Shown: piece after piece, positions 1-44,545 of the stretch | Numbering within the stretch: position 1 is the stretch's first letter | How the letters are laid out: every line of letters begins with the position of its first letter | Origin: Escherichia coli | Lineage (GTDB): Bacteria > Pseudomonadota > Gammaproteobacteria > Enterobacterales > Enterobacteriaceae | Length of the DNA stretch: 44,545 nucleotides | Direction: 5' to 3' (one strand) | NCBI RefSeq assembly: GCF_003334385.1 | Contig: NZ_QOWN01000035.1 | Translations under genes and position numbers: made by a program | The notes under the pieces: model-generated | What the model was told of the DNA's origin: nothing | Databases searched by the model: none | Seen by the model: the letters and a program-made list of their open reading frames with translations, nothing else

Positions 1-107
1 AACGCGAGGCATCGTCTTAACGAGGCACCGAGGCGTCGCATTCTTCAGATGGTTCAACCCTTAAGTTAGCGCTTATGGGCGCAGGCCCCACTTTTTGGAG
101 AAATTGT

Positions 108-785
108 ATGATGTACCACATTCCCGGCGTGTTATCGCCACAGGACGTCGCTCGTTTTCGCGAACAACTGGAACAAGCCGAATGGGTGGATGGACGCGTC
201 ACCACCGGCGCACAAGGTGCGCAAGTTAAGAACAATCAACAGGTCGACACCCGCAGCACGTTATACGCCGCCCTGCAAAATGAGGTGCTGAACGCGGTTA
301 ACCAACATGCTTTATTCTTTGCCGCGGCCTTGCCGCGTACCCTTTCCACGCCGCTGTTTAATCGCTATCAGAACAATGAAACCTATGGTTTCCATGTGGA
401 TGGCGCAGTACGCAGCCATCCACAAAACGGCTGGATGCGTACTGACCTTTCTGCCACGCTGTTTTTAAGCGATCCACAAAGCTACGACGGCGGCGAACTG
501 GTCGTTAATGACACCTTCGGACAACATCGGGTAAAACTCCCGGCAGGCGATCTCGTGTTGTATCCCTCCAGCAGCCTGCATTGCGTGACACCCGTAACCC
601 GCGGCGTACGAGTGGCATCATTTATGTGGATCCAGTCGATGATCCGCGATGATAAAAAGCGCGCCATGCTGTTTGAACTGGACAACAATATTCAGTCGCT
701 GAAAAGCCGCTACGGCGAAAGTGAAGAGATCCTGTCGCTGCTTAATCTTTATCATAATCTGCTGCGGGAATGGTCGGAGATCTGA
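108..785 (+). CDS. ybiX: PKHD-type hydroxylase (Fe(II)/2-oxoglutarate oxygenase superfamily), 225 aa
   Basis: ORF 75..785; the protein from the ATG at 108 ([20 protein letters not shown]...) matches my recollection of E. coli YbiX; GGAG Shine-Dalgarno at 97-100. The ATG at 75 is probably an artefactual extension. Confidence 0.85.
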
Positions 786-858
786 TGCTTGAACTGCCCG
801 AGTTCGTCCCTGGATTAGCTACACTTAACTGTACAAGTATTGATATGGGGAGGTCGAT

Positions 859-1125
859 ATGGCATCCGGTTGGGCTAACGATGACGCCGTCAACGAACAG
901 ATCAACAGTACAATTGAAGATGCGATTGCCCGCGCTCGGGGTGAAATTCCGCGCGGCGAAAGCCTGGATGAATGTGAAGAGTGCGGTGCCCCCATCCCGC
1001 AGGCCCGTCGGGAAGCCATTCCTGGCGTGCGCTTATGTATTCATTGTCAGCAGGAGAAAGATTTACAAAAACCAGCTTATACAGGATATAATCGCAGAGG
1101 TTCGAAAGACAGCCAGTTACGTTAA
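859..1125 (+). CDS. ybiI: DksA/TraR-family C4 zinc-finger protein, 88 aa
   Basis: CxxC...CxxC motif (CEECGAPIPQARREAIPGVRLCIHCQ) typical of the DksA/TraR family; position after ybiX matches the K-12 order. Confidence 0.8.
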   Translation: MASGWANDDAVNEQINSTIEDAIARARGEIPRGESLDECEECGAPIPQARREAIPGVRLCIHCQQEKDLQKPAYTGYNRRGSKDSQLR

Positions 1126-1389
1126 CTACAACTGGCGAGATGCATAGCGAGTATAATTTGTATTTTGCGTGTCATTCCGTGCCTTTAACGCTGCTGTGAC
1201 TGCCACGCGGTATAAAACAAGTTCATAAGTACAACAAATAAATGGTTTATCAGTAGGTTAGATATCAATCAATTTATTTGAACAAGGCGGTCAATTCTCT
1301 TCGATTTTATCTCTCGTAAAAAAACGTGATACTCATCACATCGACGAAACAACGTCACTTATACAAAAATCACCTGCGAGAGATTAATT

Positions 1390-1650
1390 ATGAAAACTAT
1401 CAATACTGTTGTTGCTGCTATGGCTCTTTCAACTCTGTCATTTGGCGTGTTCGCGGCGGAACCGGTAACGGCATCCCAGGCACAGAACATGAATAAAATC
1501 GGCGTGGTTTCTGCCGATGGCGCATCCACCCTCGATGCCCTGGAAGCGAAACTGGCTGAGAAAGCCGCGGCAGCCGGTGCCAGTGGATACAGCATCACTT
1601 CCGCCACCAACAACAATAAATTAAGCGGTACTGCGGTAATTTATAAGTAA
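1390..1650 (+). CDS. ybiJ: small secreted DUF1471-family protein, 86 aa
   Basis: N-terminal signal peptide (MKTINTVVAAMALSTLSFGVFA), C-terminal ...SGTAVIYK typical of the YbiJ/McbA family; gene order. Confidence 0.8.
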   Translation: MKTINTVVAAMALSTLSFGVFAAEPVTASQAQNMNKIGVVSADGASTLDALEAKLAEKAAAAGASGYSITSATNNNKLSGTAVIYK

Positions 1651-1655
1651 TTCGT

Positions 1656-1775
1656 AGGACGGATAAGGCGTTTACGCCGCATCCGGCAACAGATGCCTGA
1701 TGCGACGCTACCGCGTCTTATCAGGCCTACAAAATCCGAACCGTTGGACGGATCAGGCGTTTACGCTACGTCCAG
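1656..1775. repeat. REP/BIME palindromic units
   Basis: Imperfect palindromes of the REP type (gcctgatgcgacgct...gcgtcttatcaggcctac; ggacggataaggcgtttacgcc) in an intergenic gap. Confidence 0.6.
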
Positions 1776-1848
1776 CACAAGTATTTCCCTGTCTGTTTGC
1801 CGACAGACGCATATGCTCTAACCCTCATTGATCCTATGTTACCCTTGT

Positions 1849-1878
1849 TTGCCCGTCCGCCACTGGACGGGCTTTTTT
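1849..1878 (+). terminator. Rho-independent terminator candidate
   Basis: Hairpin CCGTCC-gccact-GGACGG followed by a run of 8 T, ending at the hcxB stop codon. Confidence 0.5.
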
Positions 1879-2976
<1,098 letters not shown>

Positions 2977-3021
2977 TTTATGTTATGTGTTTGTTGTATT
3001 TTTATGCTGCACGCCGGGCGT

Positions 3022-3098
<77 letters not shown>

Positions 3099-3104
3099 AA
3101 AGAA

Positions 3105-4067
<963 letters not shown>

Positions 4068-4094
4068 TTACGACTCCTTACCTGACTCACATCA

Positions 4095-6245
4095 TTAACG
4101 CCGCCGACGGCGTGGGGATTTCGTTTTTTCTTTCTTTTTAACTATACCTTCAGGGACTTCCGGTTGCTCTATCGGAAATACCGGTAATGCATCCAGTAGT
4201 CGCTTGCCATAATTTTTGGTCAGCAAGCGTTTGTCGTAGATAACCACTTCGCCCCAGCAACCGTGGCTTCGAATCAGTCGCCCAACCTGCTGAATCAGGT
4301 TAAACGAGGCGCTCGGCAGGCTTTGCACCTCAAACGGATAGCGGTTGAGGCTTTTCAGCCATTCCCCTTCGGTGATCACCACCGGGCTGTCGATGGGCGG
4401 AAAAGCGATTTTGTGGATATGCACCTGGCTGAGCAGATCACCTTTCAAATCAAGCCCTTCGGCAAATGACTGTAAGCCCACCAGCACGCTGCGCTCACCG
4501 TTGGCGACGCGTTTGCGGTGCAGTTCAACTAAACGGTAACGCGGCTGATCGCCCTGAACCAGCAACATCAGACGTAAATCCGTCACATAGTCGAGAAAGC
4601 GCTGCATCGCCCGTCCGCTGGCAAACAGTACCAACATACCGAGATGTTTTTTGCTCTCCACCTGCTTACGGAAAAAGGCCGCCATTTCGGCAATATGCTG
4701 CTCTTCGTTGTCGATGGAAGGCTCAACGCGCATCCGGGGAATAACAATTTTGCCCTGTTCGCAGTGGTTAAAGGGGGAATCCAGCGCCACAAAACGGTCG
4801 CCCGCTTTCTCTTTCAGACCACTCATCTCCTGCAAACGCGAAAAACTGTTCAGCGAACGCAAGGTTGCGGAGGTGACAATAATGTGCGGAATACTGCGCC
4901 ACAGCAGCCTTTCCAGCTGATCGCTGACACGTATTCCCACGCAGTGAAACCAGAGGTGTAGCTGCCCTTCGCGCTCTTCCCGCGTCGCCCATTTGGTCAC
5001 CGGTGCACCGGAAGATTGCGCCAGCGAAGCCAGCCGCCAGAGTTTGCTTTGCGCCTCGAACATCCCCAACGCGCGGTTCATCTGCAAAATCAACCGATGC
5101 AGACGTACAATGTCATGGCTGCCGGTTTTCTCACTTAAATCGTTAAGAAATAACTCCGCCAGGCCACGCAGCATCTCGGTGAGTTTTGCCAGCCGCTGGC
5201 AGATCTCCAGCACTTCATCTGGCAGTTCGCCCATCGCAAAACGGTGCTCTGCCTCCTGCCCGGCAGGCATGTAGAGATTGAGAATGTTGTTTAACGAGGC
5301 GATAAGCTCATACAACTCTTCACAATGCGCATTCAAACGTTCAGGGATCGCCAGCGGTGGGATGGTCTTCGGGCGAAACTGCTCCATGCAGGTAGCGACC
5401 AGTTTCGTGAACAAGTCCAGCTGTAGCCGATACCACGGCGCGGTGATTTCGGCGCTCATCTCAAGCGCATCCCGCGCCACATCCGGCAGGTGATGGCCTT
5501 CGTCCAGCACCAGCAGTAAATTTTTCGGGTCAGGCAATACCGCTTCGCTTTCCATCGCCGCCATCACCAGCGCATGGTTTGCCACCACCACTTCCGCTTC
5601 CTGAATCTCCCGACGAGCGACAAAAAACGGGCATTCACGATAGTAGTAACAATTGCGGTTGAGGCAGCTGGCTTTGTCGGTACTTAAACGACGCCAGAGA
5701 TCGTCATCTATAGCGATATCAGTATGATCGCGCAGACCATCCCATTTATAAGTATCGAGATCGCCCTTCAGCTTCGCACAACGTTTTTGCTCTTCCTGAT
5801 TGTTCGGCGTCAGTTCGTCGTCAAGAAACGCCAGCAGATCCTGTTGCGTGGGTTCAGTACTGGCGAGCGCCGTCAGATTACGCGGACAAACGTAGCGCCC
5901 ACGCCCAAAAGCGGCAGTGAATTTAAGATCGGGAATGATCTTTTTCAGCAGCGGTAAATCTTTGCTGTAAATCTGATCCTGCAATGCCACGTTGGCGGTA
6001 CTCACCACCAGCGTTTTTTGCTCTTCGCGGGCAATGGCGATGCCGGGAATCAAATAAGAGAGCGTTTTCCCAACGCCGGTGGGGGCTTCAATCGCCAGAT
6101 GTCGCCCTTCTTCTCCGGCCAGCGTTTTGGCGACGTCCGCAATCATCTGCCGCTGCGGCGCACGGGGAATAAAGTCGGGGATCTGTTCCTGAAGCGCCTT
6201 ATACCAGGCGGCAATTTGCGCTTTAAGCGCGGCGGTTAATGCCAT
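4095..6245 (-). CDS. dinG: ATP-dependent DNA helicase DinG, 716 aa
   Basis: ORF 4095..6380 contains the DinG sequence from the internal Met (MALTAALKAQIAAWYKALQEQIPDF...), with a helicase Walker A motif (APTGVGKT) and Fe-S cysteines; the 45-codon upstream extension is judged spurious. Confidence 0.9.
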   Translation of the reverse strand: MALTAALKAQIAAWYKALQEQIPDFIPRAPQRQMIADVAKTLAGEEGRHLAIEAPTGVGKTLSYLIPGIAIAREEQKTLVVSTANVALQDQIYSKDLPLLKKIIPDLKFTAAFGRGRYVCPRNLTALASTEPTQQDLLAFLDDELTPNNQEEQKRCAKLKGDLDTYKWDGLRDHTDIAIDDDLWRRLSTDKASCLNRNCYYYRECPFFVARREIQEAEVVVANHALVMAAMESEAVLPDPKNLLLVLDEGHHLPDVARDALEMSAEITAPWYRLQLDLFTKLVATCMEQFRPKTIPPLAIPERLNAHCEELYELIASLNNILNLYMPAGQEAEHRFAMGELPDEVLEICQRLAKLTEMLRGLAELFLNDLSEKTGSHDIVRLHRLILQMNRALGMFEAQSKLWRLASLAQSSGAPVTKWATREEREGQLHLWFHCVGIRVSDQLERLLWRSIPHIIVTSATLRSLNSFSRLQEMSGLKEKAGDRFVALDSPFNHCEQGKIVIPRMRVEPSIDNEEQHIAEMAAFFRKQVESKKHLGMLVLFASGRAMQRFLDYVTDLRLMLLVQGDQPRYRLVELHRKRVANGERSVLVGLQSFAEGLDLKGDLLSQVHIHKIAFPPIDSPVVITEGEWLKSLNRYPFEVQSLPSASFNLIQQVGRLIRSHGCWGEVVIYDKRLLTKNYGKRLLDALPVFPIEQPEVPEGIVKKKEKTKSPRRRRR

Positions 6246-6259
6246 GAGAAAACCTGAAA

Positions 6260-6279
6260 TACTGTATAAACAGCCAATA
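6260..6279. promoter_or_regulatory. LexA (SOS) box of dinG, non-canonical
   Basis: tactgtataaacagccaata is the reverse complement of the recalled dinG SOS box TATTGGCTGTTTATACAGTA (TTG-N10-CAG); it lies 15 bp upstream of the dinG start. Confidence 0.7.
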
Positions 6280-6364
6280 TTGTGGCATTTTTCGGTTTTC
6301 AGGGGTAATGGTTTTTCTGTTTCTGGAAAGCGGCTCGCAATAACCACCAACATAATGCGGTTTA

Positions 6365-6847
6365 ATGCCCGTTCGAGCACAAAGGATCCAACACGTCATG
6401 CAAGACACCATCATAAATTTCTACAGCACCAGCGATGACTACGGTGATTTTTCTAACTTTGCCGCCTGGCCCATCAAGGTTGACGGGAAAACCTGGCCCA
6501 CCTCAGAACACTATTTTCAGGCACAAAAATTCCTTGATGAAAAATACCGCGAAGAGATCCGTCGGGTTTCTTCCCCTATGGTCGCCGCACGCATGGGGCG
6601 CGATCGTTCTAAGCCTCTGCGTAAAAACTGGGAGTCGGTCAAAGAACAGGTGATGCGAAAAGCACTTCGCGCTAAATTCGAACAGCATGCAGAACTGCGT
6701 GCGCTCTTGCTGGCAACCGCGCCCGCAAAACTGGTTGAGCATACGGAAAACGATGCTTACTGGGGAGACGGTGGTCATGGTAAGGGCAAGAATCGACTGG
6801 GCTACCTTTTAATGGAGTTGCGCGAACAATTGGCTATAGAGAAGTAA
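6365..6847 (+). CDS. ybiA: NADAR/DUF1768-family N-glycosidase, 160 aa
   Basis: Full-length ORF (MPVRAQRIQHVMQDTIINFYSTSDDYGDFSNFAAWP...) matching K-12 YbiA; divergent from dinG. Confidence 0.85.
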   Translation: MPVRAQRIQHVMQDTIINFYSTSDDYGDFSNFAAWPIKVDGKTWPTSEHYFQAQKFLDEKYREEIRRVSSPMVAARMGRDRSKPLRKNWESVKEQVMRKALRAKFEQHAELRALLLATAPAKLVEHTENDAYWGDGGHGKGKNRLGYLLMELREQLAIEK

Positions 6848-6917
6848 CGTCTCGGTGGCTTATGGGCGGTAAAACAGATAAATTTTTTCCCGTGTTCTCA
6901 AATTGCTGACAAGTGCT

Positions 6918-7040
<123 letters not shown>

Positions 7041-7078
7041 TCATCAGCCTGATGCCGGGCATAGCCCGGCATAAAAGA

Positions 7079-8443
7079 TTACTGCGCAGCGGCAGGTTTA
7101 CGCGGACGGCGGCGACGTTGTTGTTCGCCTGCCGGTTTGGCATCGCCGAGGCGGCGAGACGGTTTTTCTGCAGGTTTCGCGCTTGCAGATTTTGCGCCAC
7201 CTTCCCCACGGCGTGGTTGCTGTTGACCGCGACCACCACCTTGCCCACGACCGCCGCCGCCACGTTGCTGGCGACCGTTCTGGATCGGTTCGGCTTTGAT
7301 TGACGGGTCCGGCTCATAGCCCGGAATCGCAATGCGCGGGATCTCTTTTTTCAGCAGTTTTTCGATATCACGCAGCAGTTTGTGTTCATCAACACACACC
7401 AGCGACAACGCTTCACCGGTAGCAGCCGCACGACCGGTACGCCCGATACGGTGGACATAATCTTCAGGTACGTTTGGCAGTTCATAGTTGACGACGTGCG
7501 GCAGCTCTTCAATATCCAGGCCGCGCGCAGCGATGTCAGTTGCCACCAGTACACGAATATCGCCCGATTTAAAATCAGCCAGCGCACGAGTACGCGCACC
7601 TTGCGATTTATTGCCGTGGATCGCCGCACTACGGATGCCATCTTTATTGAGCTGTTCAGCCAGATGGTTAGCGCCGTGTTTGGTACGGGTAAACACCAGC
7701 ACCTGCTGCCAGTTCCCTTTCCCAATCATGTGCGACAGCAATTCGCGTTTGCGTTTCTTATCGACAAAGTGAACGTGCTGGGTCACCTGATCAGACGCGG
7801 TATTGCGGCGTGCCACTTCGATTTCCAGCGGGTTGTGCAACAGTTTTTCCGCCAGGGCTTTAATATCGTCAGAGAAGGTCGCGGAGAATAACAGGTTCTG
7901 GCGCTTCGCAGGTAGTTTTGTTAACACGCGACGGATATCGTGGATAAAGCCCATGTCGAGCATGCGGTCAGCTTCATCGAGGACGAGGATTTCAACCTGA
8001 TCCAGCTTCACTGCATTCTGATGTTCCAGGTCCAGCAAACGTCCCGGGGTTGCCACCAGCACATCAACGCCGCCACGCAGTTTCATCATCTGCGGGTTAA
8101 TACTCACACCACCAAACACCACCAGCGAACGAATGTTCAGGTATTTGCTGTAATCACGGACGTTTTCGCCAATCTGCGCCGCCAGTTCACGGGTCGGGGT
8201 AAGAATGAGCGCACGTACCGGACGACGCCCTTTGGCGTGCGGCTGGCGAGTGATCAGGTGTTGCAACAGCGGCAGCGTAAAGCCCGCTGTTTTGCCGGTG
8301 CCGGTCTGGGCGCTAGCCATCAGGTCGCGGCCTTCCAGCACCGCAGGGATCGCCTGCTGCTGAATAGGGGTGGGTTCACGGTAACCCTGCTCGGCAACGG
8401 CGCGCAGGATATCAGGGCTTAAACCCAAAGAATCGAAAGACAT
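7079..8443 (-). CDS. rhlE: DEAD-box ATP-dependent RNA helicase RhlE, 454 aa
   Basis: Q-motif, Walker A (AQTGTGKT), DEAD box (VLDEAD), SAT motif and an arginine/glycine-rich basic C-terminal tail; matches K-12 RhlE. Confidence 0.9.
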
Positions 8444-8636
8444 AACTACTCCGAACCGCCCCGACCGTTACCGGTGTAGTTTTCAGGGAGATACTGAAAA
8501 GGAAAATGACAAAAACCACAATGTCATGAGGGAGCGGAGTGTAGCAGTTTTTGTGACGCAGCGCATAAATTATCCCTGTGACTGGCGTTGCTAAAATTCT
8601 TAGCCATACTGGACAACTCCCCTATGGAGTCATAAT

Positions 8637-8658
8637 CTTAATCAATCATTTGATTAAG
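8637..8658. promoter_or_regulatory. Perfect 9-4-9 palindrome, candidate CecR (TetR-family) operator
   Basis: CTTAATCAA-tcat-TTGATTAAG ends 14 bp upstream of the cecR start; TetR-family repressors usually bind palindromes at their own promoter. Function inferred, not demonstrated here. Confidence 0.45.
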
Positions 8659-8671
8659 AATGGACTGTGCG

Positions 8672-12062
<3,391 letters not shown>

Positions 12063-12070
<8 letters not shown>

Positions 12071-13196
12071 CCCGATCCTGTCCTGGCGTCGCGTACGGGC
12101 GCTGTGCGTTAAAGAGACGCGGCAGATCGTTCGCGATCCGAGTAGCTGGCTGATTGCGGTAGTGATCCCGCTGCTACTGCTGTTTATTTTTGGTTACGGC
12201 ATTAACCTCGACTCCAGCAAGCTGCGGGTCGGGATTTTACTGGAACAGCGTAGCGAAGCGGCGCTGGATTTCACCCACACCATGACCGGTTCGCCCTACA
12301 TCGACGCCACCATCAGCGATAACCGTCAGGAACTGATCGCCAAAATGCAGGCGGGGAAAATTCGCGGTCTGGTGGTTATTCCGGTGGATTTTGCGGAACA
12401 GATGGAGCGCGCCAACGCCACCGCACCGATTCAGGTGATCACCGACGGCAGTGAGCCGAATACCGCTAACTTTGTACAGGGGTATGTCGAAGGGATCTGG
12501 CAGATCTGGCAAATGCAGCGAGCGGAGGACAACGGGCAGACTTTTGAACCGCTTATTGATGTACAAACCCGCTACTGGTTTAACCCGGCGGCGATTAGCC
12601 AGCACTTCATTATCCCCGGTGCGGTGACCATTATCATGACGGTCATCGGCGCGATTCTCACCTCGCTGGTGGTGGCGCGAGAATGGGAACGCGGCACCAT
12701 GGAGGCTCTGCTCTCTACGGAGATTACCCGCACGGAACTGCTGCTGTGTAAGCTGATCCCTTATTACTTTCTCGGGATGCTGGCGATGTTGCTGTGTATG
12801 CTGGTGTCAGTGTTTATTCTCGGCGTGCCGTATCGCGGGTCGCTGCTGATTCTGTTTTTTATCTCCAGCCTGTTTTTACTCAGTACCCTGGGGATGGGGC
12901 TGCTGATTTCCACGATTACCCGCAACCAGTTCAATGCCGCTCAGGTCGCCCTGAACGCCGCTTTTCTGCCGTCGATTATGCTTTCCGGCTTTATTTTTCA
13001 GATCGACAGTATGCCCGCGGTGATCCGCGCGGTGACGTACATTATTCCCGCTCGTTATTTCGTCAGCACCCTGCAAAGCCTGTTCCTCGCCGGGAATATT
13101 CCAGTGGTGCTGGTGGTAAACGTGCTGTTTTTGATCGCTTCGGCGGTGATGTTTATCGGCCTGACGTGGCTGAAAACCAAACGTCGGCTGGATTAG
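12063..13196 (+). CDS. ybhS: ABC-2 type transporter permease, 377 aa
   Basis: Multi-pass membrane protein after an N-terminal soluble region; overlaps the ybhF stop; K-12 order ybhG-F-S-R. Confidence 0.85.
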
Positions 13197-13206
13197 GGAG
13201 AAGAGC

Positions 13207-14313
13207 ATGTTTCATCGCTTATGGACGTTAATCCGCAAAGAGTTGCAGTCGTTGCTGCGCGAACCGCAAACCCGCGCGATTCTGATTTTACCCGTGCTAA
13301 TTCAGGTGATCCTGTTCCCGTTCGCCGCCACGCTGGAAGTGACTAACGCCACCATCGCCATCTACGATGAAGATAACGGCGAGCATTCGGTGGAGCTGAC
13401 CCAACGTTTTGCCCGCGCCAGCGCCTTTACTCATGTGCTGCTGCTGAAAAGCCCACAGGAGATCCGCCCAACCATCGACACACAAAAGGCGTTACTACTG
13501 GTGCGTTTCCCGGCTGACTTCTCGCGCAAACTGGATACCTTCCAGACCGCGCCTTTGCAGTTGATCCTCGACGGGCGTAACTCCAACAGTGCGCAAATTG
13601 CCGCCAACTACCTGCAACAGATCGTCAAAAATTATCAGCAGGAGCTGCTGGAAGGAAAACCGAAACCTAACAACAGCGAGCTGGTGGTACGCAACTGGTA
13701 TAACCCGAATCTCGACTACAAATGGTTTGTGGTGCCGTCACTGATCGCCATGATCACCACTATCGGCGTAATGATCGTCACTTCACTTTCCGTCGCCCGC
13801 GAACGTGAACAAGGTACGCTCGATCAGCTACTGGTTTCGCCGCTCACCACCTGGCAGATCTTCATCGGCAAAGCCGTACCGGCGTTAATTGTCGCCACCT
13901 TCCAGGCCACCATTGTGCTGGCGATTGGTATCTGGGCGTATCAAATCCCCTTCGCCGGATCGCTGGCGCTGTTCTACTTTACGATGGTGATTTATGGTTT
14001 ATCGCTGGTGGGATTCGGTCTGTTGATTTCATCACTCTGTTCAACACAACAGCAGGCGTTTATCGGCGTGTTTGTCTTTATGATGCCCGCCATTCTCCTT
14101 TCCGGTTACGTTTCTCCGGTGGAAAACATGCCGGTATGGCTGCAAAACCTGACGTGGATTAACCCTATTCGCCACTTTACGGACATTACCAAGCAGATTT
14201 ATTTGAAGGATGCGAGTCTGGATATTGTGTGGAATAGTTTGTGGCCGCTACTGGTGATAACGGCCACGACAGGGTCAGCGGCGTACGCGATGTTTAGACG
14301 TAAGGTGATGTAA
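13207..14313 (+). CDS. ybhR: ABC-2 type transporter permease, 368 aa
   Basis: Paralogous to ybhS in architecture; last gene of the ybhGFSR efflux operon. Confidence 0.85.
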
Positions 14314-14685
14314 CTTCTTATCTTTCGCCAGCAAAGACACTACCGCCGGGCCGGCAAGGATTGCCAGCCCTGCAATTGCCAGCAAAAAGTTGTTTTCCAG
14401 AACGCGGGACAACAGCCACAGCACAATCAGCGCTGCGCCAAAATACCAGGTCGTGGTCAGCTCTTCCAGCACGTCTGCCACCTCACGCCAGCGTTGCTCG
14501 GGGTGGCGCTGAAACACCAGCATCATCACTACCGTGACACAATACAGTGCGCATAATCCCACGCCGACGTGAACCAGAGTCTTACTCATCCAGCCCACCA
14601 CCAGCAGCGCCACTACCAGTAAATGCAACATAATCTGCCAGCAACTTAGACCCGTTGCGACACGAACACGTTGTTGCCACTTCAT
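14275..14685 (-). CDS. ybhQ: inner membrane protein, 136 aa
   Basis: Hydrophobic 4-helix protein; convergent with ybhR and overlapping its 3' end by 39 bp. Confidence 0.75.
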
Positions 14686-14817
14686 GGCTTCTCTCCTGAA
14701 GAATTTATCTCTACTTACTCAGAGTACCGAACTTTACGGAAAATTCCGTAAGACCGCACCTTTTTGTGACGCCGACTACACTATTTCAATGAGATAAGAG
14801 GCAAAGACAGGAAAATT

Positions 14818-15579
14818 ATGCCCGATCAAACACAACAATTTTCGTTCAAGGTGCTCACCATCAATATTCACAAAGGCTTTACCGCGTTTAACCGACGCTT
14901 CATTTTGCCGGAACTTCGCGACGCCGTGCGTACCGTCAGCGCCGATATTGTTTGCCTGCAGGAAGTGATGGGCGCGCACGAAGTTCATCCGCTGCATGTG
15001 GAAAACTGGCCCGATACCTCGCACTACGAGTTTCTCGCCGACACTATGTGGAGCGATTTTGCCTACGGTCGCAATGCCGTATACCCGGAAGGGCATCACG
15101 GCAACGCCGTACTGTCGCGTTATCCCATTGAACATTATGAGAATCGCGATGTTTCGGTCGATGGTGCGGAAAAGCGCGGCGTGCTCTACTGCCGCATTGT
15201 GCCGCCGATGACCGGAAAAGCGATTCATGTGATGTGCGTACATCTGGGCCTGCGTGAGGCGCACCGTCAGGCGCAGCTTGCGATGCTCGCCGAATGGGTG
15301 AATGAGCTACCGGACGGCGAACCGGTATTGGTGGCGGGTGATTTCAATGACTGGCGGCAAAAAGCTAATCATCCGTTAAAAGTGCAGGCCGGACTGGATG
15401 AGATTTTTACCCGCGCCCACGGACGCCCGGCGCGCACGTTTCCGGTGCAATTTCCTCTACTACGACTGGACAGGATCTACGTCAAAAATGCCAGCGCCAG
15501 CGCGCCAACCGCGTTGCCGCTGCGGACATGGCGACACCTTTCTGATCATGCCCCTTTAAGTGCGGAGATTCATTTATGA
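14818..15579 (+). CDS. ybhP: endonuclease/exonuclease/phosphatase (EEP) family protein, 253 aa
   Basis: EEP-fold motifs (CLQEV..., GDFND, SDHAPL); first gene of ybhP-clsB-ybhN. Confidence 0.8.
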
Positions 15580-16817
15580 AATGTAGCTGGCGCGAAGGCA
15601 ATAAGATCCAGTTGCTGGAAAACGGCGAGCAATATTATCCCGCGGTGTTTAAGGCGATTGGCGAGGCACAAGAACGCATCATTCTTGAAACGTTTATCTG
15701 GTTTGAGGATGACGTCGGCAAACAACTGCATGCGGCACTACTGGCAGCAGCGCAACGCGGGGTTAAAGCGGAAGTCTTGCTGGATGGCTACGGTTCGCCG
15801 GATCTCAGCGATGAGTTTGTCAATGAACTGACGGCAGCTGGCGTAGTGTTCCGCTACTACGATCCCCGCCCTCGCCTTTTTGGTATGCGCACCAATGTGT
15901 TTCGCCGGATGCATCGCAAAATTGTGGTGATCGACGCGCGTATAGCCTTTATTGGCGGGCTGAATTACTCCGCCGAGCATATGTCCAGCTACGGTCCAGA
16001 GGCTAAACAGGATTACGCGGTACGCCTTGAAGGGCCGATTGTCGAAGATATTCTCCAGTTTGAGCTGGAAAACCTGCCTGGACAGAGCGCGGCACGACGC
16101 TGGTGGCGACGTCATCACAAAGCGGAAGAGAACCGCCAGCCGGGAGAAGCGCAGGTATTGCTGGTCTGGCGCGATAACGAAGAACATCGCGATGATATTG
16201 AACGCCATTATTTGAAAATGCTCACTCAGGCGCGGCGGGAAGTGATTATCGCCAACGCCTACTTCTTCCCCGGCTATCGATTTTTACACGCCTTGCGTAA
16301 AGCGGCACGGCGCGGGGTGCGGATCAAACTGATCATTCAGGGCGAACCGGATATGCCGATTGTCAGAGTCGGTGCGCGCTTGCTGTATAACTATCTGGTT
16401 AAAGGCGGCGTTCAGGTTTTTGAGTACCGCCGCCGCCCGCTCCACGGCAAAGTGGCATTGATGGACGATCACTGGGCGACAGTAGGGTCCAGTAATCTCG
16501 ATCCGCTCAGTTTGTCACTGAATCTCGAAGCAAATGTCATCATCCACGATCGTCATTTTAACCAGACGCTGCGCGATAATCTGAACGGCATTATTGCCGC
16601 AGATTGTCAGCAGGTGGATGAAACCATGCTGCCCAAACGCACCTGGTGGAACCTGACCAAAAGCGTGCTGGCGTTCCACTTTTTACGCCACTTCCCGGCG
16701 CTGGTTGGCTGGCTTCCGGCACACACGCCACGTCTGGCGCAGGTTGATCCGCCCGCACAACCGACAATGGAAACGCAGGATCGGGTAGAAACTGAAAACA
16801 CGGGGGTAAAACCCTGA
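15576..16817 (+). CDS. clsB: cardiolipin synthase B (phospholipase D family), 413 aa
   Basis: Two HxK(x)4D PLD motifs (HRKIVVID... and HGKVALMDD...); start overlaps the ybhP stop. Confidence 0.85.
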
Positions 16818-17773
16818 TGAGTAAATCACACCCGCGCTGGCGCTTAGCAAAGAAGATCCTCACCTGGCTGTTTTTTATCGCGGTGATTGTGTTGCTGGTG
16901 GTCTACGCCAAAAAAGTGGACTGGGAAGAGGTCTGGAAGGTCATCCGCGACTACAATCGCGTTGCGCTGCTTAGTGCGGTCGGGCTGGTGGTCGTCAGCT
17001 ATCTGATTTACGGCTGCTATGACCTGCTCGCCCGCTTTTACTGCGGTCACAAACTGGCGAAGCGCCAGGTGATGCTGGTGTCGTTTATCTGCTACGCCTT
17101 CAACCTGACGCTCAGTACCTGGGTCGGCGGCATTGGTATGCGCTATCGTTTGTACTCTCGTCTGGGGTTGCCCGGTAGCACTATTACGCGGATTTTCTCG
17201 CTCAGTATTACCACCAACTGGCTGGGCTACATTTTACTGGCAGGGATTATCTTTACCGCAGGCGTGGTGGAGTTGCCGGATCACTGGTATGTCGATCAAA
17301 CTACGCTGCGTATTCTCGGCATTGGCTTACTGATGATTATCGCGGTTTATTTGTGGTTTTGCGCTTTCGCGAAGCACCGCCATATGACCATCAAAGGGCA
17401 AAAGCTGGTGCTGCCTTCATGGAAATTCGCCCTCGCTCAGATGCTGATTTCCAGCGTTAACTGGATGGTAATGGGGGCGATTATCTGGCTGTTACTTGGT
17501 CAAAGCGTGAACTATTTCTTTGTACTGGGCGTGTTACTGGTTAGTAGTATTGCTGGCGTCATCGTGCATATTCCGGCGGGGATCGGTGTGCTGGAAGCGG
17601 TGTTTATCGCACTACTGGCTGGGGAGCATACCTCCAAAGGTACAATTATCGCCGCCCTACTCGCTTACCGTGTGCTGTATTACTTTATCCCACTGCTGCT
17701 GGCGCTGATCTGTTACCTGTTGCTGGAAAGCCAGGCGAAGAAGCTACGGGCGAAAAATGAAGCGGCGATGTGA
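16817..17773 (+). CDS. ybhN: inner membrane protein (lysylphosphatidylglycerol-synthase-like transmembrane domain family), 318 aa
   Basis: Polytopic membrane protein; start overlaps the clsB stop, as in the K-12 operon. Confidence 0.8.
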   Translation: MSKSHPRWRLAKKILTWLFFIAVIVLLVVYAKKVDWEEVWKVIRDYNRVALLSAVGLVVVSYLIYGCYDLLARFYCGHKLAKRQVMLVSFICYAFNLTLSTWVGGIGMRYRLYSRLGLPGSTITRIFSLSITTNWLGYILLAGIIFTAGVVELPDHWYVDQTTLRILGIGLLMIIAVYLWFCAFAKHRHMTIKGQKLVLPSWKFALAQMLISSVNWMVMGAIIWLLLGQSVNYFFVLGVLLVSSIAGVIVHIPAGIGVLEAVFIALLAGEHTSKGTIIAALLAYRVLYYFIPLLLALICYLLLESQAKKLRAKNEAAM

Positions 17774-17808
17774 AGTTTAGTTAAGTTCTTTAGTATGTGC
17801 ATTTACGG

Positions 17809-18522
17809 CTAATGAAAAAAACGCGTATGCCTTTGCCAGACAAGCGTTATAGCTATCGCGGCAAGTATCCCAAAGAAGCCGATAAAATAGTAATAGAGTG
17901 TTAATGCACCTGTAAAAGCGCAACGAACCGGACTCCACAACTCTTCACTATGGCATTTCCCCGCCAATTCAAGGAGCTTATTTCGTCCATGCGAGATAAT
18001 GCCTGACCATAACACAATCATTAAGCAACTTATTACCCAAATGGGCCGTTCACTCATTAATGCCGCATTCACGATGATTACCAGGGCCAACCCTGTCAAC
18101 GTCATCATAATGATAAAACGGTGAGAACCAGGATCAACATTAAATAATAAACCGGCCAGCATACTGATTAAAAACATCGCGCCCGCAGTGCTGAACACGA
18201 TGATAATGGCATATACAGGAACTAAACTTGCAACGACAATCGCCACCAAAGAGAGTAAAAACAGATATATTACGCCCGCGATGGCGGCATTTATCTTGTT
18301 GATATCCTTACTTAAGCCATACATACAAAGTAATAATAACCCTATGGCGACATACATTGGTGGTGAATCATATTTGGTTGCCGTAATTTCGAGATACTTA
18401 GCTCCCCAGGCTAGTCCTGCGGTTGCCACCAAACCTAAAGCGGTAATGAGCCATATACCGTTTAATATCCTGGCCTCGTGCTGAAAATCTAATTTATTGC
18501 TGTTTTGCGAGTATGATTCCAT
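17809..18522 (-). CDS. ybhM: BAX inhibitor-1/YccA-like inner membrane protein, 237 aa
   Basis: Seven hydrophobic segments; paralogous architecture to ybhL; noticeably more AT-rich than its flanks. Confidence 0.7.
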   Translation of the reverse strand: MESYSQNSNKLDFQHEARILNGIWLITALGLVATAGLAWGAKYLEITATKYDSPPMYVAIGLLLLCMYGLSKDINKINAAIAGVIYLFLLSLVAIVVASLVPVYAIIIVFSTAGAMFLISMLAGLLFNVDPGSHRFIIMMTLTGLALVIIVNAALMSERPIWVISCLMIVLWSGIISHGRNKLLELAGKCHSEELWSPVRCAFTGALTLYYYFIGFFGILAAIAITLVWQRHTRFFH

Positions 18523-18689
18523 TCTTTTAGTTATCCTTAGAAAAAATATTAATATTCACCATCAATAAATTTAAAACCACGCATACAAAATACTTTTGCA
18601 TTTATGGATACAGAAAACGCTTCCGCTCGTCCATAAGGCATATTTTATACCTGGTACTTGTTAAGTGTCGTTTTTAGTAAGAAAAAAAT

Positions 18690-18710
18690 CCCGACACATG
18701 GCCGGGATAG
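18690..18710 (-). terminator. Rho-independent terminator candidate for ybhL
   Basis: On the minus strand, hairpin ATCCCG-gccatgtgt-CGGGAT followed by TTTTTTT, just downstream of the ybhL stop. Confidence 0.5.
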
Positions 18711-18726
18711 TGATGGTGAAAAAGAA

Positions 18727-19431
18727 TTAACGGCGGTTGCCGAAGATCCGCAACAACATCAGGAACAGGTTGATGAAGTCCAGATACAAGGTTAACGCGC
18801 CAAGAATGGAATATTTGCGCAGGTTCGACGTGTCGCGGGTATCAATCTGCTCACCCATATTTTTCAGTTTCTGCGTGTCATACGCCGTCAATCCGACAAA
18901 GACAATCACGCCGATGTAGGTAACTGCCCACATCAATGCTTCGCTTTTCAACCAGAAGTTGACCAGCGATGCCAGCACAATGCCGATTAACGCCATAAAC
19001 AGCATATTGCCAAAGCCACTTAAATCGCGCTTCGTGGTGTAACCGTACAGGCTCATTGCGCCGAACATCCCGGCAGTAACGACGAAAGTACTGGCGATAG
19101 AAGCAGCGGTATAGACAATGAATATACTGGAAAGCGTAAGACCCGTCAGCGCCGAATAAAGCATAAAGAGCATCGTCGTTACACCTGCGCTCAGCTTTTG
19201 AATCATCGCTGATAACACAATAACCAATGCTAATTGCGCGATGATCAGACCGATTAAAAAGACACGGTTAGTGAACAACAGCTCCATCACGGCCGCGGAA
19301 TTAGCCGCATACCAGGCAACAAATGCGGTCAGCAACAAGCCAACGGTCATCCAGCCATAGACTTGAGCCATATAAGTTTGCAAGCCAGCCCGGGGTTGTA
19401 CGATTGAATCAGAACGTGGGAATCTGTCCAT
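18727..19431 (-). CDS. ybhL: BAX inhibitor-1 family inner membrane protein, 234 aa
   Basis: Seven-helix membrane protein with the family's conserved C-terminal charged region; K-12 position next to the moa operon. Confidence 0.8.
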   Translation of the reverse strand: MDRFPRSDSIVQPRAGLQTYMAQVYGWMTVGLLLTAFVAWYAANSAAVMELLFTNRVFLIGLIIAQLALVIVLSAMIQKLSAGVTTMLFMLYSALTGLTLSSIFIVYTAASIASTFVVTAGMFGAMSLYGYTTKRDLSGFGNMLFMALIGIVLASLVNFWLKSEALMWAVTYIGVIVFVGLTAYDTQKLKNMGEQIDTRDTSNLRKYSILGALTLYLDFINLFLMLLRIFGNRR

Positions 19432-19567
19432 GACGATCTCCTGAAGATATAAGGAATATCTTAAGGATACTGCAAAATGATGAGGCTGTGCATCGACGCA
19501 GCGTAAACGTATGTACTGAGCGGTGAAATTGCCGGACGCAGCGGTGCCTTATCCGGCTAACAAAAAA

Positions 19568-20020
19568 CTACCAGCGTTTTGCCGCCTGCTGATCGCTCTC
19601 CCGAGCTTCAACCCAGCGGTCGCCTTCCGGCGTGGCTTCGCGCTTCCAGAACGGTGCGCGGGTTTTGAGATAATCCATAATAAACTGCCCGGCTTCAAAC
19701 GCACTGCTGCGATGCGCACTGGTGACACCGACAAAAACGATTTCATCGCCCGGCCATAATTCCCCGATGCGGTGAATCACAGTGACGCGCCCCAGCGGCC
19801 AGCGGTTACGCGCTTCATCAACAATTTCTGCCAGTGCTTTTTCAGTCATCCCCGGATAGTGTTCGAGGGTTAATGCGTTGACGCTGTCGCCCAGGTTATG
19901 GTTGCGCACCTTACCAGTAAAGGTGACTACCGCACCGTCTTCGTCACGCTCCGCCAGCCACGGGTACTCTTCTCCTACGCTGAACGGCTGCGGACCAACA
20001 ACAATTTTGGTTTCTGCCAT
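19568..20020 (-). CDS. moaE: molybdopterin synthase catalytic subunit, 150 aa
   Basis: Full-length match to MoaE; last gene of moaABCDE. Confidence 0.9.
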   Translation of the reverse strand: MAETKIVVGPQPFSVGEEYPWLAERDEDGAVVTFTGKVRNHNLGDSVNALTLEHYPGMTEKALAEIVDEARNRWPLGRVTVIHRIGELWPGDEIVFVGVTSAHRSSAFEAGQFIMDYLKTRAPFWKREATPEGDRWVEARESDQQAAKRW

Positions 20021-20021
20021 C

Positions 20022-20267
20022 TTAACCTCCGGTTACCGGCGGGAAGAAAGCTACTTCGTCGCCGTCAGTCAGCGGATGGTCAAAACTCACCAGCGTCTGG
20101 TTGACGGCAGCCAGTAATTTGCCATCTTCCAGCGCCAGCGCCCAGCGATCGCTCTGCGCAGCCATGTGCTGGCGTAACGCTTCAACAGTTGGGAAATCCG
20201 CAGCCACTTCGGTTGCATCTGTTCCCACCAACTCGCGCACCTGGGCGAAAAAAAGAACTTTAATCAT
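20022..20267 (-). CDS. moaD: molybdopterin synthase sulfur-carrier subunit, 81 aa
   Basis: ORF 20022..20330 contains [21 protein letters not shown]...FFPPVTGG with the C-terminal GG typical of MoaD; start taken at the internal Met. Confidence 0.85.
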
Positions 20268-20745
20268 CCGCTTCCACCTTAAAGTCACCCGACTTGCCGC
20301 CGCTCTTCGCCAGCAAACGTACCGGACCAATCACCATATCTTTTTGCACCGCTTTGCACATGTCATAAATGGTCAGCGCCGCCACGGAGGCCGCGGTTAA
20401 TGCTTCCATTTCGACACCGGTTTTCCCGGTCAGGCGGCATAAGGTTTCTATACGCACCCGATTGTGCTCCGGCTCGGCCTGTAAATTGACTTCAACTTTG
20501 CTGAGCATCAGCGGATGACAGAGCGGGATCAGATCCCAGGTGCGTTTTGCCGCCTGAATACCGGCAATACGCGCAGTGGCAAATACGTCGCCTTTGTGGT
20601 GGCGACCATCAATAATCATCGCCAGCGTCTCGCTGCGCATGGTGACAAAGGCTTCCGCCCGCGCTTCACGCACGGTTTCCGCTTTGGCGGAGACATCCAC
20701 CATGTGCGCTTCGCCAGCGGCGTTGATATGGGTCAGTTGCGACAT
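20260..20745 (-). CDS. moaC: cyclic pyranopterin monophosphate synthase accessory protein, 161 aa
   Basis: Full-length match to MoaC; overlaps the moaD start by 8 bp. Confidence 0.9.
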
Positions 20746-20747
20746 AC

Positions 20748-21260
20748 TTATTTCTTCAAATGTGGATGGAAATTACACGGACGCGTACGGGCATCCAGCT
20801 GCGGCGCGATGATATTTTCCCATGCGGTACGGCACGCTTTGGTCGAACCCGGCATGGCGAAAATCAGCGTTTTGTTGGCGACGCCCGCTACCGCACGAGA
20901 TTGCAACGTGGAAGTGCCAATCTCTTCAAACGACAACATCCGGAACACTTCACCAAAACCTTCAACTTCACGGTCGAACAACGGCAGCAATGCTTCGGGA
21001 GCCTGATCACCTTCCGTCAGGCCAGTACCACCCGTAATCAATACCACTTGTACATCGTCGCTGGCGATCCACGCAGATACCTGAGCGCGAATAGCGTAGC
21101 GGTTTTCTTTCACAATGGCTTTATCGACAACGTGATGGCCCGCTTCTTGCGCCGAATCGCGCAGATAGTGACCGGAGGTATCGTCTTCTTCACCGCGACG
21201 ATTAGAAACCGTAAGAATAGCAATACGGGTCGGGATAAATTCAGTGCTTACCTGACTCAT
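20748..21260 (-). CDS. moaB: molybdenum cofactor biosynthesis protein B (MogA/MoaB family), 170 aa
   Basis: MogA/MoaB-fold motif (ITGGTG); operon position. Confidence 0.9.
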
Positions 21261-21281
21261 CTGATCTCTCCTTTTGACGTT

Positions 21282-22271
21282 TTAGCCGCCAATGTACGAT
21301 AAGTTTTGCGTAATACCGGTGTTGTTTTGATGCAGGAAATGGGTCTGTTTCTTCTCCCGCAGCGCCGCTGAAATACGCGCTTCCAGCGCCTGTTGCTGGG
21401 TATCGTCTTCCAGCAGATCGCGCAGGTTAACGCCGCCTTCACCAAACAGGCAGAGATGGAGTTTACCAATGGAGGAAACGCGCAGGCGGTTGCAAGTGGC
21501 GCAGAAGTCTTTTTCATACGGCATGATAAGGCCAATCTCTCCGGCGTAATCTGGATGGCAAAAGACTTGCGCGGGACCGTCGCTGCGTTGACGTAATTGG
21601 TGGATCCAGCCGCGACGCAGTAGCTCGTCACGCAGAACCTGACCAGAGATGTGATGCTTACGGAAGAGCTCGCTGCCCTCGCCCGTTTCCATCAGTTCGA
21701 TGAAACGCAGCTGGATAGGGCGATGCTGGATCCAGTTCAGAAAGGTGTCGAGCTGGTGATGATTAACATCACGCATCAGCACGGTATTGACTTTGACCTT
21801 CTCAAAACCGGCCTCAAATGCAGCATCAATCCCTGCCATGACCTGGTTGAATTTATCCTGCCCGGTAATAGCGTGAAACTGGCGGGCGTCCAGACTGTCG
21901 ACACTGACGTTAATGCCAGTAAGTCCCGCATCGCGCCAGCTCGCCACATCGCGTTCCAGACGGTAACCATTGGTTGTGACCGCAATCTGGCGGATAGCGT
22001 CGTTTTCCCGCACAGCGGCGATGATATCGGTAAAGTCGCGGCGTAAAGACGGCTCTCCTCCTGTCAGGCGCACTTTTTCGGTGCCCAGACTGGCGAAGGC
22101 GCGCGTAACCCGGCGAATTTCATCGACGGTAAGAAAGCCTTTATTGGTGACGCCGCTCGGTTTGTAGCCATCCGGCAGGCAGTAGGTGCAACGAAAGTTA
22201 CACACATCGGTAATCGACAGGCGCAAGTAGTAAAACTTACGCGCAAATGCATCAGTCAGTTGTGAAGCCAT
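21282..22271 (-). CDS. moaA: GTP 3',8-cyclase (radical SAM), 329 aa
   Basis: CNFRCTYC radical-SAM cysteine motif and C-terminal Fe-S cysteines; start taken at [19 protein letters not shown] (ORF 21282..22352 is N-terminally extended). Confidence 0.9.
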
Positions 22272-22275
22272 GTAC

Positions 22276-22420
22276 ACCTTTCCAGATACGGGAGGCGAAG
22301 TCATTTCTTCCTTCGCCCTGGTGGCAATCTTTACGAGCATTGTCACGGCCAAAGCACCGTATCAGTTGACCCAGGTGCAGAGGCTAGAGTGTTTAGTGGT
22401 TATGCCGATACTAGCGTGTA
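22276..22420 (-). ncRNA. Probable Moco riboswitch in the moaA 5' leader
   Basis: Placement from established knowledge that the E. coli moaABCDE leader carries the Moco RNA motif; I have not verified the conserved structure by folding, and the boundaries are approximate. Confidence 0.4.
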
Positions 22421-22607
22421 AATGAGATTTTTACCATCCACACTTTCGCTATGTAATCATGTATATAGCGTCATGATCGTGCTATTTCGCTACAGAATAA
22501 GGGAAAATGGCGGTTTTACTTTGATATACATCATCAGGGAGGCATAGCGTGCATCGTCCTTTAGAGGTAGAAGAAAATAGTTTGTATCCTCAATATTGGC
22601 AGGTTAA

Positions 22608-23576
<969 letters not shown>

Positions 23577-23626
23577 CGGAAATCCGAAGGAAAATTCCGG
23601 CTTCCTATTGAAGACAAAGTGCGCGT

Positions 23627-23740
23627 TGTTTATGCCGGATGCGGCGTGAACGCCTTATCCGGCCTACAAACCGCGCAAATTCAATATATTGCGGAGAAAA
23701 TGTAGGCCTGATAAGCGTAGCGCATCAGGCTGTTTTCCGT
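23627..23740. repeat. RIP-type BIME (second copy)
   Basis: gccggatgcggcgtgaacgccttatccggcctac ... caaattcaatatattgc ... gtaggcctgataagcgtagcgcatcaggc; same orientation as, and nearly identical to, 6918..7040. Confidence 0.65.
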
Positions 23741-23767
23741 TTGTCATCAGTCTTCTTCGCTATCCTG

Positions 23768-25789
<2,022 letters not shown>

Positions 25790-25863
25790 GAGTCGCTACC
25801 TGAAGGAGTTGGGCGGGCAGGTATGTAATTTTACTCGTCGTACTTAATTATGCCAACAAATTA

Positions 25864-25883
25864 TACTGGATAAAAAAACAGTT
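25864..25883. promoter_or_regulatory. LexA (SOS) box of uvrB
   Basis: tactggataaaaaaacagtt contains CTG-N10-CAG in the uvrB promoter region, as known for uvrB. Confidence 0.7.
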
Positions 25884-26185
25884 CATCACCATAATATTTC
25901 TGATACAGCGTAAACTCCGCTGTCAATCATGAGCAAAATTTACTCTGTGGCGAGATAAAACTCCGGCCTTACCGGGTTATCCCCAAAGCAACGGCTTTTT
26001 TAACATTTGTCAAGATGAGTGATGACAGTTTTATGGCAAGAGATGCCTGTTCAGTGACTGCCATTGCATTTATCTAACCAGTTAAAAAATAAAAGATATT
26101 TCTTTGAGCCGTCTTTAACGCCAATTCGCGTGCAAGCCGCGTATTCTCTCGCTTGCCTCGTGTTTTCTAACTCTAATACACATGG

Positions 26186-26208
26186 TTATCCACAGGAATA
26201 GTGGATAA
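26186..26208. promoter_or_regulatory. Pair of inverted DnaA-box-like 9-mers
   Basis: TTATCCACA ... gtGGATAAct in the uvrB upstream region; the DnaA box consensus is TTATNCACA. Binding is inferred. Confidence 0.4.
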
Positions 26209-26367
26209 CTGTCTCCAGCCCCTATCCCCCGCCGCCTGGGCAATTCCCACATTCGCCGCATGAGGCGGAAGTAAAATTTTTTTCGTGATTATTTTAGAAT
26301 TTAATTGGTTAAATTGCAGTCAATCGAAGACGCGATCTCGCTCGCAATTTAACCAAATACAGAATGG

Positions 26368-27045
26368 CTACAACAAGGCAAGGTTTATGTACTTTCCGAT
26401 TGCCGCATTTTCTGGATTTTCTGCAAGCCAGGGGATCTCTCCCAGCAGCGGCGCGGGAATCATGCGGGTGAGCGTGGTCATATATTCAGCGTGACGTTTT
26501 CCCGGAGGCGTAACATCGTTCGCCACCCAACCCGCCAGAGTCAGTCCGGCGTGTTGTATTACCTGTGCAGTCAACATCGCGTGATTAATACAGCCGAGTT
26601 TCACACCAACTACCAGTATCACCGGCAGTTGTTCCTGTGTTACCCAATCTGCAAAAGTGAAAGTGTCAGAAAGCGGCGTAAACCAGCCGCCAGCACCTTC
26701 CACTAACACCCAGTCAGCCTGTTGTTCAAGCGCGCGTAATCCGGCGCTCATTACCAATGATTCTATCGGTCTGCCCTCTTGCGCGCTGATGATGTGCGGC
26801 GAAGTGGGTTCTGCGAAGGTGTAAGGATTTACTGTTGCGTAATCCAGCTGCAGGCTGCTGTTGCGCTGTAACGCCAGCGCGTCGCTATTGCGTAAACCTT
26901 CCGGGGTCTTTTCGCTGCCAGAGGCGACCGGTTTATAACCTGCCGTCCGGTAGCCTGCTGCCTTTGCGGCTTGTAAAAGTGCACAACTGGCGACAGTTTT
27001 CCCCACTTCGGTATCCGTTCCGGTGACAAAATAACGTTTACTCAC
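26368..27045 (-). CDS. bioD: dethiobiotin synthetase, 225 aa
   Basis: P-loop (GTDTEVGKT); GTG start inferred to give MSKRYFVTG...; last gene of bioBFCD. Confidence 0.9.
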
Positions 27046-27793
27046 GAGCAATCACTCCCAAAAAAAGATGATACGTCAGAGGATATCGCCCCTGCTGTTG
27101 CGGCCAGGCCAGTTGCAATCGCTGCAACTGCGAACGCGTTAATATTCGCGGGTCGCGCCCTTCATGAAGATGCGTGGCACCGATGCCTTTCAGCGAACGC
27201 ATGGCACTGAGCGCATCATCAAACCACAGCGTGATGGGCTGAATATGATGTTGATAATGCACGCCGTTCAGCGACTGTTCGATTTCATCTGGCGGTAAAA
27301 AGCGATTAGCATGCGGACGCTCGTCCACCGCCTGCCACGCCTGATGCAGTTCGGGTAACGATCCCTGCACCAGCGTGGTAAACGCGACCACGCCTTTGGG
27401 GCGCACCACCCGATACAGCTCGCGGAGTGCCGTGGATAAATTACCGCACCACTGCACTGCGAGATTGCTCCATGCAAGATCGAACGTCGCAGTCGCTAAC
27501 GGCAGGGATTCGATATCTCCCGCCAGATAATGGTCTGCGGCATCCTTCTGGCGTGCCTGAACAAGCATTGGCGGCGAGAGATCTAAGGCCGTCACCTGCG
27601 CGTGACGTTCCCGCCAGTGGCGGCTCATCCAGCCAGGTCCACAACCCGCGTCCAGTACGTGGGTGTATTTACGCTGTGGAAGCATTGCCAGTAAGGCGTC
27701 AGCACTCTGGCGCTGTAGATCTGCATGTTGCTCATAGTGTGCGGCTGCCCGACCAAATGCCGCTGCAATGGCTTGTTTATTAACCGTTGCCAT
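27038..27793 (-). CDS. bioC: malonyl-ACP O-methyltransferase, 251 aa
   Basis: SAM-methyltransferase motif (VLDAGCGPG); start taken at [13 protein letters not shown]...; overlaps bioD. Confidence 0.9.
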
Positions 27794-28934
27794 GCAGCAC
27801 CTCCAGCAGACGGTCGATATCCTGCATTTCATGCGCAGCGGTTAGCGTTAAGCGCAGTCGCGCAGTACCAGCGGGTACGGTTGGCGGGCGAATCGCCGTG
27901 ACCCAGCAGCCTTGCTGGCGCAGTTTTTCTGCCAGTTGTAACGCACGGCTGTTATCACCGACAATCAATGGCTGGATGGCGCTGCATGAATCAGCAAGCG
28001 TAAACGGCAAATCCTGTACTCCGGCACGAAAACGCGTAATGAGTGCCGCCAGTTTTTCGCGCCGTGCATCACCCTCATCACTGCGAATGACCGCCAGCGA
28101 CGCACGTAATGCCTGCGCCTGAGCGGGCGGCATACTGGTGCTGTAGATAAGGTGGCGGGCGAATTGCAGCAGATAATCCGCCACCGTACTGGAGCAAAGC
28201 ACCGCTGCCCCGCTGACGCCAAATCCTTTGCCAAAAGTCACTACCAGCAATTCTGGTTTTACCTTTTGCAGCCAGCAGCTGCCGCGCCCCTGCTCCCCGA
28301 TAACGCCCGTGCCGTGGGCATCATCGACCATCAACCAGCCATTGTGCTGTTGCGTTACCTGCTGGATTTCCGCCAGTGGCGCACTATCGCCGTCCATGCT
28401 GAACACGCCTTCTGTCACCACCATTTGCTGCCCCGGACAGGGGGAAGCAAGCAATCGCGCCAAATGAGTGACATCGTTATGAGCAAAACGGCGAAGCTGC
28501 GACGGGCTTAAACTGGCAGCTTCCAGCAATGAGGCATGGCTAAGCCGGTCGGCAGCAATACGGTCCTCTTTCGCCATCATCGCGGCAATAACTGCCTGAT
28601 TAGCGGCGAAACCAGAGATAAACAGCAGTGCCCGCGAATAGCCAAGCCACTCGGCCAGCTCTTCTTCCAGTGCCTGATGCACCACGCTATAACCGCTGAC
28701 GTGACCGGAGCCGCCGCTACCGATGCCAAATTGCTCCGCCCCCTGCTGCCAGGCACGGATAATTTGCGGATGATGGCTTAAACCTAAATAATCGTTACTG
28801 GAAAAGTTCAGATACTGGCGATCATCCGCCACCAGCCAGCGTCCGGCTCCTTGCGCCACCGGATAACGGCGACGCAGGGCATCGGCAGCACGCCGCGCAT
28901 CGAGCGCCGCGTTGATTTTCTCCTGCCAGCTCAT
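27780..28934 (-). CDS. bioF: 8-amino-7-oxononanoate synthase, 384 aa
   Basis: PLP-dependent aminotransferase class II fold, full length; overlaps bioC and bioB. Confidence 0.9.
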
Positions 28935-29971
28935 AATGCTGCCGCGTTGTAATATTCGTCGGTGTCCGGGGTCATCAGCGCCTGTTCAAGACGTTGCTGT
29001 TGTTCGTTATCCCCTGCCAGCACGGCAGTTTGCTGCGGATTTAGCCCCAGTTTGCGGAACAGTTGCAGGTCTTTATCTTCTTCCGGATTCGGCGTGGTCA
29101 GCAGTTTGCAACCGTAGAAAATCGAGTTTGCGCCTGCCATAAAGCACATCGCCTGAGTCTGTTCGTTCATCTGCTCGCGTCCGGCAGAAAGGCGCACGTA
29201 AGAGGTTGGCATCATGATCCGCGCGACCGCAATGGTGCGAATAAAATCAAAGGCATCGACATCATCGTTATCGGCAAGCGGCGTGCCTTTCACCTTCACC
29301 AGCATGTTGATTGGCACGCTTTCCGGCGGCGTCGGCAGGTTTGCCAGTTGCAGCAATAATCCGGCGCGATCTTTTACCGTTTCGCCTAAGCCCACAATGC
29401 CGCCAGAACAGACTTTGATCCCGGCATCGCGCACTTTTTCCAGCGTATCGAGGCGTTCCTGATAAGTGCGTGTGGTGATGATATTGCCGTAAAACTCCGG
29501 CGAGGTGTCCAGGTTGTGGTTGTAGTAATCCAGCCCGGCGTTCGCGAGGCGCTGCGCCTGAGATTCACTCAACGTGCCCAGCGTCATACACGCCTCCAGC
29601 CCCATCGCTTTTACCCCCTGCACCATTTGTTCCAGGTACGGCATATCGCGTTCGTGGGGATTCTTCCACGCCGCGCCCATACAGAAGCGCGTCGATCCTG
29701 CCGCTTTCGCTTTGCGCGCCGACTCCAGCACCTGTTCAACTTCCATCAACCGCTCGGCTTCCAGCCCGGTTTTGTAGCGCGAGCTTTGCGGGCAGTATTT
29801 GCAATCTTCCGGACAAGCTCCGGTCTTAATCGACAGCAACGTGCTGACCTGCACCTGACGAGGATCGAAATGCTGGCGATGCACCTGCTGCGCTTCAAAC
29901 AGCAGATCCAGCAACGGTTTTTCAAATAATTCTGTGACTTGCGACAATGTCCAGCGTGGGCGGTGAGCCAT
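28931..29971 (-). CDS. bioB: biotin synthase (radical SAM), 346 aa
   Basis: CPEDCKYC radical-SAM motif; first gene of the leftward bio operon. Confidence 0.95.
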
Positions 29972-30016
29972 GGGGCTTCTCCAAAACGTGTTTTTTGTTG
30001 TTAATTCGGTGTAGAC

Positions 30017-30050
30017 TTGTAAACCTAAATCTTTTCAATTTGGTTTACAA
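30017..30050. promoter_or_regulatory. bio operator (BirA binding site) between divergent bioA and bioB promoters
   Basis: Imperfect palindrome TTGTAAACC-taaatcttttcaatt-TGGTTTACAA, matching the known bioO sequence. Confidence 0.8.
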
Positions 30051-30057
30051 GTCGATT

Positions 30058-31347
30058 ATGACAACGGACGATCTTGCCTTTGACCAACGCCATATCTGGC
30101 ACCCATACACATCCATGACCTCCCCTCTGCCGGTTTATCCGGTGGTGAGCGCCGAAGGTTGCGAGCTGATTTTGTCTGACGGCAGACGCCTGGTTGACGG
30201 TATGTCGTCCTGGTGGGCGGCGATCCACGGCTACAATCACCCGCAGCTTAATGCGGCGATGAAGTCGCAAATTGATGCCATGTCGCATGTGATGTTTGGC
30301 GGTATCACCCATGCGCCAGCCATTGAGCTGTGCCGCAAACTGGTGGCGATGACGCCGCAACCGCTGGAGTGCGTTTTTCTCGCGGACTCCGGTTCCGTAG
30401 CGGTGGAAGTGGCGATGAAAATGGCGTTGCAGTACTGGCAAGCCAAAGGCGAAGCGCGCCAGCGTTTTCTGACCTTCCGCAATGGTTATCATGGCGATAC
30501 CTTTGGCGCGATGTCGGTGTGCGATCCGGATAACTCAATGCACAGTCTGTGGAAAGGCTACCTGCCAGAAAACCTGTTTGCTCCCGCCCCGCAAAGCCGC
30601 ATGGATGGCGAATGGGATGAGCGCGATATGGTGGGCTTTGCCCGCCTGATGGCGGCGCATCGTCATGAAATCGCGGCGGTGATCATTGAGCCGATTGTCC
30701 AGGGCGCAGGCGGGATGCGCATGTACCATCCGGAATGGTTAAAACGAATCCGCAAAATATGCGATCGCGAAGGTATCTTGCTGATTGCCGACGAGATCGC
30801 CACTGGATTTGGTCGTACCGGGAAACTGTTTGCCTGTGAACATGCAGAAATCGCGCCGGACATTTTGTGCCTCGGTAAAGCCTTAACCGGCGGCACAATG
30901 ACCCTTTCCGCCACACTCACCACGCGCGAGGTTGCAGAAACCATCAGTAACGGTGAAGCCGGTTGCTTTATGCATGGGCCAACTTTTATGGGCAATCCGC
31001 TGGCCTGCGCGGCAGCAAACGCCAGCCTGGCGATTCTCGAATCTGGCGACTGGCAGCAACAGGTGGCGGATATTGAAGTACAGCTGCGCGAGCAACTTGC
31101 CCCCGCCCGTGATGCCGAAATGGTTGCCGATGTGCGCGTACTGGGGGCCATTGGCGTGGTCGAAACCACTCATCCGGTGAATATGGCGGCGCTGCAAAAA
31201 TTCTTTGTCGAACAGGGTGTCTGGATCCGGCCTTTTGGCAAACTGATTTACCTGATGCCGCCCTATATTATTCTCCCGCAACAGTTGCAGCGTCTGACCG
31301 CAGCGGTTAACCGCGCGGTACAGGATGAAACATTTTTTTGCCAATAA
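30058..31347 (+). CDS. bioA: adenosylmethionine-8-amino-7-oxononanoate aminotransferase, 429 aa
   Basis: ORF 29947..31347; start taken at [20 protein letters not shown]...; class III PLP aminotransferase. Confidence 0.9.
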
Positions 31348-31405
31348 CGAGAAGTCCGCGTGAGGGTTTCTGGCTACACTTTCTGCAAACAAGAAAGGAG
31401 GGTTC

Positions 31406-31882
31406 ATGAAACTCATCAGTAACGATCTGCGCGATGGCGATAAATTGCCGCATCGTCATGTCTTTAACGGCATGGGTTACGATGGCGATAATATTTCACC
31501 GCATCTGGCGTGGGATGATGTTCCTGCGGGAACGAAAAGTTTTGTTGTCACCTGCTACGACCCGGATGCGCCAACCGGCTCCGGCTGGTGGCACTGGGTA
31601 GTTGTTAACTTACCCGCTGATACCCGCGTATTACCGCAAGGGTTTGGCTCTGGTCTGGTAGCAATGCCAGACGGCGTTTTGCAGACGCGTACCGACTTTG
31701 GTAAAACCGGGTACGATGGCGCAGCACCGCCGAAAGGCGAAACTCATCGCTACATTTTTACCGTTCACGCGCTGGATATAGAACGTATTGATGTCGATGA
31801 AGGTGCCAGCGGCGCGATGGTCGGGTTTAACGTTCATTTCCACTCTCTGGCAAGCGCCTCGATTACTGCGATGTTTAGTTAA
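31406..31882 (+). CDS. ybhB: PEBP/Raf-kinase-inhibitor-like family protein, 158 aa
   Basis: Full-length match to K-12 YbhB; the last host gene before attB-lambda. Confidence 0.85.
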   Translation: MKLISNDLRDGDKLPHRHVFNGMGYDGDNISPHLAWDDVPAGTKSFVVTCYDPDAPTGSGWWHWVVVNLPADTRVLPQGFGSGLVAMPDGVLQTRTDFGKTGYDGAAPPKGETHRYIFTVHALDIERIDVDEGASGAMVGFNVHFHSLASASITAMFS

Positions 31883-31890
31883 TCACTCTG

Positions 31891-31913
31891 CCAGATGGCG
31901 CAATGCCATCTGG
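31891..31913 (+). terminator. Perfect hairpin downstream of ybhB, possible terminator
   Basis: CCAGATGGC-gcaat-GCCATCTGG (9-bp stem); the downstream T-tract is weak, so terminator function is uncertain. Confidence 0.4.
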
Positions 31914-31972
31914 TATCACTTAAAGGTATTAAAAACAACTTTTTGTCTTTTTACCTTCCCGTTTCGCTCAAG

Positions 31973-32125
31973 TTAGTATAAAAAAGCTGAACGCGAAACA
32001 TTAAAAACCATTAATATCAATGTGTTACAATATCTTTAGTCTAAAAAATAGACTACATGATGCTACAAAACACAACATATCCAGTCACTATGAATCAACT
32101 ACTTAGATGGTATTAGTGACCTGTA
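31973..32125. other. Prophage attR: lambda-type core plus P arm
   Basis: Core TTAGTATAAAAAAGC is the reverse complement of the lambda core GCTTTTTTATACTAA. The host side matches attB (cgctcaag); the phage side resembles the lambda P arm (cagtcactatgaatcaactacttagatggtattagtgacctgtaacagagcattagcgcaagg) with scattered substitutions. Confidence 0.85.
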
Positions 32126-32612
32126 ACAGAGCATTAGCGCAAGGTGATTTTTTGTCTTCTTGCGCTAATTTTTTGTCAAACACATTACGTCGTTTGCTGA
32201 ATTTACAACCATGCTCAGTATCTCGATAAGCGCAGAGAAATGATGCAATGGTGGGCGGAATGGCTTGATGGGAAGGCTGAGTAATTAATCTTTAATCAGA
32301 GGGTAACAATGCATGGCTCAGTGAACTAAGCCAATCATTTGTGATCTCCAATTGTTAATCTTATTAGTTCTAGATACTTGATTTATGCCATGATGCTTGT
32401 AGATTAGAAAGCAGTAGACTATACAACACTGCGGTCAAATAATTATCAAGCATAATCACGGTATACACATTTTTTTGATAGCGTAAGGATAGTGAGCCAT
32501 CGATGCCATATTCAATATTTATGCAATTTAAGCATGGTTTATATACACTAATTTTCTTAGTGCCCACAAAATCTTTGATTGTACAAAAAACACAGGGGTA
32601 ATGGAGATTTTT

Positions 32613-33779
32613 ATGTTTGACGGATTTAATGGCTTTTTAATTGCTTCTTTATCGGTGATTACTTCACTTTCTGTTGCAAGAATATTTGTCACAGAAACAC
32701 ATTTATCACCTATCAAAGGAAGGAGTGAATCAATTGATGGGCTTAGAGGATTTCTTGCTTTAATGGTTTTCCTTCATCATTCCAGTTTCTGGTGGCAATA
32801 CATACATACTGGGGTTTGGTCTGATCCTGATTCGTTATTTTATACTAATATTGGAAAAATAGCTGTTATTTTCTTTTTTATGATTACAGGCTTCTTGTTC
32901 TTCGGGAAATTGATTTCGAATAAATCAGTAAATTGGGAAGATTTATTTTGGTCAAGAATAATGAGACTAACACCTATGTATCTGGTTTCGTTATCTCTAC
33001 TATTCATAATTGTGTTCTATGTTTCTGATTGGAAAATTAACACAGGAATTGACAATCTCATAATATCTATGGCGAGATGGGTTCCTTTTTCTTTCCTTGG
33101 AATGCCTGATGTTAACGGTCTTCACAAGACGTCGCTTATCATGGCCGGAGTTCCGTGGTCACTTGTTTATGAATGGTTTTTTTATTTATCTCTTCCTTTT
33201 ATGGCTTTTATAATGAGAAGAGACAAATTTAATACTTACACAATTCTTAGTATTGCGAGTGTATTTGCTTTTATTTTCTATCCATCATTAAAAATACATA
33301 TTTTATCATTTGTTTTTGGTTATCTGGCAGCAAAAATAAATCACAAACTGTCTAACGGCTTGCCTTTCAATAAAATATTATCAAGCTTATTCGTCATCGT
33401 TATCTTATGTGTAACTTGTTTTTTAATTCCAAATCCTTACAATCCAATAACAATATCACTCTGTGGTATTGCATTTATTATGATATCAAATGGATGCGAT
33501 ATTTTTGGAGTTCTTAAGATAAAAACCTGTCAAGTTTTTGGAGAAGCTACATATAGCATGTATCTTCTACATGGCATTATACTTTTTATAACATTTAAAA
33601 TAATACTTCCGGTTAGCTATGTTAATCAAATTAACAGCCTTGTATTTTCAGCTATTATTATAATCCTCTCTGGGTTTATCACGCTTATATCATTACTATG
33701 TTTTAGATATATTGAGACACCGTGTAGTAAGTTTAAAAAATTTAATGTACTAACATACACAAGAAGAAAACTTCAGTAA
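32613..33779 (+). CDS. acyltransferase-3 family membrane protein, probable O-antigen O-acetyltransferase (Oac-like), about 388 aa
   Basis: About 10 hydrophobic segments and the AT3 motif R...HH (IDGLRGFLALMVFLHHSS); very AT-rich; sits between the tailspike and att like serotype-conversion genes of P22-like phages. Start at 32613 preferred (GGAG 6 nt upstream) over 32601. Confidence 0.7.
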   Translation: MFDGFNGFLIASLSVITSLSVARIFVTETHLSPIKGRSESIDGLRGFLALMVFLHHSSFWWQYIHTGVWSDPDSLFYTNIGKIAVIFFFMITGFLFFGKLISNKSVNWEDLFWSRIMRLTPMYLVSLSLLFIIVFYVSDWKINTGIDNLIISMARWVPFSFLGMPDVNGLHKTSLIMAGVPWSLVYEWFFYLSLPFMAFIMRRDKFNTYTILSIASVFAFIFYPSLKIHILSFVFGYLAAKINHKLSNGLPFNKILSSLFVIVILCVTCFLIPNPYNPITISLCGIAFIMISNGCDIFGVLKIKTCQVFGEATYSMYLLHGIILFITFKIILPVSYVNQINSLVFSAIIIILSGFITLISLLCFRYIETPCSKFKKFNVLTYTRRKLQ

Positions 33780-33814
33780 AACCACCTCACAAATGAGATG
33801 GTTGTTGGTAATAA

Positions 33815-33838
33815 AAAGGCGGGCGTGGGCTCGCCTTT
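33815..33838. terminator. Bidirectional Rho-independent terminator between convergent acyltransferase and tailspike genes
   Basis: aaaaaGGCG-ggcgtgggct-CGCCtttt: GC stem flanked by an A-run and a T-run, usable from either strand. Confidence 0.55.
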
Positions 33839-36175
33839 TCAGATTGGATAATTACTTACTCTAACATCAGCAAAACTAGTTGTTCCTGTCAAGGAAATAT
33901 CCATGCGTTCATCACAAGCAGGAGCAAGAAAAACCTCTACAGCTACACATTCTGATCTTTTAACATGATATATTGCCTGACGCTCAAGCCACGAATTATC
34001 AGATAATAATTTTATTGCAGTATTAGATAACGAATTACCTGTAGAATCCAATTCGCGAAAAATGACCGCCGATGATATTGATGTTTCTGATAACGTCCAT
34101 AGTCTTACATAGACAGCACTTCGTTGAGCTACTCGAAGTGTTGCCACTAATAAACTCTGTACTGATGCGGTATTCTTATCGTTAAGAGTGAATGCATAAG
34201 GCGTACCTACAGGCTTTGTAGTTGCATCTGTTTTCTCTGGCGCAATAGATATAACAGTCTGAAAAAATCTATCCTGATTAGCTAGAATATGACCAGCTAT
34301 GGAACGCATCGGTAGAGGGTTAGTACTATGGACAGCATCACTTCTTCCAACACGAAAACCACCGCCTGTATTCTGGCTATTGGCAGTGATAAATACGTCT
34401 TGGTTATTGTCTACAAACACTTCACCTGAACACGAACTAGTTATGATCTTACCTACAGAGTTAAATCTTGGTTTTATCTCTTGATTGTCAATTCCGCTAA
34501 TTAGTCCAGGCACAAATTCGAATGATACACCAACACCGTTACAGCTAACAGCCGTGATATCTTCAACGTTGATGTCATACCCATTGACAATGCGTACCGC
34601 ATTATTGTTTACCCTTTCGGCATAGACATTTTTAATTCGAATGTGCTGTGATTGGAAGTATGTAGACTCAGAAGGATACGAGTAATTAGTCACGAATATA
34701 CCAGCCAAGCCAGCCACACTGGTTGCTGCAGCAACATACTTTCCACCAAGAACATCAATATTCTCTCCTTGAATTTCAAGAAAATTTTTAGTTGCTTTTG
34801 ATTTTCCTGTTTGAATTCCGATATTGCCAGCAAGGAATACACCACGGCGTGAACCATCCGTAGAGTGATGGCAATCGTTCATGTCGAATGTTTTGCATGC
34901 ATCGATAACCCAATTTTCGCAACCTCTCTTAAAGTCATTCAATGTACGATGGCCGAAAGCAGTGTTGCCGAAACTGAAGATGTTTTTAATGGTATATGTA
35001 CCGTATTCGCCAGGTGAATCAATAGAGCCATTCATACACTTAAATGCATTGAATCCAACAGCGGTAAGCATTGGGTCTGTTCCCTCTGATGAACAATACA
35101 AATAATTAATACCATCAATCATTCCACCATTAGTTGTGTATCCTTCCCATGCTTCATGTGGGCAGTTTTTGAAATGACATCTTAAAGCAGTAATATTGCG
35201 ACCAATGGCACCGTTATTGAAATGCCAGCAGAATGCGCGAATAATCTTCTGCGGCGCAATGTTATTTATTTCGTAACCGTCTTGGTATTGTCCATCAAAA
35301 CAAATATCCTGCAGCATCGCAAAATATAGATCCTTGTCAGGGTTCTTACGGATGAACCAAGAGTAATAGCCAAAGCCATTATTCTCAACGTCTTGCTTTG
35401 TTAGTGAGATTGGTCTGATAGTAGTACTTGACTTACCTGCACCAATCCAATGAAACCAGTCGCCAATTTGCACACTACCACTAAACGAGATCACATCTAT
35501 ACCTCTAAAATCTAGAGGAACCCTTTTATATTCTGATAATATTTGTAATTTATTTATTACCGATGCGCAGTCAACTCCGCTCTGAATGTAGCGACTGCAC
35601 ATGATCGCATCATTGAAATTAGAACCATCCATGACGCATAACCATTGACTATTAAGATTTGGATTTTCTGTTGGCGCTACAGTTTTCGGAAGGGAACCAA
35701 GCCATTGGTAATAAAGTCCATCAGTGTATTTAAGGACCTGTTTTCTATTGGTAATAGTATATCCAGACGCAAAATCGCCATCAATTATTCGACTGTATTC
35801 TGATATTTCGAAATTTCCCTTTGCCCACAAGGAAAACTGATCAGGATCATACTTCAGAACATTCGGAAAATAGAACTGCTGCGCTCCATATGCATCATAA
35901 ACAGCCATCGAATGACCTTGCACAGTTACAAACTTGGCAATCTGCCCGTTATATACAGGATATCCAGCAGCGTTAATGATGATTGGTTGCGATACAGGAA
36001 CATGAGAGCCGTCTTCGTTCTCCACATAAACCTGGATCTGGTTTTCAGTATTTACCGGATCAGTGTCAATTTTTCCGATATAAATCTTTCCATTAGCTAC
36101 GGCTTTAAAAGAACGAGCCATAGTGAAGAGTTGCGAAGGCATGCTTACCACAACATTTGCGGTGATATCTGACAT
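33839..36175 (-). CDS. tailspike protein: P22 gp9-like N-terminal head-binding domain plus divergent receptor-binding domain, about 778 aa
   Basis: From the second ATG (GGAG 7 nt upstream): [42 protein letters not shown]...[15 protein letters not shown]...LKYDPDQFS closely resembles the P22/HK620 tailspike N-terminus; the remaining ~650 aa are divergent and AT-rich. Confidence 0.85.
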
Positions 36176-36270
36176 TTCATTGCTCCAGACGAATGATATG
36201 ATGCAACCATGATGTGATTGCATACCGAAATGGTACTATTGAGTATTTATCCAGTAGGTTACGATGCCAT

Positions 36271-36288
36271 TCCACCCAACTGGTGAGG
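36271..36288. promoter_or_regulatory. Imperfect palindrome, candidate Mnt operator in the tailspike/mnt divergent region
   Basis: tCCACC-caact-GGTGag resembles the half-sites of the P22 Mnt operator (TCCAC...GTGGA). Inference only. Confidence 0.3.
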
Positions 36289-36296
36289 CATCAAGG

Positions 36297-36557
36297 ATGT
36301 ACAGCAAATACGACGAGGCGCAGTTTCACTTGAGACTTCCGCATGAACTCCACGCGAAAATTAAGCAGCGTGCGAAGATGAATAACAGGTCGCTGAACTC
36401 AGAGATAATTGCAGCGATGGAGGAATCATTGGATAAACAAAGCTCTGCATCAGTTTACATTGACGATGCAGAGCGTATGGCAGAACAACAATCTGATATG
36501 GTTAAGAAAATTGTCTTTGATACGCTCAAGAAGCTATATAAAAAAGACAGCAGATAA
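36297..36557 (+). CDS. mnt: Mnt-like ribbon-helix-helix repressor, about 86 aa
   Basis: QFHLRLPHELHAKIKQRAKMNNRSLNSEIIAAMEESL...NDAERMAEQQSDMVKKIVFDTLKKLYKK aligns with recalled P22 Mnt (HFNFRMPMEVREKLKFRAEANGRSMNSELLQIV...DAERLADEQSELVKKMVFDTLKDLYKK). Start at the internal Met preferred; the ORF could begin at 36264. Confidence 0.8.
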   Translation: MYSKYDEAQFHLRLPHELHAKIKQRAKMNNRSLNSEIIAAMEESLDKQSSASVYIDDAERMAEQQSDMVKKIVFDTLKKLYKKDSR

Positions 36558-36646
36558 CCATCCGTTACGGAGGATTTATGCACAGAGATATGCTGAATAT
36601 TGCGTTCTACATATTTGGTTTTTACACGTTCCTGGTGTTTGCGAAG

Positions 36647-39040
36647 CTATTCTGACAGCGCATCAGACTTAGCCCCCTGAGTCAGGGCGTTAATGGCCTT
36701 TTGTGCCTGCTGCATGGCTTTCTCGAACGCTGTTGATCCGCGTGGGGTGTTTGCCATTCGGAGCATTGCATTTCTGAATGGCTCGCTCTCATAGGCGCGA
36801 GTAAGAAGTCCGTAGCTTACCGCTGCGCCAGTTGTCGCAGGGTTCATTGCCGTCCCATACCCGATAATGAACGGGATGGTTTGCTGCCCTGTTGGTGTTG
36901 TTACTGCCGCTTTTGCAGCCTGCTGCGTGGATTGCAGGTAGTTTTTCAATCCTTTCAGATAAGCAGCGTCCTGCCCCTTAAATGTGATGCCAGTCTGGTT
37001 TTGCAGGATGTTAAGCTGCCGAAGGAACTGGTCAGGGGATCCGCCAGATTTCTCCATCGCCTTTCCAATGATGCCATTGCGCATTTGCGCCCTGCCAACA
37101 CGACCAACTGAGTTATACAGCGTCTTAATTTCCGATTTGTTCTTGCTGAATAGCATGTTGTTGACAACTTCCGGCGTCAGATCGCCTTTCATGAGAACAT
37201 TCTTCAGCCTGGTATTCTTTAGTTTCGCGGCTTCGTCAGCGTAGACGGCATTGGCCTGCTGATATTTACGGAGAGTATCGTTGCCAAGATTCTGACCAAT
37301 GGCACCATTGATATCGTCGGTCATTGCCTTGTAAACGCGCTGAATGGCAGCATCGGAACGGTTTGGTAACACTGGTCGCTCACCCTTCACGTCCATTCTG
37401 AACTGGCTGCGCAGATCGCTTAATTGCTTCAAATCCAGATTTACCGGACCATCAGGACCAGCATTGCGAACAAGCTCATCACGATATGACTGAAGTTTTG
37501 AAATTGTCTCGTTATCAGCGACCTTACCAAGCTTCTGCAGATTAGATATTTCTGTATCAATCTGCTGAATTGCTCGCGCTGGCTGAATGTTTACTCCAGC
37601 CATAGCATTCTGAACCTGCTCCAGTCGATTACCGGCGGCACGACGAATTCCTGATGTTTTCGCTTTAAGGCTGTCAATAACAACCGCTGGATCATACTCA
37701 CCGAATTTATCGGCAAATCTCTGCACCAACTGGCTTCTCGCTTCCTGTTGCGTTGCTCTCATTCCGCTTGTGCCAGCCAGGGGGATATTTTCTGCTGTAG
37801 TCTGCGCCATTTTCCCGACGCGGGAAGTAGGCTGTAACAGGTCTGTGGTGTGCAGAGGAACTCCTTCACGCTCTGCAAACCTGATAGCCTGTTGAGCTTC
37901 TGGTGCTATCGAACCACGAACACCACGATAAGCAGAACCTAATCCACGTCCGGCAGCGTTAATAGCACCGCCAGCCAGCACACCAACGCCTAAATCGGTG
38001 GCGAGTGCTTCCGCATCATCTTTCGCACTGTTTGCAGCAAGTGATCCAACTGCGTTTTCTGCTAGAAGGCGAGTTGCCCCCTGAGCAATTCGACCAGCAA
38101 GTGTTGGTGACTGTGTTGCCGCTCTCTCAACGCCAGCAGGAGTGAGGTAAGGCAATGCTTCAGCAAATACCCTTCCCTCTGTCGTTTGTGGAGTCAGCGC
38201 GCCTTGCTGAAGGCCAAAGTCCTGCTCTAATCCCTGCGTTGTTACTCGTGGTGCTGGTTGATATGTACCATCGCCAATGCCGAGTTTACCTCCAGCCCAA
38301 GCCGCCGCGCTTGTTACAGCATCAGTGAGTTCAGCAGGTATGTTCGCTACGTTGATTCCTGCCTGTAGTAAGCCGCGCCCGGTTTCAGCAAGTCCATTAC
38401 CAAGGTCAGACATTATTCCGCCTTGCTGCTGAACAGGTTTCGGTGCGACAGAACTTACGGGTTGAGGTGGCTGCTGACTGGCTGCCTGCTGCTCAATCTG
38501 AGCAAATGGATTATTTGGGTCTGACTGCACGCCTGATGCCGATACTTGTTCGGATGACTGTGCTTCCAGTTGTGCAAACGGGTTGTTAGGGTCTTGCTGA
38601 GGATGTACCTTTGCAGAGGTGGCGCGCTGTTCGACTGTTGAGTCTGTCACCGGGTCACCCGCCCATTGAGCAAAGCGATCATCAACGTAACCGCGGCCTT
38701 CAGATCCTGGCGTATATTCACCACGCTTTGCCTTCATAACGTTGCCGGGACCGTCGTGATAAGCCTGAAGAGCGTCACGCCAGTTACCAAACTGCTGGTA
38801 CATCTTTGCCAGATAGCGCGCGCCAGCGTCAGCCTGATATTCGGGGTTTTGCATTTGCTCATCGGTATAACCCATATCACGCCATGTCCCAGGCATGACC
38901 TGAGTCAATCCTACAGCCCCGGCGGAGCTTACTGCGGCAGGGTTGTAAGAAGACTCCTTGGCACCCAGTGCAGTCATCAACCCTTCTGGCACACCGTAAC
39001 GTGCGCCAGCCTGCTCTAACAAATCACGGTAATTAGCCAT
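36647..39040 (-). CDS. virion ejection/internal protein at the P22 gp16 position, with an N-terminal lytic transglycosylase (SLT) domain, 797 aa
   Basis: N-terminus carries an SLT-like catalytic motif (GAKESSYNPAAVSSAGAVGLTQVMPGTW...YLAKMY), followed by a tandem DPNNPFAQ(L/I)E repeat and a long Ala/Gln-rich region; last gene of the ejection-protein block. Confidence 0.7.
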   Translation of the reverse strand: MANYRDLLEQAGARYGVPEGLMTALGAKESSYNPAAVSSAGAVGLTQVMPGTWRDMGYTDEQMQNPEYQADAGARYLAKMYQQFGNWRDALQAYHDGPGNVMKAKRGEYTPGSEGRGYVDDRFAQWAGDPVTDSTVEQRATSAKVHPQQDPNNPFAQLEAQSSEQVSASGVQSDPNNPFAQIEQQAASQQPPQPVSSVAPKPVQQQGGIMSDLGNGLAETGRGLLQAGINVANIPAELTDAVTSAAAWAGGKLGIGDGTYQPAPRVTTQGLEQDFGLQQGALTPQTTEGRVFAEALPYLTPAGVERAATQSPTLAGRIAQGATRLLAENAVGSLAANSAKDDAEALATDLGVGVLAGGAINAAGRGLGSAYRGVRGSIAPEAQQAIRFAEREGVPLHTTDLLQPTSRVGKMAQTTAENIPLAGTSGMRATQQEARSQLVQRFADKFGEYDPAVVIDSLKAKTSGIRRAAGNRLEQVQNAMAGVNIQPARAIQQIDTEISNLQKLGKVADNETISKLQSYRDELVRNAGPDGPVNLDLKQLSDLRSQFRMDVKGERPVLPNRSDAAIQRVYKAMTDDINGAIGQNLGNDTLRKYQQANAVYADEAAKLKNTRLKNVLMKGDLTPEVVNNMLFSKNKSEIKTLYNSVGRVGRAQMRNGIIGKAMEKSGGSPDQFLRQLNILQNQTGITFKGQDAAYLKGLKNYLQSTQQAAKAAVTTPTGQQTIPFIIGYGTAMNPATTGAAVSYGLLTRAYESEPFRNAMLRMANTPRGSTAFEKAMQQAQKAINALTQGAKSDALSE

Positions 39041-40372
39041 TTACTGCCCCAAAGATGGAAGATATCCGTAGCGATTAATGAAGTCGATTGACAGCTCGGG
39101 GTGCTGCTTCAGGTAATCTATAGAAGCCTGAGGCGCTTCCACTCGCTTGATACCGTTTTGCTGAACGTACTTACCAACCGCCTCATTACGCTTCTGGTTG
39201 AGCGTGTTCAGGATGACGCCAGCGTTGCGACGAAAGGACTCCTCGCTCTGCGAGTTCTGCAGCGAACCAACAGCCTGGTCGAGCTTTTTGCCCTCGGCAT
39301 CAGAAAGTGCGCCCATGCCTCGCATGGCCTGAACCGCTGTCAGGTATGCTTGTGATTTAAAGGTATCAAGTCGTGCCTGAGTGTCTGCAGCCTGTGAGCC
39401 TGGAACGTTGGGGATTACTCCACGTAAGCCTGTAATGCTCTTAAGTGAAGGAGAACTAACGATATCGTTCAGAGTGAACATGCTGGTTGTGATGGTGTTG
39501 ATGCCGTCTTTGTAGCCATCATTTAGCGCTTGCTGCTTCTGCTGCAACTGCTGGTTGTTGGCTGCTATGCGGCTCTGTATTTCCTGGCGCTTCAGGTCGT
39601 TAGTTTCTGCTGATAGCATCCGGTCAAGGCGCTTATTTTCGTTGTTAATGCGGTTTGTTTCTGCGTCCAGATTAATGCGCTGCTGACCTAAATTCGCCTG
39701 GATATCTTGTCCGCGCATTGTGATTGCCTGATTCCGAGCGGCGGTTTGCGAATCCAGATCCTGACCGCGCATGGTAACCTGTCGACCCTGCATTTTATCC
39801 TGTAGGTCAAAGTATTTTTCGGGCCCGAGACTGTTCATCCCCAGGTGATCGACAAATTCGCCGAACTGCCGCGGGTTCTGTTGGTACATCTGAGCGACGT
39901 CATGAGGATTAACGCCAACACGAGCTAACTCACCGGCGTTGTTTTGCAGCCATGATTGCATTGCTTCTGGAGAAGATGACGCAAGACGTGCGCCAGCCGC
40001 TAATGTACCGATAGAATTACGCTGGTCTTCATCAATGAATCCCATGCCTTTACGAACGGATTCAATCTGGTCTGGATATTGAGTAGCCAACTGACGCAAA
40101 GCACCGCGATCACCAGAAGCATAAGCATTAGCGTATGCCTGCTGAAATTCTTTCTGCCGCTGAGCCTGCTTTTCCTGCTGAAACACCCCCGCAATACCTG
40201 AAAGGCCTTGCAAAGCAGTCAGCCCAACATTGTTAGCGCCTGAACGCTCAATATCATTGTTCTGCCTGATAAGCTGAAGCGTATTGCCGATGTCATTTAC
40301 GCTCGGAGCGTTTGAGTTGACGCCGCCGATACCAGCCAACAATCCGCCGTTTGTTCCTTGCCAAGTAGCCAT
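39041..40372 (-). CDS. ejection protein at the P22 gp20 position, 443 aa
   Basis: Called by position and size (P22 gp20 is of similar length) and by Gln/Asn-rich low-complexity composition; stop abuts the start of the next gene (coupled). Confidence 0.55.
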   Translation of the reverse strand: MATWQGTNGGLLAGIGGVNSNAPSVNDIGNTLQLIRQNNDIERSGANNVGLTALQGLSGIAGVFQQEKQAQRQKEFQQAYANAYASGDRGALRQLATQYPDQIESVRKGMGFIDEDQRNSIGTLAAGARLASSSPEAMQSWLQNNAGELARVGVNPHDVAQMYQQNPRQFGEFVDHLGMNSLGPEKYFDLQDKMQGRQVTMRGQDLDSQTAARNQAITMRGQDIQANLGQQRINLDAETNRINNENKRLDRMLSAETNDLKRQEIQSRIAANNQQLQQKQQALNDGYKDGINTITTSMFTLNDIVSSPSLKSITGLRGVIPNVPGSQAADTQARLDTFKSQAYLTAVQAMRGMGALSDAEGKKLDQAVGSLQNSQSEESFRRNAGVILNTLNQKRNEAVGKYVQQNGIKRVEAPQASIDYLKQHPELSIDFINRYGYLPSLGQ

Positions 40373-40381
40373 GATTACCCC

Positions 40382-41074
40382 TTAAAACAACGAGCCAAGC
40401 AATCCGATACCAGCACCAATTCCAGCGCCCCAAGGCGTTGATGTTCCCAAAAGGCTGGCAAGACCTGCACCGGCAATCGCACCAGACGTGCCACCGCTAA
40501 TTGCAGTCTGAAGACTTGATGGTTTGTTGGCATTAGCAGCGGCAAGAGCTGCGCTTTGCTGTGCAATGCTGCTCATGTTGTTGGCGTACGTCTGCCCGGC
40601 GTTTGCCTGACCTTGCAGAGCACCAAGCCCAACGTTTGCCAGATTGTTGTAATTGCTCATCTGGTTTGATAACCAAGACTGACCGAGAGTCGGCGCGATC
40701 GTAGCCAGTTGATTGCTTGTGGCTGTCGAACCAAGTCCACCCGTCGCCTCCGCAGCAGCGAGACTCTGGTAACGCGCCTGACCTGCAAGGTCTTTATACT
40801 GCTGAGAGTTGTAATACTGATTAAGTGCCTGCCCCTGACCTTCTAAACTGGAAAGGTTCTGAAGCTGGTTAACATACTGTTCCGCAAGAGGCGTGAACGG
40901 AGCAAGGTTTTTCATGATCGTCTGCCACTGCTGATTTTGCAGGTCTGCTGCATACTTCTGAGCTTCTGCGGCATACTTTGCGCTTTTATCAGAACTGCCA
41001 CCTTTCCCACCCTTTTCAGGGCAATAAGGTTCCTCGCCGCGCAGTTTTCTGCCCAGCTTAAATGCATATAACAT
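40382..41074 (-). CDS. ejection protein at the P22 gp7 position, 230 aa
   Basis: Size and position match P22 gp7; Gly/Ala-rich C-terminus ending in a hydrophobic tail (GAGIGAGIGLLGSLF). Confidence 0.55.
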   Translation of the reverse strand: MLYAFKLGRKLRGEEPYCPEKGGKGGSSDKSAKYAAEAQKYAADLQNQQWQTIMKNLAPFTPLAEQYVNQLQNLSSLEGQGQALNQYYNSQQYKDLAGQARYQSLAAAEATGGLGSTATSNQLATIAPTLGQSWLSNQMSNYNNLANVGLGALQGQANAGQTYANNMSSIAQQSAALAAANANKPSSLQTAISGGTSGAIAGAGLASLLGTSTPWGAGIGAGIGLLGSLF

Positions 41075-41076
41075 GG

Positions 41077-41532
41077 CTATCTCCCGTGATTCAGGAAGTC
41101 GATTAGTTCTTCGCGTGTGGCGCTGTAAAAAGTCACGTCATCCACGCCTTTGAAGTATTTCTTGATGGTTCCTACACGCTTAAGGCCAATCATTGCGCAG
41201 TACATCTGACCGTGGCGGAATTTGCGTGCAGCGAACGATGTTACGCACTGAACGGTGGTGTTAGTCAGAATGTATCGCCAGAACGCCAGCCCGATTTCCT
41301 TGCTGAATCCACGAACCTCTGGCAGGTACATGGCGTGGCAATCGAATGTCAGCGGCTGAATCTCCTGATAGTAAACAATGCCGCCGAACTGCCCGTGCAC
41401 GTTCACCTCAAAGTAACGGCAATCATGTTTATAGTCGTATCCATCACCGTTGTTGCTCCCGGCAATAATGTCAGGGTGATTTCCGACTGCTTCGATCAGG
41501 TCGATGTTTCGCGTTGGTTTGAACTGAATCAT
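41077..41532 (-). CDS. hypothetical virion-associated protein at the P22 gp14 position, 151 aa
   Basis: Position between tail needle and ejection genes; translationally coupled (ATGA overlap) to the tail-needle gene. No family recognised. Confidence 0.45.
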   Translation of the reverse strand: MIQFKPTRNIDLIEAVGNHPDIIAGSNNGDGYDYKHDCRYFEVNVHGQFGGIVYYQEIQPLTFDCHAMYLPEVRGFSKEIGLAFWRYILTNTTVQCVTSFAARKFRHGQMYCAMIGLKRVGTIKKYFKGVDDVTFYSATREELIDFLNHGR

Positions 41533-42380
41533 TACTGCTCCGCGATTATCTTGATGGTTGTGGCAGTAAACGCCGCACCATTTGACTGAATGGTTAACGT
41601 ACTGCCATTTGTGGCAAGAAAGCCGTCTTTATCCACGCTGAAGAACGTAGCTAACAGGATGTTATCGGTTGTTGTCGCCGCATTACGACTGCTGACCAAC
41701 GTGTCAGGAACAGAGCCGGAAAAGGTTAGCTGCATTGATCTGTTGGCGGTTCCGCTGGGCCACGTCCCGACAATCGACAGCTTGAAGAACAAGGGTTTGT
41801 TCTCGTTGAACACAACCATCTTGTTGTTAACGGTGTCGAAGAATGGTGCCAACGTTCCGGATGACGGCGTGAGCGTTTTCAGCAGGCTAACAAGGTTGGT
41901 CGGCGCTGTCGGGATGGTTACTGATACGCCAGAGTAAACAACCTCTGACTTCTTGCGAGCAGTGGCATACTCCAGAGCATCGATGCGCGTTTCATGGTCT
42001 GAAACCTGCGATTCCAGCGACTGAACTCTGGTATCAAGCGACGCAATATCGCTTTCATTCTGAGCTATTCGTGTTTCATGTTCCTGAAGAGTTGATTCTG
42101 CCTGGCTGATTCGCTCCTCATGATTAACAAGCGTTGCTTCCGCAGCAGAAATTCGCTGCTCATGGTCAGCGAGAATCACATCCTGCTCATCGTTCCTGAC
42201 CTGTGCATCATAAGCGCCCTGTCCGGCCTCGTTGGCCTTGTTAGCCACGTTACCAACATCAGTGCCCTGTGCGATAACGTAAAGCAGATACGACTGCGAG
42301 AAGATATTGCGTGGAAGGACTGATGTGTCGAGCCGTGTAGCCTGAATGATTACCGGCACATTGAGATTCGAATCCGCCAT
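41532..42380 (-). CDS. tail needle protein (P22 gp26-like) with an extended C-terminal domain, 282 aa
   Basis: N-terminus ...[60 protein letters not shown] resembles P22 gp26 (PVVIQATRLD...[14 protein letters not shown]...[17 protein letters not shown]); heptad-like repeats, then about 120 extra C-terminal residues. Confidence 0.8.
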
Positions 42381-43798
42381 TACTCAATCCTTATCTGAGC
42401 GCCAGACAGAGTGACAGGTGACTTCGTGATAACGCGCAATTTGAAGCCGACATTTTTCCTGATACGCCCGACTCGCTTCCACAAAACACGCTTGTCGTAA
42501 ACGAACGGTTCATTCTGCTCAATCATCTGCTCACGACCGTAATTTATGCCGTCAGTGGTTGCAGAGAGAAAAAGGCGGTCAGCGTACTGAGCAACGCCAG
42601 TTGACGATTCAACCTCAAGGTCGAACACTCTGGCGTTATCCGCTTTGAAGAGTGGAGTAAACAGCAGGTGTTCCTGTTGCTTGTCGTACTGGCTGCTGAT
42701 ATCGAACTGCAATTTCCCGGTCACGGATTCCAGCTTATCGCCGCACGTTATTTGGTTGCCTTCGTAAATGAAGTCGATAGCGCGGTACACATCGTCATAC
42801 AGGCCCGTTTTCAGCACACACCATTGCGGACCATTAGCGCTTGAAGATGCGTCGTACACCAGAACATGGCGCGGAAGGTGGATAATCAGCAATTCATGAG
42901 CATCAAATCGCAGCGATTCCATCACGCCATCAGCCAGTTCATCAGCAGTGTAGGAGCGGAGTATTTTCTCAATGCTCGCGCTGGCGATTGGTGATACCTG
43001 ACCGGAACCGATGATATACACAGACGGCGCACCTGTTGCCGGATTGCTGATGAACGCATACGAATCAGCGAATGGCGTTTTGCAGTAAGTCCCGGCGATG
43101 CCTTTTTGCACCATCAGCGATGGCTGTGCGACATACAAAGCGGCACCAACAGTGGTTGCACCTGTCAGGGAAAAATATTCAATCGTCGATGAACCAAAGC
43201 AGACGATGAAGTCTCGCCATGTTCCGATGCCGAGGATACCGTCCGGCTGCGATTCTGCGCGATATTGTGCGCTGTAACGGTCAGGATGCGATTCGTCTTC
43301 AAGGTCAGTGATAAACCATGAATCCGTGCCGTCTTTTGACCACGCATAACGCCCACGTAAGCGTGTAATGTCGCGGACTGAACCTAACTCATACTGCGTG
43401 AATCCGCTGTCTGTAGGCCAGTTTGAGACGGTTTTAACCGTGCCATCATAGCGGTATTCGACCAGTTGACCATTAACGCCTACCGCCTGTGATGTTCTAC
43501 CATGCGCCATTGATACGCGACCACTTCCGGCAACATCACCGACTTCACTTTCTCCTTTGTACAGCTTGCCGCCACACACGCGATAAACAGCACTCTGCGC
43601 CATGTTGTACTCAACTCCGCGCGATACGCCGTTTACATCAGAACGTTTTGCAATGCCAGGGAATGAGCGAAGATATCCGCTGCTGTTCAGGATTTCTTTG
43701 GGTGTAGCCAACATATTTACTGGCAGATAGTCGATATAGTCGGCGTTTCTGAAATCTTTGCCGACGCCTTTCATGAGCGGAAGTTGCTGAATCGGCAT
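42380..43798 (-). CDS. tail accessory factor gp10-like, 472 aa
   Basis: [49 protein letters not shown]... matches the recalled P22 gp10 N-terminus and its length (472 aa). Confidence 0.8.
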
Positions 43799-43807
43799 TT
43801 ATTCACC

Positions 43808-44269
43808 TCACGTACTCGGATCATCTTTCTCGATGTAAAACCGATTCCACGTAAACGCGCTTTTGTTACCACTACCGCGAGGCATGTCATTTCGCCGCTC
43901 AAGTGGTGGTATTTTGGTTAAAGCGATACAGATTGTCTGATATGCGCTGTCGGCAGCGGTAAGGAGAGCGTCTGCCGGCTGAATGACGTTATCCATGCAC
44001 ACTTGCACAGCGAGTTTCAAAGCGACGCCATCATTTGCCCATGCAGGGATACCTGAATCATCGTCAGGTAACGGCATGATGCCGTTTTCTGTATCAGCAA
44101 ACTGATACCCAAGCTCGATACCTTTCGCCTGCCATGCTGCCATCATGTCTTCGAGGTCATTAATGGCATCTTCAATTGCCTGAGGGTCAGCATCTGTCAA
44201 CGTGGCATTGGAATACAGCCCGGCTTTTCGTAAAGCCTTTAGAACGAGATCACCCTTCGTTTTCGCCAT
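43808..44269 (-). CDS. tail accessory factor gp4-like, 153 aa
   Basis: N-terminus (MAKTKGDLVLKALRKAGLYSNATLTD...DLEDMMAAWQAKGI) resembles P22 gp4; sits directly upstream of gp10 as in P22. Confidence 0.7.
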   Translation of the reverse strand: MAKTKGDLVLKALRKAGLYSNATLTDADPQAIEDAINDLEDMMAAWQAKGIELGYQFADTENGIMPLPDDDSGIPAWANDGVALKLAVQVCMDNVIQPADALLTAADSAYQTICIALTKIPPLERRNDMPRGSGNKSAFTWNRFYIEKDDPST

Positions 44270-44438
44270 CTTCTTCCGCCTTAGCCACTTTTTGCTTCGT
44301 TGCGGTTTCTTCAGGAGTTTTTACCCAACCTTTTTTCAGGTGAGATTTAACTTCTTCGTCATCAACAATGATGTAATCGACAGCAAACTGACCACAGGTG
44401 ATCATGTTGCCCGGCTTATAGAGCATTGTTCGTGCCAT
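44250..44438 (-). CDS. small hypothetical protein with acidic/lysine-rich C-terminus, 62 aa
   Basis: ORF with a GGAGAA Shine-Dalgarno 6 nt upstream, preceded by a terminator-like hairpin; overlaps the gp4 start by 20 bp. No family recognised. Confidence 0.4.
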   Translation of the reverse strand: MARTMLYKPGNMITCGQFAVDYIIVDDEEVKSHLKKGWVKTPEETATKQKVAKAEEDGENEG

Positions 44439-44459
44439 TGTCTTCTCCCAATAAAAATG

Positions 44460-44471
44460 GGGCCGAAGCCC
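44460..44471 (-). terminator. GC hairpin plus T-tract downstream of an upstream late gene whose 3' end lies at the window edge
   Basis: On the minus strand GGGC-TTCG-GCCC followed by cATTTTTATT, then the Shine-Dalgarno and ATG of the 62-aa ORF. Confidence 0.5.
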
Positions 44472-44545
44472 ATAAGCGCTAACTTAAGGGTTGTGGTATT
44501 ACGCCTGATATGATTTAACGTGCCGATGAATTACTCTCACGATAA

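Follow-up and report, generated by a model that had tools for sequence, protein, structure and literature searches.

A Sf6-type tail needle with a TNF-like knob in a P22-like prophage of Escherichia coli

Within a stretch of 44,545 nucleotides from Escherichia coli (the window, i.e. the whole of the DNA that was analysed), an open reading frame at 41532..42380 was originally predicted to encode a phage tail needle with a long C-terminal extension, which was thought to end in a globular knob and possibly to contribute to host range. The locus raises the question of what kind of needle this is, of how its C-terminal part relates to the tips of known needles, and of whether that part has any bearing on the choice of host. 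The frame itself is real: on the minus strand (the strand was absent from the original prediction) it runs uninterrupted from ATG to TAA, coding for 282 amino acids plus stop, while the plus-strand frame over the same positions is riddled with stops. The reported length difference from gp26 of phage P22 (282 against 233 residues) is also correct.

The closest characterised relative is gp9 of Shigella phage Sf6 (NP_958185), which matches the protein from end to end at 97.5% identity, without a single indel and with only seven substitutions (R92S, D100E, S113A, T141A, T196P, S234A and S270A). Both proteins have 282 residues and are built alike from a plug, a coiled coil and a TNF-like knob, the difference being that Sf6 is a phage of Shigella flexneri, whereas the gene described here lies in an E. 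coli prophage. The family assignment is equally clear, as the protein covers the whole of Pfam model PF16532, "Sf6-type phage tail needle knob" (Phage_tail_NK; model positions 1-175 of 175, E 5.8e-116, 384.7 bits), and matches PHROG 1030, 'tail needle knob', at E 1e-134. In phmmer searches, residues 130-282 match the crystal structure of the Sf6 knob (3RWN; E 6e-89, 149 of 153 residues identical) and that of the knob of E. coli prophage HS1 (4K6B; E about 2e-88), and residues 1-144 match P22 gp26 structures. NCBIfam lacked dedicated models for the needle and the proteins encoded beside it, and returned only weak coiled-coil matches (SMC, RNase Y, PspA) far under the cut-offs. There is very little doubt that the product of this frame is a trimeric tail needle belonging to a P22-like prophage (Lederbergvirus) of the E. 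coli chromosome, and that it is an allele of Sf6 gp9 and the HS1 needle. The trimeric state is something we infer from the heptad repeats of the shaft and from the near-identity to knobs that crystallised as trimers, the structure model described below being that of a monomer.

The predicted anatomy follows that of known needles. The N-terminal domain (codons 1-60, 42201..42380, minus strand) was said to resemble the P22 gp26 tip that plugs the portal channel, and indeed 49 of its 60 residues (82%) are identical to residues 1-60 of P22 gp26 in an ungapped comparison, while residues 3-64 match the plug fragment of the in-situ gp10-gp26 structure (8EAP) at E 1.7e-27; by this likeness it would be the part that plugs the channel of the tail hub (gp10). 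It is followed by a coiled-coil shaft (codons 61-140, 41961..42200, minus strand) of about five 14-residue double-heptad repeats (xRIxxxExxxxxHE), corresponding to the helical core of P22 gp26. The expected heptad-like periodicity is evident from self-comparison of residues ~68-140, which peaks at offsets of 7, 14, 21 and 28 (25 self-identities at offset 14 versus 0-6 outside the multiples of 7), and from a core position that is occupied by L, I or V throughout (LILILIIVVI). The remaining C-terminal part (codons 141-282, 41535..41960, minus strand) is the TNF-like jellyroll knob. Its description as a non-repetitive region rich in Ser, Thr and Asn stands (these residues make up 33% of the C-terminal 142 residues versus 21% of the rest of the needle, and self-comparison of these 142 residues found no internal repeat), but its size had been put at ~120 residues, while it actually comprises ~140-143 and starts at ~141-144.

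A structure model points in the same direction. AlphaFold2, run on the monomer with a 9-sequence alignment, gave a mean pLDDT of 84 without any segment below 50, and predicted an unbroken helix at 42-141 (pLDDT 93-97) followed by a beta-rich domain at 144-282, so that the C-terminal part is predicted to be neither disordered nor a continuation of the coiled coil. In a Foldseek search of the PDB the best matches to the model were 4K6B and 3RWN (target TM 0.90-0.91), in agreement with the globular knob of Sf6 type that had been proposed and with the TNF-like jellyroll, which is the fold class described for it (PMC3741392). At lower ranks came P22 gp26 (through its helical part), and then PRD1 P5, TNF-family ligands, C1q heads and BclA. 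The matches to PRD1 P5, TNF, C1q and BclA-type folds have E-values of 4e-5 to 4e-4, a target TM of 0.5-0.6 and a sequence identity of 7-15%. Trimeric knobs of this jellyroll fold class (PRD1 P5, adenovirus fibre, C1q, BclA) bind receptors, whereas the Sf6-type knob is without a known receptor (PMC3741392).

It is the relation of this knob to the P22 tip that the original wording got wrong. The gp26 needles of P22 and HK620 (2POH, 3C9I, 5BU5) resemble the present protein in their N-terminal plug, coiled-coil shaft, position in the late operon and plug-and-release role, but both have 233 residues and end in an unrelated C-terminal tip domain. Alignments of the needle to the P22 and HK620 structures end at about residue 144-146, and over residues 141-233 the ungapped identity to P22 gp26 is 8%. 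The needle does not, in other words, carry a P22-type tip (~90 residues, 141-233 of P22 gp26); these P22 residues have no counterpart in it, and the knob is to be read as a domain replacement instead of an extension. For the same reason HK620, which had been suggested as a source of a knob for comparison, is unsuitable, since its gp26 has the P22-type tip (PMC3741392); the second knob of which the structure has been solved is that of prophage HS1. The knob of the HS1 needle is near-identical to the one described here (E 1.9e-88), and A270 is common to both, whereas HS1 has a needle of 317 residues, of which the shaft is longer by 35 residues, i.e. by five heptads (PMC3741392). The needle of phage Gally is also of this 317-residue long form, with 35 extra shaft residues and a near-identical knob. 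Since long shafts thus occur together with near-identical knobs in both Gally and HS1, the coiled coil varies by insertion of whole heptads while the knob is kept constant.

The resemblance to the solved knobs extends to their ligands. In the crystal structures, three L-glutamates are bound between the knob subunits, through contacts (in Sf6 numbering) with E146, K200, S248, D250, L255 and K277 (Leavitt et al., PMC3741392), and a phosphate-binding S-R-N triad at the distal tip comprises residues 266-268 in HS1, equal to 231-233 in Sf6 (PMC3741392). All nine of these residues occur at the same positions in the present needle, including S231-R232-N233. The contact residues are intact, and the binding of the ligands by this protein is a prediction that follows from them.

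The surroundings of the gene are those expected for a P22-like late operon. All on the minus strand, and in the order of Sf6, HK620 and P22, the window contains the head-to-tail adaptor (homologue of P22 gp4 and Sf6 gp7; 43808..44269, PHROG 637 at 1.9e-69, syntenic with Sf6), the tail hub or head closure protein whose channel the needle would plug (homologue of P22 gp10 and Sf6 gp8; 42380..43798, PHROG 578 at 9e-229), the needle, a gp14-type DUF2824 protein directly downstream (41077..41532, PHROG 651 at 1.4e-77, annotated as DUF2824 in E. coli prophages), the ejection proteins homologous to P22 gp7 (40382..41074), gp20 (39041..40372) and gp16 (36647..39040), and, at the end of the late gene run, a tailspike of 794 amino acids (33839..36223). 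The three ejection proteins were assigned through PHROGs 598, 2534 and 770 (for the gp7, gp20 and gp16 set), and also through synteny with Sf6 genes 11-13. The place of the needle gene between the gp10 and gp14 homologues matches that of the P22 gp26 family, and both of its junctions (gp10-needle and needle-gp14) are TAATG overlaps, which are implied by the Sf6 coordinates as well.

On the other side of the tailspike, the end of the prophage adjoins ybhB and bioA of the E. coli chromosome; the G+C content is 46% in the prophage versus 53% in the chromosomal part of the window, and a tRNA scan found no tRNA gene at the border. The opposite end of the window (44545) falls within the prophage, a short way upstream of the gene for the gp4 homologue, which leaves the head, portal and terminase genes out of view. 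Between the tailspike and ybhB/bioA, at the edge of the prophage, lies a plus-strand gene (32601..33779) for an O-acetyltransferase of 392 amino acids (PHROG 3333), which, like oac of Sf6, probably serves lysogenic conversion by modifying the O-antigen. The gp16-type ejection (DNA transfer) protein has 797 amino acids, compared to about 665 for Sf6 gp13, and has an additional lytic transglycosylase (SLT) domain at its N-terminus (residues ~1-107), ahead of a gp16-like body (108-797); this is a fusion that RefSeq already lists for E. coli prophages under the name 'lytic transglycosylase domain-containing protein'.

By analogy with P22, Sf6 and HS1, the way in which such a needle works can be sketched. 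In these phages the channel of the hexameric tail hub is closed by a quasi-six-fold plug of N-terminal helical hairpins, by which the DNA is retained (PMC9728967), and the knob extends beyond the tailspikes and makes contact with the outer membrane (PMC3741392, PMC9400499). In the present prophage, three chains would accordingly assemble into a parallel coiled-coil fibre (a homotrimer), the N-terminal end of which would plug the portal-tail channel and hold the packaged DNA. Upon infection, the tailspikes would cut the O-antigen, after which the knob end would contact the outer membrane, and release of the needle would then open the channel for the ejection proteins (the gp7, gp20 and gp16 homologues) and the DNA. 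The tip domain may, on this analogy, set the speed at which DNA delivery begins, rather than the choice of host.

The latter point bears directly on the suggestion that the knob, as the first part of the virion to touch the cell envelope, might act as a receptor-binding domain and contribute to host range. The knob does have the fold of the receptor-binding knobs of adenovirus and PRD1 (Foldseek; PMC3741392), Sf6-type knobs were in 2013 confined to Escherichia and Shigella phages among the P22-like phages (PMC3741392), and a specific role in native Shigella infection was left open by the authors of that study (PMC3741392). In the same work, however, chimeric P22 with the knob of either HS1 or Sf6 infected Salmonella efficiently, single and double mutants of the glutamate site were normal in plating and K+ release, and P22 could do without its tip domain in the laboratory; K+ release was slowed by several alterations of the tip, an effect that the authors read as control of the kinetics of DNA delivery (PMC3741392). 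The mutations that expand the host range of Sf6, moreover, lie without exception in the tailspike, where the proposed contact with OmpC has been placed too (PMC9400499). Knob sequences are also near-invariant (differing by at most 4.9%) compared to the variable bodies of tailspikes, which counts against such a role because a determinant of host range would be expected to vary. No later paper assigning a receptor to the Sf6-type knob was found in the literature searched. Taken together, the published data on knob swaps, tip alterations and tailspike mutants disfavour a host-range role for the knob, which we therefore consider quite unlikely. The tailspike is a more plausible host-range determinant of this prophage than the needle knob. 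Only in its head-binding domain at the N-terminus (residues ~17-131) does this tailspike match the many tailspike families, while its receptor-binding body is divergent.

Whether the needle contributes to a virion at all is a separate matter, since Sf6-type needle genes also occur in small P22-like remnants, as seen in more than 100 E. coli genomes (PMC3741392), and the present copy could likewise be a relic in a defective remnant. That the window stops before the head, portal and terminase genes, and that the exact allele was found on just three contigs, would fit with this. Against it, the needle gene and the late genes around it, eight at the least (including those for the tailspike, the three ejection proteins, gp14, gp10 and gp4), are intact and syntenic with their overlaps preserved, and closely related complete prophages are present in complete genomes. 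In addition, codon differences between the needle gene and Sf6 gene 9 are 25 synonymous versus 7 non-synonymous, a ratio from which it follows that the gene has been under purifying selection. A relic is therefore unlikely. A different doubt concerns two of the substitutions that set this allele apart, T141A and T196P, which are absent from the 12 other 282-residue cluster members that were sampled and from the 8 phage homologues that were aligned. T141A is located at the shaft-knob junction. P196 lies at a loop-strand border just before a predicted strand (197-206), four residues ahead of the glutamate contact K200, at a position that is Thr in 7 of the 8 phage homologues and Asp in the other. 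The two could be sequencing or assembly errors, or could destabilise the knob, given that T196 is otherwise conserved in the P22-like knobs compared, is close to K200 and has been replaced by proline, which is unusual. On the other hand, the identical protein occurs under several NCBI accessions and on three contigs, and since it is the same protein on all three a one-off sequencing error is unlikely, while the knob domain with P196 is still confidently predicted and superposes on 3RWN. We consider either form of this explanation very unlikely, and see no reason to expect a functional change from T141A or T196P.

Needles of this kind are common in the species. The exact protein is present in NCBI under several accessions (e.g. 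OWD75009.1, "tail needle knob protein [Escherichia coli]"), the three contigs carrying it being from draft assemblies, and it belongs to a 90%-identity cluster of 3,620 members. Among 5,426 complete E. coli genomes, 487 (~9%) carry the needle gene, with at least 80% of the gene covered, under the annotation "tail needle knob protein"; an identical gene was not found in these complete genomes, the best match having 98.7% nucleotide identity. In a survey from 2013, 69 of 164 P22-like phages and prophages had an Sf6-type tip, with knobs that differed by at most 4.9%, and all of these were from Escherichia or Shigella (PMC3741392). The 90%-identity cluster also lists 153- and 159-residue 'DUF2824 family' proteins that are apparently unrelated to the needle, and which are probably a clustering artefact tied to the adjacent, overlapping gp14 gene.

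The needle is, in short, already known, with a Pfam family of its own and routine annotation by the NCBI pipeline, and the finding matters little beyond correct annotation. The role of the knob and its three bound L-glutamates in the native host is a question that concerns the family as a whole, and it is not made easier by this copy. That T196P or T141A might alter the stability of the knob or its L-glutamate pocket seems highly improbable; if they did, the allele would be a natural variant usable to probe the bound glutamate and the role of the knob in native Escherichia and Shigella infection.

Follow-up and report, generated by a model that had tools for sequence, protein, structure and literature searches.

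A very probable insertion of IS186/IS421 into the post-coat stem-loop of a P22-like prophage of Escherichia coli

Introduction

The far end of the window (the whole stretch of 44,545 nt of Escherichia coli DNA analysed here) carries on its minus strand a hairpin, a T-run, a Shine-Dalgarno-like motif and the ATG of a 62-aa ORF. All of these elements are present where a sequence-only reading had located them, with the motif given there as GGAGAA and read here as GGGAG. That reading took the hairpin for a terminator or attenuator between an upstream late gene, presumed to be the coat gene, and the small ORF, and regarded it as the phage copy of a shared module. The question raised by this locus is what the segment 44439-44493 represents. 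Comparison of the segment with complete bacterial genomes and phage records leads us to interpret it, with high confidence, as a transposon-host junction, at which IS186/IS421 would have inserted into the post-coat stem-loop of a CUS-3/Sf101-like (P22-like) prophage. The feature is a known element interrupted by a known insertion sequence, that is, an ordinary transposon junction and no new regulatory element.

Structure of the junction

By direct reading, the minus-strand order at the end of the window is ggcgTAAtacca-CAACCCTTAAGTTAGCGCTTATG-GGCTTCGGCC-CCATTTTTATT-GGGAG-aagaca-ATG. The following features were distinguished:

44471-44468, 44467-44464 and 44463-44460, minus strand: hairpin arm GGGC, loop TTCG and arm GCCC
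44458 and 44457-44453, minus strand: A, followed by the T-run TTTTT
44445-44449, minus strand: Shine-Dalgarno-like GGGAG (direct reading), 6 nt 5' of the ATG (44438-44436) of the 62-aa ORF
44471..44545, plus strand: IS186/IS421 left end, matching the start of the 1339-bp IS421 annotated in E. coli VG48B2 at 75/75 positions
44471-44493, plus strand: 23-bp terminal inverted repeat CATAAGCGCTAACTTAAGGGTTG, exact match
44461..44470, minus strand: ORF-proximal copy of the expected 10-bp target duplication GGCTTCGGCC, from comparison with VG48B2 and CUS-3
44450..44473, minus strand: remnant of the post-coat stem-loop, ATG-GGC TTCG GCCCCAT and then TTTTTATT, with the first three bases coming from the IS

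The part of the IS that lies in the window consists of the 23-bp repeat, the leader and the first 20 nt of the transposase gene, and the element leaves the window after 75 nt. The transposase ATG was located at 44526 on the plus strand, with the start sequence ATGAATTAC, by a script comparison with the VG48B2 element. The latter is 1339 bp long and has perfect 23-bp terminal repeats and a full 370-aa transposase ORF (IS4 family, DDE). On the phage side of the junction, a megablast search against phages showed that CUS-3, Sf101, Kapi1 and other phages are homologous to the window from exactly 44471, while the last 74 nt of the window are missing in them. The coat-proximal copy of GGCTTCGGCC would be expected on the far side of the IS, past the end of the window.

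The partial reading frame that had been proposed as the 3' end of an upstream late gene turned out to belong to the insertion sequence. The minus-strand frame at 44543-44499 contains only 14 open codons and a TAA, and since 44471-44545 is identical to the IS left end at every position, this frame corresponds to the antisense of the IS leader and of the transposase start. Two other assignments at the junction were rejected. An IS1 end had been considered as the identity of the 51 nt past the repeat and was ruled out by the alignment, which gives the IS186 left end. A 103-aa ORF on the plus strand (44202-44513) is spurious, lying antisense to the 62-aa ORF and forming a chimera across the hairpin and the IS junction.

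The hairpin of the window was picked up by a terminator scan; such sites occurred nine times in this 4.5-kb region against 4.8 +/- 2.5 in shuffled sequences, and therefore the hairpin is not significant by itself. Its significance is taken to lie in conservation among other phages and not in the scan score. The GGGAG motif is likewise kept in CUS-3 and in the relatives from IMG/VR.

The 62-aa ORF and its gene context

Two genes adjoin the junction:

44250..44438, minus strand: 62-aa ORF, PHROG 1175 of unknown function (phrog_1175, E 9.2e-29, residues 2-56)
43808..44269, minus strand: gp4-like head-tail adaptor (Ad3) of 153 aa (phrog_637, E 1.9e-69)

The 62-aa ORF and the gp4-like gene share 20 nt, at the end of the former and the start of the latter. 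Downstream of the 62-aa ORF lie genes for the gp4-like adaptor, a gp10-like head closure protein and a tail needle with knob, and on this basis the region was assigned to the late genes of a P22-like phage.

In the sequence-only reading, no P22 counterpart of the 62-aa ORF had been recognised. A homologue search provided one, orf69, which occupies the same position and belongs to the same PHROG 1175. P22 orf69 matches phrog_1175 at E 4.5e-31, and a BLASTP comparison of the 62-aa ORF with orf69 gave E 4e-7. The small P22 protein is encoded between gene 5 and gene 4 and has the same overlap with the gene 4 start, but the two proteins share only 26% identity and differ in length (69 aa in P22 and 62 aa here). 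Identical or near-identical 62-aa ORFs were found in 11 phage records. Searches of Pfam and PDB sequences gave no match for the 62-aa protein, and a title-level literature search on orf69 and P22 returned nothing on point. Gp6 of Sf6 was considered as a further relative and rejected; it occupies the same position, but the comparison gave E 0.92 and the protein belongs to a different family, PHROG 3251.

Distribution of the insertion and a second copy in the window

The collection of complete E. coli genomes used for comparison comprised 5426 genomes. When searched with a 446-nt query, it yielded matches at 8908 places, with at most 22 per genome and 767 of them on plasmids. Such multi-copy matches on chromosomes and plasmids indicate the behaviour of an insertion sequence. 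The best match was in VG48B2, where a coat pseudogene of P22 type and the same 62-aa ORF flank an annotated "IS4-like element IS421 family transposase". This is the only one of the 411 complete E. coli genomes carrying the phage module in which the IS repeat stands next to the module; it is absent from there in the other 410. The IS of VG48B2 is inserted in the opposite orientation, so that its right end faces the small ORF, whereas in the window the left end does. Because of these opposite orientations, the two insertions are considered independent events at the same position. An insertion in the orientation of the window was not found in any complete genome or phage record searched, the exact IS-phage junction had no match among IMG/VR viral contigs, and the IS was absent from all 80 relative loci of IMG/VR. 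The VG48B2 prophage itself (locus L002, 1-4000) is badly degraded, with a coat gene that lacks its N-terminus, a truncated erf and an IS2 close by.

The opposite end of the window contains a second copy of the element, between fiu and ybiX:

1..77, plus strand: IS186/IS421 right end, 77/77 identical to the last 77 nt of IS421 in VG48B2 and in strain 510016
55-77: terminal inverted repeat of the second copy, reverse complement of CATAAGCGCTAACTTAAGGGTTG, exact match
78-87, plus strand: ybiX-proximal 10-bp target duplication GGCGCAGGCC, both flanks of which are seen in strain 510016
within 78..100, plus strand: remainder of the fiu terminator-like hairpin and T-run (CCACTTTTT), then GGAG

The start of ybiX follows at 108. 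Positions 1-400 of the window are 100% identical to strains such as 510016, in which the gene order is fiu - IS421 - ybiX and GGCGCAGGCC stands on both flanks of the IS. The IS-free, K-12-type site is TGATTCAGATGTGGGGCGCAGGCCCCACTTTTTGGAGAA, and this allele reads TGA-ttcagatgt-GGGGCGCAGGCCCC-ACTTTTT-GGAGAA-attgt-ATG, with a terminator-like hairpin 3' of fiu. The IS repeat was found between fiu and ybiX in 87 of the 5426 complete genomes. The 52 and 54 nt that adjoin the repeat in the two copies of the window are 100% identical to IS421, one at its left and the other at its right end. In strain 510016, the fiu-ybiX IS421 (locus L003, 2294-3406) is annotated as a pseudogene with an internal stop; over 1339 positions, it shows 2 differences from the copy in VG48B2.

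Both copies in the window have the same, direct orientation, with their transposases on the plus strand. Both ends of the window fall within IS186 copies, at a depth of 75 and 77 nt, a pattern suggesting that a short-read contig ended at this repeat. If both copies are complete, recombination between them could delete or amplify the segment of ~44.4 kb that extends from ybiX to the prophage tail genes.

In place of a complete element, the sequence at 44471-44545 could be a solo or truncated IS186 end, left by an IS-mediated deletion or rearrangement, in which case the coat and head genes may be missing. We regard this as improbable, though it has several points on its side: the window stops 75 nt into the IS, directly oriented IS186 copies flank the whole 44.4-kb segment, and the prophage interrupted at this site in VG48B2 is extensively decayed (partial coat gene, IS2). 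Nothing speaks directly against such a remnant, and a contig break at a repeat tells nothing about the sequence beyond. We retain the insertion of IS186/IS421 into the post-coat stem-loop as the preferred interpretation of the junction.

The native stem-loop of P22-like phages

In CUS-3, Sf101 and all 80 IMG/VR loci, the hairpin GGGGCTTCGGCCCC and a T-run directly follow the coat stop codon. The coat stop of CUS-3 is located 7 nt 5' of GGTGGGGC-TTCG-GCCCCATT, after which come the T-run, GGGAG and the start codon (ATG) of the small ORF; among intact relatives, the distance from the stop codon to the hairpin is 7-9 nt. The GGGGC-N4-GCCCC core is kept in the 80 IMG/VR relatives with the exception of one stem variant and one loop variant, also in those whose coat 3' end or downstream leader belongs to a different mosaic type. 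When folded with RNAfold, the intact CUS-3 form has an 8-bp stem and a UUCG loop followed by AUUUUUAUU, and thus combines the GC-rich stem-loop and the U-tract of a terminator.

At three IMG/VR loci (L051, L041 and L044), different coat 3' ends and different leaders meet at the same GGGGCTTCGGCCCC hairpin (window 44459-44472), ~300 nt upstream of gp4. Since these sequences join at one and the same hairpin, the stem-loop coincides with a mosaic boundary.

Folding was applied to the 70 nt that follow the coat stop codon in nine diverse P22-like relatives. A GC-rich post-coat hairpin was obtained in eight of them (CUS-3, Sf6, P22, HF4s, IME10, APSE-2, Sortsne and Aeromonas 4_4512), and it is followed by a T-run in seven of these eight, the T-run of Aeromonas 4_4512 being weak. 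No GC-rich hairpin was seen by folding within the 70 nt after the coat stop in Ralstonia Firinga. The stem sequences vary with compensation between the two arms, as in IME10 (GGGAGC/GCUCCC) and APSE-2 (GGGCGC/GUGCCC). Both-sided changes occur in two of the six pairs (A-U/G-C/U-A and G-C/A-U/C-G), with a covariation score of 0.42 compared to 0.14 in shuffled data; the hairpins were hand-picked from minimum-free-energy folds, and their 100% pairing is partly by construction.

The stem-loop is already present in several annotations. It is recorded as the likely terminator 't coat' in Sf6 (NC_005344, 6147-6173), as a stem_loop in P22 (NC_002371, 6102-6119) and as a predicted terminator in HF4s; the P22 record describes it as 'similar in location to stem-loops in phage HK97 and phage lambda'. 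Both the Sf6 and the P22 element occur at the same place as the one studied here, after the coat stop and before a small ORF overlapping the gp4 homologue, and have the same GGGGC/GCCCC core and T-run. They differ in their loops, which are TTAC and TGCG in contrast to TTCG here, and in the window copy, whose 5' arm is shortened, the IS has displaced the coat gene.

The native hairpin is most likely a partial intrinsic terminator and/or a 3' stabiliser of the coat mRNA. A comparable arrangement exists in phage T7, in which the partial intrinsic terminator Tphi follows the major capsid gene 10 and results in more capsid than downstream message. The two cases are alike in having a terminator after the most abundant structural gene and differ in the polymerase and the phage family. 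Late transcription of the P22 type is antiterminated by gp23, and the effect of an intrinsic terminator is less clear there. A literature search on the function of the post-coat stem-loop yielded nothing relevant, and a search of the whole window against Rfam at gathering thresholds gave no family at 44439-44493 or at 55-95.

A terminator or attenuator after the coat gene is therefore a reasonable idea for the intact phage, where it agrees with the layout of CUS-3 and with the annotations of Sf6, P22 and HF4s, yet it is an existing annotation and not a discovery. For the window it fails, as the IS stands upstream. In the same way, the placement of the coat gene upstream of the hairpin, deduced from P22 gene order, is correct for CUS-3 and the intact relatives, but in the window that place is taken by the IS end. 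It is thus extremely unlikely that the hairpin of this window adjoins the 3' end of a late (coat) gene on one side and the small ORF on the other and acts there as an attenuator, although intact relatives do have such a layout, with a coat stop 7-9 nt before the hairpin. In the window, all of the 75 nt upstream belong to the left end of IS186/IS421, whose transposase ATG is on the opposite strand; similarity to CUS-3 and Sf101 ends at 44471; and the open frame has only 14 codons.

Target preference of IS186 and the apparent shared module

A repeat search of the window detected a single long inverted pair, formed by 55-95 and 44453-44493, with a length of 41 nt and 90% complementarity. The "shared module" of the sequence-only reading resolves into an IS terminal inverted repeat and an IS target signature, and is not a regulatory cassette common to phage and chromosome. 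According to PMC6925257, which cites Chong 1985, SaiSree 2001 and Lee 2016, the preferred target of IS186 is 5'-GGGG(N6/N7)CCCC. The transposase favours GGGG-N6-CCCC, and the central 10 bp (GG-N6-CC) are duplicated.

The intact alleles GGGGCTTCGGCCCC of the phage (CUS-3) and GGGGCGCAGGCCCC of fiu both fit GGGG-N6-CCCC. The intact phage site in CUS-3 reads GGTGG-GGCTTCGGCC-CCATTTTT, and in VG48B2 the IS at the same site carries GGCTTCGGCC on both flanks, corresponding to a 10-bp duplication. Inside the window, one flank is visible for each IS copy, while two-sided 10-bp duplications are seen in VG48B2 for the phage site and in strain 510016 for fiu-ybiX. The outside flank GG-N6-CCCC was observed at all nine independent IS186 ends that were long enough to read, including Escherichia albertii and several contigs. 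When species-representative genomes were scanned for the 23-mer, only seven loci were obtained, mostly on short contigs or contaminants, with readable flanks that are too few for statistics.

On this comparison, the 26-mer common to both ends of the window consists of the 23-bp terminal inverted repeat of the IS and the adjoining GGC from the target duplication, and the shared 26/41-mer is the 23-bp IS repeat followed by the target signature GGC-N4-GGCCCC. The likeness of the flanks beyond the 23-mer is explained by this signature because both sites are GGGG-N6-CCCC. The T-runs and GGAG motifs after the two copies are two unrelated terminator-plus-RBS arrangements, and a T-run is not present at most of the other IS186 sites read. 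The 23-bp repeat, the end sequences, the GGGG-N6-CCCC target and the 10-bp duplication in sister insertions are those of IS186/IS421, an element of the IS4 family for which a hot spot at the lon promoter is known; new here is the site, the post-coat stem-loop of a P22-like prophage, with 75 nt of the element in the window.

An exchange of a terminator or regulatory cassette between the fiu-ybiX chromosomal site and the phage, or a small independent mobile element, would also produce 41 nt that are 90% complementary at the two ends of the window and followed at both by a T-run, GGAG and ATG. This origin has next to no probability, as the identical part is exactly the IS186 repeat and runs into the IS interior at both copies, the loops of the flanks differ (TTCG and GCAG), neither site has an Rfam family, and intact alleles without the 23-mer are found both at fiu-ybiX (5317 of 5404) and at the phage site (410 of 411). 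For scans based on sequence only, the case is a caution that a striking "shared module" of phage and chromosome can be a common IS end with its target signature.

Two of the seven distinct IS186 sites seen are terminator hairpins. It is conceivable, if unlikely, that the post-coat stem (GGGGC-N4-GCCCC, also in P22 and Sf6) is a recurrent hot spot of IS186 and that IS186 generally homes to GC-rich terminator stems. If true, insertion at the hot spot would in each case break the link between the coat gene and the tail-accessory genes, and would in this way help to keep the prophage fixed in the chromosome.

The damaged hairpin and probable polarity

The first G of the GGGC arm in the window is the last base of the IS and replaces one native G. 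As this G belongs to the IS, the native stem GGTGGGGC/GCCCCATT has been truncated by the insertion. What is left is either GGGC/GCCC or AUGGGC/GCCCCAU with a bulge, amounting to 4-6 bp. In the window copy, the minimum-free-energy structure lacks the hairpin because the IS repeat pairs with itself. This copy is an interrupted member of the stem-loop family: an IS end lies upstream, the coat gene is not visible, and the hairpin does not directly follow a coat stop.

In the proposed mechanism, the IS would separate the coat gene from the 62-aa ORF, gp4, gp10 and the genes beyond. The element is antisense to late transcription, and the strand read by the late transcript carries a terminator-like GCCGGAAAGGGAGCTCCGGC followed by TTTTTTATTA. 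A search for outward sigma-70-like promoters in the IS found none in either direction. Given its antisense position and its own strong terminator-like hairpin, the insertion is probably polar on the 62-aa ORF, gp4, gp10 and the later genes, unless a polymerase antiterminated in the manner of gp23 reads through. The late operon would then be cut between the coat and head-completion genes, and the lysogen may not yield viable phage.

Other features of the window

An exact copy of the phage lambda att core, GCTTTTTTATACTAA, occurs at 31973-31987 on the minus strand (0 expected by chance), just beyond ybhB (31406-31882) and bioA (29947-31347). From this position of the att core beside ybhB and bioA, the P22-like prophage seems to occupy the lambda attachment site, its tail/tailspike end pointing towards ybhB. 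Between the att core and the putative tailspike gene lies a 392-aa ORF (32601-33779, plus strand) with a weak match to a VanT membrane acyltransferase domain (E 1.9e-7); as in Sf101 and Sf6, this gene may encode an O-antigen acetyltransferase of serotype conversion. The 794-aa ORF at the tailspike position (33839-36223, minus strand) had no NCBIfam match. At the position of the P22 ejection protein gp16, the minus strand encodes a 797-aa protein (36647-39040) with an N-terminal lytic transglycosylase domain (residues 3-103, E 1e-20), which is larger than the 609-aa P22 gp16.

Elsewhere in the window, an Rfam search identified a Moco riboswitch (103.6 bits) at 22259-22403 on the minus strand, upstream of a 356-aa ORF (21282-22352, minus strand). 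The same database gave naRNA4/REP-type repeats at 1657-1727 and two ES036 elements at 6963-7005 and 23668-23709, all on the plus strand. REP-like repeat families D1-D4 were found at 1653-1777, 6924-7040 and 23629-23744.
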